The notes under the pieces: model-generated
What the model was told of the DNA's origin: nothing
Databases searched by the model: none
Seen by the model: the letters and a program-made list of their open reading frames with translations, nothing else
Made by a program: the position numbers and the translations under genes
Source of the DNA: Candidatus Terraquivivens tengchongensis
Lineage (GTDB): Archaea > Thermoproteota > Nitrososphaeria_A > Caldarchaeales > Wolframiiraptoraceae
Assembly (NCBI GenBank): GCA_023261845.1
Contig: JALNJZ010000003.1
Coordinates: forward strand, 79,383-143,382
Direction of reading: 5' to 3'
DNA length: 64,000 nt
Part shown: positions 1 to 64,000 of the stretch, one piece after another
Position numbering within the stretch: position 1 is the first letter of the stretch
Layout: each line of letters begins with the position of its first letter

Positions 1-3
1 TAC

Positions 4-654
4 ATGATAAGAATCAAAGAAACCGGTGAACTTGTTGACACAACCTCGGAGAAGGAAGCGAGAGAGGCAGGTATCTATGATGCTTCAAAGCTTTACGAAC
101 CCAGGTTGGCGATAATCGGTAAGGGCATGTTACTCAAAGCAATCGAGGACGAATTAGTCACAATGTCTGTTGGCGAGTCAAAGACGTTTGAAATCTCACC
201 AGAAAAGGCCTTTGGCCAGAGGGACCCAACAAAGGTTAAGGTTTACCCTATCAGGAAGTTCAAAGACGTCGAGGCACCGCTGGTCGTAGGTGCTAGGGTT
301 AACATCAATGGAAAAGAGGGCATAATACGTTCTATAGGTTCTGGAAGAGTCCAGGTGGATTTCAATCCGTATCTTGCTGGCAAGACACTCGTCTGTAACG
401 TTACCATAAAGAAGATCATAACTGACGACAAGGAAAAGGTCCAGCAGATATTGCATAACAGGCTACCGGATGTAGATATTCAAAAATTTACTATTGAGCT
501 TGCACCTCCGGAGGTGGTCATTACCCTGCCAGAGGAAGCATATCTTCTGCCAAACCTGCAGATAGCCAAGAGACTCATAGCTAAAGAAATTCAGGAGAAC
601 ATCCAAGGTATAGAAAGGGTAAAGGTTATCGAGCTTTACACGAAGCAGACATAA
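4..654 (+). CDS. FKBP-type peptidyl-prolyl isomerase, archaeal long/SlyD-like type (probably 5'-truncated by window edge)
   Basis: Motifs ISPEKAFGQRD and RVQVDFNPYLAGKTL plus the archaeal C-terminal extension. Confidence 0.9.
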   Translation: MIRIKETGELVDTTSEKEAREAGIYDASKLYEPRLAIIGKGMLLKAIEDELVTMSVGESKTFEISPEKAFGQRDPTKVKVYPIRKFKDVEAPLVVGARVNINGKEGIIRSIGSGRVQVDFNPYLAGKTLVCNVTIKKIITDDKEKVQQILHNRLPDVDIQKFTIELAPPEVVITLPEEAYLLPNLQIAKRLIAKEIQENIQGIERVKVIELYTKQT

Positions 655-704
655 TACTGTAAGTTAAATCTTATAATTCGTTACTGAGTTACTGTAGTGT
701 GCTG

Positions 705-788
705 GCCGGGGTACCCGAGCCTGGTCAAGGGGGTGGGCTCAAGACCCACTGGCGTAGGCCATCCTGGGTTCGAATCCCAGCCCCGGCA
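705..788 (+). tRNA. tRNA-Leu(CAA)
   Basis: Acceptor stem GCCGGGG/CCCCGGC, anticodon arm GTGGG-CTCAAGA-CCCAC, long variable arm TGGCGTAGGCCA, T-loop TTCGAAT; no intron; CCA not encoded. Confidence 0.96.
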
Positions 789-973
789 CTCTTATGTCTT
801 TCATTAACAGTCAGAAGTCAACGCACTGTGGTGCGGATACATCAAAAAGGATAGCAGTAGGCATATGTGCGACAATCGAGAAGAAACCATGATTCACTGC
901 ACAAAACAGTATGATTATATTTAAATATAGCTATATTCGCCTCTCTTGTTAAAATTACGAACACAAAGCTAGT

Positions 974-2056
974 TTGGTGAGGAATAATATGACTGGACAA
1001 AAAGCCGGCCTACCGATCTTGAGCAAGTTTCTAACGCTTTGGATCTTCTTGGCAATGATAATCGGCATAGGCTTGGGCTATGTCTTCCCAGATATTGCTG
1101 ATGTGCTGGGTCAGCTAAGCATAGGCACGACCTCCATCCCTATAGCGATAGGTCTAATCTGGATGATGTACCCGCCTCTTGCCAAGGTAAGGTATGAGGA
1201 ACTTAGGAAGATAGTCACAGCCAAGGGTTCGAAGACTATGCTTACAGAGTCGCTTATACTCAACTATCTGGTAGGCCCGTTTCTTATGTTCGTCCTTGCA
1301 TGGATATTCCTCGCAGATTACCCTGAATTCAGAAACGGCGTAATCCTAGTAGGCTTAGCAAGATGTATAGCGATGGTTATCGTCTGGAACGACCTTGCTG
1401 ATGGTGACAGGGAGTGGGCTGCCATACTCGTCGCCCTGAACTCGGTCTTCCAGATTTCGTTCTATTCCGTATATGCCTACTTCTACATTACCTTCGTAAG
1501 TTCTTGGATTGCCGGTACCGGCACGGTAGTTGATATATCCTTTATAGAGGTTGCCACATCGGTCCTCATATACCTCGGCATACCGTTCTTTGGCGGAATG
1601 ATTACGCGCTTTTATTTCCTTAAAAAGAAGGGAAGGGAATGGTACGATAGAGTTCTCATACCGAAACTCGAGCCAACATCCCTCTTTGCCCTGCTGTTCA
1701 CCATAGTTGTGATGTTCTCCTTAAAAGGCGAATACATAATCACGCTTCCGATGGATGTCGTAAGGGTAGCAATGCCGTTGCTTTCTTACTTCGTTATAAT
1801 GTTCCTCGTATCCTTTCTGGTTGGCTACAAATCTGGTCTTGATTACAGCAGGGTCACTTCACTGGCTTTTACGGCCGCAAGCAACAACTTTGAGCTCGCG
1901 ATAGCCGTGGCTGTGTCCGTTTTTGGCTTAGCCTCAAAGGAAGCCTTTGCTACAGTGATCGGCCCCTTAATAGAGGTTCCAGTGATGATCTCTTTGGTAA
2001 ACGTGGCACTCTGGTTTAGAAAGCGCCTTTACGAAAAAATAAAAGCAGTCGTATAA
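974..2056 (+). CDS. acr3: ACR3-family arsenite efflux transporter (start may be 977 or 989)
   Basis: [38 protein letters not shown] and GPLIEVPVM motifs; about 10 hydrophobic segments. Confidence 0.95.
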
Positions 2057-2248
2057 ATCCACAAAATTCAAAAACTTGTTTGGTAAGGAGTGCTAAATGT
2101 AACATAGCGTTTCGCCGTGCGCTCTGGCTAATTTGGAATCCAGATTGAAGTTTAGGATTTTCTTGAAGGTTAGCTTTGTACAAATTTCCAAAAGCTTCCC
2201 CATCATTAGAATTGTAAAGTGACGTTTTTACTATTTTAGAGTGAAATG

Positions 2249-2255
2249 TATAAAT
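2249..2255 (+). promoter_or_regulatory. TATA box for putative ncRNA
   Basis: TATAAAT begins 30 nt upstream of the first base (2279) of the structured GC-rich element. Confidence 0.55.
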
Positions 2256-2278
2256 CAGTGTAAGTATTGTGTTAATTT

Positions 2279-2485
2279 GCGTCGTCCGGAAAAGGAGAGG
2301 CTGGCGCTAAGCAACACCTGGGGGAAGCCTCAGGTGTTGTATGCGTCGACCCATGCCCAGCGCTCCGGGGCTGCTTTGGCAGTACCTCCAAGCTGGGTAT
2401 GGGTGGGAGGTGCCCGTAGGGCATCAGGGGTTAATCCATGGAGGGTGCCCTAGCAGGGAGGCCCGCCATCTCCGAAAGACGACGC
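2279..2485 (+). ncRNA. Unassigned highly structured ~207-nt RNA
   Basis: ~64% GC by hand count within AT-rich flanks; ends pair (GCGTCGTC/GACGACGC); long hairpins 2311-2340, 2349-2404 and 2409-2425 whose G-U wobbles work only on the + strand. Confidence 0.7.
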
Positions 2486-2507
2486 AATTATAATTAATTC
2501 TTGTCAT

Positions 2508-3179
2508 TTAGGCCTTTTCATATGAACCGCATGATGCGTTCTTAAGTCTCATCATTTGCTTAACAAACTCGTAATATTCCTGCGGCGACAACTCGCTAAC
2601 CATTACTTCGTCAACGTTTATCACGTAGATCATGTAAAGCCTTGCGTTAAGTATCTCTTCAAGACTAACGGGCGGTTTCGTGTAGTAGAGGTCGCAGATT
2701 CTTTTAATGTAAAGTATCTCTTCCTTAGTCCTGTCCCTTGGTGGTTTTAAGAATACATGTGGCACTTGGACGATGTTATGTGGCGGCGTTCCGATGCCGA
2801 ACTTTTTTGCAAAAGCGCTGTACCTAGCTATTTTGCTGGCAACCCTGGCTAAGAGATAGGTATTGGGGTCGAGTGCATGCTCAGGAGGCACGAAACCTGT
2901 CTCTATCTCGATTATGATGTTACCATCACCTTTTACTCCATATATATCGCATGTGAGTATCTCGTTAAGCTTATGCTCAGCGTCCACCTCATATCCCTTA
3001 ACGATTAGGTCGGCAGCGCAGACGACCTCCATCACGGAATGGTTTATCTTAACCATGTTGGCTTCGTATAACTTACACAATTTTTTATACACGTCGTCAA
3101 GTTTGTTTACAACTTCTTTGCCGTACTTATCGCCTATTTGCGCGATGACTTTCAAGACGTCTTCTTCGAATTTATTCAT
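2508..3179 (-). CDS. Conserved archaeal hypothetical protein, probable PD-(D/E)XK-like fold
   Basis: E…CDIYG…IIIEIETG pattern; ATG at 3179 is more plausible than the ORF-track start at 3326. Confidence 0.65.
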   Translation of the reverse strand: MNKFEEDVLKVIAQIGDKYGKEVVNKLDDVYKKLCKLYEANMVKINHSVMEVVCAADLIVKGYEVDAEHKLNEILTCDIYGVKGDGNIIIEIETGFVPPEHALDPNTYLLARVASKIARYSAFAKKFGIGTPPHNIVQVPHVFLKPPRDRTKEEILYIKRICDLYYTKPPVSLEEILNARLYMIYVINVDEVMVSELSPQEYYEFVKQMMRLKNASCGSYEKA

Positions 3180-3360
3180 CAAAGCTGTCAAAATGCTTGA
3201 TAAAGATAAACTTTTGATAAACTCCAGAAGCCACCGCAAATAACGAATGAACTGGTTTTTAAGCTCTGGCCATAATTGTAGAGCTGCTCTATGGATTAAT
3301 ACCGTCTTACTACTCGTGTTAAACACTTAAAACGTGATTGATGATATTACATAACCAGAG

Positions 3361-5409
3361 ATGGCAAAAGACCCCGTGTGCGGAATGTTCGTGGAGGAGA
3401 CTGATGATGCTCTAAAAACTACCGTGAGGGGTAGAACGTACTACTTCTGCAGCGAAACTTGTCTCAAGACATTCTTGATGCCTGAGGTTGAGGTTAGAAA
3501 TCTGAAAAGGATGACCATCCTTAGCTTCGCGCTAGGAATACCTGCCCTCATGTTGACATGGTTCTTGAGCCTACCCTTACCTATACCCAATAGTCTCCTG
3601 CTATTCTTTTTAGCAACACCGGTTCAGTTTGTCGCGGGTTGGTCTTTCTACAAGGGCATGTGGCACGCTATTAAGGTCAAGTCAGCAAACATGGACACAC
3701 TTATAGCCATAGGGACTTCTGCGGCATGGCTTTACAGCACGCTAGTTACGTTCATACCTTCCGTATTTCCTGAGGGTTTATACTATGAAGTATCGGCGTT
3801 AATAATAGCATTCGTACTTCTCGGAAGATTACTCGAGCATGTTGTAAGGAGGAAGGCATCGGATGCTGTGAGGAAGCTTATGGAACTCCAACCAACCACA
3901 GCAAGAGTGCTACAGGATGGCACCGAGACAACAGTCCCCGTCGAGAAGGTAAGGGTTGGCGACCTTTTGTTGGTTAAACCAGGCGAGAAGATACCGGTAG
4001 ATGGTGTAGTCGTCGATGGTCATTCGACAGTTGATGAAAAAGTGATCACAGGTGAAAGTATTCCTGTAGAGAAGGAAGTGGGCAGCGAGGTCATAGGTGG
4101 TACGATGAACAGAAGCGGAATCCTCTTGATTAGAGCTACTAGGGTTGGAGCCGACACCACTTTATCCCAGATAGTAAGACTTGTCGAAGAAGCTCAGGCC
4201 GCACAAGCTCCGATAGAACGTTTAGCAGATAGAGTGGCCTCCTACTTCGTTCCCGTGGTCGTGGGCATCAGCATAACCGCATTCTTAATATGGTACTTCC
4301 TTTTCAGTAATCCGCTCACCGGTCTTACGGCATTCATAGCAGTTTTGATAATAGCTTGCCCTTGTGCCTTGGGTTTAGCGACACCGGCAGCCGTGGTGGT
4401 TGGTTTAGGAAAGGGTGCTGAAAACGGTATTTTGATAAAAGGTGGCGAAAATCTTGAAAGGGCATATAAAATAACTACCGTGGTCTTTGATAAGACGGGC
4501 ACACTCACAAAAGGTGAACCAACAGTAACTGGCATCATCCTGTTAGATGAAATGGATGAGAAAGAAGTCATGAGGCTGGCCGCATCCGCAGAGTCTGGCT
4601 CGGAGCATCCTTTAGGGGAGGCCATAATTAAGAAGGCGAAAGAACTCGGAGTAGAACCTGTCAGACCGGAAAGCTTCGAGGCAGTTCCCGGCAAAGGTAT
4701 TCTGACAACCGTGAATGGAAAACGTGTAGCAATAGGCAACAGGAAATTATTCCTTTCGTTGGGTCTTGAATTATCCGAACTGGAAGAAATTTTGAGGGCA
4801 CTTGAGCAGGAAGGTAAAACGGTGTTGATAATTTCGATTGATAAAAAGCCGGTTGCCCTAATAAGCGTGGAGGACGTTCTGAAGGAGCATGCGGCCGAAG
4901 CAGTGAACCAGCTGAAATCCATGGGCCTCGAAGTCGTAATGCTTACGGGTGATAACGAAAGGACGGCGAAGGCTATAGCAAAGCAGCTGGGGATCGAACA
5001 CGTGGTGGCAGAGGTCTTGCCTTCTGAAAAGCTCGAAAGCATAAAAAAGCTTCAGACGAAGGGAAAGATCGTGGCGATGGTCGGTGATGGCGTGAACGAT
5101 GCTCCGGCGCTGGCTCAGGCCGACGTAGGAATCGCCATAGGTAGTGGAACAGACGTTGCGATAGAGACTAGTGGTATAGTCCTGATAAGAGAGGACTTAA
5201 GAGATGTCGTGGCAGCGATAAAGCTCAGCAGAGCTATGATGCGCAAGATAAAGCAGAATCTTTTTTGGGCTTTCGCTTACAACATGGCGCTTATACCGGT
5301 GGCCGCCATAGGCTACCTCAACCCTATACTGGCCGGTATAGCCATGGCTCTGAGCTCGGTCAGCGTAGTCACGAACTCTCTTACGTTAAAAAGGCTGAGA
5401 CTAAGATAA
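3361..5409 (+). CDS. copA: Cu(I)-translocating P1B-type ATPase with N-terminal YHS/TRASH domain
   Basis: DPVCGM…YYFCS, TGES, CPCALG, DKTGT, GDGVNDAP, YN…MALSS. Confidence 0.95.
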   Translation: MAKDPVCGMFVEETDDALKTTVRGRTYYFCSETCLKTFLMPEVEVRNLKRMTILSFALGIPALMLTWFLSLPLPIPNSLLLFFLATPVQFVAGWSFYKGMWHAIKVKSANMDTLIAIGTSAAWLYSTLVTFIPSVFPEGLYYEVSALIIAFVLLGRLLEHVVRRKASDAVRKLMELQPTTARVLQDGTETTVPVEKVRVGDLLLVKPGEKIPVDGVVVDGHSTVDEKVITGESIPVEKEVGSEVIGGTMNRSGILLIRATRVGADTTLSQIVRLVEEAQAAQAPIERLADRVASYFVPVVVGISITAFLIWYFLFSNPLTGLTAFIAVLIIACPCALGLATPAAVVVGLGKGAENGILIKGGENLERAYKITTVVFDKTGTLTKGEPTVTGIILLDEMDEKEVMRLAASAESGSEHPLGEAIIKKAKELGVEPVRPESFEAVPGKGILTTVNGKRVAIGNRKLFLSLGLELSELEEILRALEQEGKTVLIISIDKKPVALISVEDVLKEHAAEAVNQLKSMGLEVVMLTGDNERTAKAIAKQLGIEHVVAEVLPSEKLESIKKLQTKGKIVAMVGDGVNDAPALAQADVGIAIGSGTDVAIETSGIVLIREDLRDVVAAIKLSRAMMRKIKQNLFWAFAYNMALIPVAAIGYLNPILAGIAMALSSVSVVTNSLTLKRLRLR

Positions 5410-5463
5410 AAAGCATCAAACAAGATTTTTATCCTAAATGTTGAAGTTTTAATCGAATAAAAT

Positions 5464-6231
5464 ATGAGCGTAGGCAGGAGCTTACTAAACATCATATACA
5501 ACAGAAGAACTATCAGAAAGTTCAAACCCGCTGATATACCAGAAGAGTTACTCAACATGATAGTAGAGGCGGGTCAAAGAGCACCCTCATACAACCAGGC
5601 ATACTCGTTCATACTCGTCAGCGATAAAGAAAAGAGGAAAGCACTCGAGGATATTTGTGATGTAAAGTACATATCGAATGCTTCTGCGATAATAGTCATA
5701 TGTAGCGACCTTAATAGGGTTAGTAAGATGTATGATTACCTCAACCGAAACCATGTTTTGACCTCTGATGAATATCCTGTCGAGACAATATACAGCATAT
5801 TTGAGACGGGGCTTGCAACGCAGAACATGATCATTGCAGCCGAAGTTTTGGGCTTCGGCACCGCTCTACTTGACTGTGTGCTTGTTGAGGCAGAGCGAGT
5901 AGCGGCCTTGCTGGAGCTCCCAAAGGGGGTGATTCCCATAGGCCTCCTCTGTATAGGTGAAAAAGATGAACTGCCACCCAAGAGACCTAGGTGGCCGTTA
6001 CGCATAGTTTTTCATAAAAATAAGTACCGAGAGCCGAATCCTTACGAAATCGCTAACTACGTCGAAGAATCTGCAGAAATATATGACCAAGAGGGTTATT
6101 TGATGAAGTACGCGGGTATACCTATGAAATACAAGGATTACTTAATAGCAAAGGTTGAACGAACGAAAGAGGTAGAAAAGAAGTATGAAAAACTATCAAA
6201 ATTCCTCAGGAAGTTAGGCTTTAAGATATAA
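5464..6231 (+). CDS. Nitroreductase family protein
   Basis: RRTIRKF, AGQRAPS, QNMIIAAEVLGFGT, RPRWP. Confidence 0.88.
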   Translation: MSVGRSLLNIIYNRRTIRKFKPADIPEELLNMIVEAGQRAPSYNQAYSFILVSDKEKRKALEDICDVKYISNASAIIVICSDLNRVSKMYDYLNRNHVLTSDEYPVETIYSIFETGLATQNMIIAAEVLGFGTALLDCVLVEAERVAALLELPKGVIPIGLLCIGEKDELPPKRPRWPLRIVFHKNKYREPNPYEIANYVEESAEIYDQEGYLMKYAGIPMKYKDYLIAKVERTKEVEKKYEKLSKFLRKLGFKI

Positions 6232-6295
6232 TTGCACCGCTAGATAACAATCCTAAGCTTTTTATACTATTGATGTAAAAAGCGTACCCGAAAGT

Positions 6296-7369
6296 ATGAC
6301 GGAAATAGAACAACAAGTATTGAATATGCTAAGGGAATACTCCCAACTTGTCGAGAGGGCTATAGAGCGTTACATGCCAAGAAAGTTTACACAGGAAGCT
6401 GCTACTAGGTTATTTGGTAAGCCGAGGTTTTCGTACGAACCTGAATCATTGACCAAGGCGATATCCGAACCATTCTGGGACCTTATAGATAGAGGCGGAA
6501 AGAGATGGAGACCAGCCTTGCTTTTACTGACGTATGAAGCGTTGGGCGGTAACGCTGAGGATATAGTGGACATAGCCATAATACCCGAAATCGTCCATAA
6601 CGGTACGCTAATAATCGATGACGTAGAGGACAACGGAGATTTTAGGCGCGGCAAGGAGTGCATCCACAAAATTTATGGTGTTGATATAGCGGTCAACGTT
6701 GGCAATGCGATGTATTATCTCCCGCTTTTGGGTCTGCTGAACGATGATAGGATACCTGCCGATAAGGTTCTTGCGATCATGCGGTGTTATGTTGAGGAAA
6801 TGCTTAAGCTGAGTCTAGGTCAGGCAATGGATATAGCTTGGCATAAAGGACTCGTTGAAGAAATTACCGAAGAGCACTATATGCAGATGTGTGCTTTCAA
6901 AACAGGTTCGCTGTCGCGTATGGCGGTCGGAATAGCCGGTATAATGGCCGGCGCTAGTCATGGACTCTTAGAAGGCCTAAAGGAGTTCGCGGAATCTCTC
7001 AGCATAGCTTTCCAGATACAGGACGACATACTAAACATCGTGGGCGATATGACGAAGTATGGTAAGGAGATAGGGGGCGATATAAAGGAAGGCAAGAGGA
7101 CGTTGATGGTGATATACGCATTGAAGCATTTGCCGAAGGATGAGGCAAACAGGCTCAAGGAAATCCTTTCGTTACACACGAACGAGCCCAGCCTAATAGA
7201 GGAGGCAATCACTCTGATAAAGAAGAGCGGAGCGATAGAGTATGCGAGCGGAGTCGCCAGGGAGCTGGTCAGCAAGTCTTGGACGGTGCTAGATAAGCTC
7301 CTACCAGATACACCCGCAAAGAAGAAACTCAAGGCTTTAGCGGATTTTCTAATCACCCGCGAATTCTAA
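6296..7369 (+). CDS. Polyprenyl (geranylgeranyl) diphosphate synthase
   Basis: GGKRWRP, IIDDVED…RRG, GQAMD, KT, FQIQDD, DIKEGKRT. Confidence 0.93.
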   Translation: MTEIEQQVLNMLREYSQLVERAIERYMPRKFTQEAATRLFGKPRFSYEPESLTKAISEPFWDLIDRGGKRWRPALLLLTYEALGGNAEDIVDIAIIPEIVHNGTLIIDDVEDNGDFRRGKECIHKIYGVDIAVNVGNAMYYLPLLGLLNDDRIPADKVLAIMRCYVEEMLKLSLGQAMDIAWHKGLVEEITEEHYMQMCAFKTGSLSRMAVGIAGIMAGASHGLLEGLKEFAESLSIAFQIQDDILNIVGDMTKYGKEIGGDIKEGKRTLMVIYALKHLPKDEANRLKEILSLHTNEPSLIEEAITLIKKSGAIEYASGVARELVSKSWTVLDKLLPDTPAKKKLKALADFLITREF

Positions 7370-8497
7370 CACAGTCGTTTGTTCGGCACGTGCTAGCCTT
7401 TTAAGAGCCTCAATTTTTGATGCTTTCTCCAACTCTGCTGCCTCGATCATCTCTCTTAAGAAATTCGTTACCTCATCCATAGTCCTCCTTGATACAGGAT
7501 ATGGCACACCATCCTTTCCGCCAACAGCAAAACTATACTTCACAGGGTCCCTCCAGTCAATCTCTGCGCCGAATATGAGTGTAGCAATAAGAGCCAGCGC
7601 CCTGACGGTCGACGGCCCAACTCCCCTTATCTCGACAAGTTCCTCATAATTTCTTGGCTTGAGCTCGTACACCTTTCTCAACAAATTCCAGTTAATAGTT
7701 TTTGGCATGCGAAGATATGCTGGGGTTTTTTCTATCACCATCGCATCAGTCCCTTCATCCAACCATCTGGTCAAGCTTTCCTGCTTATTGAGATTGTTGA
7801 ACATGCGTATCAACTTTGATGGTGATTCGCATACAAGGTCAACAGAAACTTTTCTAGCGTCCTCGCACTTTCTTGATGTCATGTTAAGAACCACGGATGA
7901 TACGCCGTCGCTGACTATGGAAGAGTGTGGTTCAACAACGAAGTTCTTCACGGCCTCACCGAGCCAGTGGTACCTTCTTGCATAACCTTCTGAAACATTC
8001 ATTCCTTGTTGCACTACTGCCCACTTTCCTTTTTCATCTATAAATATAGTATGATGGTAAAGTTCATAACCATCCTGGACGAGCGCGTTATCAACCTTTG
8101 CGGACAATCTGCTTGCACGTAGCAAATACTCCACCATTCCTTCATCAAATCCATACGAGATGAGCGTCGACCTTAACTCATCAGGCGTCCTTTTGCTTTT
8201 CAAACCCTTTCCGCCAGCGACCATGACACCATGTTTATCGAGGTTTAAGCTATCCCTAAGAACTCCAGTCACCACGGTGGTCAGACCACTTGAGTGCCAA
8301 TCAAAACCAAGGACGCAACCGAACGACTGGAACCACAAAGGGTCTGATACCCTCCTGAGAAACTCTCCTGTATCGTAACTATCAACGATAACGGAGACTA
8401 TGGCATCCGCAAGCTTTTTCATCTTCTCTATAAGCCAGATTGGTGCATGGCCAGAATGTAGTGGTAGCTCGGCAATACCCGTCTTTACAGGTGTCAT
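7349..8497 (-). CDS. DUF763-family protein
   Basis: LPLHSGHAP, DPLWFQSFGCVLGFDWHSSG, SAKVD, QQGMN, GGKDGVP. Confidence 0.88.
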   Translation of the reverse strand: MTPVKTGIAELPLHSGHAPIWLIEKMKKLADAIVSVIVDSYDTGEFLRRVSDPLWFQSFGCVLGFDWHSSGLTTVVTGVLRDSLNLDKHGVMVAGGKGLKSKRTPDELRSTLISYGFDEGMVEYLLRASRLSAKVDNALVQDGYELYHHTIFIDEKGKWAVVQQGMNVSEGYARRYHWLGEAVKNFVVEPHSSIVSDGVSSVVLNMTSRKCEDARKVSVDLVCESPSKLIRMFNNLNKQESLTRWLDEGTDAMVIEKTPAYLRMPKTINWNLLRKVYELKPRNYEELVEIRGVGPSTVRALALIATLIFGAEIDWRDPVKYSFAVGGKDGVPYPVSRRTMDEVTNFLREMIEAAELEKASKIEALKRLARAEQTTVLEFAGD

Positions 8498-8617
8498 TCA
8501 TATTTATCAGAAACTCGGATGATAATAAATGTAGTGTTCGTTAGAGCATTTGTGTCGTGGTTGAAAATGAACGTTTTTATCAAACTGTAGGCTCCCGATT
8601 ATTATGGTGTATGCAAG

Positions 8618-9100
8618 TTGAAGATGGAGATAATAGATGTAAAGGTGCCTGAAGGTTGTAATGTTATATTCGGCATAACGCACTTCATAAAGAGTGTGGA
8701 AGACATCTATGAAGCGATAGTGAACTCCGTACCAGGAGCGAAGTTCGGCTTGGCGTTTGCTGAGGCCAGCGGTCCATGCCTCATCAGGCATGAGGGTACG
8801 GACGGGGAACTAAGAAAGCTCGCGGCCGAAACGTTGCTCAAGATCGGGTGCGGTCATACGTTTTTGGTTTTTATAAAGGACATGTATCCTATAAACGTGC
8901 TGAACAGGTTAAAAGAGGTGCCCGAGGTCTGCACAATTCTGGCAGCCACAGCTAACCCGCTTCAGATTGTTATAGTCGAGTCGGAGCAGGGCAGGGGCGT
9001 GCTTGGTGTGATTGATGGTTACAAATCAAAGGGAATAGAAGGAGATGAGGACATAAAGAAAAGGAAGGAATTCCTAAGGAAGATAGGATACAAATTGTAG
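8618..9100 (+). CDS. Adenosine-specific kinase family protein (DUF355)
   Basis: HFIKSVEDIYE, FAEASG, GHTF, YPINVLN, ATANP, GRGVLGVIDG. Confidence 0.88.
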   Translation: MKMEIIDVKVPEGCNVIFGITHFIKSVEDIYEAIVNSVPGAKFGLAFAEASGPCLIRHEGTDGELRKLAAETLLKIGCGHTFLVFIKDMYPINVLNRLKEVPEVCTILAATANPLQIVIVESEQGRGVLGVIDGYKSKGIEGDEDIKKRKEFLRKIGYKL

Positions 9101-9108
9101 CCGAGCGT

Positions 9109-10452
9109 TTAGAGGGTACTCTTTGTGAATTCAACGTCGGTAACGAGTGCCCAAGGTGCATAGACTGGCGTTTCTACTTCCCACCACTCTATCCAGTGCC
9201 TCTCCGCGCTTAGAGCCGCTACGGAGCCCAGGAGCTTTATCATGTTACCGACGAGTCTTAGACCCTTGATTGGCACCTCTATGCTACCGTTCTTTATCAT
9301 GAAGAGACCGTCCCTCGGTACTGTGGAGAAATCCCCCTCTCTGTAGTTTGAATATCTTAGATACCAGTCATTCGTTACGTATATGCCTCTATCGATCCCA
9401 GAAATCAATTTCTCAAAAGTCTTATCACCAGCTTCAACAACCAGGTTAAACGGTGTAGGGACTATTATCCCAGCATTCGCAGTACTTACAGTACCGTGCC
9501 TCTTCGCTGTTGTGCTGTTATGAAGATAGGTTTTCAAGATACCGTTTTCTACGATTACGTTCCTCCTAGTCGGCAACCCCTCATCATCGAAAGGCTCGGC
9601 ACCATAGGTATTATGCAACGTAGGATCATCGATTAGCGTGAATTTCTGCGAAGCGACCTGCTTTCCTAGCATATCGACCAAAAATGACGCCCCGATGTCA
9701 ACGTTAAAGGCGGACGCTGCTGAGCCGAACTCATCGACGATATGAGCAAACGTCATAGGTCCTAAAATCGCGTCGTATTTGCCCGGCTCACCTTCGACAG
9801 GATTCAGAGCCATCTTTGCTATCTCACCAGCAATAGAACCAACCTCTTCTGGCCTAAATTCTGAACTATCAGCAGCAACCGTGGCAAACTGTCCCGTGGC
9901 ATCGTCTGCCGCAAACGCTCTCACAGAAAGCGCTACAGCACTCTTCGTGGACGAGGCCTCTACGTTACCACTAGTGCAAAGCACGGTCTTGTCATTCATA
10001 GACCTAAGGGAACCCGCGACCCTTTTAGCACCGGCGGATATCGCAGAGTTTACGGCAGCATTTACGTGATCGATGAGTATGTTGGGCTCCATAGCAACCT
10101 TGCCAACTTTTAGAAGACGTTTATTATACTTAAACGGGCCATTTGGAAGGGGCGCATAAACATCCGAAGGTTGAACGGTCTTAGCGGTAGATACCAATCG
10201 TTCAACCGTTCGTTCAATTGAAGCTTGTGAGAGGTCAGTTATTGTGCCCGTAACCCTTCTCTCTTTAAATGCTACGTACATTTCTAGCATAACGTTCTTG
10301 AAAGAGTTCGAAATGGTGATGTTGTTATTCGAAAACCTTATCATCGTAGAATTTGATATGTTTAACCTTACTGCCGCATCGGAAGCGCCTAGCTTCAGAA
10401 ATTTTCTAACAAGCTTTCTCGGAAGTTCCTGGACCTCTAAAGTGGTTGACAT
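9109..10452 (-). CDS. TldE/PmbA family protein
   Basis: PFDDEG, YLHNSTTA…TANAG, WYLRY…GDFST; lacks the TldD HExxxH motif. Confidence 0.88.
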   Translation of the reverse strand: MSTTLEVQELPRKLVRKFLKLGASDAAVRLNISNSTMIRFSNNNITISNSFKNVMLEMYVAFKERRVTGTITDLSQASIERTVERLVSTAKTVQPSDVYAPLPNGPFKYNKRLLKVGKVAMEPNILIDHVNAAVNSAISAGAKRVAGSLRSMNDKTVLCTSGNVEASSTKSAVALSVRAFAADDATGQFATVAADSSEFRPEEVGSIAGEIAKMALNPVEGEPGKYDAILGPMTFAHIVDEFGSAASAFNVDIGASFLVDMLGKQVASQKFTLIDDPTLHNTYGAEPFDDEGLPTRRNVIVENGILKTYLHNSTTAKRHGTVSTANAGIIVPTPFNLVVEAGDKTFEKLISGIDRGIYVTNDWYLRYSNYREGDFSTVPRDGLFMIKNGSIEVPIKGLRLVGNMIKLLGSVAALSAERHWIEWWEVETPVYAPWALVTDVEFTKSTL

Positions 10453-10518
10453 GCCGAGCCTCGTTACGCTGAACGAGAATAAAAGTTTAAACCTTGAACT
10501 TGACCGATTTATAAGGGA

Positions 10519-12171
10519 ATGTACGCAATTCCAGAGGATAGGTTAAATCTATTCGCACAAACAGCGCTCGAAGCTTCGAGAAACCTCTTTAAAGAAGATG
10601 ACGTATCATGCCTCTGCATTTATGGATCGCAAGTTTCTGGCTATTCTTCAAAGAGTAGCGACTTGGATGTGTTGTGTGTAGTGAAAGGTTTCAAAGAGGA
10701 CATAAAGTATTACTATCTAAGGAATTTCGAGCCTACCGTCGCCGTCTTAGCGGTTGACGAAGATGCTATGAGGAGTGATGTGACAAGCGGTTCTTTGGGA
10801 GAATTCGTTGCAGGAAGACTCCTAACGCCGTTTTATCCTGTTGTAGGCGTCGCGCTTTTGAAAGAATTCGATAAGACCTACAAGAAGAATGTTGTTTTGG
10901 AACTATGTGATAATCTGATACTGGAACACAGGATGGCGGCGAGCGAGCTCTTGATACGACCCGAGTATTTTCTCTTCGAGAAGTTAAGGAGAAGGGCTTT
11001 GATGTACCCGCCAGCGCGCTATAGTTATTCAAAGATATTTTCTGGTCCCTATAAGAAGGTGAATACAGAAATTTGCATGAAAGGGTTCCATGCAGCTTTT
11101 GCGGAATTGGAATCTGAAGGTCTACTGGTCAAGGATGGCGAGTATTATCGCCTGTCTAACAAGTTTGTAGTTTCAACCTTAAACAGGGTAAGCACATTTG
11201 CCAAGAAACTTTATGATTTCGAAAGAATGTTTAAGATGTATCTCGTGCACGGTTATGCAGGGCGCTTTAACCCGCGTATCATAGCGGAGGAACTCTACTC
11301 AAAAATCAGGAGGTCGCTATTTTACAAAGTTGAAGATGAACTTCCGGACCCGGAAGAATATGTGTTCATAAAAACCGCCATAGGAGAACAACCGTTAAAA
11401 GAGCGATTTGACATCCTAGATTTCGTTGAACAAGTTTATGACGTAGACAGAAATCAAATATCTATAAAGAAAATAGGCAGGATGCTTAACTCGACTTACG
11501 CGGTCACGATCCGCACAAAAGATTCAGAAGAGAAAATCTTTGTGAAGAAATACCTTAACTGGACAGATCTGAAGTGGGTAGTGGCGAGAATTTGGACCGT
11601 CGGTGTGAAGAATTTTTCGGTCGTAGCTGAAGTCAGACTTTCAAATGAAGTTTACTTCGTTAACAAGCTAGCGGAACTTGGCTTTAATACAGCTGACATA
11701 TACCATGTAAATTGGAAGAAGAAGATGTTGTTCCAAAAATTCATCGAAGGACAAGACCTCATGCAGATATGGACGTCAGGAAGTGAGCAAAACGTGCGAC
11801 AGAAGGCGGCGTTTATAGTAGGGAAAGAATTGGCAAAGATTCATCAATACAACATCACATTAGGTGATTGTAAACCTGAAAACGTCATAATCTCTGGAGA
11901 CAAAGTTTACATAACAGACTTAGAACAAGCTTCGTTCAACGGTGATAAGGCATGGGACTTAGCAGAGATTATCCTTTACATAGGACATTATCTCGATGTA
12001 AATAAATCGGTAGAATATGCGCGCTCCCTTTTATCTGGATACCTATCCGTCGGAAGCAAGGATGTTCTGGAGAATGTTATTAGTGGTAAGTATACATCGC
12101 TCTTGGTACCTTGGACACCCGTATGGGTGCAGAAGAGAGTTCTTAGCGAGGTGAAAGCGTTTCTTCGATAG
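10519..12171 (+). CDS. Fusion of Pol-beta-type nucleotidyltransferase and Bud32/Kdo-like kinase domains
   Basis: N-terminal YGSQVSG…SDLDV; C-terminal FVKK, IH…GDCKPEN, DLE. Confidence 0.75.
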   Translation: MYAIPEDRLNLFAQTALEASRNLFKEDDVSCLCIYGSQVSGYSSKSSDLDVLCVVKGFKEDIKYYYLRNFEPTVAVLAVDEDAMRSDVTSGSLGEFVAGRLLTPFYPVVGVALLKEFDKTYKKNVVLELCDNLILEHRMAASELLIRPEYFLFEKLRRRALMYPPARYSYSKIFSGPYKKVNTEICMKGFHAAFAELESEGLLVKDGEYYRLSNKFVVSTLNRVSTFAKKLYDFERMFKMYLVHGYAGRFNPRIIAEELYSKIRRSLFYKVEDELPDPEEYVFIKTAIGEQPLKERFDILDFVEQVYDVDRNQISIKKIGRMLNSTYAVTIRTKDSEEKIFVKKYLNWTDLKWVVARIWTVGVKNFSVVAEVRLSNEVYFVNKLAELGFNTADIYHVNWKKKMLFQKFIEGQDLMQIWTSGSEQNVRQKAAFIVGKELAKIHQYNITLGDCKPENVIISGDKVYITDLEQASFNGDKAWDLAEIILYIGHYLDVNKSVEYARSLLSGYLSVGSKDVLENVISGKYTSLLVPWTPVWVQKRVLSEVKAFLR

Positions 12172-13186
12172 GGATGGCATACTCCTTATTCATACCCTCG
12201 AACGTACCGATTAGTAACCACTTAAAGTGACGCCCACTTCTCAAATTCGTAACGCATTCTACCTTCCCAAAAGCCTCTATCCGTGTACCCTCTTTGAACA
12301 TCGCGGTGAATGTTCCATCAAAACATGCTAATATTTCTACATCCTTAGCGTATTCCTGTTCCGCCTCCACATCGGATAACTTGTAGATGGCTGGCATGAA
12401 GCACGATTCTGATGCATCAGAAATTACGGCCCTTATTTTAGCAAGACCCAGCCTACGGTAAACAACCTCACCATAACTTCTTGTCACTTCTTCGTCCAAC
12501 CTAACGCCATGGATCGAGAAGGGCGTCCCTTTGTAGATGCATTTGTTCCTCAATAGCCTCGCCAGCCTTGATATTTTGCTCACCGGAATGGGGTACTTCA
12601 TGCTTGTCCTCCTAATCCAATCATTCAACCTGAATTCATCAAGAGGTTTAACACCGTCAATTGAGTGCAGGTTATGCAATACCTTCCAAAAGTTGTTTTT
12701 CCCGTATACGACAAGGTCTATGTCCGACCTTTGATGATGCATTTTTAAGAGTATGGAACCGGTAATTCCCATGTTTTTAATTTCTACACCAGAGACCGCG
12801 GTTATTAATTCCACTAATTCCTTAGTCTTACTCTCAAGTTCGTCCAAATTATCGCTTTCCATCATATCATGCAATCTTTCATCACATCTATATAATTTCG
12901 ATATCTTGTTAAACGGAACGCAAGACATCTCGGCATCTGTTGTTTCGTCGTAAAAAACATACTCAGGTTTATTTTTCTTGAGAAAATTTATCGTGTCAAG
13001 TAACTCTTGCATCGAATACGTACATATGGTCCTCTTAAAACTTTTTCCCCATCTTGACCATACACCGTCACCTGGCAAATATTTTAAATAAGCGATAACT
13101 CTATCATGGGGGTGCTCCTCGCCTACTATGCAGAAGAACCACTCCTCTTGCGTTTCAACATAATCTTTGTCTCTAAACATTCTCAA
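12143..13186 (-). CDS. Predicted nucleotidyltransferase (COG1665-like)
   Basis: GITGSILL…SDIDLVVYG; C-terminal OB-like GKVE region. Confidence 0.8.
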   Translation of the reverse strand: MRMFRDKDYVETQEEWFFCIVGEEHPHDRVIAYLKYLPGDGVWSRWGKSFKRTICTYSMQELLDTINFLKKNKPEYVFYDETTDAEMSCVPFNKISKLYRCDERLHDMMESDNLDELESKTKELVELITAVSGVEIKNMGITGSILLKMHHQRSDIDLVVYGKNNFWKVLHNLHSIDGVKPLDEFRLNDWIRRTSMKYPIPVSKISRLARLLRNKCIYKGTPFSIHGVRLDEEVTRSYGEVVYRRLGLAKIRAVISDASESCFMPAIYKLSDVEAEQEYAKDVEILACFDGTFTAMFKEGTRIEAFGKVECVTNLRSGRHFKWLLIGTFEGMNKEYAIPIEETLSPR

Positions 13187-14184
13187 GATGAATCGACCAT
13201 TAAAAAGTCCTTTGGATCGTTTCCGATGAATAATCTTAACTCTCCGTCACTTGATATCTCAAGTCTCCCCGAAGCTATGCCAACCTCACCATCACGAAGT
13301 TGTTCGGCAAATCTGCTTCTGAATGATACGATCGAGGATACCTTCGCTGAGATATCCGGCCCATCGATTACACCAATTACATCAACATCATAACGGCAAG
13401 GTGTGAAGATGCCCTTTGATGCATCATTCGCTTGGAAGTGTATTGTGCTTCTACCGATTTCCTTAAAACTGCGCTCTCCGTATTTATCCCAAAACTCTTC
13501 TGGGAAAGGAACAAGCTTTAATGTGTAGGGTCTTCCCATGAATACTCCGTTTGTTAACTTTCTCCTCTCATGCATCTCCCATATGACAGATTCTACACAG
13601 GTATCAGACCTTGATTCCAAGACCTTTTCTAAAGCATTTCCAGAGAGACAGCTAGTCACGTTACTTTCACGCATAAGCTTTAGGGCATCGTAAACTTTCA
13701 GACAGTTCTCTATACCATAAACTACGATGTCAACGTCAGAGGATTCGTTGTAAAGTCCTAAGAGGATGGAACCCGATACGCCAATAAAATCACTTCCTAT
13801 CCCGGACTTTTCAACAATTAGGCCCGTCATTCTAAGGGCGATGCTTGACGCCGCATCTTTTCTCAAACTATTCTTTCCATTGACCGGATCGTAAACTCTC
13901 TTAATCTCCTCAAAAGGTACGAGCGGCACCTCCTGGCCTATATATTCATCATATACCAAAAATTCGCAAAAGTGTCTTCTGAGAAAATCCATTGAAGCAT
14001 TGAAACTGTTCAACTTAATGGTTGAACCTTCCGTCCTTAAATATTTTGGAACAGCTATGACGCCTTTAGGTGGGTGCGACACACCTTTCACTGCAAATAT
14101 CGCACCATCTTTCACTTCGACATAACTACCCTCTATTAGGACTGGTCTTTTAGCGTTCAAATGCACCCCTACCCCCATACGCAT
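13183..14184 (-). CDS. Predicted nucleotidyltransferase (COG1665-like), paralog of adjacent gene
   Basis: GVSGSILLG…SDVDIVVYG, HPP…PKY, IFTP.RY. Confidence 0.8.
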   Translation of the reverse strand: MRMGVGVHLNAKRPVLIEGSYVEVKDGAIFAVKGVSHPPKGVIAVPKYLRTEGSTIKLNSFNASMDFLRRHFCEFLVYDEYIGQEVPLVPFEEIKRVYDPVNGKNSLRKDAASSIALRMTGLIVEKSGIGSDFIGVSGSILLGLYNESSDVDIVVYGIENCLKVYDALKLMRESNVTSCLSGNALEKVLESRSDTCVESVIWEMHERRKLTNGVFMGRPYTLKLVPFPEEFWDKYGERSFKEIGRSTIHFQANDASKGIFTPCRYDVDVIGVIDGPDISAKVSSIVSFRSRFAEQLRDGEVGIASGRLEISSDGELRLFIGNDPKDFLMVDSS

Positions 14185-14247
14185 TCATTGAGGATAAGCC
14201 TTTCTTGAGCAACCTTTATTATTAGACTCCAGCTTATTACTTCAGCC

Positions 14248-15597
14248 TTGAACCCAATAACTTCGCTCGGCGAGCTCATAAAGCAGGCCATAAGCAAGTT
14301 CATGTCAGCGCCAGGAGTAGATAAAAATGTTGTCGAGGAACTCATAAGGGGTATACAAAGAGCTCTCCTAGTTTCGGATGTAAATGTCGAGCTCGTTATG
14401 AAGCTTTCAGAGAAGATAAGGAATAGGGCGCTGACAGAGAAAGTTCCGCCGGGTATTTCCAAGAAAGACCAAATCATAAAAATAGTGTACGAAGAACTCG
14501 TCTCGTTGTTAGGCGAGAAGCCCTATAAGTTTACCATAGATAAATCCAAGCAGTACGTAATCATGGTCGTTGGCATACAAGGACACGGAAAAACAACTAC
14601 GGTTGCGAAACTGGCAAATTATCTCAAGAAATTGGGCTACTCTGTAGGTGTGGTCTGTGCCGATACGTTTAGGACTGGAGCATACGAGCAATTAAGACAG
14701 CTCCTCGACGGAAGGGATATGCCCGTATACGGCATGCCTGGAGAACGTGATGCAATCACCATAGCTACAAAGGGCATTGAATATCTGTCTAAGCAACAAA
14801 AATGTAACGTTATACTTGTGGACACGGCTGGTAGGCACAAAGACCAACAATCATTAATGCAGGAAATGAAAGCGTTGGAAGAAAAGATTAAGCCTAACGA
14901 GATAATGCTGGTCTTGGACGGAACGATAGGTCAGCAGGCTGGCACACACGCTGAGGCATTTCACAAAGCAACGCCGATAGGTTCCATAATAGTCACTAAG
15001 ATGGACACGTCTGCGAAAGGTGGCGGTGCGCTGTCGGCTGTAGCGGCTACTGGAGCACAGATAAGATTCATAGGTACTGGTGAGAAGCTTGAAGATATAG
15101 AGGTATTCAACCCGCAAGGTTTCATCGGTAGGCTCCTGGGTATAGGCGACCTAGAGGGTTTGTTAGAAAGAATAAAGATTGCTGAATTAGAGCTTAGCAA
15201 AGAGAAGCTTAAGAGTTTTACAAGTGGCACGTTTACCCTAGAAGATTTCATAAAGCAGTTTAAAGAAATGAAAAAGCTGGGACCTTTAAAGAAAATATTA
15301 TCAAAGCTACCTTTGCCCGGGCTTCCCAACTTACCTGATGAGGAGCTCGAAAAGGTTGAGGCCCAAATCGAAAAATGGTCGGCAATTCTACTTTCCATGA
15401 CGCCCGAGGAAAGGGAGAACCCCCACATCATAGACTCTTCGAGGATAAGGCGTATAGCTAGGGGATCTGGTGTGACAGAGAAGGACGTTAAGCACTTCCT
15501 CCAACAATATAATTTATTAAAGAGGATGATGAAATCCATAAAAAGATCTCCTTGGAAGCTACCGAAACATATGTTCAGCGCAGAATTAGAAGAATAA
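14248..15597 (+). CDS. srp54: Signal recognition particle protein SRP54
   Basis: GIQGHGKTTT, DTAGRH, TKMD, SMTPEER…SRIRRIARGSG. Confidence 0.97.
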   Translation: MNPITSLGELIKQAISKFMSAPGVDKNVVEELIRGIQRALLVSDVNVELVMKLSEKIRNRALTEKVPPGISKKDQIIKIVYEELVSLLGEKPYKFTIDKSKQYVIMVVGIQGHGKTTTVAKLANYLKKLGYSVGVVCADTFRTGAYEQLRQLLDGRDMPVYGMPGERDAITIATKGIEYLSKQQKCNVILVDTAGRHKDQQSLMQEMKALEEKIKPNEIMLVLDGTIGQQAGTHAEAFHKATPIGSIIVTKMDTSAKGGGALSAVAATGAQIRFIGTGEKLEDIEVFNPQGFIGRLLGIGDLEGLLERIKIAELELSKEKLKSFTSGTFTLEDFIKQFKEMKKLGPLKKILSKLPLPGLPNLPDEELEKVEAQIEKWSAILLSMTPEERENPHIIDSSRIRRIARGSGVTEKDVKHFLQQYNLLKRMMKSIKRSPWKLPKHMFSAELEE

Positions 15598-15614
15598 GCG
15601 CGCGAAGTTGGTGA

Positions 15615-16949
15615 ATGCGAATGGAGGAAATACTCAACTTAGCTTATAGAATGTTGCAGAAGTATGCGCTTTGTGATTACTGCCTCGGGAGACAGTTTGC
15701 AAGATTGCTATCCGGTGTGGGCAATAAAGCAAGGGGCGAGGCTCTTAAAGTTGTGTTGGCGATGGAGGCGAACATGAAGTTGCTCATGAACGATAAGGAT
15801 GCGGCAAATGTTTTGAAGATTGTCGCAGAAAACGGCATGAACAAGTATGCAAAAAAGCTTGCTAAGTCGCTTAATTACCAGATTAATGAAACTAAAACAT
15901 GTTATGTATGCGAAGGCAAATTGATTGACGAGAACATTCGTCGCATGGCTGAAGAGATAATAGAAGAGTTAAAAGGATACGAGTTTTCGAACTTTCTAAT
16001 AGGTGCATCCGTCCCAGCTCATGTAAAAGAAAGGGATGACCAAATAAAGGCTGAATTTGCTTTAACCTTCGGCGAGGAGATCAAGAGCGATATAACGAGA
16101 GAAATAGGAAAAATTATTGAAGGGGTCATGAGAAAACCTGTTGAGTTTGCCACACCAGATATAACAATAATCGTTGACATTTTTTCAGGGACGTTTACAA
16201 TCAAATCAAACCCTGTATTTATCAAGGGCTACTATAGGAAGTTGCAACCTAACATACCTCAAGCACCATGGATATGCAGGAAGTGTCGGGGTAAGGGATG
16301 TGACGCTTGTGGTCATACTGGAAAAGAGTATCCTGATTCCATTAGCGAGCTTATAGGAGATCCGGCCTTAAGCCTCTTCGAAGCCCTTGACTACAAATTC
16401 CATGCGGCGGGAAGAGAAGATGTAGACGTAACGGTTCTTGGAACTGGAAGACCTTTCATCCTTGAGTTAAAATCACCGAGAAAGAGGTTTGTCCAGCTTA
16501 ACCAACTACAAGACGCCATAAATGAGCATGCGAAGGGTAAGGTTGAAGTCTCGTCCTTATCCTATGCAACAAAAAAAGATGTGAGGGATATGAAAGCAAA
16601 ATCAGCAATCGCTTCAAAAACTTATGTTGCACTTGTTGAGTTCGATTCCAGCGTAGATGAAAGTAAGTTAAAGGAAGTATGCGAGAAGTTTAGAAATTTG
16701 TTGATACATCAGAGGACACCGAGCAGAATTCTCCGCAGAGGTGATAAGGTCAGGAAAAAGTATTTGTATTTCGTAGAGGCTGAAAAGAAAGGGGATAGAA
16801 TCGTCGAGTTCAAGATAAAGGCACAGGGTGGTCTTTACATAAAAGAGGTGATAAACGGGGACGGTGGGAGGACAGTGCCTAATATAGCTGACGCCCTAGG
16901 AACTGCACCGATAAATATTACCCTTTCAGTCTTAGAGGTGGAGGGGTAA
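15615..16949 (+). CDS. pus10: tRNA pseudouridine(54/55) synthase Pus10
   Basis: LCDYCLGRQF, THUMP-like region, FHAAGREDVDV, GGLYIKE. Confidence 0.95.
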   Translation: MRMEEILNLAYRMLQKYALCDYCLGRQFARLLSGVGNKARGEALKVVLAMEANMKLLMNDKDAANVLKIVAENGMNKYAKKLAKSLNYQINETKTCYVCEGKLIDENIRRMAEEIIEELKGYEFSNFLIGASVPAHVKERDDQIKAEFALTFGEEIKSDITREIGKIIEGVMRKPVEFATPDITIIVDIFSGTFTIKSNPVFIKGYYRKLQPNIPQAPWICRKCRGKGCDACGHTGKEYPDSISELIGDPALSLFEALDYKFHAAGREDVDVTVLGTGRPFILELKSPRKRFVQLNQLQDAINEHAKGKVEVSSLSYATKKDVRDMKAKSAIASKTYVALVEFDSSVDESKLKEVCEKFRNLLIHQRTPSRILRRGDKVRKKYLYFVEAEKKGDRIVEFKIKAQGGLYIKEVINGDGGRTVPNIADALGTAPINITLSVLEVEG

Positions 16950-16957
16950 AGGCTGGT

Positions 16958-17254
16958 ATGCCCAACTCGCATGGTTACAGAGTGAGAACTAGACAACTCC
17001 TTAGGAAGAAGTATGGCTCACGGAGTGGTCCAAGGCCAGACATATACCTCAAAGAATATAATCCGGGCGATAAGGTGTTGATAATGGTCGACCCGGCCGT
17101 TCAAAAAGGGATGCCGCACAAGAGGTTTTATGGTAAGATAGGCACGATAGTATCGAAGAAGGGTAATGCATACGAGGTTTCTCTCATGTTAGGGGATAAG
17201 TTAAAGAAGTTAACGATCTTGCCGGACCATATCAGGCCTTGGGAAGGTGGCTAA
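16958..17254 (+). CDS. rpl21e: 50S ribosomal protein L21e
   Basis: SHGYRVRTR, KGMPHKRFYGKIG. Confidence 0.96.
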   Translation: MPNSHGYRVRTRQLLRKKYGSRSGPRPDIYLKEYNPGDKVLIMVDPAVQKGMPHKRFYGKIGTIVSKKGNAYEVSLMLGDKLKKLTILPDHIRPWEGG

Positions 17255-17618
17255 GTTGCCAAGGAAGGTATTGAGCTCTAAGCCTATACCCATAGCTGAA
17301 GTCAAGAGAATCTTGGAGGAAAGGGAACAGTACTTAAATCCACTCCAGTTAAAAACGTTAAGTTATGCAAGAAAGTACTCAAAATTAACTCCTGAGCAGG
17401 CCGAGGAACTTATCACTAAGCTTATGAACGAATACGGACTCGAAAGGGAGGAGGCGGTCCAAGTCGCTGATATATGTCCTGAGACCGTCGATGAGCTCAG
17501 AACAATCCTGAGCGGTTACCGACGCCTTGTATCGTTTTTACTTTTCTCCGAAGAAAAGATGAATGGCATACTAAGTCTTGTCAAGCAAGCTTTAGAGGCG
17601 AGTAAACAACAAATTTGA
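17247..17618 (+). CDS. rpoF: RNA polymerase subunit Rpo4 (RpoF)
   Basis: QVADICPETVDELRTI; conserved position after rpl21e. Confidence 0.9.
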   Translation: MAKLPRKVLSSKPIPIAEVKRILEEREQYLNPLQLKTLSYARKYSKLTPEQAEELITKLMNEYGLEREEAVQVADICPETVDELRTILSGYRRLVSFLLFSEEKMNGILSLVKQALEASKQQI

Positions 17619-17654
17619 ATTTATGTGACAAGGCATTAAAGGGGGAACTTACAT

Positions 17655-18266
17655 CTGCAAAAGCAGAAGAAATATGAGGATTATGCTTACGTATTGGATG
17701 TAGTCGATGCAACACTACTCAGGAGCTCAACCCGTCGTGTAAATATACATAGGGGCGAGCTACTCATCCAATTATTAGGTGAAGAATACTTCACTCTCCT
17801 AGAAGCCGCGATAAATGAGAATTATAGACCGCGCGTAGGTATAAGGCTTTATATAGGCAAAGACGTCCCCCGGAACATCTTAAGGATACTTGGGCGCATA
17901 AGTTATGATGAGCTTACTGAAAACGCTAAAATTGAATTAGAAAACGCCATCCAAAAGATAATTCAGGCAAATGAACAACGATTCGTAGAGTTCTTTAATA
18001 CATGCACGCCCGTGTCGCCAAGGCTCCATGCACTCGAGCTGATACCTGGCATCGGTAAAAAATCTATGCAAAAGATCCTAGAAGAAAGGGAGAAAAAACC
18101 TTTTGAGTCCTTTAAGGACTTACATGAAAGGTGTGGGCTTTCGGATCCTATAAAGGCGATTGCCAAAAGGGTAATGGATGAGTTGACGGGTCGGAGCGGC
18201 GGCTATTTCTTGCTTGTACGAGAACCATCCAGCGTTGCATCGGAAAGATTCTTTAGAAGGGAATGA
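17655..18266 (+). CDS. DUF655 family putative RNA-binding protein (probable CTG start)
   Basis: KYEDYAYVLD, GEEYFTLLE, RLHALELIPGIGKK, KPFESF; the conserved N-terminus lies upstream of the ORF-track TTG at 17694. Confidence 0.88.
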   Translation: MQKQKKYEDYAYVLDVVDATLLRSSTRRVNIHRGELLIQLLGEEYFTLLEAAINENYRPRVGIRLYIGKDVPRNILRILGRISYDELTENAKIELENAIQKIIQANEQRFVEFFNTCTPVSPRLHALELIPGIGKKSMQKILEEREKKPFESFKDLHERCGLSDPIKAIAKRVMDELTGRSGGYFLLVREPSSVASERFFRRE

Positions 18267-18366
18267 TGTTACGCAAGGGTAAAGTTGGATTTATAAAACA
18301 AAACTTTGGTTTGGTAAAGATTAATTAGCGGCTGATTCTTGCAATATAGGCAAAGAGGGTAAATAC

Positions 18367-18891
18367 ATGAAGGCCAGGAACTACCGCAGAACGGAAGGCA
18401 TGCCCTATACAAGAGAGGAATACATCCATGGTGCACCTGAACCAAGGATAAGCAAGTACACGATGGGGACCTATAGAGAAGACTATACGCATGAACTCGA
18501 GCTCATAGCGCTGGAAGAACTTCAAGTTAGGGATGTGGCGTTGGAGTCTGCTAGGGTGACCATAGGAAAGATGCTTAGCGCCAAATTAGGTGAAAATTAT
18601 TTCCTAGAACTCAAGGCCCATCCACATATCGTTTTGAGAGAAAACAAGATGATCTTTGGAGCACATGCAGATAGGCTACAGGAAGGTATGAGGAGGGCGT
18701 TCGGAAAGCCTATAGGAAGGGCCGCAAGGTTGGAACCTGGAAAGCCTGTCTTCAGGATTCTCGTGTATGAAAATGGTGTTAATGTTGCCAAGGAGGCTCT
18801 CGAACTCGCGTCAAAAAAGCTTCCTAAGAGCTATAGGATAGTTATTAATAAATTGACAGAATCAAAAGCAGCCTCTCAACTAAATGCTTAA
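18367..18891 (+). CDS. rpl10e: 50S ribosomal protein L10e/uL16
   Basis: YTREEYI, LRENKM…ADRLQEGMRRAFGKP.GRAAR. Confidence 0.97.
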   Translation: MKARNYRRTEGMPYTREEYIHGAPEPRISKYTMGTYREDYTHELELIALEELQVRDVALESARVTIGKMLSAKLGENYFLELKAHPHIVLRENKMIFGAHADRLQEGMRRAFGKPIGRAARLEPGKPVFRILVYENGVNVAKEALELASKKLPKSYRIVINKLTESKAASQLNA

Positions 18892-18941
18892 AAGTTAACC
18901 AATAAACATAATTTTTTGCAATACTTACGGGGTAAGAAAAA

Positions 18942-21329
18942 ATGAAAGAGAATGCGTTCGTATTCGAACTGGAATCAATAACCAAAGAGGATGTACCCCT
19001 CGTCGGAGGTAAAGGTGCAAACCTAGGTGAAATGCTAAGATTGGGCATACCTGTCCCTCCTGGTTTTACGGTAACGGCATATGCCTACAAGTACTTTATA
19101 GAAAAAGCTGGTATCGGTGAACAAATACGTAAGATATTAAGCGAAGTGGATTATTCAAACCCTGAATCGATAGAAGAGAAAACAAGAGAGATAAGGGAAC
19201 TCATATTAAAACAAGAAATCCCCAAAGAGTTAGAGGCAGAGATAATAACTGCATATAGGAGGTTAGCCGAGAAAGTAGGCATGGTTGACCCTCCTGTTGC
19301 TGTCAGGTCGAGTGCAACTGCTGAGGATTTAACATCGGCCAGCTTTGCTGGACAGCAGGAGACTTACCTAAACGTTAGGGGCGAAGCACGTCTGTTGGAA
19401 AGCGTTAAGAAATGCTGGGCGAGCCTATTCACGTCGAGGGCAACGTTTTACAGACACGAAAAAGGATTCGACCACATGAGTGTGTATTTATGTGTGGTGG
19501 TTCAGAAGATGGTCAATGCAAAAGCCTCCGGCGTAATGTTCACACTACATCCAGTCACGGGTGACACGTCAAAGATACTGATAGAAGCTAACTGGGGGCT
19601 TGGCGAGTCTGTAGTGAGTGGTGAAGCCACACCTGATGTATACGTGGTTGACAAAAAGACGCTGAAGATAATTGAAAAGAAGGTTGCAAGGAAAACTATT
19701 GAAGTTGTTTACAGTCCAAAAGGTGGCACGGAGAAACGTGAAGTCCCACTCTCGAAGCAGAATGTGCCATGCTTAACTGACGAAGAGATATATAGACTTG
19801 CAGAGCTTGCCATCCGTATCGAAGAGCATTATGGTGCACCACAAGACATAGAATGGAGTATAGATATGGATGTACCATTCCCATACAATGTATTCATAGT
19901 TCAGTCTAGACCCGAGACCGTTTGGTCTCAGAAAGCGGTTGCGGAAACCCCTGCTGCAACAGAAACTGTAACAGTTGCTAGAAAAGTTGTCACAAAAGGA
20001 TTGCCCGCAAGCCCTGGCATTGCTATCGGAACCGCTAGGGTGATCTTAGACGTGAAGAACATAGGGCAGATGAGAAAGGGGGATATTCTGGTCACACGAA
20101 TGACGTCGCCCGATTGGGTACCTGCGATGCGAATAGCGTCCGCAATAGTGACCTCAGAAGGTGGAATGACGTGCCATGCAGCTATAGTTTCAAGAGAGTT
20201 GGGCATACCCTGCATAGTAGGTACTGGTGATGCCACTGAAACCATGAAAGATGGGCAGGTTTATACAGTTGATGCCAAATCAGGCGTAGTATATGAAGGT
20301 GCAGTGGAGGAGTTGTTAGCTAAACCGCCGACTCCAGCGGCCGCTCCTTCTGGTGTCCCGACCCCCTTAATTAGCGTACCAGTCACGGCCACGAAGATTA
20401 TGATGAACCTTGGCGTTCCAGAAAAGATAGATGAATATGTAGATCTGCCCTTTGATGGAATAGGTTTAATGCGCATAGAGTTCATACTGGCCTCATACAT
20501 AGGCGAGCACCCGAACTACCTCATTGAGATAGGGCAACCTGATAAGTTCGTGAATAAACTGGCTGAGGGTATCGCGAAAGTTGCTAGGGCAATACAACCT
20601 AGACCAGTAGTTGTCAGGTTTTCAGACTTTAAGACGAATGAGTACAGAGAGCTGAAGGGCGGAGAGAAGTACGAAATTGAAGAGGCAAACCCGATGATGG
20701 GATGGAGAGGAGCGGCAAGGTACATAAGCAAAGGGTATGAGAAAGCGTTTAGGCTTGAGTGTAAAGCCATCAAAAAGGTTCGGGATGAGTGGGGACTGAA
20801 AAATGTTTGGGTCATGATACCAATGGCGAGGACAACATGGGAAATAAAGAGGGTATTAGAGATAATGAAGGAAGAAGGACTAGAGAGGGACAGGGACTTT
20901 AAAGTGTGGTTGATGGCAGAAGTTCCGAGCACGATACTCATGGCAGACGAGTTTAGCAAGCTATGTGATGGTTTCAGCATAGGTTCCAACGACCTTACTC
21001 AGTTCATCTTGGCGACCGATAGAGACTCCGCCATACTGCCCAGCATAGATGCCAGATACTTTGACGAGAGGGACCCAGCCATACTAAGAGCGATAGAGTA
21101 TCTGATAAAAGTTGCACACGAAAATGGTGTCACCGTTTCGATTTGCGGACAAGCACCAAGTGTTTATCCAGAGTTTACAGAATTCCTAGTTAGGTGCGGC
21201 ATCGATTCGATAAGCGTCAACCCAGACGTGGTAATTAAAACGAAACAACTCGTCGCCAGCATAGAGCAGAAGATAATCTTGGAAAAGCTTAGCGAACTTA
21301 CAAAATCTAAAAACCGAACTTTAGGGTAA
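18942..21329 (+). CDS. ppsA: Phosphoenolpyruvate synthase (pyruvate,water dikinase)
   Basis: [46 protein letters not shown]. Confidence 0.96.
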
Positions 21330-21336
21330 AGGTTGC

Positions 21337-21759
21337 TTGCAACCGGATCATGGTACCGAAGAGCCCACCGAAGTCGAGATATATGTTGATGGAGCATCTA
21401 GAGGCAACCCCGGGCCTGCTGGTATTGGCATCGTTCTCAAGCTTGACTCTAGGACGGTATGTTTCAAGAGGTTTATCGGCAATAAAACAAACAACGAGGC
21501 AGAATACTTAGCACTCTTAGAAGGGTTAAAGTTAGCCATAAGCGTTAATGCGAAGAAGGTAAAGGTTTTCTCCGACAGCGAGCTGATAGTAAAGCAGCTT
21601 AAGGGCGAGTTCTCCGTTAAGGAGACAAGGCTTAGCAAGCTTTACTCAGAGGTAAAGGAGCTGGAAAGAATGCTTGATGTTGAATATTTTCACATCCCCA
21701 GAGAATCGAACAAGCTGGCCGACGAGCTTGCTAACGAGGCCATAGATGAAAACCGCTAG
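21337..21759 (+). CDS. rnhA: Ribonuclease HI family protein
   Basis: YVDGASRGNPGPAG, TNNEAEY, SDSEL, PRESNKLADELAN. Confidence 0.92.
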   Translation: MQPDHGTEEPTEVEIYVDGASRGNPGPAGIGIVLKLDSRTVCFKRFIGNKTNNEAEYLALLEGLKLAISVNAKKVKVFSDSELIVKQLKGEFSVKETRLSKLYSEVKELERMLDVEYFHIPRESNKLADELANEAIDENR

Positions 21760-21790
21760 ATTTATAAGCCCGGCCGCAAACATCCAATTG

Positions 21791-22459
21791 ATGCCCATCC
21801 TGAAAGAAAGGGAGAAAAAGATTATCGCAGAAAAGCTTAGTAGAAGTATGGAAAACAACGTTAGGCTTATCGTCTTCACCCAAGATTTTGAGTGTGAATA
21901 TTGTGCGACGAACAGGGAGCTGATGGAAGACTTAGCATCACTTTCGGATAAGATAAAGCTTGAGGTGTTTGATTTCGAAAAGGATTACGAGAAAGCGCAA
22001 AAGTTAGGGGTAGACAAGATACCGGCAACAGCAGTATTCGGCGTTCGTGAGTATGGTATAAGGTTCTTTGGTGTACCGATAGGTTATGAATTTCCAGCCC
22101 TAATCGACACCATAATAGATGCATCGAGAGGGACGACAAAGCTTCAACCTACGATAAAAGAAAAGATTAAAAGCATTAAGGAGCCAGTGCACATTCAAGT
22201 GTTCGTAACGCCCACCTGTCCATACTGTCCTAGAGCTGTAAGGATTGCACACCAGTTGGCAATCGAGAACGAGTTCATTAGGGCTGATATGATAGAGGCT
22301 ATAGAATTCCCCCAACTTGCGAATAAATACGACGTTATGGCAGTTCCTAAGACCATAATAAATGATGTTATTTCTTTCGAAGGTGCCTTACCAGAGCAAC
22401 ACTTTGTTGAGTACATCTTCTCGGCGATTAAACCAGACAGGACAATAAACTATAGATGA
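21791..22459 (+). CDS. Protein disulfide oxidoreductase (two thioredoxin folds)
   Basis: CEYC and CPYC active sites; ATG 21791 is the likely start. Confidence 0.92.
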   Translation: MPILKEREKKIIAEKLSRSMENNVRLIVFTQDFECEYCATNRELMEDLASLSDKIKLEVFDFEKDYEKAQKLGVDKIPATAVFGVREYGIRFFGVPIGYEFPALIDTIIDASRGTTKLQPTIKEKIKSIKEPVHIQVFVTPTCPYCPRAVRIAHQLAIENEFIRADMIEAIEFPQLANKYDVMAVPKTIINDVISFEGALPEQHFVEYIFSAIKPDRTINYR

Positions 22460-23340
22460 ATTGGGAAGAAAACATCGAAAACCATGCCCATGAATAGTGC
22501 GGCCAAGTAAGGGCTTGACATCTTAAACACCAACCATGCCTTCTTAGCGTCCGGCTTGAGGACAAGTAAGAAATTAAAGACCAAAATTGCTGTGCCGAAA
22601 ATAAATGCCACTATTGCGTATATTATTCGAAAAACTCCCATAAGGACTGGCAGGAGACTGAACACGACCATCAAAACGCTGGTGGAAGCTATGCACCTTA
22701 TGGCGAGTTTTTCAGGTACGACTACCGGTAACATGGGGACTTTCACCTTAGCATAATCCTCCCTATACTTAAGCGCGAGACTCCAGATGTGTGTAGGTAT
22801 CCACAGAACAACGAGCGCCGCAATTATTAAGCCGAGAGTGAGGTTTTCGGTTGTAGCTGCCGAATAGCCTATCATAGCGGGCGCACCGCCAGAGAAACCG
22901 CCGGCTATTATGTTGATAGGGTTTCGGCGCTTTAACCATTTGCTATAAATTAGGATATTGTCTACTAGCCCGAAGAGCATCAGACCGAAGCATATGGGGT
23001 TAAGCATGAAGGACATCACGACAGCTATCGTTGAAAGCATGAGGCCGAAGTAAAGCGCCTTTTCAGCTGGCCTTATCTTGCCAGAAGGCAAGGGTCTCAT
23101 CTTGGTTCTATCCATCATAGCATCGATGTCCCTATCTATGTAGCACGTAATCGCGTTAGCTCCTGCCGAGCCTAAAGCAATGGCTAAAGTCACTAACACG
23201 AGAATGTACCAATCTATGCTCCTTCCAGAAACTCCGAAGCCAACTATAGTGTTGCAGAATCCTGTGAAGGTTAGAAGGAACCATGTACGCGGCTTCGTAA
23301 CTTGCCAATAACTAGCTAGAGCAGACCACGGTCTTTCCAA
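22450..23340 (-). CDS. cyoE: Protoheme IX farnesyltransferase (heme o synthase)
   Basis: TKPR, DRDIDAMMDRTKMRPLPSG, WIPTHIWSLA…DY…PMLP. Confidence 0.93.
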   Translation of the reverse strand: MERPWSALASYWQVTKPRTWFLLTFTGFCNTIVGFGVSGRSIDWYILVLVTLAIALGSAGANAITCYIDRDIDAMMDRTKMRPLPSGKIRPAEKALYFGLMLSTIAVVMSFMLNPICFGLMLFGLVDNILIYSKWLKRRNPINIIAGGFSGGAPAMIGYSAATTENLTLGLIIAALVVLWIPTHIWSLALKYREDYAKVKVPMLPVVVPEKLAIRCIASTSVLMVVFSLLPVLMGVFRIIYAIVAFIFGTAILVFNFLLVLKPDAKKAWLVFKMSSPYLAALFMGMVFDVFFPIHL

Positions 23341-23425
23341 CCAATCCCACCCAAGCCTTGGCTAAATTTTAGTGTAGAATGTTCTTAAAAAAATCTTTTT
23401 TAAATTGTATTCTCAAGACCTAAAC

Positions 23426-25219
23426 ATGAGCACTCTGCGCGTTAAAGAGCCGACAGCAGACAACCGAGGCGAGACCGTTTCTATCGACGTTAACGGCACG
23501 ACCGTAAAGGGCCTTACGTCAGAATCCATAAGCGTAACGTTATACGCTAACGGTATAAAATTTTTTGATAGAAGTAAAAAGCTCTACAGACCCCGTGGAT
23601 TCTTCAGTTTACATCCACAAGCTAGAACGGTAATGATCAACGTAAACGGTATGCTTGCAACGAACCCATCTGAAATTTATCTAACGGAAGGACTTAAAGT
23701 TCATATCCAGCAAAAAAGACCTTTATCAATGCATTTTTTTGAATCCATGATAGATACGAGTCTGCTCCATAAACCCATAGTGAAGAATAGGTTAATCTGG
23801 CCCTTGGCTCTCAGATTCATCGCAAATAGTATCAACAACCCAGAGCCAGCTGAATATGAAACGCCGCATAGCATTCCAACAATCGTAGAAAAGGCTGATT
23901 TAGTGGTGGTTGGTGGAGGTGTAGCAGGACTTTCAGCAGCCATCGAGGCTAGAAAGTACGGTCTCGAAACTCTCCTAATAGATGATGTTGAGCTCGGTGG
24001 AGAGATGTTGTGTGATGAGCTGGAACCACCGGGAATGTCAGAACCTGGTTGCGTATTCGCGAGAAACCTGAGGAAAAAAGCACTTGAGCTTGGTGTTAGG
24101 GTTTTATCGAAAACCACACTTGTTGGCTTCTTTGAGGATGCCGTACTGGCATTCTCACCTCATCCGCTCGGTAGTGGAACGCCTTACATAATATCTGCCA
24201 AGGCATACGTTGTTGCAACGGGCGCTGTAGATTTACCGTGCATATTCGCTAACAACGACCTACCAGGAATAATAGACGCCTCATCCGCTCTAAGGATGTT
24301 AAGTATACGTGGTGTTGTCCCAGGAAAGAACGTCGCAGTATTGGGAGCAACAGAACGTGGGTTAAGGTTGGTAGAACATCTGAAAAAGTATGCGGTCAAT
24401 ACGATTGTGCTTGATAAGTCAAAGAACGGTGTCGGTAAAGGCGATATAGTACGTGGAGTAAAGGAAATTATTGCGATAGGAAAAGATAAGGTTGAAGCTC
24501 TTAAGATAAAACGTGATGGTGAGGAGCTTAAGCTGAACGTTGACTGCATAATTTGCGCAGCCTCCACGAACCCTGACATAAAGATTTCTGCACAAGCTGG
24601 TGCCAAAATAACCTACATCAAAGAGCTTGGCTTTGTACCGATCCACGATCTTTTTATGAGGACCTTGAAGAGCAACCTTTTCGTGGCAGGGGGTGCCTCC
24701 GGCTCGCCTTACGGAATACTTCATGTAATCGAGGGTAGGATTGCAGGACTATCTGCTGCTATTTCACTAAATAAAACCGATGCCGAAGCTGAACGGGATG
24801 CGCTCGTGAAAGAGTATAGGTCACTACTCCAGAAGTTCGGTATAAGCGACCCTAAAGAGAAGATGTTCAGATATTTCAAAACAAAAGTTGTCCCCGATGA
24901 GAAAATAACTGAGCCGCCCACTTTGTTCTGCTCAGGACCAAGAAGAAATGCATTCGTCTGTTTCTGCGAAGATATCAGGTTATGGGACTTGTACCGCTCC
25001 GTATCAGTCTATGGCTTCACGTGTCTTGAGAAGGTGAAGCGTAGCACCGGAATCGGCACGGCTAGATGTCAAGGTAGGCTGTGTCTCGTCAACTCTGCAT
25101 TGTACATAGCGTATATTACGGGCTTAAGTCCTAATGTGGTCGGTATCGCTAGACAAAGACCGCTTGCTATATCAATACCAATCAACGTACTGGCCGCTAT
25201 GGGGGTGAATAAAGCATGA
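23426..25219 (+). CDS. Proline dehydrogenase / sarcosine oxidase-like alpha subunit
   Basis: RPRG, GGGVAGLSAA, ATGA…NNDLPG, C-terminal CFCED…CQGRLC. Confidence 0.85.
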   Translation: MSTLRVKEPTADNRGETVSIDVNGTTVKGLTSESISVTLYANGIKFFDRSKKLYRPRGFFSLHPQARTVMINVNGMLATNPSEIYLTEGLKVHIQQKRPLSMHFFESMIDTSLLHKPIVKNRLIWPLALRFIANSINNPEPAEYETPHSIPTIVEKADLVVVGGGVAGLSAAIEARKYGLETLLIDDVELGGEMLCDELEPPGMSEPGCVFARNLRKKALELGVRVLSKTTLVGFFEDAVLAFSPHPLGSGTPYIISAKAYVVATGAVDLPCIFANNDLPGIIDASSALRMLSIRGVVPGKNVAVLGATERGLRLVEHLKKYAVNTIVLDKSKNGVGKGDIVRGVKEIIAIGKDKVEALKIKRDGEELKLNVDCIICAASTNPDIKISAQAGAKITYIKELGFVPIHDLFMRTLKSNLFVAGGASGSPYGILHVIEGRIAGLSAAISLNKTDAEAERDALVKEYRSLLQKFGISDPKEKMFRYFKTKVVPDEKITEPPTLFCSGPRRNAFVCFCEDIRLWDLYRSVSVYGFTCLEKVKRSTGIGTARCQGRLCLVNSALYIAYITGLSPNVVGIARQRPLAISIPINVLAAMGVNKA

Positions 25220-26352
25220 GAATCGCGATAGTGGGCTCAGGTATCATGGGACTCTCCTCGGCATATAACTTAGCAAAGCTCGGAGCAAAAAACATAATCA
25301 TCTTAGAAAAGGAGTACCTATCATACGGCTCAACAGTAAGATCCGCCAGCAGATTCAGGGTTCACTTCTGGACCGAGGAAAATTCTAGGTTTGCTCTGGA
25401 AGCGAAGAAAATTATGGTCAGTTTATCATCGATTACTGGTTGGAATGTGCTAGTGACAACAGGCGGTTATCTTTGGTTATTGTTTAGCGAGGAGCAGATT
25501 AAAGCATTCCGCGAGAAGAACAAAATGTGGGAGCGACTTGGGATAGCCGGAAAGTTTCTCTCACCGTCAGAAATTAAAGAAAGATATCCATACATACACA
25601 CGGATGATGTCCTCGAGGGCTTCTTCGGTCCACAGAACGGAAGCTGCTTCCATAACTACGTGGCACTCGGTTACTATAAAGCAGCAGCCAGGCTTGGCGC
25701 TAAGCTCTTCGAGAGGTCGCCTGTCGAAAGGGTGCTTGTAGAAAATAACAAGGTCGTGGGGGTTGAGCTCCCCCAGGGTAAGGTAGAGGCCGACGTCGTT
25801 TTATTGACTGCTGGTGCTTGGACTGATGAGCTCTTGAAAGGCTTGGGTATTATGTTACCGACGGAGCCTGAAAGGAAGGAGATGGCCCTAACGGAATCCT
25901 ACAAGTACTTTATTGAGCCTCTAATTATAGACTTAGGAACTTCAGCTTACATCGGCCAGGCACTCAAAGGCGAGATACTCGGAAGCATAGAAGTCCCGGT
26001 GAAGAGTGGTCTATTACCCTTGGAGAACACGCTCGACTTCTTAGTGAAGTGGGCGAGAGCCGTGTACAAGAGGTTTCCTGCGTTAAGAGGTGCTAGGGTC
26101 ATGAGGTGCTGGAGCGGGTATTATTCCATGTCTGCAGATTCGAGCCATATAATGGGAAGGGACCCGGAGTGGCCGGAAGGGCTTTACGTGGCCTACGGCG
26201 ATAGCGGTCATGGCTTTATGATGGGGCCCCTTATCGGTAAGTTGCTGGCTAGGAACATATTGTACGGAGAAATCGATGAGCTTATGAGACCATTCTTACC
26301 TACCAGGTTCAAGGAAGGTAAGTTGATACCTGAAAAATTGGTCATAGGTTAG
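25216..26352 (+). CDS. FAD-dependent proline dehydrogenase / sarcosine oxidase-like beta subunit
   Basis: GSGIMG, WSGYY, SGHGFMMGP; ATGA overlap with the alpha gene. Confidence 0.87.
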   Translation: MRIAIVGSGIMGLSSAYNLAKLGAKNIIILEKEYLSYGSTVRSASRFRVHFWTEENSRFALEAKKIMVSLSSITGWNVLVTTGGYLWLLFSEEQIKAFREKNKMWERLGIAGKFLSPSEIKERYPYIHTDDVLEGFFGPQNGSCFHNYVALGYYKAAARLGAKLFERSPVERVLVENNKVVGVELPQGKVEADVVLLTAGAWTDELLKGLGIMLPTEPERKEMALTESYKYFIEPLIIDLGTSAYIGQALKGEILGSIEVPVKSGLLPLENTLDFLVKWARAVYKRFPALRGARVMRCWSGYYSMSADSSHIMGRDPEWPEGLYVAYGDSGHGFMMGPLIGKLLARNILYGEIDELMRPFLPTRFKEGKLIPEKLVIG

Positions 26353-28298
26353 AGCAGCGCATGGAGAGCCCTATAGAATAGCCCTCCGATGAACATTGCA
26401 AACGCGAGCTGGGAAATTGCAATGTAGCAAGCCGTCTTCCATCCAAATTCCTTCTTCAATATCATGAACGTAGAAGCACAAGGCACGTAATACATGGCTA
26501 CGAATGCTAGCGTTATCATCTGGATGGGCGTAAACAAGAGCTCAAAGTTTGTGGTTCCAAAAAGTATGGCCGGCATTATTATGATCATTTCTTTCCTTAC
26601 TACGCCGAAAAGTAATGGAATGCCTGTATATGCTGGTAACCCTAGCCATTCCACAGTTAACGGGGCCATCAAACCTTCTACTGGTTGTAAAACGTTGAGT
26701 GAATACAACATCGCTAATATTCCACCCCCCAAGATGTAGATGGGAAACACGACGTACATTATCGACTTAATGTTGTTCCATGTTTGCGTCAAGACGGTCT
26801 TTAATGCAGGTAACCTTAACGGTGGCACCTCCATTATGAGGCCCATAGATTCTCCTGGACAAACCTTGAAAGCCAGCTTGGCCATTCCTATGACGACTAC
26901 CAAGTTTACCAACAGTAACAGGTATGCCCACTCTATACCGACGAACGTTCCTACTAGTCCATATATCACGACAAGCCGTGCAGTGCAAGGAATGAACGTG
27001 ACCGCGAACGCAGATATCAGGCGCTCCCTCGGGGTTTCCATTATTCTACATGCATAACATGCAGGAACGCTGCAGCCATAACCCATGATGAGCGGTATGA
27101 TGGCTTTTCCATGAAGACCTACCTTATGCATAACGTTATCTAGAAGGAACGCAACCCTTGGGAGGTATCCCACATCTTCTAATACCGAGAGGAGGAAATA
27201 GAATGGGATGACGAACGGAATTAGAAGGGTAACGCCAGCTATGAACCCACCAAAGAACCCTTCCCATAATATCTCGCCTGTTACTGAGATTATTGAAGGT
27301 TTAATTGTATCAAACGCCTCCGAGAGTATTGTAGAAAGATAATCGCCAAAGGTGAATATAGCATAAAAAGATGAGAAGAAGACGGCTACCATTATTAAAT
27401 ATCCTAGTATTTTATGCGTAAGTAGTTGGTCAATCTTTTCTATTAATCCGATTTTATAGGGCGCTAAAACTTTCTGAGCTTCTTTAATGATTTTACCTAT
27501 GATCGCGTACCTTTCAGAGGCTATAACGATCGGGGCTGGAATGCCTCTTATCTCCTCGATCTCTTTCGCAAGCTTCTCAGCCGTCTCAACAACCTTTTTG
27601 CTAACTCTTCTTTTAATGTCCTCGTCTCCTTCAAGTAGCTTTACAGCAACAAAACGGATCGGATAATATATGCTTTCATCCTTAAGAAGTTCCATCAACT
27701 TTTTTATCCTTTCTTCAACATCCTTGCTATACGTAACATTCATGGGCCTTAACTTTATCTTATGTTCTGCTAGGTTGATGGCTTGTCGAATTAATTCGTA
27801 GATACCTATGCCTTTACTCGCAACTGTAGGAACGACGGGTACTCCGAGCAATTCGCTCAGCTTTTTATCGTCCACACTTAATCCTTTATCTTCGGCCAAG
27901 TCAACCATGTTCAGGGCGATAATAATCGGCGCCTGCAACTCCAGGAGTTGGAGCGTAAAATACAGATTCCTCTCCAACACAGAGGCATCCACGACGTTTA
28001 TTACAACATCCGGTCTATCGAATACTATGTACTCGCGGGATATGAGCTCCTCTATCGAGAAGGTTGATAAAGAGTATATGCCGGGTAGGTCTATAATATC
28101 TATCGCATAACCGTCAACTACTAAGCTCCCCTCGCGCCTCTCGACAGTCTTGCCGGGCCAATTACCCACGTGTTGATGCAACCCTGTCAGCTGATTAAAC
28201 AACGTGCTCTTACCAACGTTCGCATTACCGGCCAATGCCATGACAAAGCTTACTTTGTCATCCTTTTTGGTGCTTGACGGCTTATGGCAAGCACTCAT
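26349..28298 (-). CDS. feoB: Ferrous iron transporter B
   Basis: GNANVGKS, NWPGKTVE, DLPG, NMVD, GYGCSVPA, PCTAR. Confidence 0.96.
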   Translation of the reverse strand: MSACHKPSSTKKDDKVSFVMALAGNANVGKSTLFNQLTGLHQHVGNWPGKTVERREGSLVVDGYAIDIIDLPGIYSLSTFSIEELISREYIVFDRPDVVINVVDASVLERNLYFTLQLLELQAPIIIALNMVDLAEDKGLSVDDKKLSELLGVPVVPTVASKGIGIYELIRQAINLAEHKIKLRPMNVTYSKDVEERIKKLMELLKDESIYYPIRFVAVKLLEGDEDIKRRVSKKVVETAEKLAKEIEEIRGIPAPIVIASERYAIIGKIIKEAQKVLAPYKIGLIEKIDQLLTHKILGYLIMVAVFFSSFYAIFTFGDYLSTILSEAFDTIKPSIISVTGEILWEGFFGGFIAGVTLLIPFVIPFYFLLSVLEDVGYLPRVAFLLDNVMHKVGLHGKAIIPLIMGYGCSVPACYACRIMETPRERLISAFAVTFIPCTARLVVIYGLVGTFVGIEWAYLLLLVNLVVVIGMAKLAFKVCPGESMGLIMEVPPLRLPALKTVLTQTWNNIKSIMYVVFPIYILGGGILAMLYSLNVLQPVEGLMAPLTVEWLGLPAYTGIPLLFGVVRKEMIIIMPAILFGTTNFELLFTPIQMITLAFVAMYYVPCASTFMILKKEFGWKTACYIAISQLAFAMFIGGLFYRALHALL

Positions 28299-28606
28299 TC
28301 TTCATCACTTTCTACACGCACCAACACTCCTTTGGCAATGTCCTTTCCAATGACCAGCTTACTCCCTCTTACGAGGATTTCAACAGGTCCGCCAAAAGGT
28401 ATGGAGTTTATGACTTCTATGACAGTGTCTGGTACTATACCCAGCTCCGAAAGCCTACGGATGACCTTTTCATCCCCTTCTAGAAGAACCACCACACCTT
28501 TCTGACCGTTTTTAAGCTCTAGCAAGGAAACTAAATCCCCAAACCGCTGACGGTATCTGTGCCTATGCCTATAAGGTCCGCTATGTTCAGCGCCGTTATT
28601 TTTCAT
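28295..28606 (-). CDS. feoA: Ferrous iron transport protein A
   Basis: RRLSELGIVP…PFGGPV…RGSKL; overlaps the feoB start. Confidence 0.92.
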   Translation of the reverse strand: MKNNGAEHSGPYRHRHRYRQRFGDLVSLLELKNGQKGVVVLLEGDEKVIRRLSELGIVPDTVIEVINSIPFGGPVEILVRGSKLVIGKDIAKGVLVRVESDEE

Positions 28607-28620
28607 AATTTAGCTTAAAA

Positions 28621-28636
28621 GTTAGGCTAGCCTAAC
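28621..28636. promoter_or_regulatory. DtxR/IdeR/MntR-type operator of feoAB
   Basis: Perfect 16-bp palindrome GTTAGGCTAGCCTAAC between the TATA box (~28641-28650) and the feoA ATG; resembles the TTAGG…CCTAA core. Confidence 0.75.
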
Positions 28637-28654
28637 TACTATTTAAATATATTG

Positions 28655-29965
28655 TTAATCTGAAGATCTTAGCTCAAACTTTGCGCCTAGGCTGGCAAGG
28701 TCTTCAAGAAAATTCGGGTAAGATACGCTCGCGGATTCTGCTCCTATTACTGTGCACCCTTCCTCCAGAATAAGTCCTAAGAGACAATAGGCCATGAAGA
28801 GCCTATGGTCACCTCTTGGGTCGAGTACGGCATGTTTAACCAGTTTGCCCTGCGTTATGCTTAACCCATCCGTCGACTCTCTTACGTTCATTCCGATCTT
28901 AGAAAGAGTATGGGCAAGGGCGCTGACCCTATCGCTTTCCTTAACCCTTGCATGCTCTACGCCAGTTATCTCGAGCGTCCCTTCACACTTAGTAGCTAAG
29001 ACTGCTAGGACTGGCAAAAGATCTGGAGAATCGGATAGGTTAAAGCTACCACCTCTAAGCTTTCCACTTCCACTAACCATTACACGTCCAGAGCCGTAAT
29101 CCAATTTAACATTAGCCCCCATCTTGATAAGTATATCAACTATAGCAGCATCAGCTTGCGGTAAATCTTGACTAAGCCCCTCAACTGTAACTGAACCGTC
29201 TGTCATGAGCGCCGCGACCATCATGAAGGAGGCGAGTCCAAAATCCCCCGGCACTGTGAAACGTGCGGGCTTAAAATTCTGTTGTGAAGGAATGTGAAAG
29301 ACTTTATACCCTTCTCTTTTTATACGAATGCCGAACTGCTCCAGTACGTTTATGGTTGAGTCAACATAAGGCCTCGAGACAAGGTCTCCTTGTATTATGA
29401 GCGTCGTATCGTTTAGGGCCTTTGGTGATGAGAAGAGTATAGACGATACGAACTGGGATGATATGCTGCCAGTCATCCAAGCATTGCCGCCCTTTAACCC
29501 GCTACCTTTAACAATTATGGGTGCACAACCGTTGAGTCTCGTAGACCAGCACTCCCCTCCGAGCATGTTAAGGGCATCGAGTAGCGGTTGCATCGGTCTT
29601 CTCCTTATGCTCTCATCACCTGTGAGGACTACGTACCCATCTTTGACTAAGCAGCTCACACCAGTCATTATCCTTAACGTAGTTCCAGAATTCTGAACGT
29701 TCACAACATCATCCGGTACCTTAGGTGTTGAGAAACCACTGATGATGAGCCCGTCCCCCTCTTCAATTATGGATGCACCGAATTTCTTACACGCGTTAAT
29801 CGTAGCGATTACATCATTGGATTTTGAAACGTTTTTTACGACACACTCACCATCGGTCATAGAGGCTGCTATTATCGCCCTATGGCTGTAGCTTTTGCTG
29901 GGAGGTGCCCGTACTCTACCCGATATTACCGACGGTCTAATTAAGACCTGCAACGGAATCACCAA
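28655..29965 (-). CDS. aroA: 3-phosphoshikimate 1-carboxyvinyltransferase
   Basis: PPSKSYSHR, NSGTTLR, SSQFVS, KESDR, DHR. Confidence 0.96.
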   Translation of the reverse strand: MVIPLQVLIRPSVISGRVRAPPSKSYSHRAIIAASMTDGECVVKNVSKSNDVIATINACKKFGASIIEEGDGLIISGFSTPKVPDDVVNVQNSGTTLRIMTGVSCLVKDGYVVLTGDESIRRRPMQPLLDALNMLGGECWSTRLNGCAPIIVKGSGLKGGNAWMTGSISSQFVSSILFSSPKALNDTTLIIQGDLVSRPYVDSTINVLEQFGIRIKREGYKVFHIPSQQNFKPARFTVPGDFGLASFMMVAALMTDGSVTVEGLSQDLPQADAAIVDILIKMGANVKLDYGSGRVMVSGSGKLRGGSFNLSDSPDLLPVLAVLATKCEGTLEITGVEHARVKESDRVSALAHTLSKIGMNVRESTDGLSITQGKLVKHAVLDPRGDHRLFMAYCLLGLILEEGCTVIGAESASVSYPNFLEDLASLGAKFELRSSD

Positions 29966-30815
29966 CCCATGAATAGGCTTTCTTATTATTCGGTTTGGCT
30001 ATTATAAGTTCGCACCCTTTTTCACTTAACATATTAGCAACATCGCTTACCACATCTTTTTTACATACAGCGGCGATGGCAGGTCCAGTGCCGGATAGGC
30101 CGGCAGCTAAGGCTCCTGCTCTTATGGCATCCAAAGTCTTCTTCATGCTGTAGTTTAACGCTGCCGCATGAAGAATGCCGTTAAGTGTTAGGGCTCTCCA
30201 ATATTCCCCGTTCATGGACATCTTATACGCCTCCTCAACAAAGGATGCGATAGGCTTGAGTGCATTTTTATCGAAAAACTTAGTATAGCTTTTCAATTCT
30301 GGGACGAGCAAAACGACGACAAGGTCCTCTGGAGCTTCAACCCTCCTCATAAGCTGCCTCTTCAAGTTATCTGTGACGACTATACCGCCATAATAGCTAG
30401 CACATGCATCATCGTACGCGCCAGTTATAGTAACACCAGCTTCGATTGCGGCATCTACTGCTATGTTTAATATCTCAGCATCACTCAAGTTTAAGCCCGC
30501 AGCCCTTGCCGTAGCCAGAACTATGGCATTTGCGGCTGCGCTGGAACTCTTCAGTCCTCTACCGATAGGTATATTCGATCTTATTTCGACATAAGCCCCA
30601 CAATCCATCTGTGCTAGCTTCAAGATCTTTCTTACCGCCGCCTTTGCAAGTGTTGTATCCTCGTCTGGGTTTTCCTTTATCACCACGTCTATATCTCTGC
30701 CACCTATCTCCACCGTAGCCTCTGTGTAAAGGTCGATGCCCATTGCCGCTCCCTTACCGATTGATATAGCGTTAACGATCGTTATGGCACCGTGCGCCCT
30801 AGCAGTCGCCTTCAT
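29937..30815 (-). CDS. aroK: Archaeal (GHMP-type) shikimate kinase
   Basis: GAITIVNAI, IPIGRGLKSSSA, TGAYDDA, GLSGTGP; start ATG 30815 overlaps the aroE stop. Confidence 0.93.
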   Translation of the reverse strand: MKATARAHGAITIVNAISIGKGAAMGIDLYTEATVEIGGRDIDVVIKENPDEDTTLAKAAVRKILKLAQMDCGAYVEIRSNIPIGRGLKSSSAAANAIVLATARAAGLNLSDAEILNIAVDAAIEAGVTITGAYDDACASYYGGIVVTDNLKRQLMRRVEAPEDLVVVLLVPELKSYTKFFDKNALKPIASFVEEAYKMSMNGEYWRALTLNGILHAAALNYSMKKTLDAIRAGALAAGLSGTGPAIAAVCKKDVVSDVANMLSEKGCELIIAKPNNKKAYSWVGDSVAGLN

Positions 30816-31684
30816 ACAAAACGACCTATTGTCTTGATGGCAACACTCTTCATAACCTCTATCGGCGGCTCTAAAGACGTCCACAGCTTAAAGGACTCTG
30901 CAGCCTGAAAGACCAGCATGTCAAGCCCGGAGACACATGTAGCGCCCGCAAGCTTCGCCTCTTTCAGAAGCATAGTTTCGGGAGGATTGTATACCATATC
31001 CATCACGATAGAGCCGCTCGGTATCTGCTCCTTCCTAAGTAGCGAGTGCTCAATATTCGGCCACATGCCAACTGGTGTCGCGTTGATTATAACACTGCAA
31101 GCTTTAGCAATTGCGGGTAATTCGTTGATAGAAAGTCCCATACCTTTTGCAGAAATTTTAATTCTTCTTTTAAGGAAGTTCGCAAGTCTACGGGCCCTTG
31201 AAGGTGTACGACTAACAAATGTTATGCGATTACAACCAAGCCTGGCCAACGCTAGCGCAGCGGCAGAAGCGCCTCCGCCTGCACCAAGGATTAACGCTTC
31301 ATGACCGCTTATTGCATCTTTGTACGGCATGAGAGCATTCATTACGCCTGAAACGTCTGTGTTGTATCCAACCATTCTATCCTTCTCGATCACGACGGTA
31401 TTCACCGTCTTTATGATTTTAGCATCATCTGCAAGTTTATCCAAAAACCTCACGACCCTCTGTTTGTATGGTATCGTTACGTTAAAACCTGCCGCTCCTA
31501 GAGCCTTAAGGCCTCTGATCGCGTGTCCAAGTTCTTTTTCTTTTACATCAAATGCGATGTAGAAGTAATCAACGTTCATGTGATTAAAAGCAGCGTTGTG
31601 AATAGCTGGTGATATCGAATGCTTCACCGGTTGCCCGATGAGACCTACAAGTCTTTTGTTACCAGAGCGTGTTTGTGCTGACAT
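30812..31684 (-). CDS. aroE: Shikimate dehydrogenase
   Basis: HSISPAIHN, NVTIPYK, NTD, GAGG, NATPVGM, DMVYNP. Confidence 0.95.
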   Translation of the reverse strand: MSAQTRSGNKRLVGLIGQPVKHSISPAIHNAAFNHMNVDYFYIAFDVKEKELGHAIRGLKALGAAGFNVTIPYKQRVVRFLDKLADDAKIIKTVNTVVIEKDRMVGYNTDVSGVMNALMPYKDAISGHEALILGAGGGASAAALALARLGCNRITFVSRTPSRARRLANFLKRRIKISAKGMGLSINELPAIAKACSVIINATPVGMWPNIEHSLLRKEQIPSGSIVMDMVYNPPETMLLKEAKLAGATCVSGLDMLVFQAAESFKLWTSLEPPIEVMKSVAIKTIGRFV

Positions 31685-31690
31685 CTTAGA

Positions 31691-32392
31691 TCACTTTCCA
31701 CAGCAGCTCGATGAAAGCATACGGATTATTTCCTTCGCCTCAGTGATACTGAGTTGGCCGGGCGCCGTAGGTGCTCCGGGTAACGAGACGTACATGAAGG
31801 GCGCACCCAACATTACTGAGAGAAAACGCGACAAGATTCCTTCTACTCCCATGCAAAAGGCGATGAGCCTATGCTTATCATATGTATGATATAATGAGAG
31901 AATCCTGAGGTTATCGCTGAAGGACCTCGCCATGGTTACTACTTTTGTTATACTTCCAGATTTCATGGCTAAGTCGACTATCCTTCGTAGCTCATCGCTT
32001 TCCGGTGTCTTTTCAAAGTCGTGCCATGAAACTATCAAGGCCGTGCCCGTACCCATCAACTCTTTCGATAAATCTTGAAAAATGGGGGAACGAAGCTCTA
32101 TGTCAACGTACGCCGGACCTTCCCTACTCAGTCGCTTTAAAATCTTTACCCTTTCTTCTTCGTTACCCTCAAACAGTCCGTTCTCATAGCTCGGTCTGAG
32201 CGTCAACACCAATTTACCCATATAGGGTCTTAATGTCGAGCTTACAACGTTAACGTCCAACTCCTTCAAGTAATCAAGTCTAACCTCTACGATATCTGCA
32301 CCGCTGTTTATTGCTTTAACCACCGCATCTTTCAAGGATTGTATATCTCTCCCAAACGTCGATACGCATAGTTTGAACCGTTCCGTACTCAT
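31691..32392 (-). CDS. aroD: Type I 3-dehydroquinate dehydratase
   Basis: EVRLD, VSWHDFEKTP, FCMG…SR, APGQ. Confidence 0.93.
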   Translation of the reverse strand: MSTERFKLCVSTFGRDIQSLKDAVVKAINSGADIVEVRLDYLKELDVNVVSSTLRPYMGKLVLTLRPSYENGLFEGNEEERVKILKRLSREGPAYVDIELRSPIFQDLSKELMGTGTALIVSWHDFEKTPESDELRRIVDLAMKSGSITKVVTMARSFSDNLRILSLYHTYDKHRLIAFCMGVEGILSRFLSVMLGAPFMYVSLPGAPTAPGQLSITEAKEIIRMLSSSCCGK

Positions 32393-32430
32393 GAATATTA
32401 CTTCACCAGTTCTTATGGTTAATCGGCATT

Positions 32431-33489
32431 TTACCTCTCTACTATGAATTCGTCAACTGACACCCCAAAATGTCTGGCCTTCTCTTTACTTATGTGCGCC
32501 AATACTTTATCGCCCGGCTTAACCTCGGTTACCGAGATGGGCTTGCCATCTGGCCCTACGAGCCTTATGGTCTCAGCATTTTGCAAGATAACTGTCCCTT
32601 CTTCACCGTCAGCCTCTGCCTTGATGAGTCTCAGCGGCCTCCTTTCTATCTTCACCCTACCGACTGTTGTTGGTCTTGCTGAGCCTTGTGTATTAACCAC
32701 TAAAACTCTGTCACCTGCCCTTATCTCCGACAAATACTTAGTTCCACCAGTAGGGGTTAGAATGTAACTATGTATCGCACCCGCGTTTACTCTGAAGGGT
32801 CTTGGCTCCGTGAACGATGAACCTAAAGATTCGCTATGGATGAGAAACAGAAACCCTGCCTTACTTCCGACGAGCATCCCCTCCCCTATCGATAAAATAG
32901 AGACCGTATCAATACATGCCCTATCTCCTATCCCAACATCCTTAACATCCGTAATTTCGACTGGAGATAACTGAACCCTTGTGATGTAGCTGATCACTTC
33001 GAAGATTCTACCAACCTCCTCTTTGTTCCTTGGCTTGAATAAGACGGCGTCAACGCCCCTCTCTAGTATACCGTACATAATCTCAACCTCTTCTGGACTA
33101 CTAACCTTCGCAATGAGCTTCGTCGATGTTTTTTGCAGATACGCGATTATGTTCTCTAGTGGGATTATTTTCCAGTCCTTTGTGTCAACTATCAAGGCTT
33201 CAGCACCAAGCTTAGCCGCGGAGACTAACTTCTCTACGTCGCCATAGTTTAGCACGACGGCATGTACCGCAAACCTCTTCGCTTGCGGCACATCTTTACC
33301 AATAGGTACAACAAGAACGTCGCCGGCTGGCGAGTCTGAGTATATCGTAAGCCTTTGCCTAAACTCTAGTGGAACGTTAGCAGGGTCGCAGTAGTATGTG
33401 GTGATCCCTTTTGATAGGGCTTCCCTAAAGATTTCGTCGTTCCAGTCTCTTAAATCTATGCAGATCTCTTTTTTACTTAGCGGAAGCGT
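32431..33489 (-). CDS. aroB': 3-dehydroquinate synthase II (probable ACG start at 33489)
   Basis: DWKIIPLEN, GDRACID, RPFRVNAG, GRVKIERRP, ARHFG; frame stays open 66 codons upstream of the ORF-track GTG at 33291. Confidence 0.92.
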   Translation of the reverse strand, partial: TLPLSKKEICIDLRDWNDEIFREALSKGITTYYCDPANVPLEFRQRLTIYSDSPAGDVLVVPIGKDVPQAKRFAVHAVVLNYGDVEKLVSAAKLGAEALIVDTKDWKIIPLENIIAYLQKTSTKLIAKVSSPEEVEIMYGILERGVDAVLFKPRNKEEVGRIFEVISYITRVQLSPVEITDVKDVGIGDRACIDTVSILSIGEGMLVGSKAGFLFLIHSESLGSSFTEPRPFRVNAGAIHSYILTPTGGTKYLSEIRAGDRVLVVNTQGSARPTTVGRVKIERRPLRLIKAEADGEEGTVILQNAETIRLVGPDGKPISVTEVKPGDKVLAHISKEKARHFGVSVDEFIVER

Positions 33490-34270
33490 CTTTGAGCACC
33501 TCCAGAGCCTCTTTGACCGTGTAGTCTTCGATTATTATGGCCCTGAGCGCCCTAGTTATCGCGAATGGGTTATCGTGCTGGAACACGTTCCTGCCTATTG
33601 CCGCACCGATAGCTCCGGCATCCATCGCCTCCCTTACCATCTTCAAAACTTCTAAGTCGCTTTCCGCTTTCGGCCCACCGGCTATGACTATAGGGACGGG
33701 ACAACCATCCACGACCTTTCTAAATGTCTCTGGGCTGCCTATGTAGGGCGTCTTTACGATGTCTGCTCCAAGCTCAGCACCTATCCTCGCGACATGTGCG
33801 GCAACGTCGGGGTCGTTTGGATTCTTTATATTCTCACCCCTCGGATACATCATTGCTATGAACGGTACCTGCCATTCATCACACTCGTCAGCAAGCATTC
33901 CAAGCTTTCTCAACATCTTCGGCTCATCGCTGCATCCTATGTTGACATGAACGGAAACTGCGTCCGCCCCAAGCCTTAAAGCCTCTTCAACGCCCGAAAC
34001 TCTCACTTTGAGGTTAGGCGATGGTCCTAAAGATGTGCTCGCAGAAACGTGCATTATGGTACCAACGTTCAAAGGTTTGGGCATAACCCTCAGTATGCCT
34101 TTGTGTGTCAAAACGGCCGTGGCTCCTCCGAGGCTAACCTTTTCTATCGTATCAAATATCTTGTCCAAGCCTTTAACCGGACCTATAGTAACTCCGTGGT
34201 CCATCGGTATGCATAACATCCTTCCTTTTTCCGTTATCCTATTCAACCTGACCTGCTTTCCGAACACCAT
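33473..34270 (-). CDS. aroA': 2-amino-3,7-dideoxy-D-threo-hept-6-ulosonate synthase (DhnA-type aldolase)
   Basis: PMDHG, MMYPRG, GAELGADIVKT, AGGP, GRNVFQH; adjacent to aroB'. Confidence 0.92.
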   Translation of the reverse strand: MVFGKQVRLNRITEKGRMLCIPMDHGVTIGPVKGLDKIFDTIEKVSLGGATAVLTHKGILRVMPKPLNVGTIMHVSASTSLGPSPNLKVRVSGVEEALRLGADAVSVHVNIGCSDEPKMLRKLGMLADECDEWQVPFIAMMYPRGENIKNPNDPDVAAHVARIGAELGADIVKTPYIGSPETFRKVVDGCPVPIVIAGGPKAESDLEVLKMVREAMDAGAIGAAIGRNVFQHDNPFAITRALRAIIIEDYTVKEALEVLKDASAK

Positions 34271-34272
34271 GT

Positions 34273-35328
34273 CTACTCTATCCTCCCAGATGCATGTAGC
34301 AGCTCAGCCGTCAGTATCGCTATGCCGGCAGCACCCCTTATCGTGTTATGGCTAAGAACAAAGAACTTTAGAGCCCTCTCATCTTTTGCAGACCTTACCC
34401 TTCCAACGACCGCACTCATGCCTGGAACGCTTCCAGCATATATGTCGAGCCTTGGTTGTGGTCTATCTTCCTCCTCCATCACGATTATCGGTCTCTCAGG
34501 AGCTGTAGGTAGCGCCAGCCTCTGTGGAAGGCCTTTGAATTCCGCTAGCACCCTTTTCGCATCTTCTACGCTCACAACTTTCTCTGTCTCGATGTAGACG
34601 GATTCTAAGTGTCCATCTATCGTGGGAACTCTGGTACAACTAGCCTCGATGGCTATACGGGCTGACTCAATGGACCCGTCCTTAAACCTTCCCAGTATCT
34701 TCTGTGTTTCTTTTTCTACCTTTCCCTCCTCGCCTGATATGTACGGTATAACGTTCCCGAGTATAGAAAGCGAAGGTACGCCTGGGAAGCCCGCACCCGA
34801 GACTGCCTGCATCGTAGTTACCACGACCTTCTTGAGACAATAAGCATCGTGCAATGGTTTAAGGGGCATGACTAGACCTACGGTTGTGCAGTTGGGCGTG
34901 GTTACTATGTACCCATCCCACTTCCTATTCTTTTTCTGAACATCTATTAACTCGATGTGCTCCGGGTTTATCTCCGGCACGATGAGCGGTACGTCTTTCT
35001 CCATCCTATGAGCAGAAGCATCGCTTACAACTGGGAAGCCTTCTTGCGCAAAAAGTGGTTCTGACTCATGAGCAGCTTCAGTAGGTAGCGGGGAGAACGC
35101 CAAGTCTGCATCAACATATTTTGGCTCGTTCGGTACGACCTCCATATCCGCTACACTGGATGGAATATCGATCGGGTTCCCCCTCACTGCTTCTCCATAC
35201 TTCTTACCGACAGATTCCTTCCCCGTTAGGCATGAGAGTTTGAACCATGGATGTCTCGAGAGTATGCTTACGTATCGTTGGCCGACCATTCCAGTGGCTC
35301 CTAACACGGCAACTTTAATTTGTTTCAT
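34273..35328 (-). CDS. asd: Aspartate-semialdehyde dehydrogenase
   Basis: GATGMVGQ, PNCTT, QAVSGAG, HNTIRGAAG. Confidence 0.96.
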   Translation of the reverse strand: MKQIKVAVLGATGMVGQRYVSILSRHPWFKLSCLTGKESVGKKYGEAVRGNPIDIPSSVADMEVVPNEPKYVDADLAFSPLPTEAAHESEPLFAQEGFPVVSDASAHRMEKDVPLIVPEINPEHIELIDVQKKNRKWDGYIVTTPNCTTVGLVMPLKPLHDAYCLKKVVVTTMQAVSGAGFPGVPSLSILGNVIPYISGEEGKVEKETQKILGRFKDGSIESARIAIEASCTRVPTIDGHLESVYIETEKVVSVEDAKRVLAEFKGLPQRLALPTAPERPIIVMEEEDRPQPRLDIYAGSVPGMSAVVGRVRSAKDERALKFFVLSHNTIRGAAGIAILTAELLHASGRIE

Positions 35329-36538
35329 TCAATTCCACCTCCAGATTTGCTTTTACAAGAGAGGCAGCTTTCTCCGCGTCTTTTGCGGACACGAATATCC
35401 TGATTGACGAACTTATAGTTACCAAACCGTAGATATTTATGCCACGCTGTGCGAGCGGTGCTACGACTTTATATATCAAGCCCGGACTCGTTTCGAGCAT
35501 TCTACCGCTTACGCTTATAGCAGACAGCCCCTCGAAAAAGCTTATGGCCTTACCCATGCCCGATTCCACAACCTCCTTATGCAGCTCATCTATTAGCTTG
35601 GTGTCCAAGTCCGTGTAAATTATGATGGATTTTTCGCCGGTCGTTATATTGAGGATTTCACCGTTGTGCTTTTGAACAAACTCTACGACAGGTTTAACCA
35701 TGGACGCACCGTCCGAGTTTCTTGAGAGTATCGTTATCATGGTTACTTTAGCCGGGTGTCTGCTGACTTCGAGCTTTGGAAGTGTGCCAATTATGACTGT
35801 TCCCGACTTCCCTAGACCTTCCATGCTAGATATTCTTAACTTGAGGTCCCCTGACAGATACCTCAACGCTTTCGAGTGAATGATCTTTGCACCACCTTCT
35901 GTTAAAAGTTTGGCCTCATCTACGTCAAGCGTCTCTAGTATCTCGGCTTTGCTGACCTTATCCGGATCTCCCGAATATATGCCCTCAACATCTTTAATTA
36001 AGACAACTTCTGCAGCATTTAGACAGCTGCCGAGCAATATGGCGGTCGTGTCACTGCCACCCCTGCCCAGCGTAGTTATCTTACCCGAAGTACTAACACC
36101 AATATATCCGCATACAACAGGAACTTTGCCGGCCTCAATCAGTGGCAATAGTTTCTCTTTACATCTTTTCTCCGTCTCGTGATAGATGGGGTTTGCATCA
36201 AGATGTACATCGTCCGTTATTATAGGCCAGTACTCGTTAGATGGGTCCACCAAGACAGCGTCGACACCAAACCTATTCAACGCAGCCGTGAAAAGTCTCG
36301 CGCTTGTCCTTTCACCCATCGCCAAAATTTCGTCGAGCATGTCGGGTCGAATGTCCGGGTTAACATCTTTAGCTGTCTTCAACAGCTCATCAGTCATTCC
36401 CTTTAGCGCCGAGACCACTACTACCAGTCCGTATTCCTTCAGCAGGTCCTTCACCCAGGACGCTGCCCTTTCAAGGGCTCTAGAGTCTTGGAGGACAGAG
36501 CCACCAAGCTTTACGACCATTATATTTTTCATAGGCAC
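35315..36538 (-). CDS. lysC: Aspartate kinase (start 36538 GTG or 36532 ATG)
   Basis: VVKLGGS, TLGRGGSDTTA, KDVEGIYSGDP, C-terminal ACT-like domains; SD GGAGGGAGG at 36549-36541. Confidence 0.94.
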   Translation of the reverse strand: MPMKNIMVVKLGGSVLQDSRALERAASWVKDLLKEYGLVVVVSALKGMTDELLKTAKDVNPDIRPDMLDEILAMGERTSARLFTAALNRFGVDAVLVDPSNEYWPIITDDVHLDANPIYHETEKRCKEKLLPLIEAGKVPVVCGYIGVSTSGKITTLGRGGSDTTAILLGSCLNAAEVVLIKDVEGIYSGDPDKVSKAEILETLDVDEAKLLTEGGAKIIHSKALRYLSGDLKLRISSMEGLGKSGTVIIGTLPKLEVSRHPAKVTMITILSRNSDGASMVKPVVEFVQKHNGEILNITTGEKSIIIYTDLDTKLIDELHKEVVESGMGKAISFFEGLSAISVSGRMLETSPGLIYKVVAPLAQRGINIYGLVTISSSIRIFVSAKDAEKAASLVKANLEVELNETN

Positions 36539-36540
36539 GA

Positions 36541-36702
36541 CCTCCCTCCAAAGCTGTTAAAACACAGAAAGGAGAAGATGGCTTCAGAGAGAGGCGTCCG
36601 GCTCGCTATAGCGATAATAGCGGTAGCCGGTCGTGAGGAAAAGGCGATCCCTCACGTTCGCCGCCTCTCTTTAGTAATTTGCATTCACGTTGGTTATTTA
36701 AA
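36541..36702 (-). promoter_or_regulatory. Promoter and structured 5' leader of the lysC-asd-aro operon
   Basis: TTTAAATA at 36702-36695; three-way junction 36670-36588; pyrimidine-rich anti-SD segments. Confidence 0.65.
36584..36655 (-). CDS. Putative Tyr-rich leader peptide MRDRLFLTTGYRYYRYSEPDASL
   Basis: GTG start 5 nt after SD-like GAGGCGG; TAC CGC TAT TAT CGC TAT at 36625-36608; TGA at 36586-36584; lies between the TATA box and lysC. Confidence 0.65.
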   Translation of the reverse strand: MRDRLFLTTGYRYYRYSEPDASL

Positions 36703-36797
36703 CGTTTCGAACATACGGAAAATCCACGTCATTATAGCCATTATGTTGCCAGCTAAAACTTCTAAGCGTTTATATTTGAGGATACAACTAGGTGTAG

Positions 36798-37463
36798 TTG
36801 GTTTTAGAAAAGGAGGATCAGCTAGCGTCCATGTCTAAAGGTAAGACGGGAAATTATGCTTGTGTCGTCCTTGTAAACGGAAGGGGTTACATGGGCGACA
36901 AGAAAGGTTTGGTGAAGATAGCCGGGAGGCCCATGATCGAGTACGTCCTCGATAGCGTACCAGACGAGGTTACGGAATTGTTCGTATCGGTTGAGAACGA
37001 AATGCAGGCCGCAGCCTACGGGCCTATATGCGAGAAGTACTTTGCTTCACTCATGAGACTGGAGAAAACTCAGTACCTGAACGAACATGAAAAGATAAAA
37101 GAGGTTCTGGAGAACGTTCCGGGTTCTAATATACTCGTCCTTCCTTGCGATATGCCGTGTATCACGTTAGAATTTACTTACTTCTTATTAGAGGCCTCTA
37201 AGAAATTCACAGCAGTATTGCCTAGGATGCTGGATAATAACGTTGACTTCAGCTTAGCGTCCTATCAAGCCGAACCTTTTCTTGAGGCATTTAAAAAGTA
37301 TCCTGAAATGCGCCTACCTGAGCTCATTAAGAAACTTAGGAATGTGCTTTATGTATCAACTAATGCCCTAAGGATGTTTGACAGCAAGCTTAGTATTCTA
37401 TACAGGGTATCTTCTGCGGCGGACGTACCAAAAGTGGAGAACATACTCCGCAACAGGTTATAA
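36798..37463 (+). CDS. MobA-like NTP-transferase family protein (degenerate)
   Basis: MGDKKGLVKIAGRPMIEYV and VLPCDMP. Confidence 0.7.
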   Translation: MVLEKEDQLASMSKGKTGNYACVVLVNGRGYMGDKKGLVKIAGRPMIEYVLDSVPDEVTELFVSVENEMQAAAYGPICEKYFASLMRLEKTQYLNEHEKIKEVLENVPGSNILVLPCDMPCITLEFTYFLLEASKKFTAVLPRMLDNNVDFSLASYQAEPFLEAFKKYPEMRLPELIKKLRNVLYVSTNALRMFDSKLSILYRVSSAADVPKVENILRNRL

Positions 37464-37483
37464 GAGTTTTATGCGTTTAGGGC

Positions 37484-38536
37484 ATGTGCTGGAGTTGCGG
37501 TATGAAGGTAACCTATGGTAAGTTACCAAAAGAAGTGTTAGAAAAAACAGTCTTCAGGTGGCTAGGTGCGAGGAGAAAGGACGTCTTACTATGGCCGGCA
37601 TACGGTGAGGATGCTGCCGTCGTCAATGCACCCGAGAGGTGTCTGGTTGTAACATGCGACCCCATCACAGGTTCGAGGAAGTTAATCGGATGGTTGGCGG
37701 TTCACATAAATGCTAACGACGTAGCGGTTTGTGGTGCAAAGCCCGCTTGGTTCTCGTCTTGCATACTACTGCCCGAAGATGATGAAGCTCTTTTCGCATC
37801 CATAGTCAAGCAGATTCATAAGGCAGCATCAGAGCTTCATGTCTCCGTCATCACAGGCCACTCCGAGGTTGCGCTTTACGTATCCGAACCGATAATAATC
37901 GGCACGATGATAGGTGTGCTTGAAGGTAATAAATATTACAGGACCGGAGGCGCGAAGCCTGGCGATAAGATACTCATGACGAAGACTGCGGCCATAGAGG
38001 GAACGGCGATACTTGCGACGGACTTATCAGAAGTACTTAGCTCGAAGGTAGACAAACCTTTACTCAAAAGAGCCTCTGCTTTTTACAGGAAGATAAGTGT
38101 CGTAGATGAGGCTTTAAGGATAGCGTCAACGGGCCTTGCTACGGCGATGCACGACCCAACTGAAGGAGGCTTGTTGGGTGGGCTTTACGAAATGGCCGAA
38201 GCGTCCGGGACAGGGTTTGTTGTTTATGAGGACACGATACCGATTGCAAAGGAAACTAGGATAATTTGTGAGACACTCGGTTGCGACCCTTTAAAGCTGA
38301 TAAGCTCGGGCACACTAATAGCATCTGTTAGGGGCGATTATAAAAAGCTCATTACCGCTCTTAAAAGGGCGGGTGTAAAAGCTACGATTATAGGTGAAGT
38401 GGTGCCCAAAAAGAATGGAAGGAAATTGATAAGGTCTGAAGGCAACGTCGAGAACATAAAGTCGACAATTACGGACGAGTTATGGCGAATATTGTCAGAA
38501 TACCCTCCTTCAAGTACGAGTAGATTAGCCGTATGA
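37484..38536 (+). CDS. AIR synthase-related (PurM/HypE-like) protein
   Basis: GEDAAV, DPITG, NANDVA, GHSE, MHDPTEGG, LISSGTL. Confidence 0.87.
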   Translation: MCWSCGMKVTYGKLPKEVLEKTVFRWLGARRKDVLLWPAYGEDAAVVNAPERCLVVTCDPITGSRKLIGWLAVHINANDVAVCGAKPAWFSSCILLPEDDEALFASIVKQIHKAASELHVSVITGHSEVALYVSEPIIIGTMIGVLEGNKYYRTGGAKPGDKILMTKTAAIEGTAILATDLSEVLSSKVDKPLLKRASAFYRKISVVDEALRIASTGLATAMHDPTEGGLLGGLYEMAEASGTGFVVYEDTIPIAKETRIICETLGCDPLKLISSGTLIASVRGDYKKLITALKRAGVKATIIGEVVPKKNGRKLIRSEGNVENIKSTITDELWRILSEYPPSSTSRLAV

Positions 38537-38563
38537 AATAACAATAGTTTAAATATGCGGTAG

Positions 38564-40039
38564 TTGAATCAAAGCTTTGGTATGAACAATATACCGCTAA
38601 AGAAGTTAGATGAAAACGTATGGGTTATAGACAAGAACTTCAAACAAGGTATGAGAGTACCTGTTACGATTTTCGCATCTGAAAAACTGCTCCAAAAAAT
38701 GACGCAAGACAGAACGCTTGAGCAAGGTGCAAACGTTGCTATGCTTCCAGGCATATACAAAGCCAGCATAGTACTCCCCGACGCACACGAAGGATACGGA
38801 TTTCCTATAGGAGGTGTGGCCGCCATGGATGCAACCGATGGTGTCATATCTCCGGGAGGTGTGGGATACGACATCAATTGCGGCGTTAGGCTAATGGTAA
38901 CAAACCTTACCGTAAAGGACGTTATGCCCAAGCTAAAGGAGCTAGTAGATACGATCTTCAGGAATATTCCTGCAGGTCTTGGAAGCAGGCGGAAGGACTT
39001 TAGGGTGAGCCCTTCAGACCTTGATAGGATAGCAATAGAGGGCGCGCGTTATGTTATAGAAAGGTATGGCCTCGGGTGGAACGAGGACATAAAGCACATA
39101 GAGGAGGAGGGCGCTTTAGAAGGAGCGGACCCTTCAAAAGTCTCACCAACCGCTAGGAGTAGGGGCGAGTCCCAGATAGGTACACTCGGCAGCGGTAATC
39201 ACTTCCTTGAAATACAGAGGGTTGACAAAATATTCAACCGCGAAGCTGCGAAGATCATGGGAATAAATCACGAGAATCAGATAACGGTCTTGGTCCATAC
39301 AGGCAGTAGGGGTTATGGCCACCAAATATGTAGCGATTACCTAAAGGTCATGGAAAGGGCGGCCCACAAATATGGAATCAGGCTACCTGACAGGGAGCTT
39401 GCGTGCGCACCTGCCAACACGCCCGAGGCTGATCAGTACCTTAAAGCATTCACATGCGCAGTTAACTTCGCGTTCGCAAACAGGCAAGCAATTAGCCACT
39501 GGGTTAGACAGAGCTTCGAGGAGGTGTTCAAACAACCAGCAGAATCCCTTGGAATGAAGCTCGTGTACGATGTAGCCCATAACATCGTGAAGCTCGAGAA
39601 GCATATGGTAAACGGTGAGACAAAGGATGTTTACGTTCACCGAAAAGGAGCGACGAGGAGCTTCCCCGCTGGACATCCGCTCGTGCCTAGCGATTACAGA
39701 AGCATAGGACAGCCCGTAATAATTCCTGGCTCGATGGGAACAGCAAGCTGGCTTTTGCTAGGGAATCCAAAGGCTATGGAACTGAGCTTCGGTAGCACGG
39801 CTCACGGAGCTGGAAGAGAAATGAGCAGGGCAGGAGCAAAAAGGCGTTATACGGGTCTAACTGTTATAAAAGAGATGGAAAACAAAGGCATAATCGTCAG
39901 GAGCGACAGTACGGAGACGTTGATAGAAGAGGCCGACGAAGCATACAAGAACGTTGACGAGGTGGTTGAGGTAAGCCATGCAGTAGGGATAGCGACAAAA
40001 GTGGCCAGATTTGTTCCTATAGGCGTAATTAAAGGTTAA
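38564..40039 (+). CDS. rtcB: tRNA-splicing ligase RtcB (start probably 38582)
   Basis: PDAHEGYGFPIG, GYDINCG, GSGNHFLE, HRKGAT, HGAGR. Confidence 0.97.
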   Translation: MNQSFGMNNIPLKKLDENVWVIDKNFKQGMRVPVTIFASEKLLQKMTQDRTLEQGANVAMLPGIYKASIVLPDAHEGYGFPIGGVAAMDATDGVISPGGVGYDINCGVRLMVTNLTVKDVMPKLKELVDTIFRNIPAGLGSRRKDFRVSPSDLDRIAIEGARYVIERYGLGWNEDIKHIEEEGALEGADPSKVSPTARSRGESQIGTLGSGNHFLEIQRVDKIFNREAAKIMGINHENQITVLVHTGSRGYGHQICSDYLKVMERAAHKYGIRLPDRELACAPANTPEADQYLKAFTCAVNFAFANRQAISHWVRQSFEEVFKQPAESLGMKLVYDVAHNIVKLEKHMVNGETKDVYVHRKGATRSFPAGHPLVPSDYRSIGQPVIIPGSMGTASWLLLGNPKAMELSFGSTAHGAGREMSRAGAKRRYTGLTVIKEMENKGIIVRSDSTETLIEEADEAYKNVDEVVEVSHAVGIATKVARFVPIGVIKG

Positions 40040-40065
40040 ATCAATAAAGGGTTTAAATTTATTAA

Positions 40066-42276
<2,211 letters not shown>

Positions 42277-42277
42277 A

Positions 42278-43240
42278 TTAGACTTTCTCCTTTATCCTTT
42301 TAATAACGCTGGTAAGGACTGGCAAAACTTTGTACAGGTCGCCTATTATGCTGTAGTCAGCCTCTTTATGCATCGGAGCGTTTGGGTCAGTGTTTATGCA
42401 TACGACGGTTTTTGAATCCCTCATGCCTACCACGTGTTGTATCTGGCCCGACACGCCGACCGCCACATAGAGCTTAGGCTTTACGCGCTTCCCAGAAAGT
42501 CCTATGTGCCTATCCTCAGGAAGCCACTTTAGGTCTCCGGATATCGGTCTAGTGCAGCCAAGCTCGGCCCCTAACACCTTCGCAAACTCTTCCACCAGCT
42601 TCAAGTCATCCTTTCTTTTTAGACCTCTTCCTACGGCAACCACGACTTCTGCATCCTCAAGCCTCACGCCGCTCTTCTCAACGGCTCGGAACCCAACCTT
42701 CGACATTTTCCCTTGTACTGCAAACTCTAATTTCTCCAACTCTCCCTTGCCTTTTGATGTGGTTGCTTGAAACCTGTGAGGCAGTATTGTGATCACGGCA
42801 GGGTAGCTTTCAAAAATCTGTCTCGCAAGAAACCCGCCACCCATCACGAACCTCGTAACTTCAACTTGCGAATCTTTAAGCGAGACATCTAAACATTCCG
42901 ATGCGCATCCTGTGCGCAGGCTTTGTGCAACATAGGCGGCAACCTCCTTTCCTACCTTCGTCGCCGCAATCAACACTATCCTCGGCGATGTTCTTGAAAC
43001 AACATGCGATACTGCTTCTGCAATCGCATCCGGTCCATCTTTTCGCGAATCGACTTCCGAAATTACAAAGAGCTTATCGGCACCATGCTCTGTAAATTTG
43101 GCAACTCTGTCGCCCCCGTCACCTAAAATTATCGCCCCCGTCCAGGAACCTAGCTGATTAGATAACTGTTTAGCCAAGGCAAGAAGTTCAAACGCAAGAC
43201 CGTCTTCCTCAGAGAAGACGAGAACAGCTTTCTCCGTCAT
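42278..43240 (-). CDS. etfA: Electron transfer flavoprotein alpha subunit
   Basis: VAVGRG, IGLSG…PKLY, GVSGQIQH, INTDPNAP. Confidence 0.93.
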   Translation of the reverse strand: MTEKAVLVFSEEDGLAFELLALAKQLSNQLGSWTGAIILGDGGDRVAKFTEHGADKLFVISEVDSRKDGPDAIAEAVSHVVSRTSPRIVLIAATKVGKEVAAYVAQSLRTGCASECLDVSLKDSQVEVTRFVMGGGFLARQIFESYPAVITILPHRFQATTSKGKGELEKLEFAVQGKMSKVGFRAVEKSGVRLEDAEVVVAVGRGLKRKDDLKLVEEFAKVLGAELGCTRPISGDLKWLPEDRHIGLSGKRVKPKLYVAVGVSGQIQHVVGMRDSKTVVCINTDPNAPMHKEADYSIIGDLYKVLPVLTSVIKRIKEKV

Positions 43241-44010
43241 CCCTTTATGACACCTTCCTTCAGCAGATTCATGACCAGTTTTTCGGATACTTCTTCGGGA
43301 CTGCCCTCTATCACCACGTTTTTCCTCACACTCTTAACGACACTCATTTCTACCGTTCTTAAAGCTGGCTTAACAGTAATACCCAAATCCTTCAGGCTCC
43401 AAGTTGTTATGGGTTTTTTGGATGATGCCTTTATCATAAGTAGGCTCGGAATCCTTGGTGTGTTTATTTCTAAGCCCACAGTTAATAGGACGGGCAATGA
43501 CACTTCGTAAGTCTCCACAACGTCTTCTAATGTTCTCTCGACCAAAACCTTGCCTGATTTCAGCTCCAGCTTCGTCACATGAGCAAGAAAGGGTATGCCG
43601 AGCTCCCTGGCTAACCTAGGGCCCGTCTGATATCCCGCCTCGTCGGACGACGCCTCTCCGCATAGGATAATATCCCACCCCTTTATCCTTCTAGCCGCCT
43701 CTGCCAGGACAATGGCCGTAGCTAAACCATCAAAACCTTCCATGGCAGGATCGGAGACCACATAAGCTTCGTCGGCACCCATCGCGAGCGCCTCCCTTAC
43801 CAACATCGTTTTAACATCGGAACCGATGCTTAGAACTGTGACTTTACCACCGTGCTTTTCTTTTAACCTTATGGCCTCTTCCAATGCGTTCAAGTCAAAT
43901 TCGCTGATCTTCTTTGGTGCACGCTGTATGGCTTCTTGGATTGACCCGTTCGATATTCTAAGCTGGTTTACGTCTACGACTTGCTTCACACATACGAGGA
44001 CGTTAACCAT
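43237..44010 (-). CDS. etfB: Electron transfer flavoprotein beta subunit
   Basis: VCVKQV, ALEEAIRLKE, ALAMGAD, INTPRIP. Confidence 0.93.
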   Translation of the reverse strand: MVNVLVCVKQVVDVNQLRISNGSIQEAIQRAPKKISEFDLNALEEAIRLKEKHGGKVTVLSIGSDVKTMLVREALAMGADEAYVVSDPAMEGFDGLATAIVLAEAARRIKGWDIILCGEASSDEAGYQTGPRLARELGIPFLAHVTKLELKSGKVLVERTLEDVVETYEVSLPVLLTVGLEINTPRIPSLLMIKASSKKPITTWSLKDLGITVKPALRTVEMSVVKSVRKNVVIEGSPEEVSEKLVMNLLKEGVIKG

Positions 44011-44045
44011 GTATTATCGCAAAGAATTGACGTATGCTGATATTT

Positions 44046-46103
44046 CTAATTTTCTTCATCGAAGACGGCTGTTGCTAAAACTTCTGCTACATCTTTTACA
44101 ATAAAGCCCTCCAAGCCCATGACCCTCGCAGCATCCTCGAACATCGCTAAGCAGTACGGACACTCGACCACAACCATCTTTGCGCCTACCGAGATAGCCT
44201 CCTCAAGTCTTATCAGGGACTCTCTCTTACTCCTTGGTATGTGATACCAATAGTTGCAACCGCCCGCACCACAACAGAAGCTATCTTCCTTCGAGCGTCG
44301 AAATTCTAAAAGTTTGTTTGACAGAACAGTGGATAGCACGTACCTTGGCTCGGCATATATTCCATTCACACGACCTATGTAGCATGAATCATGCAAGACG
44401 GCAGGTGTCTCAAGTTTCTTCTTTACATGAAACCTCCCATCCTTTAACAGCGCGCTCAGCAATTGGGTGTGGTGGACAACATCGGCCTCTAAACCGAATT
44501 CTCTGTACTCGTTCTTTAAAGTGTTATAGCAATGCGGACAATGCGTCACTATCTTCTTTACTTTAAGTCCCATGATCTTCTCCACGTTGGCATATGCCTG
44601 TTCTTGAAATCTTCCTTCCTCACCGACCCTTCTGGCCGGGTCGCCAGTGCACCTTTCATCGGCAAGTATCCCAACGTTCAATCCTGCTTCCTTCAGAAGC
44701 CTAATGGTCGTCTTAGCTACTTTCCCAGCTCTTGGGTCGTAAAAGGCAGCGCAACCGAGCCAATACAAGTACTCTACTTCACCATCATCCGGTAGGATTT
44801 TTACACCCATGCCCCTGAGCTCTTCGACCAACTTCTCCTTCTCGTACTCAGGCATACCGAACGGGTTAGACATCCTGGCTATGTTAGAAACCAACGGGTA
44901 AACCCTTTCGTCCATCTTACCCTCAAAGACTATCGCCCTCCTAATCTCGATTGCATATTTTATGGGGCTTATGAGAACAGGACATTTCAACGAACACGCA
45001 TAGCAAGTGGTGCACGCCCATACTGCCTCTTCTTCTATCACACCCTCAGCTAACACATCACGGTCTCTGAAACCTTTATCGAGCGAATACTTTAACGATT
45101 GGATAAGCCTCCTTGGGGATAGTGCTGAGCCAGATTCGTAAGCCGGACAGGATTCTTCACATCTACCACAATCCGTGCAAGCATAGATGCTGAGCGCATC
45201 TCTCCAGCCCATCTCTCCCACTTTTTTGAACCCAACGTGCAACTCAACCTCTTCAGCTTCATCCAAAGCTTTAATGTTAAAGGGTGTTGTCAGCTTTCCA
45301 ACGGGCTCCATCGGCCTCGAGAGGTAGATGTTCAGGGAAGACGTTAGGATGTGCATAAGGTTGGAATAAGGCAGAAATGCGATTAACGTGAGAGCCACGA
45401 GTCCATGGCTCCACCAAAGCACGATGTATAGCTCATATGCTAACTCCGGGTGAACGCCAAAGTATGAGATCATGTCTGCGATCGTTTTACCTATAAAAGA
45501 GTAACCAGACCATGGCACATCTTTGAGAAACAACCTAAACCCTTCTACTAAAAACCCAGATATGCCTACGTACAACAGCCCTACCAACACTAGCGTGTAT
45601 TGTATGCCGGTGCCGATCCTAGGAGGATACCTGACGATTCTAGAGGTAAGGAGCACGGCTACGCTCAACACGAAAAGCAATCCAAAGAAGTCCAGAAGCG
45701 ATTCAACGAATGGGTAAATGTCTCCAACTAATAGTTTTACCCCGAACTTTTCGACGGTATGGTCAACAAAAACTATGCACGTACCTATGAAGAGGATTAT
45801 TGTTCCGATAAAGAGCGTTGCGTGTAGGCCGCCCCTAAAGCGGTCAGAGATTATCTTAACTTGAAGCAGGCCATACTTAAGAAAAGCCTTTAACCTTTGT
45901 TCGCCATGCTTAGTGACTTCTTTTATCACATATCGTCCGTAAAGCCTGTAATGCTTGTACAGGCCTGCGATGAAGATAGCCACGAATAGTATCAGGATTG
46001 AATAAAAAACGAGCTCCATGAATTGAGGCAGTAATGCGAAGCTTTCCCTGAATGGTTGGAACAAGATAAACACCTTTTTTGATACAGTGCAATATGTTGG
46101 CAA
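44046..46103 (-). CDS. Membrane-bound Fe-S oxidoreductase (FadF / HdrD-like, ETF-linked)
   Basis: N-terminal membrane region, CTDCGRCEESCP, CTTCYACSLKCP, CCG domains; start uncertain. Confidence 0.87.
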   Translation of the reverse strand: MPTYCTVSKKVFILFQPFRESFALLPQFMELVFYSILILFVAIFIAGLYKHYRLYGRYVIKEVTKHGEQRLKAFLKYGLLQVKIISDRFRGGLHATLFIGTIILFIGTCIVFVDHTVEKFGVKLLVGDIYPFVESLLDFFGLLFVLSVAVLLTSRIVRYPPRIGTGIQYTLVLVGLLYVGISGFLVEGFRLFLKDVPWSGYSFIGKTIADMISYFGVHPELAYELYIVLWWSHGLVALTLIAFLPYSNLMHILTSSLNIYLSRPMEPVGKLTTPFNIKALDEAEEVELHVGFKKVGEMGWRDALSIYACTDCGRCEESCPAYESGSALSPRRLIQSLKYSLDKGFRDRDVLAEGVIEEEAVWACTTCYACSLKCPVLISPIKYAIEIRRAIVFEGKMDERVYPLVSNIARMSNPFGMPEYEKEKLVEELRGMGVKILPDDGEVEYLYWLGCAAFYDPRAGKVAKTTIRLLKEAGLNVGILADERCTGDPARRVGEEGRFQEQAYANVEKIMGLKVKKIVTHCPHCYNTLKNEYREFGLEADVVHHTQLLSALLKDGRFHVKKKLETPAVLHDSCYIGRVNGIYAEPRYVLSTVLSNKLLEFRRSKEDSFCCGAGGCNYWYHIPRSKRESLIRLEEAISVGAKMVVVECPYCLAMFEDAARVMGLEGFIVKDVAEVLATAVFDEEN

Positions 46104-46139
46104 GCCAACTTTAATATAAGGTTAAACTATTTTCACAAA

Positions 46140-46358
46140 GTGGTGGAGGTTGAAGCGTTGCACAAAGAGTACAAGGTCGTATCGTGTCCGAGTTGTGGCC
46201 ATCTACAGATTACTCTTGCCGAGCATTCTTTCATATGTCATGGCTGCGGTAGGAAAAATTACGTAAGTTCTAAATGTGTGCTGTATGTGTCCAAGAATCA
46301 GGAGGACGTCAGGGCAGTGCTAATCTCCTTAAAGATGAAGAGGACATGTAAATCTTAG
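46140..46358 (+). CDS. Small zinc-ribbon protein
   Basis: CPSC and CHGC pairs. Confidence 0.6.
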   Translation: MVEVEALHKEYKVVSCPSCGHLQITLAEHSFICHGCGRKNYVSSKCVLYVSKNQEDVRAVLISLKMKRTCKS

Positions 46359-46393
46359 CCTTCTTCAAAACTTCCGCCAAAGTTTTATGGTAA

Positions 46394-47281
46394 ATGCTTT
46401 TCTATGGGTTACTAAACCGTATGAACATGACAACAGGCCCTGTCCTCGGGGCACATGTATCTATAGCGGGCTCAATCGACAAGGCGGTTGACAGGGCCGT
46501 AGAAATAGGTTGCATCGGAACTTTCCAAATATTCACAAGAAACCCGAGAGGGTGGAAGTTCAAAAAACTAAACCCAGAAGAAGTCAGATTATTCAAGGAA
46601 AAGGTCAGGGCTAAAGAATTCTCCGTACCGGTCGGTCATATGCCGTACTTACCCAATATAGCCTCGCCTTCGAAGCAGCTCTTCACAAAGTCCCTAAACG
46701 TATTGACAGCTGAGCTGGAGAGGTGCGGCGAGCTGGGTATAAAGTTCCTTGCTGTACATCTGGGAAGCCACATGGGGAAGGGCATTGATGTTGGCATACA
46801 AAAAGTGACGGAGGCTTGCAGGACTGCATTGGAAAAAGTTCAGAACGACGTCGTGATACTCTTAGAAAACATGGCAGGGCAGAAGAATAGCGTTGGTTCT
46901 AAGTTTGAGGAGCTAAGGAAGATTCTAGACTCGATAGGCGATGAAAGGCGTGTCGCGATATGCTTCGATACATGTCACGCGTTTGCGGCTGGCTACGACT
47001 TAAGAAACGAGGACGCAGTAGAAAAGACTGTTGAACAATTCGATAACGTGATAGGCATAAAGCACCTTAAGGTCATTCACATAAACGATTCAAAAGGTGA
47101 GCTTGGCAGTCATCTAGACAGGCATGAACATGTAGGCATGGGTATGATAGGCGAGAAAGGTTTCAGAGCGATATTTCACCACAAAGCCTTAAGGAATCTT
47201 CCGTTTATCCTAGAAACGCCCGAAGACAAGAGGGGAAACTTTAGGACGAATATACTGAAGTGTAAGGAACTTTACGGGTGA
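46394..47281 (+). CDS. nfo: Endonuclease IV
   Basis: GAHVSIAG, HMPYLPN, LENMAG, DTCHAF, HINDSK, DRHEH, ILETP. Confidence 0.96.
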   Translation: MLFYGLLNRMNMTTGPVLGAHVSIAGSIDKAVDRAVEIGCIGTFQIFTRNPRGWKFKKLNPEEVRLFKEKVRAKEFSVPVGHMPYLPNIASPSKQLFTKSLNVLTAELERCGELGIKFLAVHLGSHMGKGIDVGIQKVTEACRTALEKVQNDVVILLENMAGQKNSVGSKFEELRKILDSIGDERRVAICFDTCHAFAAGYDLRNEDAVEKTVEQFDNVIGIKHLKVIHINDSKGELGSHLDRHEHVGMGMIGEKGFRAIFHHKALRNLPFILETPEDKRGNFRTNILKCKELYG

Positions 47282-47335
47282 GGCGTTACGGAGAAATTCA
47301 GCATAAGGACGCTGATCCTGAAGCTTATCAGGAGC

Positions 47336-47716
47336 ATGCTCACGATAAGATTCCTGGAATTTAGCGTCGTTGGTGCCATTGGTGTCATCGTCAACCAAAC
47401 AGTACTTTTTCTTCTAGCATACATCCTCGGAATCTACTACCTATTGGCGGCCGTGTTCAGTTTCGAGGTCGCGCTCCTTAACAATTTCTTCCTTAACGAA
47501 TGGTGGACGTTCAGGAAAAGGAACCTGTCCTCGTCATTTTGGCTTAGGCTCGTTAGGTTTCATGTTTCAAGAGTCCTTGGATTCGCCGCGACAATGGTCA
47601 CGCTATTCCTCATAACGGAGTTCCTAAACGTACACTACCTGATATCCAACGTAATAGCCATAGGAATTGGTACGTGCATTAACTATTTTACAAGTGACTT
47701 ATGGGTTTGGAGATAA
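47336..47716 (+). CDS. GtrA-family membrane protein
   Basis: FSVVGAIG, NNFFLNEWWTF, four hydrophobic segments. Confidence 0.88.
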   Translation: MLTIRFLEFSVVGAIGVIVNQTVLFLLAYILGIYYLLAAVFSFEVALLNNFFLNEWWTFRKRNLSSSFWLRLVRFHVSRVLGFAATMVTLFLITEFLNVHYLISNVIAIGIGTCINYFTSDLWVWR

Positions 47717-47750
47717 ACGTTATTATTGCAGGATAAAGCACACGTTTTCC

Positions 47751-48332
47751 ATGAAAGCTGAATACAAACTCTCCGGCTTATCGATGAAGGTCGCTTTAAC
47801 CGCAACTTTCTCAGCGTTGGGCGTCGTGCTAGCACCGTTCTTCTGGTTCCCATTCCTTGGGACGAAGGCCTATCCCGGACAGCACTTCATAAACTCGTTA
47901 TCCGGCGTAATGCTGGGTCCTTGGTGGGCAGCGCTCGTAGCTATAATAATTGGTCTCATAAGGAATGCGCTTGGTATCGGTACGGTGTTCGCCTTTCCTG
48001 GAGGTATACCCGGAGCCATCGTCGTGGGACTTGTCTACATGCTCACTTCGCGTATAAAAAACAGATACCTGAAATACATAGCAGTATTCTTTGAGCCGAT
48101 AGGCACGGTCTTCGTTGGAGGGACTGTCTCGCTACTGCTTGTCGCACCGTGGACCGCAAGTTACCTGAAGCCTGCGCAAGACATGCTTATGCGAATACAA
48201 GAGCTTGGTACATTTACGGCGCTCCTTACGTTATGGAGCGGATGGGCTATAAGCTCGATCATAGGTAGCGTCATAGGGTTCGTAGTTCTGGTTGCGCTCG
48301 AAAGGTTTGGTGTGCTTTCAAAAAGGGGTTAA
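47751..48332 (+). CDS. thiW: ECF transporter S component ThiW
   Basis: AYPGQHFIN…LGPW, IRNALGIGTVFAFPG, EPIGT. Confidence 0.88.
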   Translation: MKAEYKLSGLSMKVALTATFSALGVVLAPFFWFPFLGTKAYPGQHFINSLSGVMLGPWWAALVAIIIGLIRNALGIGTVFAFPGGIPGAIVVGLVYMLTSRIKNRYLKYIAVFFEPIGTVFVGGTVSLLLVAPWTASYLKPAQDMLMRIQELGTFTALLTLWSGWAISSIIGSVIGFVVLVALERFGVLSKRG

Positions 48333-48335
48333 TGA

Positions 48336-48893
48336 GTGTTGACCTTAAAGCTCGAGGACGTGCTTGGTAAAAAGGTGCTGATAGCGGGCGAGGCTGGAAC
48401 AGGCAAAACAATGCTCCTCGTTAAATTGTTGGAGGAGGCAAACGCACAGAGCATTTCTGATGCGGTGACCTTGATAGACTTGGCACCAAAAAAGATCGGC
48501 GAATTCGGCGGCAGAGTTGCGGATTATTTGCGCCAAATCGGTGGCATAAGGTTGCTGATGCCAGTAAACGTTTTTGCACCAAGGCTATCTGGTAAGACGA
48601 AGGATGAAGTTATGTCGCTTGCCGAGAAGAACAGGGAAGCTATCGAGCCGTTGCTGAAGGGATTCCTCAGTAAACCTACGAGGATACTCTTCATTAATGA
48701 CTTGACGATTTACCTTCATGCCGGTGACCCCGAACTGTTGGAAAAATGCATTGAGGTTTCCGAGACATTCGTGGGGACTGCCTACTACGGAACAAAGCTC
48801 CAGGATGACAAGGGCTCCGGCATAACCCTTAGGGAAAGGATGCTGGCTGAAAGAATAATGAAAAAAGTCGATAAGGTGATCTTCCTAGAATGA
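48336..48893 (+). CDS. Small P-loop NTPase of unknown function
   Basis: Walker A GEAGTGKT; Walker B-like ILFIND. Confidence 0.7.
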   Translation: MLTLKLEDVLGKKVLIAGEAGTGKTMLLVKLLEEANAQSISDAVTLIDLAPKKIGEFGGRVADYLRQIGGIRLLMPVNVFAPRLSGKTKDEVMSLAEKNREAIEPLLKGFLSKPTRILFINDLTIYLHAGDPELLEKCIEVSETFVGTAYYGTKLQDDKGSGITLRERMLAERIMKKVDKVIFLE

Positions 48894-48968
48894 ATGTGCC
48901 TTTCCTGCAACTTAATAAACGCCTTTTATGCACGTATATAAGCCTGAACAATACCCGCTTTTGACGAG

Positions 48969-50321
48969 ATGAAGGCATTTAGGGCACGTGCGCTAACGGT
49001 CGCGGGTTCTGATTCGGGAGGAGGTGCTGGTATACAGGCAGACCTTAAGACTTTTGCAGCCTTGGGCGTTCATGGTATGTGCGCAATAACAGCGATCACG
49101 GCCCAGAACACAGTTGGGGTTTATGCAGTCCAAGACATAGATGTTGACGTCATCAGGAGCCAGATAAGGGCCGTGGTCGAGGACATAGGGGTTGACGCCG
49201 TCAAGACGGGCATGTTGCACACGTCCCAAATAATAGACGCGGTCGCAGAAGAGCTCTCCAAACTCTCTAAACCAATAGTCGTGGACCCCGTTATGATCGC
49301 GAAGAGCGGCGCGGAGCTACTGAGAGAGGACGCTGTAAAGTCCCTCATCGAGAAAATGCTTCCAATCGCTACAGTTCTGACACCGAATGCAATGGAGACT
49401 TCGAAGCTGGTAGGTTTTGCCGTGAAGACTTTAGAAGATGCAAAGAGGGCGGCGAAGAGAATAGCTGAGATGGGACCGAAGGCGGTTGTTGTGAAGGGCG
49501 GACACATAGATACTGAAAAATCTGCTGACACGCTATACTGCGATGGTGAATTCAGGATACTGGAGTCTCCAAGGATTGATACGAAAAACACACATGGTAC
49601 AGGATGCGTCTTTGCATCTGCCATAGCGGCTGAGCTAGCAAAAGGCTCGGACGTTATCAGCGCAGTTTCTCAGGCCAAACAGTTCGTCCTAAACGCTATC
49701 AGGAACGGAATAAGTATAGGTAGAGGACACGGACCAGTAAATCCTTCTGCATCCGTGTACGAAGCCGCTATGAAGTTTGAAGCTTTAGAACGTCTCAAAG
49801 AAGCTATTAGAATGCTGGAATTCACACCAGCTGTCGCGAAACTCATACCGGAGTCTCAGTCTAACATAGCCATGGCAATCCCGTACGCAGAGAGCAGAGA
49901 GGAGGTCGTTGCGGTACCCGGAAGGATAGTGAGACAGCCGTGGGGCGTTAAAGCATCCGGATGTCCAGAATTCGGTGCATCCCGACACGTAGCGAACGCT
50001 GTGTTAACCGCTATGGAGTACAACCCGAACATAAGGGCTGCCATGAACATAAGGCTGGGCGAGGATGTGCTGAACGCGGCAAAAGCCCTAGGCCTCAGCA
50101 TATCGCATTACGATAGAAGGTTAGAACCTGAAGATGTTAAGAAGACCGAAGGTATGAGCGTGAGATGGGGCATAAGCCAGGCGGTTAAACTCCATGGCAA
50201 GGTACCGAATGTTGTTTACCATGAAGGCGATTGGGGAAAGGAGCCGATGGTCACGGTGTTCGGAAAGGATGCTGTCGAGGTTGCATCCTTCGTGATCAAG
50301 CTGGCCGAAATGATAAAGTAG
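48969..50321 (+). CDS. thiDN: Bifunctional HMP/HMP-P kinase and thiamine-phosphate synthase (ThiD-ThiN)
   Basis: AGSDSGGGAGIQAD, VKTGML, HGTGC; C-terminal PEFGASRHVA, GDWGKEP. Confidence 0.94.
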   Translation: MKAFRARALTVAGSDSGGGAGIQADLKTFAALGVHGMCAITAITAQNTVGVYAVQDIDVDVIRSQIRAVVEDIGVDAVKTGMLHTSQIIDAVAEELSKLSKPIVVDPVMIAKSGAELLREDAVKSLIEKMLPIATVLTPNAMETSKLVGFAVKTLEDAKRAAKRIAEMGPKAVVVKGGHIDTEKSADTLYCDGEFRILESPRIDTKNTHGTGCVFASAIAAELAKGSDVISAVSQAKQFVLNAIRNGISIGRGHGPVNPSASVYEAAMKFEALERLKEAIRMLEFTPAVAKLIPESQSNIAMAIPYAESREEVVAVPGRIVRQPWGVKASGCPEFGASRHVANAVLTAMEYNPNIRAAMNIRLGEDVLNAAKALGLSISHYDRRLEPEDVKKTEGMSVRWGISQAVKLHGKVPNVVYHEGDWGKEPMVTVFGKDAVEVASFVIKLAEMIK

Positions 50322-50323
50322 GC

Positions 50324-50557
50324 TCAGCGCTTAACCAGCAGCAGTATGAGGTAGATTAAGACCGCAGCCACTATGAACGCTGGCGATGTTCCTATCGTCA
50401 CACCATCAACCCTGAAATACCAGAGGAGGAATGGATGGATCTCCTCGAGCCTTGGTATGAACTTTAACATAACTGGTAACATCACGAGCATCACACCAAC
50501 TATTATGAGAATTATGCCGAGGAATAAGAGAGACGAGGTTAGCTCATTCCCTATCAT
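50324..50557 (-). CDS. Small membrane protein
   Basis: Two hydrophobic segments; ATGA coupling to the upstream gene. Confidence 0.65.
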   Translation of the reverse strand: MIGNELTSSLLFLGIILIIVGVMLVMLPVMLKFIPRLEEIHPFLLWYFRVDGVTIGTSPAFIVAAVLIYLILLLVKR

Positions 50558-51195
50558 GTAGGACCTCTCCTGGCTGAAAGGAGCCTTATTACTTCCTCAT
50601 CCTCAACTTGCTCAAATTCTTCATAAAATTGACCTATGGCAAAGAAAGGTTCTGGAGTGGACAGACACACGACTTTATCAACTTCTCGCCTCAAGCTTCT
50701 GACAACATCCGGTGGCGCTACGGGTACGGCAACCACGATTGCCTTCGGTCCCAGCTTCTTGATGTAGCTTATAGCCGCCTTCATGGTCGCACCGGTTGCG
50801 AGGCCATCGTCAACAAGTATCGCGATCTTGTCCTTTATTGGTATCATTTCCCTCCCAGACCTGTAAAGCGATGCGCGCCTCCTTATCTCAGCGACCTCTT
50901 CCTTAATCTTCCTTTCTATGTACTGTTGCGACACGCCCATGGATTCTATCAAATCCTCGTTCAGCACTGTCGTTCCGTCCTCTGCCACGGCTCCAATGGC
51001 CAGTTCCGGCTGAAGCGGTGCACCCAATTTTCTCGGAATTATAACGTCGAGCGGACAGCCCAGCTCCTCCGCAACATAATATCCGACGACGACACCACCT
51101 CTGGGAATAGCCAATACGACGCAGTCGTATCCCTTGTAGTCTTTAAGCGCCTTAGCCAGTAGCCTGCCTGCCTCTTCCCTGTTCTTGAAAACCAT
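50554..51195 (-). CDS. Phosphoribosyltransferase family protein
   Basis: AIPRGG, ILVDDGLATGAT, FFAIGQFY. Confidence 0.9.
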   Translation of the reverse strand: MVFKNREEAGRLLAKALKDYKGYDCVVLAIPRGGVVVGYYVAEELGCPLDVIIPRKLGAPLQPELAIGAVAEDGTTVLNEDLIESMGVSQQYIERKIKEEVAEIRRRASLYRSGREMIPIKDKIAILVDDGLATGATMKAAISYIKKLGPKAIVVAVPVAPPDVVRSLRREVDKVVCLSTPEPFFAIGQFYEEFEQVEDEEVIRLLSARRGPT

Positions 51196-51248
51196 ACAAA
51201 AAGTAATGTGTGATTGCTGCTTATAAATACTGTAGTTGAGGTAATCGT

Positions 51249-52721
51249 TTAGCGGACGAGCAAGGAGCTAGCAATGGCTTTTGTCATTTCTAAGAAAGGC
51301 GATGGATATATTCCCAGGAATATGCCAAGACCTGCGAGAGCTACGACTGGTATCAACATAAGAGGGCTGGCCTCGTGCGCCTTCTCGGAGACTGGTGTCA
51401 GAGGTTTCAGGAATATTATCTGAACGACTCTCAGGTAGTAGGCAACGCCGATGAGGACGTTGAGTATCATCACGATCGTGAAGGGTAACATACCAGCTTC
51501 CAAGCTAGCAGTTATTATCTGGAACTCGCTCACAAAAGCGCTCAAACCAGGTATGCCGGCGAGCGAGAAGGCACCTATCGCAAACGTTATGCCGCTGATA
51601 GGCATCTTACGACCTATGCCTGAAAGCTCGTCTAGGTTTCTCGTGCCTACTGCATGTATGAAGGCTCCGGCGGATAAGAAGAGCAGGCCCTTCATTGTCG
51701 CATGGTTTAGGACGTGCAAGAGGCTTCCGGCCAAGCCGTTGGCAGTCGCTAAGGATATTCCGAAGACTATGTAGCCTATGTGGGCTATGCTGCTGAAGGC
51801 AAGCAACCGCTTTATGTCTTCCTGTAGCATGGCCATAAGGTTGCCGACCGTCATGGTTACAGCCGCGTACAATGCTAAGGCCACTCCCCAATTGTAAATC
51901 GCCGAAGGAAATATAGCCGCCAAAACCCTGAACATCGCATATATCCCTGTTTTTATCACGACGCCTGATAGCATGGCGCTGATCGGGCTGGGCGCGGCCG
52001 GGTGAGCGTCCGGCAACCAGCTGTGAAACGGTACCATCGCGGCATTAACGCCGAGCCCTGCTAGAAGAAGTGCCAAAATAATATAGCTCCAAACCTCGCT
52101 TGCCATATCACGAAGACTAAAGACCGTTGAGAGTGCACTCATGTTGAGCGTGCCTGCTATGCCGTACATAAGCGATAACGCGAAGAGTATTGCAGCAGTA
52201 CCTGCGGAGCTTATTATAAGGTACTTCAACGAAGCCTCCACAGCCTCCCAGCTTTTGTACCTAAACGCCACAAGTGCATAAGCCGATAGGCTCATAACCT
52301 CCCAGAAGATGAAGAAGGTCACGAAGTCGCCAGAAGATGCCACGCCTACCATTCCGGTTATCATCGTTAGGAGGAGCGAATAGTACTCTGCCTTTCGCTC
52401 TTTTATGTACCCGATCGAGAACAGCGCGGATGCTAGGCCGACGAGCACGAAGACAAATATTACGTAGGAAGACAACTTATCGATAAAGATCACAGATGCT
52501 GTCTCTCTAGGCATGGCGGTAAACGTTAACACCCTCTCTTGGAATGCTGTGTCCAACATCTGGACGATCGCAAAGTAAAATACGATCATGAGGCCAGCGA
52601 CGGAATAAACATCCATCAAACGCTCAACACGAAACCTCCTTGAGATGTATGCTAAGATGGGCGATATAGCCGTAAGAATTATGAGGATATACAAGGGCGA
52701 CAAGGTAAACTCCACGCTCAC
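51249..52721 (-). CDS. Proton-conducting antiporter-like subunit (MrpD/NuoN family)
   Basis: FWEVMS, PFHSWLPDAHPAAPSPISAMLSG, KRLLAFSSIAH, NHATMK. Confidence 0.9.
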   Translation of the reverse strand: MSVEFTLSPLYILIILTAISPILAYISRRFRVERLMDVYSVAGLMIVFYFAIVQMLDTAFQERVLTFTAMPRETASVIFIDKLSSYVIFVFVLVGLASALFSIGYIKERKAEYYSLLLTMITGMVGVASSGDFVTFFIFWEVMSLSAYALVAFRYKSWEAVEASLKYLIISSAGTAAILFALSLMYGIAGTLNMSALSTVFSLRDMASEVWSYIILALLLAGLGVNAAMVPFHSWLPDAHPAAPSPISAMLSGVVIKTGIYAMFRVLAAIFPSAIYNWGVALALYAAVTMTVGNLMAMLQEDIKRLLAFSSIAHIGYIVFGISLATANGLAGSLLHVLNHATMKGLLFLSAGAFIHAVGTRNLDELSGIGRKMPISGITFAIGAFSLAGIPGLSAFVSEFQIITASLEAGMLPFTIVMILNVLIGVAYYLRVVQIIFLKPLTPVSEKAHEASPLMLIPVVALAGLGIFLGIYPSPFLEMTKAIASSLLVR

Positions 52722-52769
52722 CCTCTCCTAACAAAATTTTACATAAACCTTCAGAATATTAAAATTAAT

Positions 52770-55421
52770 TCATGCTATTGGACAACTACTCCATCCACAG
52801 TCTATGCATTTTATACAGGTCTCTTGGTACAGGATGTTGATGCTACCACAAACTGGACACTTCTCTATTTTTTCTTTAATACTCGTCGTCTTTTCGGGAA
52901 TAGTAGTGAGGTGTGCTAATTTAGGCTTTATTTTTACCTTTTCAAGTGTGGCGTTTGCCTTAACATGCCTCATTAGAATTTGGTCGACCTTGAACCCAAG
53001 TTCTTCCATCATCTTCAAAGTTTTGTTGGGTGTCAGGACAACATACCTTTCCATCCTTTGCGTTGGTGTGACCAATACTTGCGCGGTTTTGGAGGAATCT
53101 CTGTACACGGTTATTCCCTTCAACCCAAGCTTGTATGCGAAAAGATATGCCATCATAACGTCATCGGACGTAATCCAACTAGGCATGTTGATAGTTTTGC
53201 TCACGGAAGCATCAACCCATTTACTAACTTCAAACTGTGCTCTGACATGGTCCCACCAAGGTATGTCGTATGCAACGAGAAAAACTCTTCTCATGTCTTC
53301 TGGGACTTCGTCCAATCCCTGAACCGAGCCACCATTTTCAGCAACTTTTTTCAATAAGGCATCATTGTATAACCCTGCCTCCTTCAATTGCCTTTCAAAC
53401 TCCACATCGCAGTAATAGAACGTACCAACGGTAACCCTTTTTTCAAAGACAAGAGCAAACTGAGGTTCAAGGCCTGAAGATACGTCAACAAGCATCGATA
53501 TGCTGCCAGTCGGTGCAACCGTGGTAACATGCGAATTCCTTATTCCATGGCTCTTTATCGCACTCACAACCTCTTCCCAGTTTAATGTCCACCATTCCTT
53601 GTGGTAGTATCCTTCTATCGGTAATTCACCGTCAACGTAGCTTGAATTTTGAAACTCTGGGAATGTACCTCTCTCTTTTGCCAGCTCAGTGGATTCCAGC
53701 ATTGCATGGAATGCTATGAACTCCATGATTCTGCTCATCATAGAAAACCCTTCCTCACTATTATACGGAATCTTCAGAGCATAAAGCGTGTCTGCTAGTC
53801 CCATTATCCCCAGACCTATCCTTCTCGTCCTCTTCGTCATCTTCTCTATCCTTTGCAAAGGATACTTGTTGACGTCTATTACGTTGTCCAGAAATCTAAC
53901 AGCGAGCCTTACAGTCTTAGAAAGTTCTTCCCAATCGAACACGGGTCCATTAGCGGTGTGGCGCACGAAACTGTACAGGTTTATGGAGCCAAGATTGCAC
54001 GACTCATAAGGATATAACGGTTGTTCACCGCATGGGTTTGTGGACCTTATATAGCCAAAGCTCTTCTTTAATGGGTTTCTTCGGTTTAAGTTGTCTAGGA
54101 AAATTACACCAGGGTCTGCCGTCTTCCATGCCGCCTCGGCTATTGACCTGAAAAGCCTGACAGGGTCTACATTCTTCCAAACAGTCTTCGTCCTAGGATT
54201 TACCAGCGGATATGGCTTCTTGGACTCATAACTTTCCCAAAAGTCCAGCGTTATCATCACTGATATGTTAAAGTTCTCAAGGTACCCTTCGTTCACCTTC
54301 GAGTTTATGAACTTCTCTATATCTGGATGCCATATCTCAAGTATGCCCATGTTGGCGCCTCTTCTCTTGCCCCCCTGCTTAACGACCTCTGTGACTGTAT
54401 CGATTATCTTCATGAAAGATACCGGGCCCGATGCAACGCCAGAGGTCGAGAAAACAATGTCTCCTTCAGGTCTCAGCTTAGAATAGTTTATGCCAACCCC
54501 GCCACCGGACTTGAATATCAGGGCAGCGTCTTTGGCCGCATCCATTATCGACTCTATGTTGTCGTCTACATCAAGGACAAAGCATGCAGAAAGTTGACCC
54601 AGCCTCGTACCTGCGTTGAATAATGTCGGGCTGTTCGGCATGAACTTTTTACTAACCATTAAGTTGTAGTAACTTTCAAAGTTTTTAATAACATGCTTAA
54701 AAGCACCATTCTGTAAAAGTTTGAGAAACTCACTCCAACTAACTTTCATCTTTCCTTGCGAGTTAAGCTCATCATAAAGATACTTCATGCGTTCGAGATG
54801 CCATTCATTCAAAACGACCTTATGTCTGCCCTCTTCAGTTTCCAATACAACCTTACCAACCCATTCCGACGAGTTAAAGTCCTCTTTCTCATGTACCTTC
54901 TGATCTCCTGCCTTTGAAAAGACCCGTTCATCGTATAGTATGTCCGCTATAGTAACAAGGGCGGCAACCCTTTGGAACATCTGTTTCGGCCCTTCGATTA
55001 GCTTACCGTTCTCATCCCTAAGCAAATACCTGGATGCCATTAATCTGAGAGCGTTTAGTGAGAATGCTTTATCTACCTCATCTACGTAATCCTTTTCGAG
55101 TATCTTTTTCTTCTCTTCCCTTATCCTCTCCCTCTCTTTTCTGTAAAGGATGTAGGCTTTTGCAACCTCATACAAGTCGAACTTGACGAGAGAAAGCTCA
55201 ACTATGTCTTGTATCTCCTCAACATGCGGTATGCGTCCATCGGCGAACTTTTCGCTTAGGAGTTTCAAAACATAGTTTAAAACTTCCGAATGGATTTTGG
55301 GGTCATACTGGTTTGTTGAAACCATGGCCTTCCTAATGGCCTCTGATATTCTGTTGACATCAAAGTCAACGATTCTTCCGTCTCTCTTAATTACCTTCTC
55401 GATGCGAGTTTTATTGTACAA
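52770..55421 (-). CDS. nrdJ: Adenosylcobalamin-dependent class II ribonucleotide reductase with ATP cone
   Basis: VIKRDG, PNSPTL, SACFV, TNPCGE, APTGSIS, C-terminal Zn ribbon; TTG at 55421 follows SD GGAGG. Confidence 0.93.
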   Translation of the reverse strand: MYNKTRIEKVIKRDGRIVDFDVNRISEAIRKAMVSTNQYDPKIHSEVLNYVLKLLSEKFADGRIPHVEEIQDIVELSLVKFDLYEVAKAYILYRKERERIREEKKKILEKDYVDEVDKAFSLNALRLMASRYLLRDENGKLIEGPKQMFQRVAALVTIADILYDERVFSKAGDQKVHEKEDFNSSEWVGKVVLETEEGRHKVVLNEWHLERMKYLYDELNSQGKMKVSWSEFLKLLQNGAFKHVIKNFESYYNLMVSKKFMPNSPTLFNAGTRLGQLSACFVLDVDDNIESIMDAAKDAALIFKSGGGVGINYSKLRPEGDIVFSTSGVASGPVSFMKIIDTVTEVVKQGGKRRGANMGILEIWHPDIEKFINSKVNEGYLENFNISVMITLDFWESYESKKPYPLVNPRTKTVWKNVDPVRLFRSIAEAAWKTADPGVIFLDNLNRRNPLKKSFGYIRSTNPCGEQPLYPYESCNLGSINLYSFVRHTANGPVFDWEELSKTVRLAVRFLDNVIDVNKYPLQRIEKMTKRTRRIGLGIMGLADTLYALKIPYNSEEGFSMMSRIMEFIAFHAMLESTELAKERGTFPEFQNSSYVDGELPIEGYYHKEWWTLNWEEVVSAIKSHGIRNSHVTTVAPTGSISMLVDVSSGLEPQFALVFEKRVTVGTFYYCDVEFERQLKEAGLYNDALLKKVAENGGSVQGLDEVPEDMRRVFLVAYDIPWWDHVRAQFEVSKWVDASVSKTINMPSWITSDDVMMAYLFAYKLGLKGITVYRDSSKTAQVLVTPTQRMERYVVLTPNKTLKMMEELGFKVDQILMRHVKANATLEKVKIKPKLAHLTTIPEKTTSIKEKIEKCPVCGSINILYQETCIKCIDCGWSSCPIA

Positions 55422-55533
55422 TTTTCTTGACCTCCAACTACACTTTGTTAGACCTTGGATTGTTTTGTTGAATTCAAATAAAAACCTTCCTTCCACAAAA
55501 TGATAATCGTCTTACTGAGCGACGTATGATGTT

Positions 55534-56331
55534 CTATATCGAGAGGCTTTCATTTGAAGCGCCTGCCTTGAAATGCTTTAATAATCTCTCTTCTTTGGTT
55601 CTTATGTCAACTTCCGAGATCTTTATACTGCCGCCGCTCAATACATCTATCACATTAAATGAGTGGAGAAAGCGTCCCCTCGTCCTTATACATGAAAACG
55701 TTCCTGCATTCACAAGAACCGTCTCGTCTATCTTGATGGCATGCCTTACGTGCCTATGCCCCATCAACACTAAGTTGACATGGTTTTGGAGAATTATATC
55801 AAGGACATCACCAGCATCCTCCAAAACGTTCACTTCCCTTCCAGAGTACGGAACAGGCACTAGGTGATGATGGAAAACTACAACCTTTAATTTCCCTTTA
55901 GGTGTCAACTTTAGTGCCTCTTCTAAGTAAAGTTGTCTGCGCCTCCCCAGCCTTCCCTCGTCTCTATCGGGTTCCGGTGAGTTTAGAATAACAAACTTTG
56001 CCCAGTCTTCATCCACTTCGAAATCTAACGATCCAAACATCTCTTTAAAGAGTGAATGGCCATAATTCCTTTCATCATGGTTGCCCGGCGCTATTATGTA
56101 TGTGTATTTGTACTTCACAGACTTGAGCTTCTCCACCGCCAACTCGTAGTCTGGGAGTATGCCATTATCCGTCAAGTCTCCTGTATGAACCAAAATGTCA
56201 GGTTTTGGGCTAAGCATGTCGAGCGCTTCAAGACCCATGTTAAATATATTTTCATCAAACTGGCCATGTTTTGTGATATGTGTATCGGATATGTGTGCTA
56301 TTCTGTAATTTTTACGGAACATGCCCTTCAC
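55534..56331 (-). CDS. Calcineurin-like metallophosphoesterase
   Basis: SDTH, TGDLTD, PGNHD, HHH, GHRH. Confidence 0.92.
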   Translation of the reverse strand: MKGMFRKNYRIAHISDTHITKHGQFDENIFNMGLEALDMLSPKPDILVHTGDLTDNGILPDYELAVEKLKSVKYKYTYIIAPGNHDERNYGHSLFKEMFGSLDFEVDEDWAKFVILNSPEPDRDEGRLGRRRQLYLEEALKLTPKGKLKVVVFHHHLVPVPYSGREVNVLEDAGDVLDIILQNHVNLVLMGHRHVRHAIKIDETVLVNAGTFSCIRTRGRFLHSFNVIDVLSGGSIKISEVDIRTKEERLLKHFKAGASNESLSI

Positions 56332-56367
56332 AATTCCGAGTTAATTCCTTATATATTATTCGCTGAT

Positions 56368-56593
56368 GCAGATGTTAAACATCGCTTGCTGTGCTTTGAA
56401 TTCTGAGCCCATGATACCATGGGTCGAATCGGTGGATGGTACTATACCATCACCTCCAATTAGTTCAGCATGCCGAGAAAATTTTTTCCTATGTGCTGAA
56501 CTAATGCTGTCTTGCAACACTAAGTGTTTTCCTGCTAGATGTAGGGAACGCAAAGCCTAATATACAATGTATGGCTTATCCTGTGCTTCAGGA
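56368..56593 (+). other. Multi-hairpin intergenic element (possible ncRNA)
   Basis: Six or seven adjacent hairpins, including the 14-bp stem ATTAGTTCAGCATG/TGTGCTGAACTAAT; wobbles favour the + strand. Confidence 0.45.
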
Positions 56594-56601
56594 CTTAAAA
56601 C

Positions 56602-56904
56602 CTATCCTCCGGCAGCAGGGCTTATTATCATCAAAACATCGCCAGGTTTTACCTCCGCCTCATCGGGTGCATAAACGCCGTTTAGCACAAGCCTAGAATA
56701 CCTCAATATCTTACTCAACAAATTTTTATCCATCAAGGGCTCGAGCCTTTTTTGAACGTCTTGCAAAACGTCTGATATCCTTGAGTTATCCTTAATCGTT
56801 ACCACCATCTCTGGGCCTGCTGTATCCCTCAAAACACCCATAAACTTAACGACAACTTCCTTTCTTTCGACTACCGTCTCCAATTTTTCTTCACCAAGAA
56901 ACAA
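56602..56904 (-). CDS. MoaD/ThiS ubiquitin-like sulfur carrier
   Basis: VKFMG…LNG…GDV…PAAGG C-terminus; follows AOR. Confidence 0.88.
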   Translation of the reverse strand: MFLGEEKLETVVERKEVVVKFMGVLRDTAGPEMVVTIKDNSRISDVLQDVQKRLEPLMDKNLLSKILRYSRLVLNGVYAPDEAEVKPGDVLMIISPAAGG

Positions 56905-56918
56905 TAAAAAATGGGGGT

Positions 56919-58787
56919 TTAATATATCTTGTCAATGACGAAGTCCAAACCAAGCTCCTGTAACTTAGCCTTCGTCGGCTTGCCGTTTGCGTCCCATCCG
57001 GCTGCCTTGTAGTAGTCGTTCAGCATAGGCTCAAGCGGAACGGTCTTTCCCTTTGCCGGGCCCGATGGTAGTGGCTCTTGCAGGCATCTCCATGGTAGTG
57101 TGTCGTAATTTCTTCCGAAGTCGCTTACCTCCCTGAACCAGAAGGCTCTCGTCAGGTTGCTCGCCCTTTCTCCGACCTTTATGTATTCCTCGGCCGTGTA
57201 GTTGAAACCTGTTGCGGCGTTAACCATCGGCAATATGTCCTCAACAGCATCTACACCAAACGTGATGAACAGACATACGCCTGTGCAGTCTACAGCAGCG
57301 AAAACGTCGTTTAACGTCTTGACCCATGCACCCTTTCCTTGTATATCATATGGTAGATACGGAACCTCTCTTGGTGCAAGGCCCAGGCATTCTGCTCCAA
57401 ACGTCCAAGGTCTCAGGTGACAGGCACCTCTGTCTGACCTTGCATAGCAAAGTCCCATGCCGAATGCTGCCCTAGGCTCGTAAGCTGGCATCTCTAGTCC
57501 CTTAACATGCATCGCGAACTTCTGCGAACCCTGACCTATTACGTCCGCCGCCCTCCTCACACCCATCGCCACGAGCTTACCGAGCTCGCCCGTGACTGTA
57601 CCTCCCCTGACCAGTGCTTCTATCAGCGCATCCTCGTTGCCGAACCTAAGGTTCACACCATCAGTATCCTCCTTCGTTATCAGGCCCTTCTCGAAGCACT
57701 CCATCAAGAAGCCTATCGTGTTTCCTGCGGATATGCCATCGAGACCATAGAGGTCTGTGAGGAACTCTGCCGTTGCTATCGTGTTCTTGTCTGCGATACC
57801 ACAGTTTGAACCGAGCATGACAAGGTTCTCGTAGTCAGGCCCTTCGTCCACTATTCCTGCCCACTTTCCACTTTCTATGACGGCAAGGTGCGTGCACTGG
57901 TTTATACACCTTGGACATGGTCTTCTTCTACTACCTCCCATCCATAGCGTGTCCCTGAAGCTCTCGCCGCTTATGTCCTCTGCATACTCGAATACGCCTG
58001 TCTGGAAGTTTCTAGTTGGAAGGGCACCTGCTGCGTTCACACCAAGCACTATGTTCGATGTACCCATCTGCTGGTGTCTTCCCCTCACACCGGTTATCGG
58101 ATTCTTTATCAGTTTCTCCCTAGCTACTTTGGCTGCCTCCTCTAACTTCTCTGGGTTTGCAACCTTTATCTCCTTATGGCCCTTGACTACTATGGCCTTT
58201 AACTTCTTGAAGCCTAAAACGCTGGCGACACCGCCACGGCCCGCAGCCCTGTACTCGGCTATGACGGTCGTTATGAGTGCTAACTTTTCAGCAGCAGGGC
58301 CTATTGTCAAAACTGTAGGTTCTATGTCTGAGCGATGCCTCTCCTTCAATAACCTTATCGTCTCGTAAGTGTTAGCACCCCAGATGTCCGATGCATCCCT
58401 TAACTCAACCTTGTCGTCCTCTATGTAAAGGTAAGTTGGCTTCTCGGCCATACCTCCAATTATTATTCCGTAGTAGCCTGCAGCCCTTAGCATGTCAGCC
58501 CATGTTCCGCTTGCGTAACCATCAGTCCAACCTCCAGTAAGAGGTGATTTTGTTGCTACACAGAATTTTACGGAGCTAGGCGCAACCGTACCTATCAAAG
58601 GACCGCACATTATGGCTACTTTATTCTCTGCGCTGAACGCAGGAACTCTTGGTGGTATCTCGTTAAACAGATAGTATGCAGCGAGTCCTTTACTGCCCAT
58701 GAATTTCTTCAGGATTTCCGGAGGAACAGTTTCCTTAGCAATGTTCCCTTTCGTTAAATCGACCTTTAAAATTGTTTCTGACATCAA
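56919..58787 (-). CDS. aor: Tungsten-dependent aldehyde:ferredoxin oxidoreductase family protein
   Basis: KSPLTG, AGRGG…KKLKAI, CPRCINQC, DLYGLDGIS, RGACH, VCLF. Confidence 0.93.
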   Translation of the reverse strand: MMSETILKVDLTKGNIAKETVPPEILKKFMGSKGLAAYYLFNEIPPRVPAFSAENKVAIMCGPLIGTVAPSSVKFCVATKSPLTGGWTDGYASGTWADMLRAAGYYGIIIGGMAEKPTYLYIEDDKVELRDASDIWGANTYETIRLLKERHRSDIEPTVLTIGPAAEKLALITTVIAEYRAAGRGGVASVLGFKKLKAIVVKGHKEIKVANPEKLEEAAKVAREKLIKNPITGVRGRHQQMGTSNIVLGVNAAGALPTRNFQTGVFEYAEDISGESFRDTLWMGGSRRRPCPRCINQCTHLAVIESGKWAGIVDEGPDYENLVMLGSNCGIADKNTIATAEFLTDLYGLDGISAGNTIGFLMECFEKGLITKEDTDGVNLRFGNEDALIEALVRGGTVTGELGKLVAMGVRRAADVIGQGSQKFAMHVKGLEMPAYEPRAAFGMGLCYARSDRGACHLRPWTFGAECLGLAPREVPYLPYDIQGKGAWVKTLNDVFAAVDCTGVCLFITFGVDAVEDILPMVNAATGFNYTAEEYIKVGERASNLTRAFWFREVSDFGRNYDTLPWRCLQEPLPSGPAKGKTVPLEPMLNDYYKAAGWDANGKPTKAKLQELGLDFVIDKIY

Positions 58788-58899
58788 AATATTTTTACCA
58801 AAATCTCTAATTAAACTTTTTGTTTTTATAGATATTTACAATAAAGTTTTAATAAATTTATGTAGTTTAATAAAATTTGTTGCGCTGGTGGGTTAGAGC

Positions 58900-59103
58900 G
58901 TGCCAATAGTTCATGTGTATGTGTGGAAAGGGTTTTCGAATGAAGCCAAGAAAAAGGTGATAGAAGGTATAACCAGGGTTTTTGCTGCACTGGGCATTCC
59001 AGTGGAGGCTGTTGAAATCGTAATTCACGAGGACCCGATGGAGAATTGGGGTGTAGCTGGACAGCAGGCCAGCGAAAAGTTCAAAGACGTAAAGATACCG
59101 TAA
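58900..59103 (+). CDS. 4-oxalocrotonate tautomerase family protein
   Basis: N-terminal Pro, KKKVIEGIT, IHE…NWGVAG. Confidence 0.88.
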   Translation: MPIVHVYVWKGFSNEAKKKVIEGITRVFAALGIPVEAVEIVIHEDPMENWGVAGQQASEKFKDVKIP

Positions 59104-59172
59104 CGAACGTATTGGTCTGAAAATACACTCTCGGAACTAAGAATCTCCCTGATACGTCATAGGGTTTAATAA

Positions 59173-59249
59173 TGGTGCCGCCGGTGGGATTTGAACCCAC
59201 GCCAAGGGATTATGAGCCCCCCACTCTGGCCAGGCTAAGTTACGGCGGC
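59173..59249 (-). tRNA. tRNA with CAT anticodon, elongator Met-like
   Basis: GCCGCCG/CGGCGGC acceptor stem, loop CTCATAA, T-arm GTGGG-TTCAAAT-CCCAC, encoded ACCA, no intron. Confidence 0.9.
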
Positions 59250-59312
59250 CCGATAACCTGACTTACTTACCGCTTAATAAGCGATTTCCTAACCAAGATA
59301 AATTTTTTATGC

Positions 59313-60020
59313 CTACTTCCACTCTACCTTCTTCACAGTACCGTCTTGCTGCCCTATGTAAGTCATGTGACACATATTCGCGAAGATTCCGTTCTCGACG
59401 ACGCCTGCTATCCGTTTAAGCTCTACCTCGAGCCTCGGTGGGTCTTTCAGCTCACCAAAATCGACATCGGCTATGATATTCCCGTTATCGGAGAATACCG
59501 GCCCGAACTTTCCCGTACCGTATCTGGGCTTAAGCTCGCCATTAAGCCTCTTAATGGCATTTTTAACGTGCGGTAGAGCGAAGGGAAGTACTTCGAGCGG
59601 TACTGGCATGCTGAGGACCTTCTTCATCTTTGCATAATCTGCGACGTAAACCACGCGCTTAGCAGCTTGTGCGATTACCTTCTCTCTGGTTAATGCAGCA
59701 CCACCACCTTTGATTACGTTGTTTTCTTCATCCGACTCATCAAAACTGTCAATCGTTAAGTCTAAACTGCTGTACTCATAAAGCGTTGCCGTCCTCAATC
59801 CTTCATCAATGGCTAACATATGCGAGCGGTACGAGGACGGAATGACGATGATATTCAACCCCCTTTCCTTCACAAACTTTCCTAGCTCCCTAAGCAGCAT
59901 CTCGATCGTTGACCCGCTCCCTATACCGATTACCACGTCATCGTATATCTCCCTGGACAGAACTTCGGTAATGGCTGCCATCCTAGCCTTTAATATCCTG
60001 TCGTCGCTAACGGTTTGCAT
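59313..60020 (-). CDS. rpiA: Ribose-5-phosphate isomerase A
   Basis: GIGSGST, IKGGGAALTREKV, SDNGN, GVVENGIF; ATG at 60020. Confidence 0.95.
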   Translation of the reverse strand: MQTVSDDRILKARMAAITEVLSREIYDDVVIGIGSGSTIEMLLRELGKFVKERGLNIIVIPSSYRSHMLAIDEGLRTATLYEYSSLDLTIDSFDESDEENNVIKGGGAALTREKVIAQAAKRVVYVADYAKMKKVLSMPVPLEVLPFALPHVKNAIKRLNGELKPRYGTGKFGPVFSDNGNIIADVDFGELKDPPRLEVELKRIAGVVENGIFANMCHMTYIGQQDGTVKKVEWK

Positions 60021-60324
60021 TGTCCAATTCCTCCATAAGCTTCTTGAGGTTCTCTCTCGCCGTGTTGAGCTTCTCGAAGAGTTCTTCCACCTCTGAGTTT
60101 TTTCTGCCTTTGAACTCAAGTATGACAGAACGCAACCCTTCGGCATCCTTTAACTTAACTTCGGGTAACGTGACTTTAACTGTATCAGGATTAGGGGCGG
60201 GCCTATCCCTAACGTTTTGCTCAGCTTTGTAAATTCGCATAACATAAACGATAATGAGCGCCGAAGTCGTTACTATAAATGCGACAATTATCGCCATAAG
60301 GTCAGGAGGTAGCATGGTCTTCAA
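60007..60324 (-). CDS. Membrane-anchored coiled-coil hypothetical protein
   Basis: One N-terminal hydrophobic segment and a charged helical tail; overlaps the rpiA start. Confidence 0.6.
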   Translation of the reverse strand: MKTMLPPDLMAIIVAFIVTTSALIIVYVMRIYKAEQNVRDRPAPNPDTVKVTLPEVKLKDAEGLRSVILEFKGRKNSEVEELFEKLNTARENLKKLMEELDNANR

Positions 60325-60365
60325 AGGATTAAGTAAACATGGATGGATTTATGCTTAGCCTATAC

Positions 60366-60998
60366 TCAGCCCAATAAAACATTTACTAGTATGATCACTC
60401 CTAGGGCTATCAGTATAATACTCAGGGATACGATTAGAGCTTTCATCCACCTTCCCTTGATGAAATTTGTCGCTTTTTTTGCAAGATGCGAAACGAGTAC
60501 GAGCCAGGCGTAATCTATCCATACGTGCGACACATACATTATGCAGACACCTATCAGGGATGCAAGCAGTAGCGAGTCCAGTACAAGCTTCATGCCTATC
60601 GTGAGCCACCAGATTATAAAGAAAGGATTCAATCCTGTGAAGATTAAGCCCGCTAAAAAAGCATTAGCGGGAATCTTGAAGTTTATGCTGCCGTTGGAGG
60701 TTGCGCCCTGCCTAAGGGCATCTCTTAACTGTAATATCCCAAACACGATTATTGCGACTGACCCTGCGAACCCTATGAAGAGTTTGGACTGTGCCATGTT
60801 TATCACAGAAAATAAGCCCAGCGCTATGGCGACGACGAGTGGGAACTCGAATACAGTATGTCCTAGAGCGACCATGAAGCCGGACTTTGCTCCACCCTTA
60901 ATCCCATAAGTAACTGTCGCAAAGAATAGTGGACCAGGTGCGAGCGCACCGGGGACTGAGATGAGCATCACAGTAGATATGAGCGACTCCCATGCCAT
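60366..60998 (-). CDS. LysE family transporter
   Basis: GALAPGP, GH…E, NPFFIIWW. Confidence 0.9.
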   Translation of the reverse strand: MAWESLISTVMLISVPGALAPGPLFFATVTYGIKGGAKSGFMVALGHTVFEFPLVVAIALGLFSVINMAQSKLFIGFAGSVAIIVFGILQLRDALRQGATSNGSINFKIPANAFLAGLIFTGLNPFFIIWWLTIGMKLVLDSLLLASLIGVCIMYVSHVWIDYAWLVLVSHLAKKATNFIKGRWMKALIVSLSIILIALGVIILVNVLLG

Positions 60999-61114
60999 GT
61001 TACCTAACCATGCTAGGGTGCATCATAATAACCCTTATTCTATCCTAGACATCGGGTGCCTGTAGTACGCAAAGATTAAAAGCACACGCGCCGGCCCTAT
61101 CTAATGGTGGGATT

Positions 61115-61357
61115 TTGTACAGGGGCATATACTATGTCTTCCGCGGTAACTATTCTAATAACTTGGATCTCGAGTCTTTGGTGAATGGATACAGCGGCAT
61201 AGTTTTTACTGTCTGTGAATGTGGAGATCCGTCATGCAAAGAGGAAGGGATAATCTACGTCAAGTGTGGCTGCAAGACTAAACCAGGACATATAAAACGT
61301 GCACTCAACAGCGTCTGTGAAGTTTGCATGCTGAAGTATATGGGAGAAAGGAGGTAG
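61115..61357 (+). CDS. Small Cys-rich hypothetical protein
   Basis: CECGDPSC, CGC, CEVC; fills the intergenic gap. Confidence 0.5.
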   Translation: MYRGIYYVFRGNYSNNLDLESLVNGYSGIVFTVCECGDPSCKEEGIIYVKCGCKTKPGHIKRALNSVCEVCMLKYMGERR

Positions 61358-61384
61358 CGTTCAAAAATCACAATGTATCGATTT

Positions 61385-62641
61385 TTATGCTCCTGTCCTG
61401 CCTTTCAAGAAACCTGCCAGCCCGCCGAACGCCTTCTTAAACATCTCTCCTTCTTCGTGTCCCCCGGATATTAGTTCAACATCAGTCCCGCTTTCTTCAG
61501 CCTCATCGATTAAGACATCTATCAACGGAATGATCTTCTTTACCTGAAGCGTCTGATTAGAACACGACGGACACTTTTGTGATAATATGTTGGGCAACGT
61601 CACATGAACCTCGTCGCTGTTTAGGGTCTCCGTCCTAGTGTATCCGCAGTTGCTGCACTCAATCCTTATCTCGACTCTGTCCAAGTCTTCGGAGATAAGC
61701 AGCATCTCGAGCATCCCGCTCCTTAAAGCATTCCTCACGGCCTGCTCACCATAAATCGCCTTTCCATTCTGAGACACGACCTCACTCATTAGGCGTTGGA
61801 TGAGCTGTTTTTCTTCTACAAGCCTAGATTCTTTTAATTGTTCCGAGGCTTTAGTAATTGCCTCCCTAACACCACTCTCTCCTGAGTACGACGTGTCAAC
61901 AACGTATATCTTATCCTTGAAAGTGTAATGAAGATAGCCGGTTTTTAAAAATGCCTCTTTAGTTGGGCCGGGTCCTGCAACGATTATTGCCCGTATCTCA
62001 GGATAGGATAGGAATATCTCGTTAGCGTGCTCAGCGATGCGCTTGTAGTACTCATTTAGGTTCTGCTCCCTTAACCTCTCGAACCTCCTCGCGGATTGGC
62101 CGCCTGCTCTGTGCTTTCCTGGAACGCCTGAAGTGAATGTCTTTGAAACTTCCAACCTTTTACCTTTGACAACCGCAACGGCAGCCTCTTCGTTGTCTAT
62201 GACTATTATCCCATAAACGTCCTTTTCTTTTAGCTGCTCCAAGAGCGGCTCGAGCCTGAATTTGCTATCGCAACTGTACAGGAATGTGTTAATGGGCTCT
62301 GGAGGGATGACGTGATAGACCTCAACCTTTTCCGTTCCAGGACCGTTCTGGGGAATCGCACCGCTGAACACCGCTATGCCGTTGGGCTTTGCATCGCTGA
62401 ACAGCTTAAGCCTCTGTATAGCCCTCTCGATTGCATCCTGAACGTTCTTTCTCGTGGTCTTGGATTTGATGTTAGCAGCCGTAGCATACTCCTGCCTGAG
62501 GTAGTTTATGACATCAGATATCTGTCTGTCGGGTGGTACGTAGATTGACACGAGTTCTGTACCTTTACCCTCTTTACTCGCCAACTCGTTTAACAGCTTC
62601 TTGAACCTATAGAGTTCTATAGAACTCTTTTTCTGAACCAT
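61385..62641 (-). CDS. prf1: Peptide chain release factor aRF1
   Basis: NIKS, YSCDSKF, GGQS, Zn-ribbon minidomain. Confidence 0.97.
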   Translation of the reverse strand: MVQKKSSIELYRFKKLLNELASKEGKGTELVSIYVPPDRQISDVINYLRQEYATAANIKSKTTRKNVQDAIERAIQRLKLFSDAKPNGIAVFSGAIPQNGPGTEKVEVYHVIPPEPINTFLYSCDSKFRLEPLLEQLKEKDVYGIIVIDNEEAAVAVVKGKRLEVSKTFTSGVPGKHRAGGQSARRFERLREQNLNEYYKRIAEHANEIFLSYPEIRAIIVAGPGPTKEAFLKTGYLHYTFKDKIYVVDTSYSGESGVREAITKASEQLKESRLVEEKQLIQRLMSEVVSQNGKAIYGEQAVRNALRSGMLEMLLISEDLDRVEIRIECSNCGYTRTETLNSDEVHVTLPNILSQKCPSCSNQTLQVKKIIPLIDVLIDEAEESGTDVELISGGHEEGEMFKKAFGGLAGFLKGRTGA

Positions 62642-62810
62642 AGAATCTACACTCCTATGCGTTGCTAAAAGCTAAAACTATGCCCCAGAGTTTCTGCTAG
62701 CATTATCCCGGACGTCTTGCGCTTCTGAAGAACTAAGGGTTTCTGCCTCAATTGGTGCATGCCTGCCTGTCTATTTGACTCGCCCCCTTATTAAAATACC
62801 TTATTAAACG

Positions 62811-63998
62811 TTACTGTGGAGGGGGCCTCTCACCCAGCACCACGCTTACTTGTATTGTCTGAGATCCCCTCACGACAGAAAACACCACGATATCCCCTGG
62901 ACTCGTCTTCTCCTCAAGGTACGTTAGCATTTCCTCTATCGTCCTGATAGGTATGCCGTTTATTGCTATAACTATGTCGCCGCCTATCTTTATCGTCTGA
63001 CCCCCCATCCTCACAGCCCTGTCCCCGCCCCTAAGGCCTGCCTTATCAGCTGGACCTCCTGGTACAACGTCCGTTATCAAAAAGCCCTTAGTTACGTTCA
63101 CGTTCATGACCGCGGCGATTTCCTCGTTCATGTTTATACCCACGATACCCATCCAGCTATGGCTGTAGCTTCCTTTCTCTATCAAGGCTGGTACAACCCT
63201 TGTGATTATCGTGGATGGTATCGCATAACCGACTCCCACAAAGCCGCGGATAGGCGACTCTATTGCCGTGGTTATGCCTACGACTTCACCCTTCATGTTG
63301 AGTAAGGGTCCGCCTGAGTTTCCTGGGTTCACGGCGGCATCAAACTGTATAACGCCAGGTATGGAGTACCCGTAAGTGGTCTCTAAGAGCCTGCCCTTTT
63401 GACTTACAATACCTGTCGTCACACTTCCGGCCAAGCCAAATGGGTTTCCAACCACAACGATCTGCTCGCCTATCATCAGCTCCGATGAGTTTCCGAGCTT
63501 AAGCGGCTTCAGCATAACGACATCGGGCCTTACTTTTAAGACAGCCAGATCGCTATAGGGATCTGTTCCGACGACAGAAGCTGTTAAGGACGTACCGTCG
63601 AGGAAAGTCACGGTAACGCGGTAGCTACCCTCGATCACATGGTTGTTTGTGACGATATGGCCGAGCGTATCGTAAACGAAGCCAGAACCAATAGAAGTAC
63701 CGTATGAATATATTGCTCGAATTAAAACGACAGAATCTTTAACCTGCTCGTAGATCTCCGTGACTGGGCTGGTAGCGATAGCAGTTTTTGTAACTGTGAC
63801 ATACGTAACGCTCTCTTCCAAACTTTCGAGCCTATCCAGTAATTCCTTCTGAGCGCTGTACAGCCTTGAGATGTTGTTGGAGAGTTCTGACACTTTGGTC
63901 TCAAGACCCGCCAACGTCGAGGCGGTGTTGATTGCAAACCATGCCACTAACAGAGATGCGAGGATAATCAGCGCAACCGCGACGGCTTTTCTTAGGCT
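62811..63998 (-). CDS. HtrA/DegP-like membrane serine protease with PDZ domain (start outside window)
   Basis: VTNNHV, DLAVL, NPGNSGGP, PDZ; frame is open to the window edge. Confidence 0.92.
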   Translation of the reverse strand, partial: SLRKAVAVALIILASLLVAWFAINTASTLAGLETKVSELSNNISRLYSAQKELLDRLESLEESVTYVTVTKTAIATSPVTEIYEQVKDSVVLIRAIYSYGTSIGSGFVYDTLGHIVTNNHVIEGSYRVTVTFLDGTSLTASVVGTDPYSDLAVLKVRPDVVMLKPLKLGNSSELMIGEQIVVVGNPFGLAGSVTTGIVSQKGRLLETTYGYSIPGVIQFDAAVNPGNSGGPLLNMKGEVVGITTAIESPIRGFVGVGYAIPSTIITRVVPALIEKGSYSHSWMGIVGINMNEEIAAVMNVNVTKGFLITDVVPGGPADKAGLRGGDRAVRMGGQTIKIGGDIVIAINGIPIRTIEEMLTYLEEKTSPGDIVVFSVVRGSQTIQVSVVLGERPPPQ

Positions 63999-64000
63999 GG

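Follow-up and report, generated by a model that had tools for sequence, protein, structure and literature searches.

The window, a stretch of 64,000 nucleotides from Candidatus Terraquivivens tengchongensis, belongs to a genome of 1.22 Mb (14 contigs, 99.4% complete). Close to its start, a structured RNA gene on the + strand lies between a transporter gene and a convergent gene for a protein of 223 residues; a P-type ATPase gene is also among the genes flanking the RNA. The features of the locus, in window positions, are as follows.

974-2056, + strand: SBF/ACR3-type transporter gene, flanking the RNA
2230-2256, + strand: promoter block ending in TATAAAT (2249-2255), the box lying 24-30 nt before the outer helix begins
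2279-2485, + strand: precursor RNA of ~207 nt, defined by conservation boundaries and a fold z of -7.5 (MFE); outer helix extendable to 2277-2487
2486-2510, + strand: A/T-rich spacer with short T runs, a probable termination zone
2508-3326, - strand: 272-aa open frame flanking the RNA, with its actual start at the ATG at 3179
2511-3179, - strand: partner protein gene, 223 aa, converging on the RNA gene, whose 3' end is 25 nt away

The RNA coincides with an island of GC content 0.62-0.65 (100-nt windows over 2301-2450), as against 0.30-0.45 in the flanks, and is as sharply bounded as an earlier note on this DNA had claimed. In an alignment of the seven genomes of the genus that included flanking sequence, the promoter block and both ends of the RNA were invariant or nearly so in 7/7, while the surrounding spacer and flanks varied. 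Conservation runs from the promoter block up to the final base of the terminal helix and no further. The TATAAAT box that had been noted upstream thus falls inside a conserved element, and TATA-like boxes in other genera stand at the same distance from the RNA as in the window. A run of at least four T is present within about 15-20 nt past the outer helix in other genera, and such runs suggest that the spacer at 2486-2510 is the probable site of termination. No reading frame of note is found within 2279-2485. With blastn, one match per genome was obtained in 7/7 members of the genus; the gene is single-copy, and the many copies that would mark a MITE or another dispersed repeat were not found. 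The proposal of a stand-alone, promoter-driven, structured ncRNA on the + strand is supported.

The secondary structure of the RNA was predicted for both strands. The + strand has an MFE of -119.9 kcal/mol (z = -7.52), a value that none of 200 dinucleotide shuffles matched, and the - strand is weaker at -95.6 kcal/mol (z = -4.72). All helices that had been drawn from the letters alone are present in the MFE fold, which contains the following elements.

2279-2286/2478-2485, + strand: terminal helix GCGTCGTC/GACGACGC (MFE fold)
2294-2298/2469-2473, + strand: helix GGAGA/TCTCC, or P2 (MFE fold), closed in the circle described below by GAAA across the junction
2311-2323/2328-2340, + strand: 13-bp hairpin with a GAAG loop (MFE fold)
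2349-2361/2392-2404, + strand: 13-bp stem enclosing GCTGC-TTTG-GCAGT (MFE fold)
2409-2415/2419-2425, + strand: hairpin (MFE fold)
2302-2348, + strand: P3, an arm of the four-way junction
2349-2404, + strand: P4, an arm of the four-way junction
2409-2464, + strand: P5, an arm of the four-way junction

The GGAG(G)GTGCCC(G)TAG repeat pointed out in the earlier note is likewise real, and it reflects two alternative pairings of GGGCAUC. As read from predicted folds, distant orthologues appear to favour the long-range GGGCAUC pairing.

Exactly one copy of the RNA, at 84-90% identity, was found by blastn in all six other genomes of the genus, and nothing credible was found in 54 other relatives. A covariance model (R1) built from the seven genus sequences recovered full-length relatives in three more genera of the same family. 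When applied to whole genomes, R1 missed most of the orthologues that were later matched locally at 30-62 bits, so that its whole-genome misses are no evidence of absence. An exact-pattern scan of one genome per species identified carriers in Candidatus Terraquivivens, Geocrenenecus, Wolframiiraptor and Nitrososphaeria/Caldarchaeales MAGs. Common to the carriers are a terminal helix, a loop of 5'-NGGRANA and 3'-GANN, a short helix GGAG/CUCC and three long arms. The most conserved sequence lies in the hairpin tips, and that of the first arm (YUGGGG-GRWG-CCYCAR) is nearly invariant in the window's family, whereas a second Caldarchaeales family departs from it. Both the RNA gene and the protein gene are missing from one genome in each of two genera that otherwise have both (G014 of g5 and G038 of g6), although an assembly gap would look alike. 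No blastn match to the g5 RNA was obtained in G014 and three g3 genomes, nor any to the g6 RNA in family f3 and most of family f4, at distances for which blastn is too weak to indicate absence.

Covariation was assessed on two sets of sequences. Within the genus (7 sequences), compensatory changes were present in 10 of the 73 predicted pairs. The larger set of 18 sequences was drawn from five genera in two families of Caldarchaeales and from one further family; here, 63/73 pairs contained double changes, which 0/500 shuffles reached, and 93.6% of cells paired, compared with 38-42% when partners were slid by 1-3 columns. The alignment of the 18 sequences was fitted to the structure of the model, which favours pairing, but the structure is secure in view of the slide control and of how large the effect is. 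The outer helix (2279-2286/2478-2485) is paired in 100% of cases, and seven of its eight pairs have double changes among the 18 sequences. The RNA covaries in both sets.

The terminal helix and its adjoining loop together constitute an archaeal bulge-helix-bulge (BHB) motif, consisting of an 8-bp outer helix, a 4-bp central helix (CGGA/UCCG) and two AAA bulges, each of which sits 3' of its own central-helix strand. The motif is defined in an excerpt of PMC7714728 as a 4-bp helix flanked by two 3-nt bulges. Its parts are laid out as follows, with reference to the RNA contig described below.

2279-2286, + strand: 5' strand of the outer helix, pairing with 2478-2485; absent from the RNA contig; the discarded 5' 'exon'
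2287-2290, + strand: 5' strand of the central helix, CGGA, pairing with UCCG at 2471-2474
2291-2293, + strand: 5' bulge AAA with the 5' cut, from BHB geometry; RNA junction at 2291-2295
2471-2474, + strand: 3' strand of the central helix, UCCG, complementary to CGGA
2475-2477, + strand: 3' bulge AAA with the 3' cut, from BHB geometry and the RNA junction
2478-2485, + strand: 3' strand of the outer helix; absent from the RNA contig; the discarded 3' 'exon'

This 3-4-3 geometry is present in 35 of the 36 orthologues, and the central helix is fully paired in 29; six Geocrenenecus orthologues have one A.G in it. The orthologues represent Caldarchaeales (Terraquivivens, Wolframiiraptor, Geocrenenecus and others) together with one further family. 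The central helix covaries, being CGGA/UCCG, CGGG/CCCG, CGGG/UCCG or CAGG/CCUG, and the outer helix measures 8-13 bp in all orthologues except L056 (6 bp) and L092 (7 bp). The circles predicted across the 36 orthologues are of 153-195 nt. In the BHB conformer of the precursor, which is 1.5 kcal/mol less stable than the MFE at 37 C and level with it at 75 C, the inner helix h' has just 1-4 bp, placing the motif at the relaxed end of hBHBh'; according to the excerpt of PMC7714728, (alpha-beta)2 splicing endonucleases are said to accept relaxed BHB motifs. The earlier note had read GGAGA/TCTCC as a plain continuation of the terminal helix, a view that does not hold, since in the precursor this helix competes with the central helix of the BHB. 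Readings of the CGGAAAA/GAAA loop by eye as a K-turn, a loop E or a hammerhead fitted no register and were replaced by the BHB.

A scan of both strands of the whole genome for BHB geometry gave 1,175 raw matches. Given that so loose a scan yields many chance matches, filters for helix length, stability, TATA box and T run were added. Just two sites in the 1.22-Mb genome passed the filter for BHB plus stability (an outer helix of at least 9 bp, no more than two G.U pairs and a folding energy of at most -0.40 kcal/mol per nt): the RNA at 2279-2485 and one site inside the 23S rRNA.

One RNA run, a public sediment metatranscriptome (X15), covered part of the stretch. On mapping to 1900-3300, the RNA was represented by one 214-nt contig with a word depth of 109.6, covering just 2291-2474, and is therefore expressed. 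The contig passes from 2474 back to 2291 ('goes back 184'), joining 2474-2478 to 2291-2295 with a 4-nt ambiguity within AAAG, and its first and last 30 nt are identical, corresponding to 2391-2420. We take the word length of the assembly to be 31 letters, for which a 214-nt contig is the yield expected of a 184-nt circle. Neither 2279-2290 nor 2475-2485 is contained in the contig, and depth was 0 over the promoter region, the downstream spacer and 2511-2651; some bins of the protein gene and all flanks carry no contig, and these zeros are to be read only jointly with the joint. Within the protein gene, 2685-3003 is covered by two further contigs, which match without a mismatch at a depth of 3.4-4.9. 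In the two DNA runs X1 and X10, contigs pass straight through the locus and have no joint. The joint and the missing terminal helix, taken together, indicate that the dominant RNA species is closed and is devoid of the terminal helix; the circular junction derives from one assembled contig in one metatranscriptome of one study, and contigs give no molecule ends. In principle, reverse transcriptase could have been helped to switch templates by the 4-nt microhomology (AAAG).

In the archaeal BHB, cleavage occurs after the second bulge base. Application of this rule, checked against canonical tRNA intron geometry, gives a product of 184 nt at 2293-2476, within the 4-nt ambiguity of the observed joint.

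2293-2476, + strand: mature circular RNA of 184 nt, a four-way junction of P2, P3, P4 and P5; exact junction ambiguous by 4 nt

The circular form has an MFE of -102.6 kcal/mol, with P2 capped by a GAAA loop that is formed across the ligation junction. Stops are present in all three frames, and the circle therefore has no endless ORF. The ends at ~2279 and ~2485 that had been predicted for a linear, ~207-nt mature RNA were not seen in the metatranscriptome, in which the contig closes on itself and the 184-nt circle without the terminal helix is the sole RNA-assembled form. Hence, the island does encode a structured ncRNA on the + strand, but the terminal helix does not form part of the mature RNA and is instead the processing stem that holds the BHB. 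The genes for a candidate processing pathway are present in the genome. Two genes of the EndA family (tRNA_int_endo, PF01974) score 105.3 and 61.5 bits, in an (alpha-beta)2 pattern, and an RNA ligase gene lies within the window.

38723-40036, + strand: RtcB RNA ligase gene (PF01139, 578.8 bits; G000:C5:118105-119418), the presumed circularising enzyme

From this gene content, EndA and RtcB would be expected to make the circle, and it is the circle, rather than the 23-nt ligated stem, that would be the product that matters.

When open frames around the RNA were clustered, the partner protein (~220-235 aa) was the only neighbour common to 16/16 loci; other neighbours were genus-specific. In Caldarchaeales, its gene is convergent with the RNA gene and their 3' ends abut or overlap. 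No Pfam family could be assigned to the protein, the best match being Hjc at E = 0.21 in one of 13 members, and no NCBIfam model or PDB sequence matched it. An AlphaFold (AF2) model based on an alignment of 13 sequences had a pLDDT of 91.3, and residues 44-200 of this model are predicted to form a restriction-endonuclease-like (PD-(D/E)xK) core. Comparison by VIA-align gave Z values of 9.8 for 3dnx (rmsd 2.2, 103 aligned), 9.4 for XisH (2okf), 8.8 for AF1548 and 7.5 for NucS, with weaker matches to Can2, Hjc and tRNA-splicing endonuclease subunits. The best Foldseek E-value was only 5e-3, the top matches all being nucleases of the PD-(D/E)xK fold. The residues E51, D78, E91 and E93 are invariant, with E93 in the place of the usual (D/E)xK lysine. 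At E <= 1e-3, the family extends to more than 6,227 database proteins, and every name among the 120 matches listed was 'hypothetical protein'; matches in the ESM Atlas were to unnamed archaeal clusters alone.

The partner protein was found in 191/401 sampled genomes of the phylum, a tally that takes in a genome flagged as unpublished (G411). Its distribution across the sampled genomes looks vertical, with many families nearly full: it is present in 9/9 genomes of family f18, 49/64 of f5 and 10/12 of f10. Within the order, it was found in 20/23 genomes of f1, 12/14 of f2 and 3/4 of f3, but in 0/13 of family f4 and 0/2 of genus g3. One genome (G029) has a second, broken copy of the protein gene.

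The linkage of RNA and protein was counted in flanks of 1.5-2 kb to either side of the protein gene, and the groups with results to report by genus or family are given below.

g1, within the order: BHB RNA beside the protein gene in 7/7
g4, within the order: BHB RNA beside the protein gene in 3/3
g5, within the order: BHB RNA beside the protein gene in 5/5
g2, within the order: BHB RNA beside the protein gene in 8/8
g6 of f2, within the order: BHB RNA beside the protein gene in 6/6 assessable
g14 of f2, within the order: RNA beside the protein gene in 2/2, one without a clean BHB
g7 of f3, within the order: BHB RNA of the second type beside the protein gene in 2/2
g9 of f2, within the order: BHB RNA beside the protein gene in 0/3
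f53, outside the order: BHB RNA beside the protein gene in 2
f52, outside the order: BHB RNA beside the protein gene in 1
f14, outside the order: BHB RNA beside the protein gene in 3/5
f18, outside the order: BHB RNA beside the protein gene in 3/4
f21, outside the order: BHB RNA beside the protein gene in 2
f42, outside the order: BHB RNA beside the protein gene in 1/2
f45, outside the order: BHB RNA beside the protein gene in 1

Outside the order, a clear BHB RNA was thus present in 13/42 genomes, with two more being doubtful (f43 and f10). The remaining 27/42 yielded no BHB RNA in the 1.5-2 kb around the protein gene; these include f5 (0/9), f31 (0/2), f20 (0/2) and the single genomes of f6, f15, f19, f22, f27, f38, f46, f47 and f55. 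Among the 13 positive genomes, two are of a tandem type seen in f53. In a single-contig f53 genome of 1.58 Mb, the orthologue (R1, 30.4 bits; central helix CAGG/CCUG; predicted circle of 194 nt) lies downstream on the strand of the protein gene, in tandem rather than convergent, and a second f53 genome is alike. The other 11 carry a second RNA type, which in 10 of them is divergent from the protein gene. This type has an outer helix of 10-14 bp, a central helix RAGY/GCUU and a 3' bulge that is mostly AGA, and its predicted circles of 77-202 nt are mostly one long irregular hairpin and hence rod-like. It usually has its own TATA box, often has a T run, and mostly lies divergent from the protein start, about 90-340 nt away.

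Given that the filter admits about one chance match per genome, the occurrence of a BHB RNA within 2 kb of the protein gene is far beyond chance. The linkage is retained although both the orientation of the genes and the shape of the RNA vary. In five complete f5 genomes, a pattern search for the second type gave two matches, both chance hits in coding-like sequence, and when loci outside the order were scanned with a simple P1-J-P2 descriptor, no match turned up in the vicinity of the protein gene. The many protein-positive genomes in which no RNA is adjacent leave room for a looser relation.

The data are probably best explained by a stand-alone gene for a 184-nt circle made by EndA and RtcB, an undescribed family coupled to a nuclease-fold protein and likely to act as an RNP. 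In the proposed sequence of events, an archaeal TATA promoter of its own would drive synthesis of the precursor RNA, the ends of which would pair into the 8-bp outer helix. The tRNA-splicing endonuclease would then cut in both bulges, and RtcB would join the ends of the excised piece. The product would be a covalently closed RNA of 184 nt, folded as a very stable four-armed junction with P2 capped by the ligation-made GAAA. Such a circle could serve as the RNA partner of the ~220-aa protein, either as scaffold or as regulator within an RNP, the ring providing a heat- and exonuclease-proof form of this scaffold or regulator for a nuclease-fold protein. A circular-RNA-protein complex is the most likely reading of the RNA-protein pair; we infer that the protein binds the RNA and that protein and circle work together. 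More tentatively, and with somewhat less than even confidence, it may be proposed that many Thermoproteota carry an undescribed module in which a dedicated BHB circular-RNA gene, with a rod-shaped or four-armed product, and a nuclease-fold protein form a circular-RNA RNP, the first cellular RNP on an obligately circular RNA, spread over Caldarchaeales, a Nitrosocaldus-like family and at least six further families. If so, the ring could activate, restrain or target the nuclease.

Several other explanations were weighed against this reading. Were the RNA a linear, stand-alone ncRNA of ~207 nt with a functional terminal helix, the circular contig would be a minor by-product or an artefact. Such an RNA would accord with the full-length fold, terminal helix included, being the MFE, with the covariation of that helix and with the circle being supported by one RNA run alone. 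Covariation of the outer helix is, however, equally expected of a processing stem, and a linear RNA sits badly with a self-closing contig that overlaps itself by 30 nt at a depth of 109.6 and omits 2279-2290 and 2475-2485. Moreover, the cut sites coincide with the BHB in 35/36 orthologues, and the 4-bp central helix covaries at these sites though it is outside the MFE fold, which counts further against a linear product; we regard it as distinctly unlikely. That the RNA belongs to a known class in strongly diverged or permuted form (a minimal type-T RNase P, an SRP RNA, or a C/D or H/ACA guide) is very improbable indeed, despite a size resembling that of type-T RNase P RNA, a host that is a thermophilic archaeon of the TACK lineage and the permuted, circular SRP RNA of Thermoproteus described in an excerpt of PMC4731332. 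The RNA belongs to no Rfam family: cmscan of the whole window at gathering scores returned two tRNAs alone, and at E <= 10 the region 2150-2600 gave three weak matches, each of them either on the minus strand or in a flank and taken as chance, with none on the + strand RNA. Genes for a canonical archaeal RNase P RNA (RF00373, 165.9 bits) and for SRP RNA (RF01857, 120.1 bits, on contig C12) were identified elsewhere in the genome, in agreement with the earlier view that the RNA is not RNase P, SRP RNA or tRNA. The type-T model RF02357 had no match, but its control matched nowhere either, and that search alone is uninformative; type T was dropped on the combination of no match at E <= 10 and the canonical RNase P RNA at another locus. 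The absence of C/D boxes was also borne out, since 2279-2485 contains neither RTGATGA nor CTGA. ACA occurs once, at 2314 within a helix, and in no hairpin is a pseudouridylation pocket followed by ACA.

The arrangement of the two genes suggests further alternatives. Convergent type I toxin-antitoxin pairs act by pairing of overlapping 3' ends, and the RNA might likewise be a cis-antisense regulator of the protein gene, its structure serving stability alone. In several genera, the 3' part of the RNA does overlap the end of the protein reading frame by about 24 to 70 nt, and both genes are transcribed in X15. In the window's own genome, however, the RNA ends at 2485 and the frame at 2511, so that the two do not overlap, and the tandem order in f53 and divergent order in ten outside genomes leave no conserved antisense pairing. 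As the overlapping part is what the BHB removes, and the most conserved sequence is in hairpin tips far from the overlap with the protein gene, antisense control is considered highly unlikely. A selfish or defence module would comprise a domesticated BHB intron with its endonuclease, or a nuclease toxin restrained by RNA in the manner of a type III toxin-antitoxin system, rather than a housekeeping RNP. The predicted nuclease fold of the partner, the differing neighbours of the pair in different genera, the lack of the protein in g3 and f4 and the broken second gene copy in G029 would all suit such a module. It is nevertheless judged unlikely, given that the pair is single-copy, that close to half of the genomes sampled have the protein, with nearly complete coverage of many families and an apparently vertical distribution, and that tandem RNA repeats as in ToxI are absent; nor were repeats, an integrase or target duplications seen around the pair among the neighbouring open frames listed.

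The preferred reading, a dedicated gene for a BHB-made circle with a protein partner, may be compared with known systems. In Archaea, BHB cutting and ligation are known for intron removal, rRNA maturation and repair of a permuted SRP RNA gene. The present locus resembles BHB introns and circular pre-rRNA intermediates in its motif, its presumed enzymes and its circular excised piece. It differs in that the gene appears to be there solely for the circle, with its own promoter directly before the outer helix, and in that the 'exons' are the strands of a processing stem, with no host tRNA or rRNA. Bacterial Y RNA genes adjoin the gene for Ro (rsr), whose protein binds Y RNA. The two systems are alike in keeping a structured ncRNA gene beside a protein gene, but they have no relation in sequence or fold, and here the RNA is circular, the protein is predicted to have a nuclease fold and its binding to the RNA is putative. 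In Thermoproteus, as given in an excerpt of Plagens et al. (2015, PMC4731332), a permuted SRP RNA becomes circular via a BHB, and circularization repairs the permuted gene; that excerpt thus offers a like case of an ncRNA gene whose product is a functional, BHB-made circle, whereas the present genome has a normal SRP RNA and the 184-nt RNA resembles no known family. An intron of tRNA-Trp, described in part of PMC12558985, carries a C/D box sRNA, and its BHB-excised circle is a functional small RNA; the present RNA has no C/D boxes, lies outside a tRNA gene, and is much larger and four-armed.

The archaeal circular RNAs covered in excerpts of the literature are tRNA introns, rRNA intermediates, circular or permuted 23S rRNA, C/D sRNAs, 5S, SRP RNA and omega-RNA isoforms. 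In a literature search, no paper was found in which a dedicated BHB circular-RNA gene stands alone beside a gene for a nuclease-fold protein, although the supplements of circRNA surveys may list such loci. Making a very stable ring appears to be the whole purpose of this conserved and strongly expressed gene, which is tied to an uncharacterised protein of predicted nuclease fold encoded by about half of the phylum's sampled genomes. The pair therefore offers an entry point both to the roles of non-intron archaeal circular RNAs and to those of a widespread 'hypothetical' protein. One of the carrier genera, Wolframiiraptor, has a cultivated member, which makes bench tests possible.

At least seven other families carry, next to homologues of the partner protein, a second and rod-like type of RNA gene that is flanked by a bulge-helix-bulge (BHB).

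Loci with BHB RNA genes of the second type: L071, L075, L076, L078, L081, L084, L117-L120, L122, L124 and L128

In this second type, the central helix is formed by RAGY/GCUU, the 3′ bulge is AGA in most cases, and circles of 77-202 nt are predicted. The conserved arm loops of these RNAs differ by family, as exemplified by GAAACGGCUGAAGA in f18 and GAGAUAACAUCAAA in f14. A candidate for a further variant was observed in family f43.

L123:1668-1818, strand ambiguous, near-palindromic 150-nt hairpin immediately upstream of the protein gene

The outer helix of this hairpin is perfect over 14-19 bp, and both its BHB register and its strand are ambiguous; the partner RNA may have a third form in this structure.

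Positions 456-629 of locus L092 from genome G416 hold a clear circular-RNA orthologue, with CGGG/CCCG and a predicted circle of 153 nt. The contig, of 2.1 kb, also carries an apparent convergent protein gene alongside the RNA orthologue. G416 is binned in the Caldarchaeales family f4, which is otherwise devoid of both the RNA and the protein genes. This locus may be a genuine exception within f4, or its assignment to an f4 genome may be an error of binning. A second copy of the partner-protein gene, disrupted by several stop codons, was observed in G029, a genome of the Wolframiiraptor genus (C26:63777-64366), where an intact copy is also present.

Within the genome from which the window derives, the sole match besides the circular-RNA gene to combine a strict BHB with a stable fold was located at C10:9101-9408 (L109). 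Given that this match lies inside the 23S rRNA gene, with the locus covered by positions 628-1717 of the LSU model, it is probably the result of chance geometry within the rRNA structure.

Comparison of the window with the RNA contig from the sediment metatranscriptome run X15 revealed C instead of T at positions 2302 and 2387. The C at 2302, which converts a U.G pair to C-G, was also present in three DNA runs and is therefore a strain difference. By contrast, C at 2387 was seen in the RNA run only and could be either a strain difference or the product of editing.

Other genes in the window are as follows.

705-788, +, tRNA gene (56.1 bits) with a long variable arm
38723-40036, +, RtcB RNA ligase gene, ∼36 kb from the circular-RNA gene in the same 64-kb window
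59176-59249, -, tRNA gene (63.3 bits)

Follow-up and report, generated by a model that had tools for sequence, protein, structure and literature searches.

A candidate ribosome-read leader controlling aromatic amino acid biosynthesis in Thermoproteota

In bacteria, leader-peptide attenuation is textbook knowledge; it relies on the coupling of transcription to translation and is known from Escherichia coli trpL and pheL/pheA and from the Rfam families Trp_leader and Phe_leader; coupling of the two processes is said to have been seen in archaea as well, by French and colleagues in 2007. In the translation attenuators of ermC, cat-86 and cmlA, the signal is a drug-bound ribosome, whose stall directly covers or frees one arm of a hairpin. 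The MS2 coat–replicase pair combines long-range occlusion of an RBS with translational coupling, and the purine and TPP riboswitch aptamers are three-way junctions. Polycysteine leaderless short ORFs of mycobacteria have been described as cysteine-responsive attenuators (bioRxiv 10.1101/834739). A full-text search of openly accessible papers found no archaeal amino acid leader peptide, and none is described in passages of PMC8632103, PMC1262725, PMC6566652 and PMC12482152.

Here, we report a computational analysis of a 64,000-nt stretch of DNA (the window, to which all coordinates refer) from Candidatus Terraquivivens tengchongensis, an uncultured archaeon of hot springs, in which a putative leader of this kind precedes an operon on the minus strand. 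The locus is like trpL and pheL in its end-product-codon leader ORF and in exclusive helices that would be read by ribosome position, and the Phe run of pheL resembles the runs of its relatives (for example, FFFSFWSYYYF). In contrast to both, its host is an archaeon, the window has no hairpin-plus-U-run terminator, the inhibitory helix contains the SD, one leader is proposed to sense all three aromatic residues and the operon begins with aspartate kinase and asd, which feed the archaeal ADH/DHQ-II route. As in ermC, cat-86 and cmlA, the leader ORF lies beside a hairpin sequestering a downstream RBS, and ribosome position would decide access to it. However, the presumed signal here is hungry aromatic codons, the stalls would fall upstream of the arm, and the arm is covered by a terminating ribosome rather than by a Tyr-stalled one. 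The mycobacterial ORFs are likewise reported as codon-run mini-ORFs that serve an operon as amino acid sensors and fall outside the classical proteobacterial terminators, but are bacterial, leaderless and specific for cysteine. In MS2 the 5′ arm of the occluding helix also sits inside the upstream ORF, so that a passing ribosome opens the downstream site, as it does in our footprint models, but the MS2 pair itself has neither amino acid sensing nor a competing 5′ arm. The purine and TPP aptamers share with this leader a P1 that closes two hairpins and gives its 3′ strand to an SD-hiding platform; unlike them, the leader has no pocket shared beyond one genus, no family match and an ORF that runs through all three helices.

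An aromatic amino acid operon and its leader ORF

The kinase gene is the head of an eight-gene operon for the archaeal route (ASA/ADH pathway) to aromatic amino acids; the rest of the operon, at 28655..35328 on the minus strand, was assigned by NCBIfam matches.

35315..36532, minus strand: aspartate kinase, operon gene 1 (TIGR00657, 255 bits, exceeding the cut-off)
34273-35328, minus strand: asd (NCBIfam, exceeding the cut-off)
33473-34270, minus strand: ADH synthase (NCBIfam, exceeding the cut-off)
32431-33291, minus strand: DHQ synthase II (NCBIfam match)
31691-32392, minus strand: aroD (NCBIfam, exceeding the cut-off)
30812-31684, minus strand: aroE (NCBIfam, exceeding the cut-off)
29937-30884, minus strand: archaeal shikimate kinase (NCBIfam, exceeding the cut-off)
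28655-29965, minus strand: EPSP synthase, aroA (NCBIfam, exceeding the cut-off)

An earlier, sequence-only reading of the window named the first gene lysC; by the NCBIfam matches of the operon genes it is not a lysine lysC but starts an aromatic amino acid operon. Because the genes run from the kinase to EPSP synthase, Tyr, Phe and Trp are the end products of the operon, and its role in aromatic amino acid biosynthesis explains the Tyr codons of the leader. A second aspartate kinase paralogue of about 470 amino acids is found elsewhere in the genome, and in MAGs labelled Bathyarchaeota or Bathyarchaeia the operon consists of kinase, ADH synthase, DHQ synthase II and aroD. Contigs from metatranscriptome run X15 cover the kinase gene only to 36390, as well as the divergent gene, and the leader lies outside them; two sister RNA runs yielded nothing for this stretch.

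The leader comprises the following elements, in the order of transcription.

36695..36709, minus strand: promoter-like BRE/TATA (CGAAACG + TTTAAATA), from the sequence; block kept in 7/7 congeners
36662..36670, minus strand: P1 5′ arm, AGAGAGGCG; 9/9 P1 pairs invariant in seven sequences
36584..36655, minus strand: leader ORF, GTG to TGA, 23 codons, MRDRLFLTTGYRYYRYSEPDASL (ORF list and conservation)
36632..36656, minus strand: P2 hairpin, its 5′ arm holding the leader start codon (RNAfold; 98% of cells paired)
36598..36630, minus strand: P3 hairpin, built from Tyr codons (RNAfold; two compensatory-change pairs)
36581..36599, minus strand: anti-SD arm, overlapping the P1 3′ arm and the 3′ end of the leader ORF, from its fourth-last codon to its stop (fold and conservation)
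36596-36588, minus strand: P1 3′ arm, CGCCTCTCT, pairing with the P1 5′ arm and shared with the anti-SD arm
36571..36577, minus strand: second anti-SD, CTTCTCC, the partner of the SD while the first anti-SD is engaged in P1 (P1-forced fold)
36559..36570, minus strand: T-rich tract, TTTCTGTGTTTT, inside the loop between anti-SD and SD (T4-T5 run in 6/7 congeners)
36540..36554, minus strand: SD arm, GCTTTGGAGGGAGGT (sequence and consensus fold)

Archaeal TATA elements sit at about −26, and the predicted transcript start falls at about 36673-36671, 2–3 nt ahead of P1. Upstream of the BRE/TATA block, the sequence diverges among the seven congeners. The leader GTG (36655-36653) lies within P2, and an SD-like GAGG (36667-36664) is found 8 nt 5′ of it, inside the P1 5′ arm. 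The frame, length and stop position of the ORF are constant in 7/7 congeners; all five aromatic positions (four Tyr and one Phe, namely F6, Y11, Y13, Y14 and Y16) remain aromatic, with Y13 replaced by W in two, and 11 other positions vary. The leader ORF is a real, conserved feature, with aromatic-rich ORFs at the matching position in many lineages. Its aromatic content, 5/12, is reached by 15% of random 206-nt genome segments and is not significant alone.

Mutually exclusive pairings in the leader RNA

For 36673-36585, RNAfold returns a three-way junction of P1, P2 and P3 at −46.5 kcal/mol (z −5.67, with 0/200 shuffles as good), and the coordinates at which the sequence-only reading had placed the three helices proved correct on the minus strand when checked against the sequence. 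The Tyr codons in P3 are TAC at 36625-23 and TAT at 36619-17, 36616-14 and 36610-08; an alternative register of this hairpin is also predicted, and a population variant at 36607 retains its P3 pair as U-G. In congeners, two C-to-T changes in P2 give G-U pairs, and the G-U pairs of P2 function only as minus-strand RNA, in agreement with the strand assigned to it from the start. The plus strand folds only slightly worse (−43.6, z −5.09, with P2 shortened), as inverted repeats with G-U pairs are expected to do. A homologous start-codon hairpin was found in another genus (L018).

The 3′ strand of P1 can pair with the kinase SD instead, as had been proposed, in a helix of 15–19 bp that is conserved in congeners. 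In this helix, GCCTCTCTCTGAAGC (36595-36581) and GCTTTGGAGGGAGGT (36554-36540) form 15 contiguous base pairs, followed by a 3-nt bulge and four more base pairs. The kinase SD itself is GGAGGGAGGT (36549-36540), and 7 nt separate it from the ATG at 36532. The anti-SD:SD helix is present in the MFE structure predicted at 37 °C for the complete leader and again in the consensus that RNAalifold gives for the seven congeners; its 15-bp core is 100% paired in seven sequences, and its four G-U pairs exist only in minus-strand RNA. Complementarity between the stop segment and the SD region exceeds that of 40/40 shuffles in each of 7/7 congeners.

The pairings are mutually exclusive, as first suggested: P1 and the SD helix share an arm and are, by computation, nearly isoenergetic, with P1-forced and SD-helix-forced folds at most 1.3 kcal/mol apart in 5/7 congeners (37 °C). 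The second anti-SD and the U-rich tract that had been noted after the leader stop are both present in the sequence, and the model of the P1 state keeps the SD bound to this second anti-SD at temperatures of up to about 75 °C. The P1 5′ arm would act as an anti-anti-SD. Covariation, checked within the genus, was not significant, and shuffle controls on pair counts were unremarkable (103/500 and 413/500); P1 yields no covariation because it never varies within the genus. Inspection by eye for a classical four-segment scheme, in which the 3′ arm of P3 would pair with the anti-SD arm or with sequence further downstream, found no such pairing.

Two further genera form the helix from other sequence (loci L015, L020, L018 and L021), and complementarity between the 5′ arm and the post-stop arm is seen in each of the three genera that have the P1/anti-SD design. 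Elsewhere, in other genera and in other families, a post-stop hairpin leaves out the kinase SD, which shows that SD occlusion is not the universal output. In the class B genera (g5 and g3), pairing of the aromatic run or stop hairpin with the kinase SD or the 5′ arm was not significant.

The sequence-only reading held that ribosome position sets SD occlusion. Equilibrium footprint models agree for a ribosome that has reached the final codons or the stop, which frees the SD (unpaired probability 0.17–0.67), but not for a Tyr-stalled ribosome: with a ribosome on any Tyr codon the SD stays paired at 37–85 °C. Taken alone, these models predict the opposite polarity, and simple stall-unmasking was rejected as an equilibrium explanation in this genus. 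The last Tyr codon lies 11–15 nt upstream of the anti-SD arm, so that a ribosome stalled there abuts the arm without covering it. In two sister genera the last aromatic codon overlaps the arm (L015 and L021), and the SD is 0.45–0.64 unpaired. In a transcript that ends ahead of the SD arm, the anti-SD arm is predicted to pair into P1 whether or not a ribosome occupies the aromatic codons; for the leader of the window, the probability of P1 at this stage is 0.54–0.87 in a model that ignores sterics.

Aromatic-rich leader ORFs in other lineages

Short ORFs extremely rich in Phe, Trp and Tyr stop just upstream of orthologous kinase genes; they occur in further genera of the class and, beyond it, in further families of the phylum, among them Bathyarchaeia-labelled MAGs. 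Among loci of the class, 12/30 reach at least 8/12 F/W/Y and 23/30 at least 5/12; among loci from the other classes of the phylum, at least 7/12 is reached by 27/52. The random expectation from 3000 random segments is 0.7% for at least 7/12 and 0.1% for at least 8/12. Enrichment of the leader ORF in end-product codons is therefore supported across orthologous loci, not by the window alone. Aromatic leaders are also found in MAGs labelled Bathyarchaeota or Bathyarchaeia (L038-L048 inspected, among the matches listed); the genome contig scan gave at least 80 loci in at least 600 stretches, and most of those listed are bacterial kinases, which were left out. The leader start has an SD-like motif ahead of it in 38/47 loci, and in other lineages runs of 8–10/12 aromatic residues recur outside hairpins, in unrelated nucleotide sequence. 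A metagenome scan with the kinase protein gave eight loci, five with a genus-type leader, of which three are identical to known ones and two differ by single bases; the scan added no useful diversity. The Tyr-rich 23-codon ORF of the window is the local version of these aromatic-rich leader ORFs.

When 382 upstream regions of the genome were crudely scanned for other leaders with single-residue runs, the yield was only a Phe/Val-rich frame on contig 9. None of the aromatic-rich frames elsewhere in the genome lies beside an obvious aromatic gene, the downstream genes being unannotated, and no Trp-rich ORF was found ahead of trpE.

A proposed sensor and its alternatives

We propose that the 5′ leader is a ribosome-read sensor of aromatic aminoacyl-tRNA supply, acting here by SD occlusion, a reading that we consider evenly balanced between true and false. 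The anti-SD arm would pair either with the 5′-terminal arm, closing P1, or with the kinase SD, blocking translation. Under a shortage of aromatic aminoacyl-tRNAs, the leading ribosome would stall at the aromatic codons, 5′ of the anti-SD arm; during the stall, the free 5′ arm would capture the newly transcribed anti-SD arm, the SD would emerge unpaired and the operon would be translated. When supply is good, the ribosome would cross the anti-SD arm to the stop, and P1 would be prevented or unwound; upon ribosome release, the anti-SD arm would zip with the neighbouring SD (15–19 bp) and the operon would be held off. Stalls in this genus would fall 5′ of the arm, so that a 5′ competitor arm, P1, would be needed. 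The analysis shows the ORF and its conservation, the bias to aromatic codons across lineages, and two helices of nearly equal energy. That the ORF is translated, that ribosomes stall on it, in which direction control runs, that P1 forms around a stalled ribosome and what P1 does in regulation are inferences.

The same sensor might instead govern premature termination at the T-rich tract, whether intrinsic at oligo-T or factor-dependent, with SD pairing secondary. A T4-T5 run lies 20–25 nt past the stop in 6/7 congeners, although congener L010 has T3 only. A run of at least T4 occurs within 45 nt past the leader stop in 31/47 loci versus 19/47 control stretches, and T5 runs number 17 versus 7 (47 loci and 47 controls), a modest enrichment among kin that are not independent. 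In one other family, and only there (L131 and L134), the stop codon opens a perfect hairpin that runs directly into T5, and burial of the leader SD and start in P1 and P2 fits a one-shot co-transcriptional choice by the pioneer ribosome. In the window, however, the T4 run (36565-36562) is in the SD-helix loop, about 20 nt from any stem, and not behind a hairpin. Termination as envisaged in the sequence-only reading is not supported in that form: the U tract adjoins no hairpin, and a bacterial-type terminator is therefore absent. As archaeal termination requires no hairpin, it offers no clear route for ribosome position to act with the right polarity, and we regard termination as the regulated step as unlikely.

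We think it quite unlikely that the leader is an activating uORF in which nothing is sensed, finishing ribosomes melting the SD helix by translational coupling and the aromatic codons being a by-product of the P3 palindrome. It would fit the footprint models, in which the SD opens only once the ribosome occupies the final codons or the stop, and the TAT Tyr codons are themselves the palindromic core of P3. The 8–10/12 aromatic runs, however, recur without the hairpin in unrelated sequence and are tied to an aromatic biosynthesis operon, and coupling alone would switch the pathway off when aromatic amino acids run out.

A junction serving as an aptamer or as a protein- or tRNA-binding element, riboswitch-like and with the ORF incidental, would account for its z of −5.7, for the loops and junctions of the 5′ half being nearly invariant in seven species, and for the nearly isoenergetic folds; the overlapping constraints of SD, start, coding and pairing also explain the invariance. 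No Rfam family matched at gathering in the window, where E values up to 10 gave only CRISPR-DR46 (E 2.4), or in the seven related loci, leader families such as Phe_leader and Trp_leader included. By DNA comparison, junction and sequence are restricted to the genus (6/6 congeners and 0/34 other genomes; 7/41 overall), whereas the aromatic ORF is kept across the phylum. The ligand- or protein-binding role that had been left open becomes very unlikely, because other genera retain the ORF with different folds and not the three-way one. That a transcription factor binds the inverted repeats as DNA operators immediately past the TATA, with the RNA folds a side effect, is barely plausible: although the plus strand folds almost equally (z −5.09), P3 includes the palindrome GCTATAGC and the element begins directly after the promoter, the four SD-helix G-U pairs and those of P2 work only in minus-strand RNA, the arms are 65 nt apart, and the ORF and its aromatic bias would go unexplained.

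Returning to the ribosome-read sensor, we consider it slightly more likely than not that the leader belongs to a family of leader-peptide attenuators spread through the archaeal phylum Thermoproteota, Bathyarchaeia-labelled MAGs among its carriers. Its members would sense charged Phe, Trp and Tyr tRNA and control the aspartate-semialdehyde-dependent aromatic pathway without a bacterial-type terminator, with outputs that are lineage-specific (SD occlusion here and a stop-codon hairpin elsewhere). If so, this would be the first case of amino acid attenuation from Archaea, and archaea would use ribosome-read codon runs as metabolic sensors. The leader would provide a marker of regulated aromatic biosynthesis for largely uncultured lineages, among them those of the Bathyarchaeia-labelled MAGs, and the second aspartate kinase of these genomes would belong to the aromatic pathway. 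The SD-occluding, stop-codon-in-loop (L016 type) and hairpin-plus-T-run designs would furthermore constitute a natural set of variants with which to ask how, in the absence of a bacterial terminator, signals of this kind are read by the ribosome and polymerase of archaea.

The kinase leader and its alternative folds

The minus-strand leader lies 5′ of an aspartate kinase gene, the first of an eight-gene aro operon, and carries the following elements.

36709–36695, minus strand: promoter-like block, CGAAACG-TTTAAATA (from the sequence)
36670–36662, minus strand: 5′ arm of helix P1, AGAGAGGCG, starting about 23 nt 3′ of the promoter-like block
36670–36662 with 36596–36588, minus strand: helix P1 (RNAfold)
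36656–36632, minus strand: helix P2, including the leader GTG (RNAfold)
36630–36598, minus strand: helix P3, including four Tyr codons (RNAfold)
GTG at 36655 to TGA at 36586–36584, minus strand: 23-codon leader ORF, MRDRLFLTTGYRYYRYSEPDASL (ORF listing)
36595–36581 with 36554–36540, minus strand: SD-occluding helix, GCCTCTCTCTGAAGC with GCTTTGGAGGGAGGT (RNAfold, whole leader)
36577–36571, minus strand: second pyrimidine stretch, CTTCTCC, in the loop of the SD-occluding helix
36570–36559, minus strand: T-rich tract, in the same loop
7 nt 5′ of the ATG at 36532, minus strand: kinase SD, GGAGGGAGGT, buried in the SD-occluding helix
36532 down to 28655, minus strand: operon, annotated as aspartate kinase, archaeal-type asd, 2-amino-3,7-dideoxy-D-threo-hept-6-ulosonate (ADH) synthase, 3-dehydroquinate synthase II, aroD, aroE, archaeal shikimate kinase and EPSP synthase

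All the elements described in the sequence-only reading were confirmed. RNAfold of 36673–36585 reproduced the three-way junction of P1, P2 and P3 exactly (−46.5 kcal/mol; z −5.67; equalled by 0 of 200 shuffles), and the opposite strand of this region folds slightly less well. Folded through to the kinase start, the whole leader has a different MFE structure, the SD-occluding helix (z −4.39), in which the P1 3′ strand pairs with the kinase SD as had been proposed; the second anti-SD and the T-rich tract are likewise present after the leader stop. At 36607, a minus-strand A-to-G population variant, present in a DNA run and a metagenome contig (L118), converts a P3 U–A pair to U–G and replaces Ser with Gly at leader codon 17, retaining the pairing and altering the peptide.

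The downstream gene had been read as lysC; it does encode an aspartate kinase, but is not a lysine gene; aromatic pathway genes follow it on the same strand. In the archaeal pathway, aspartate semialdehyde and 6-deoxy-5-ketofructose phosphate are the substrates that ADH synthase condenses. The kinase and asd thus feed the aromatic pathway, and the Tyr codons of the mini-ORF therefore stand for one of the operon's end products. A second aspartate kinase (roughly 470 aa) is encoded elsewhere in the genome (1.22 Mb in 14 contigs, 99.4% complete, 45% G+C). Several studies include runs labelled hot springs metagenome that contain near-identical DNA; DNA run X9 spans the entire window. Across the promoter region lie two divergent plus-strand genes (36798–37463 and 37484–38536), one a weak MobA-like nucleotidyltransferase and the other an AIR-synthase-fold protein with HypE/ThiL-like matches below cut-offs.

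Conservation within the genus and beyond

Leader DNA was found in all six congeners other than the source (84–89% identity) and in 0 of 34 other genomes of the order. Aligned across the genus, sequences are conserved over the promoter block and the 165-nt leader (mean column identity 89%) and diverge farther 5′. The frame, length and stop position of the leader ORF are retained in 7/7 leaders; residues change at 11 positions, with F6, Y11, Y14 and Y16 invariant and Y13 replaced only by W. Two C-to-T changes in P2 yield G–U pairs, two P3 pairs are altered on both sides, and several nucleotide changes alter the leader peptide but retain pairing. Because such changes keep the pairing and the aromatic residues stay, selection seems to act on RNA pairing and aromatic codons rather than on the peptide. 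All seven sequences can pair throughout the 15-bp SD helix (100%), with four one-sided changes. Shuffle controls within the genus were unremarkable (103/500 and 413/500), and P1 shows no variation among the seven. The genus is too shallow for statistical covariation.

The decisive evidence is the comparison outside the genus. The window ORF, with five F/W/Y residues in a 12-residue stretch, is weak alone, because at least 5 of 12 arises in 15% of 3,000 random 206-nt segments of the source genome (at least 7, 0.7%; at least 8, 0.1%); it is nevertheless the window's version of an aromatic leader ORF that is conserved in position and has very strong support. The class comprises one order, with 76 genomes available for comparison, and we took the regions 5′ of orthologous kinases (51–55% identity) in its other genera. 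Most carry a short aromatic-packed ORF ending 38–53 nt 5′ of the kinase start (for example, ..VFFFSFWSYYYFALA, ..YFYPFSRYFYYRF and ..FSYYYRW), with at least 8 of 12 aromatic residues in 12/30 loci, at least 6 in 17/30 and at least 5 in 23/30. The seven loci without one all belong to one genus, in which another gene abuts the kinase. Eight further class loci scored 7, 6, 6, 5, 5, 5, 2 and 2 of 12. Of 47 loci, 38 have an SD-like motif 5′ of the leader start chosen. In genus g8, loci L027–L030, L037, L183 and L185 have an abutting gene (C-terminal ..PMTPE(K/R)VYWL..) and no aromatic ORF, and other members keep short aromatic ORFs (..FRRFTYY, ..GRFKYY), which looks like leader loss or decay inside one genus.

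The phylum sample comprised 401 genomes, 87 of them with this kinase clade. Outside the class, 27/52 loci have an ORF in which 7 or more of 12 residues are aromatic, ending 55–95 nt before the match, although two of the 27 are doubtful (L152 and L157, with longer frames ending about 120 nt away). The 27 loci span at least seven families (endings such as ..NPYYYYYYYCFF, ..RFFSFGYYFYYFN and ..FGFFYGFYFYFYFGP). Among the matches listed, the ORF is likewise present in MAGs labelled Candidatus Bathyarchaeota/Bathyarchaeia; in one Bathyarchaeia-labelled MAG it is followed by the kinase, ADH synthase, DHQ synthase II and aroD. Locus L039, from a MAG labelled Candidatus Borrarchaeum yapensis, has ..FSFYFRF-stop and then a GGAGG site before the kinase, in a region cut by the contig end; this Asgard-labelled MAG may carry the same device, unless binning or gene transfer is responsible.

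In the source genome, no Trp-rich mini-ORF was found 5′ of trpE, encoding anthranilate synthase (contig C2, L186, about 2766–2950, minus strand), so the leader-peptide device seems confined there to the common aromatic pathway operon. A scan for single-residue runs had a sole match, an open frame with a Phe/Val repeat (SVFLAFFFFVFVFVFVFLAFFF..) 5′ of ORF 11112–11460 (contig C9, minus strand), probably a T-rich simple repeat.

Leader architectures and rival explanations

A common design unites the window's genus with g11 and g12: a 5′-terminal purine-rich arm with the leader SD, a start-codon hairpin, aromatic codons and, at or just past the stop, a pyrimidine-rich arm able to pair with the 5′ arm or the kinase SD. 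In g11 and g12 the SD helix has a different sequence, with covarying extensions; anti-SD:SD complementarity is significant in 7/7 congeners, g11 and two outside families. In other class genera, P1 is strong, with a 3′ arm encoding S-F-W-S, and the stop codon lies in a hairpin loop. Bathyarchaeia-type loci have a conserved hairpin immediately 3′ of the stop with an A/T-run loop. In family f22 (L131, L134), the leader ends YYYYYYYCFF or YRYYYRFF, and a perfect hairpin from the stop codon is followed by T5 and then the SD. The stop hairpins of these three groups do not include the SD. Leaders of genera g5 and g3 (L016, L017, L019, L022–L026, L032, L035, L036) end ..F(A/T)(L/P)A; their strong hairpin, whose loop holds the stop codon (for example, GCCCTGGCG-TAA-GCCGGGGC), shows no significant pairing with the SD, and a conserved CTATAT-like motif lies directly 5′ of the kinase SD. 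Because the hairpins differ across lineages, with the SD not always inside, the common denominators are the aromatic ORF, a helix tying the transcript 5′ end to the ORF, and a stable helix with its 5′ arm at the stop codon.

Transcription termination at the T run has some support: at least four consecutive T residues follow the stop in 31/47 loci versus 19/47 controls (T5, 17 versus 7), and f22, with its hairpin and T5, alone among the variants resembles a bacterial intrinsic terminator. In the window, however, the T run is not beside a stem, and one congener lacks it. An aptamer for a ligand, protein or tRNA is unlikely, contrary to the binding role that the sequence-only reading had allowed, as the leader matches no Rfam family (window or related loci tested) and the three-way fold is genus-specific, whereas the aromatic ORF is phylum-wide. 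A DNA operator would leave both the strand-specific G–U pairs and the ORF unexplained.

Ribosome position and proposed mechanism

With either P1 or the SD helix forced, minimum energies at 37 °C differ (P1 minus SD helix) by 0.2, −0.4, −0.7, 1.3, −4.2, −0.6 and 8.0 kcal/mol in the seven congeners, so the SD pairing is not energetically negligible; at 75 °C, P1 is favoured in 6/7 by 1.0–3.1 kcal/mol. The two modelled states are thus in balance, as expected of a switch. When P1 is formed, the second anti-SD is modelled as pairing with the SD at temperatures up to about 75 °C.

We modelled the ribosome as a 29-nt footprint blocked at successive codons and computed the equilibrium probability that the SD is unpaired. 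With the ribosome on any Tyr codon of the window leader this is 0.00–0.01 at 37 °C and 0.05–0.14 at 75 °C, because the last Tyr codon lies 11–15 nt 5′ of the anti-SD arm, which the ribosome abuts and does not cover. In these equilibrium models the SD opens only when the ribosome is on the last codons or stop (0.17–0.67 across congeners, 37 °C). For g11 and g12, whose last aromatic codon overlaps the arm, the model opens the SD at that codon (0.45–0.64). Taken at face value, equilibrium modelling would favour plain translational coupling, the wrong polarity for a biosynthetic operon.

We infer that a kinetic reading resolves this polarity conflict. When the transcript stops short of the SD arm, the anti-SD arm is predicted to form P1 with or without a ribosome on the aromatic codons; the probability, sterics ignored, is 0.54–0.87 for the window leader, and for four other leaders it mostly exceeds 0.6 (congener L010 at 37 °C being the exception). 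The SD arm has a 7-bp toehold for invading P1. Stalled at any point of the aromatic run, a ribosome would leave the anti-SD arm exposed, and the 5′ arm would capture it while the SD is still unmade; for this, P1 would have to close around the ribosome and withstand invasion by the SD arm. A ribosome running on would cross the anti-SD arm and free it beside the completed SD. The extra 12 nt between the Tyr run and the arm in the window's genus, relative to g11, would then keep the arm outside the stalled ribosome. The direction of control is likewise inferred.

The sequence-only reading is thus partly supported and sharpened. We consider it probable that the leader regulates this archaeal aro operon through an aromatic leader peptide, and give even chances to SD occlusion, with P1 as competitor, as its output in this genus. 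In its working it resembles bacterial leader-peptide attenuators of the trpL and pheL type and, in its SD-occluding output, erm/cat translation attenuation; it belongs to no Rfam leader family and, unlike classical attenuators with their defining terminator, is archaeal and has none. A full-text literature search, with most subscription journals and supplements outside its scope, found no archaeal amino acid leader peptide or ribosome-mediated attenuation. If true, a textbook bacterial mechanism would extend to Archaea, across a large, mostly uncultured phylum.

Follow-up and report, generated by a model that had tools for sequence, protein, structure and literature searches.

Leader-peptide attenuation is the textbook case of transcription-translation coupling in bacteria, and archaea couple the two processes too. 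The bacterial attenuators of this kind (trp, phe, his, thr, and ilv/leu) act in the 5' leaders of biosynthetic operons, and the ermC and cat leaders act by unmasking a Shine-Dalgarno sequence in response to an antibiotic. Arrest peptides that sense free metabolites are exemplified by TnaC, the fungal arginine attenuator peptide, and plant CGS1. In archaea, the aromatic genes of Thermococcales have a regulator, Tar, which is a DNA-binding protein acting at their promoters. In the literature searched, including PMC1262725, PMC2965389, PMC4983044, PMC9413887, and PMC11456600, leader-peptide attenuation is described only for bacteria, and what is said on archaea is limited to general remarks on upstream ORFs in Haloferax and Methanosarcina. 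No description of an archaeal leader peptide rich in the codons of an amino acid was found in this literature.

The locus analyzed here lies in a stretch of 64,000 nucleotides (hereafter the window) from Candidatus Terraquivivens tengchongensis, whose assembly comprises 1.22 Mb in 14 contigs. Its leader resembles a leader-peptide attenuator in the sensor half and fails to show the terminator that characterizes the bacterial systems. The features shared with bacterial attenuators are a short ORF, equipped with a ribosome binding site (RBS) of its own, in a biosynthetic 5' leader, a strong enrichment in codons for the end products of the pathway, the embedding of these regulatory codons in RNA helices, a leader RBS that is itself hidden by a helix, and a first aromatic codon at about codon 9–13. 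In contrast to the bacterial systems, this one belongs to an archaeon and has a TATA/BRE promoter, codons for Phe, Trp, and Tyr are combined in a single leader for a common pathway, and the first gene is an apparently dedicated aspartate kinase of the archaeal DKFP route. In addition, a hairpin-plus-U terminator is absent, T runs are neither conserved nor distinctive, and equilibrium masking fails to reproduce the classic logic.

The elements listed in an earlier note on this DNA, which had been made from the sequence letters, were all present on the minus strand. These were the TATA box of the operon promoter (TTTAAATA, 36702-36695), an SD-like box in the leader Shine-Dalgarno region (AGAGAGGCGG, 36670-36661), and a GTG-initiated ORF of 23 codons with a TGA stop (MRDRLFLTTGYRYYRYSEPDASL, 36655-36584), which ends 45 nt before lysC, the kinase gene, if this begins at GTG 36538, and 51 nt before it if the kinase begins at ATG 36532. 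A BRE-like CGAAACG stands upstream of the TATA box, and the TATA-box sequence TCGAAAYGYTTAAATAA was kept in all seven members of the genus. Archaeal promoter geometry places the predicted transcription start at 36671-36672 (minus strand), ~26 nt from the TATA centre. GAGG, the Shine-Dalgarno of the leader (36664-36667, minus strand), is 8 nt 5' of the GTG. Translation confirmed that Tyr occupies leader codons 11, 13, 14, and 16, or four of six consecutive codons (36625-36623, 36619-36614, and 36610-36608, minus strand), and that the ORF has one Phe and two Thr codons. The Arg codon CGC, found at codons 4, 12, and 15, is indeed uncommon, as the note had supposed, accounting for 5% of the Arg codons when ORFs of 250 aa or longer from this genome (G000) are counted.

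Among 13,936 genome ORFs of 15–40 aa, nine had at least four Tyr in six codons, and Phe, Trp, and Tyr together make up 8.5% of codons genome-wide. Because so few ORFs are this Tyr-rich and this one directly precedes an aromatic operon, the Tyr cluster is unlikely to be due to chance. Two features of a leader attenuator were found here: a biosynthetic operon whose 5' leader contains a short ORF that has a start and a Shine-Dalgarno of its own, and end-product codons enriched beyond chance.

The eight-gene operon (28655..36538, minus strand) was confirmed by Pfam, with E-values from 1e-18 to 1e-108. Its first three genes encode an aspartate kinase with an ACT domain, aspartate-semialdehyde dehydrogenase (asd), and a DeoC-type aldolase (ADH synthase-like); genes 4 to 8 are DHQ synthase II, aroD, aroE, a GHMP-type shikimate kinase, and EPSP synthase. 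The archaeal route to the aromatics begins at aspartate semialdehyde, and this is the route encoded by the operon. The kinase Shine-Dalgarno (GGAGGGAGGT, 36549-36540, minus strand) is better spaced from the ATG at 36532-36530, the probable kinase start, than from GTG 36538; the 3' end of the 16S rRNA reads ...GGATCACCTCCT. The operon kinase looks like a paralogue dedicated to aromatic synthesis via the DKFP route, because the genome holds a second kinase match with about 30–39% identity. The regions upstream of trpE, tyrA, aroC, and pheA in the same genome had no comparable leader, and a genome-wide scan for other single-residue-rich leaders returned nothing convincing. One Tyr-rich ORF (C2:15148-15225) was rejected since it overlaps another ORF and has no Shine-Dalgarno.

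Within the genus, represented by Ca. Terraquivivens MAGs, the leader was kept at 84–89% identity in all six other genomes, and its frame, start, and stop (TGA or TAA) were kept in 7/7. A core of 95 nt had 94% mean column identity, versus 85% for the wider region. Tyr13 was replaced by Trp, a two-base change, in two of the seven sequences. Most ORF substitutions in the genus altered the residue (R4C, T9N/A/S, R12S, P19T/L, and D20G). The CGC codons, to which the earlier note had drawn attention, proved rare and yet were not kept as Arg within the genus, where they became TGC or AGC. A metagenome pattern scan gave six matches, of which five were the same genus-type leader without new variation and one was a chance match. 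The Tyr codons kept in the genus overlap a repeated palindrome, GCTATAGC, and because of this coincidence a constraint on RNA or DNA alone could hold them in place.

Kinase orthologues linked to aro genes (51–55% identity) were found in 8/8 g5 genomes and 3/3 g3 genomes. These sister genera are Ca. Geocrenenecus and Ca. Benthortus, and all three genera belong to the Caldarchaeales ('Aigarchaeota') of the Nitrososphaeria. An aromatic-rich short ORF lay upstream of the orthologous kinase at all 18 loci from the three genera. The leaders of the sister genera have variable N-termini and end in FF[FY]xFWSYxYF[AT]LA before the stop (e.g., MELTKNACIVFFFSFWSYYYFALA); their last 14 codons were free of indels, with the W, S, Y, F, and L-A positions invariant.

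A wider set of 84 loci consisted of the best 80 of 431 kinase relatives, taken by kinase alignment, and four loci fetched earlier. An ORF was counted if it had 12–45 codons, ended 20–120 nt before the kinase match, and held at least four, five, or six F/W/Y in 10 residues. At the threshold of at least four, 53/84 loci had such an ORF on the forward strand, compared with nine on the reverse complement and a mean of 6.2 in 20 shuffles. The corresponding numbers were 29/84, 2, and 1.2 for at least five, and 21/84, 0, and 0.0 for at least six; the 84 loci are related and a few genomes are present twice, so that these counts overstate independence. Either asd or the ADH synthase gene, or both, stood downstream in 44/45 leader-positive loci.

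At least eight peptide types were distinguished among the leaders, including one from a Borrarchaeota MAG (VPFWRYYTSYSFYCYFSFYFRF). The other types end, directly before the stop, in RGGSVYRRSLFGFSF, FGFYYF, IFGFRY, FGFFGYSW, GFFAYFWN, SYSYWVSYYY, and, in one Caldarchaeum MAG, FYRYY. Leader lengths ranged from 16 to 26 residues with 4–13 aromatic codons per leader, and in most groups the aromatic codons were the last of the leader. The distance from the leader stop to the kinase start was 36–54 nt in 41 of the 47 leaders measured, a range that includes the L096 group (41–47 nt). The exceptions included L082, with 72 nt and a doubtful call of the kinase start, and L072, L115, and L123, with 28–31 nt.

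Codon tables of the aromatic columns showed TAT, TAC, TTT, TTC, and TGG in mixture, and stop codons that interchange. The aromatic class was therefore kept with synonymous variation and the rest of the peptide drifted, as in a leader attenuator. The earlier note had proposed a search of orthologous operons for conserved Tyr/Phe/Trp-rich short ORFs with synonymous variation, and these were found, with aromatic-to-aromatic changes as well; the opposite pattern, in which relatives keep the stems and lose the frame or the aromatic codons, was not found. Judged from these alignments, the leaders look as they should if selection acts on the class of amino acid encoded at a set place in the leader. 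Selection on the codons is not the sole influence: a nucleotide motif, AGAGGCGGTTCAGTTTATC, was kept in many Nitrososphaerales leaders, and in L096, L100, and L101 it was kept though out of frame and with an in-frame TGA, indicating that RNA- or DNA-level constraints also act. Taken together, the ORF in the window is probably a diverged member of a family of aromatic-codon-rich leaders that precede the Asp-kinase-led DKFP/shikimate operon in Nitrososphaeria. The note had proposed sensing of Tyr; the relatives' leaders hold Phe, Trp, and Tyr. Because all three aromatic residues occur in these leaders, the sequences appear to suit control of the common pathway rather than of Tyr alone.

The leader of the window genus folds as a three-way junction (z = -4.44, with 0/200 shuffles as stable). 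Helix P1 links the leader Shine-Dalgarno region to leader codons 20–23: its 5' strand (AGAGAGGCG, 36662..36670, minus strand), which includes the GAGG, is invariant in 7/7 sequences and forms, with the 3' strand (CGCCUCUCU, 36588..36596, minus strand), an inverted repeat (I3) of 9 nt and 100% complementarity. Hairpin P2 (CGUGAGGGA / UUCCUCACG, 36632..36656, minus strand) has a 7-nt loop and spans the start codon and codons 1–8; all nine of its pairs were kept, and three varied on one side only. The four Tyr codons all fall in the arms and loop of hairpin P3 (36598..36630, minus strand), which can form in two registers and is built on the repeated palindrome GCTATAGC in most genus members. By eye, P3 has CCAGCU/AGCUGG in G004 against CCGGCU/AGCCGG in G000, and G001 has a perfect stem of 13 bp. 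RNAalifold retained P1, P2, and an 8-bp P3, with a two-sided change in only one of 28 pairs.

Helices involving the aromatic codons were found in other groups as well. The sister genera g5 and g3 have a 12-bp helix that joins AGCUCCAGAGGC, which includes the leader Shine-Dalgarno, to the S-F-W-S codons, and an 8-bp GNRA-type hairpin with the stop codon in its loop; 93.5% of cells in these helices were paired, versus 33–58% with the 3' partners slid, and two-sided changes were seen in only 2/20 pairs. In group D leaders the K-P-I-F-G-F-R codons are paired with the 5' end, AUG included. Group E leaders end in AGCUGG, which pairs with CCAGCU 3' of the stop, a strand that can alternatively pair with the kinase Shine-Dalgarno flank CUGGAGG. 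All three segments had changed together in L098 and L108 of this group, to GUUGG, CCAAC, and UUGGAGG, which represents one evolutionary event. Pairing of the leader's 5' end with its 3' end, taken as a feature of all groups, was no better than shuffles (median z -0.67, with 6/47 below -2), and we therefore claim P1 only for g1 (the window genus), g5/g3, and group D.

The leader stop and the kinase Shine-Dalgarno appear to be linked by a pyrimidine-rich segment. The tract CCATCTTCTCCTTTCT (36566..36581, minus strand), just 3' of the leader stop, pairs with the kinase Shine-Dalgarno in the minimum-energy fold, and the first 20 nt 3' of the stop were 65–80% pyrimidine in all six genus sequences examined. 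CGCCUCUCU, the 3' strand of P1, was the strongest kinase Shine-Dalgarno complement in 6/6 genus sequences (-16.7 to -20.6 kcal/mol). Across g1, C, D, and E, the first 20 nt were at least 60% pyrimidine in 31/31 sequences, compared with 30–55% in g5 and g3, and the best anti-Shine-Dalgarno partner lay between -16 and +8 nt relative to the leader stop in 21/31 (g1 6/6, C 5/9, E 8/10, and D 2/6, or 6/6 if the top two partners are counted). A pyrimidine-rich Shine-Dalgarno complement at or just after the leader stop is a likeness to the ermC and cat leaders, as are the fixed spacer length and the position of the aromatic codons at the end of the leader in most groups.

We then compared this arrangement with the expected behavior of a stalled ribosome by in silico masking, in which a 30-nt ribosome footprint was placed at each codon and the accessibility of the kinase Shine-Dalgarno was read out. 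In g1, placing Tyr16 in the A site lowered the unmasked value of 0.26 to 0.12, and only the stop codon in that site raised it, to 0.52. In g5/g3 it fell from 0.48 to about 0.3 with aromatic codons in the A site. Groups D and E showed no rise at the aromatic codons in general; the value of 0.13 in D reached 0.22 at the last two codons or the stop, and that of 0.18 in E reached 0.34 at the final Trp codon. Masking had no effect at any position in group C. A consistent, stall-dependent opening of the kinase Shine-Dalgarno at aromatic codons was thus not seen by in silico masking, and a calculation over a wider span agreed. The rise with a ribosome on the last codon in D and E resembles ermC and cat. 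The differences from those leaders are that the inducer here would be uncharged tRNA rather than an antibiotic, that the Tyr codons of the window genus lie 8–13 codons before the stop and their masking lowers accessibility, and that terminating and stalled ribosomes open the site equally. If taken literally, the masking of g1 and g5/g3 would predict the wrong sign for a leader at which ribosomes stall under starvation.

A scan for bacterial-type promoters and terminators found no terminator-like sites (0 sites). A T4 run (36559..36562, minus strand) is T3–T5 in relatives and keeps its position within the genus; runs of at least five T occurred in 4/6 genus sequences and a few others and were not conserved across groups. 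We rejected a T-tract terminator, as T4 was present in 45% of 60-nt non-coding stretches before starts in this genome versus 47% after stops. Archaeal termination signals are poorly defined, and transcriptional control is thus compatible with no terminator having been found. The reading of the earlier note is partly supported, by a conserved aromatic leader. Stalling on Tyr codons may control the operon, but the masking gave no stall-dependent opening of the RBS and a terminator was not found.

RNA reads were sparse. One hot-spring metatranscriptome (X4) gave 10 reads with at least 99% identity, the first mate always on the plus strand, which fits RNA from the minus strand, provided that the library is stranded in the usual way. 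These reads covered parts of the kinase gene and, at a depth of two, about 36611-36671, with none upstream. The edge near 36671 fits the predicted transcription start, although two reads prove nothing. Of the other RNA runs, X2 and X3 yielded 0 reads, and X1 yielded a single contig that lay wholly within the kinase gene.

An alternative is a nascent-peptide arrest sensor, in which the C-terminal aromatic peptide would arrest the ribosome when free aromatics are in excess and the strands thus freed would close the kinase RBS. The lowered accessibility with a ribosome on the aromatic codons in g1 and g5/g3 has the right sign for product excess, and the sister-genus leaders, with variable N-termini and 14 final codons free of indels and with invariant positions, look as such a peptide might. 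The metabolite-sensing arrest peptides share the general layout, in which a gene of the matching pathway follows a short uORF whose C-terminal part is conserved and keeps a constant distance to the stop. However, the 4–13 aromatic codons would have to stall ribosomes under starvation too, so that the pathway would be shut off when needed, and known arrest sensors hold few codons for the sensed residue, in contrast to the many sensed-class codons here. In addition, the peptide sequences differ strongly between groups rather than being conserved, and the invariant codons also fall in helices. We consider such a sensor unlikely.

A similarly low probability attaches to a structured cis-regulatory RNA, either a riboswitch or a protein-binding site, in which the ORF is incidental. 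The stable three-way junction, the 95-nt core conserved above its flanks, the motif kept out of frame in L096, L100, and L101, and the predominance of non-synonymous changes among the ORF substitutions in the genus would all be expected of such an RNA. Against it, the aromatic class was conserved across very different nucleotide sequences and structures, start and stop codons were conserved with stops interchanging, and the forward strand stood well above the controls. Rfam gave no match on the window region (best E-value 1.1, below the gathering score) and nothing at the leaders of seven further loci. The covariance model R1 found one copy per genome, in the window genus only (7/35 family genomes), with no second copy in a genome and no copy outside the genus, and the covariation in g1 and g5/g3 (1/28 and 2/20 pairs) was sparse.

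It is very unlikely that the ORF is a gene for a small aromatic protein with a function in trans, e.g., at the membrane or on a pathway enzyme; the conserved ORF with its own Shine-Dalgarno and the hydrophobic, aromatic C-terminus would suit such a peptide, but conservation extends to the aromatic class only and not to the sequence, lengths vary from 16 to 26 residues with variable N-termini, and the ORF keeps a fixed place before the same operon. Archaeal operators usually sit at BRE/TATA, and a DNA operator at which the palindrome GCTATAGC (twice in the window genus and once in group E) binds an elongation-blocking transcription factor is less probable still: the 8-bp palindrome does form a direct repeat with 7-bp spacing, and GGCTATAGC recurs in group E, but the palindrome lies about 45–70 bp downstream of the predicted start and far from BRE/TATA, its first copy is imperfect in G000, and it is missing in g5/g3, C, and D, which keep aromatic leaders. 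Tar regulates the same pathway in archaea, whereas the conserved feature here is a translated-looking leader within the transcript.

The best reading of the locus, and one we think rather likely, is a leader-peptide sensor of the supply of aromatic aminoacyl-tRNA. Transcription would start ~2 nt before helix P1, and a ribosome would bind the GAGG of the P1 5' strand and translate the leader. Poor charging of Tyr, Phe, or Trp tRNAs would stall the ribosome at aromatic codons inside the conserved helices: P3 for the window genus, the 3' strand of P1 for the sister genera and for group D, and the stop-codon hairpin for group E. The stalled ribosome would melt the helices that hold these codons, and the pyrimidine-rich segment at the leader stop, as the best complement of the kinase Shine-Dalgarno, could then re-pair and change the expression of the operon. 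Our preferred output is translational, by Shine-Dalgarno unmasking as in the ermC and cat leaders, and it would be most evident for leaders that end in aromatic codons. The ORF, its conservation, the selection for the aromatic class, the fixed spacing, and the helices are what the analysis shows; translation of the leader, stalling, and the sign and level of control are what we infer for this scheme, whose sensor half is well supported and whose transducer is conjectural.

With leaders in Nitrososphaeria and at least one Asgard MAG, we give about an even chance to an old and widespread attenuator, in which the charging of Phe, Tyr, and Trp tRNAs is sensed by one and the same leader and the output is RBS masking or an archaeal coupling of the ribosome to polymerase or termination factors, not a hairpin terminator. 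If this attenuator is real, it would be the first leader peptide system that senses amino acids in archaea. For the question of whether archaea use leader-peptide attenuation, the aromatic leader family offers a concrete, testable case with dozens of natural variants. The family also singles out the operon's first kinase as the aromatic paralogue of the DKFP route. As it occurs in lineages without hairpin terminators, it could reveal how archaea read the position of the ribosome.

The aromatic-rich leaders that precede the kinase genes of Nitrososphaerales MAGs (loci L076-L095, L104, L107 and L121) share a conserved nucleotide motif, AGAGGCGGTTCAGTTTATC, which is also present at L096, L100 and L101. 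In most of these leaders the motif encodes R-G-G-S-V-Y; where the leader ORF begins further downstream, it is still retained, with an in-frame TGA.

A leader-like ORF was also identified in an Asgard genome, a Borrarchaeota MAG (L123), where 13 of the 22 codons specify aromatic residues. This ORF occupies roughly the interval 49-118 nt upstream of the kinase match, and the cluster kinase - ADH synthase - DHQ synthase II follows it. Common descent or transfer could account for its resemblance to the other leaders, as could convergence, the genome being AT-rich.

Outside the window, a conserved TATA box precedes trpE (L134), and between the two is a mini-ORF, ATG TGC CTT TGG CAK TRA (minus strand of contig C2, 196316-196333, in the genome under study), whose product, MCLW[QH]*, has a single Trp codon. 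The mini-ORF was found in all seven genomes of the genus, with a longer version of nine codons in G001. It may represent a minimal Trp leader, or may be only a small hairpin (UGCC-UUU-GGCA).

Within the aro operon, the frame of the DHQ synthase II gene (minus strand, 5' region at 33292-33472) is open up to 33531, and contains no ATG, GTG or TTG from the ADH synthase stop (33473) to 33291. Relative to the Pfam profile, the ORF started from GTG is missing positions 1-65. The gene is probably translated from a non-canonical start codon, ATC or ATA in the vicinity of 33460-33450, or else through coupling. At the operon promoter, a 16-nt inverted repeat with 81% complementarity (36696-36711 and 36760-36775) contains the TATA regions of two divergent promoters, that of the operon and that of a MobA-like nucleotidyltransferase gene (start near 36831).

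In Ca. Caldarchaeum MAGs (L061, L062, L070 and L092), the orthologous kinase is closely preceded by another gene and has no leader before it, and the 1.5 kb downstream of it yielded neither asd nor ADH synthase. The presence of the leader tracks the presence of the operon.
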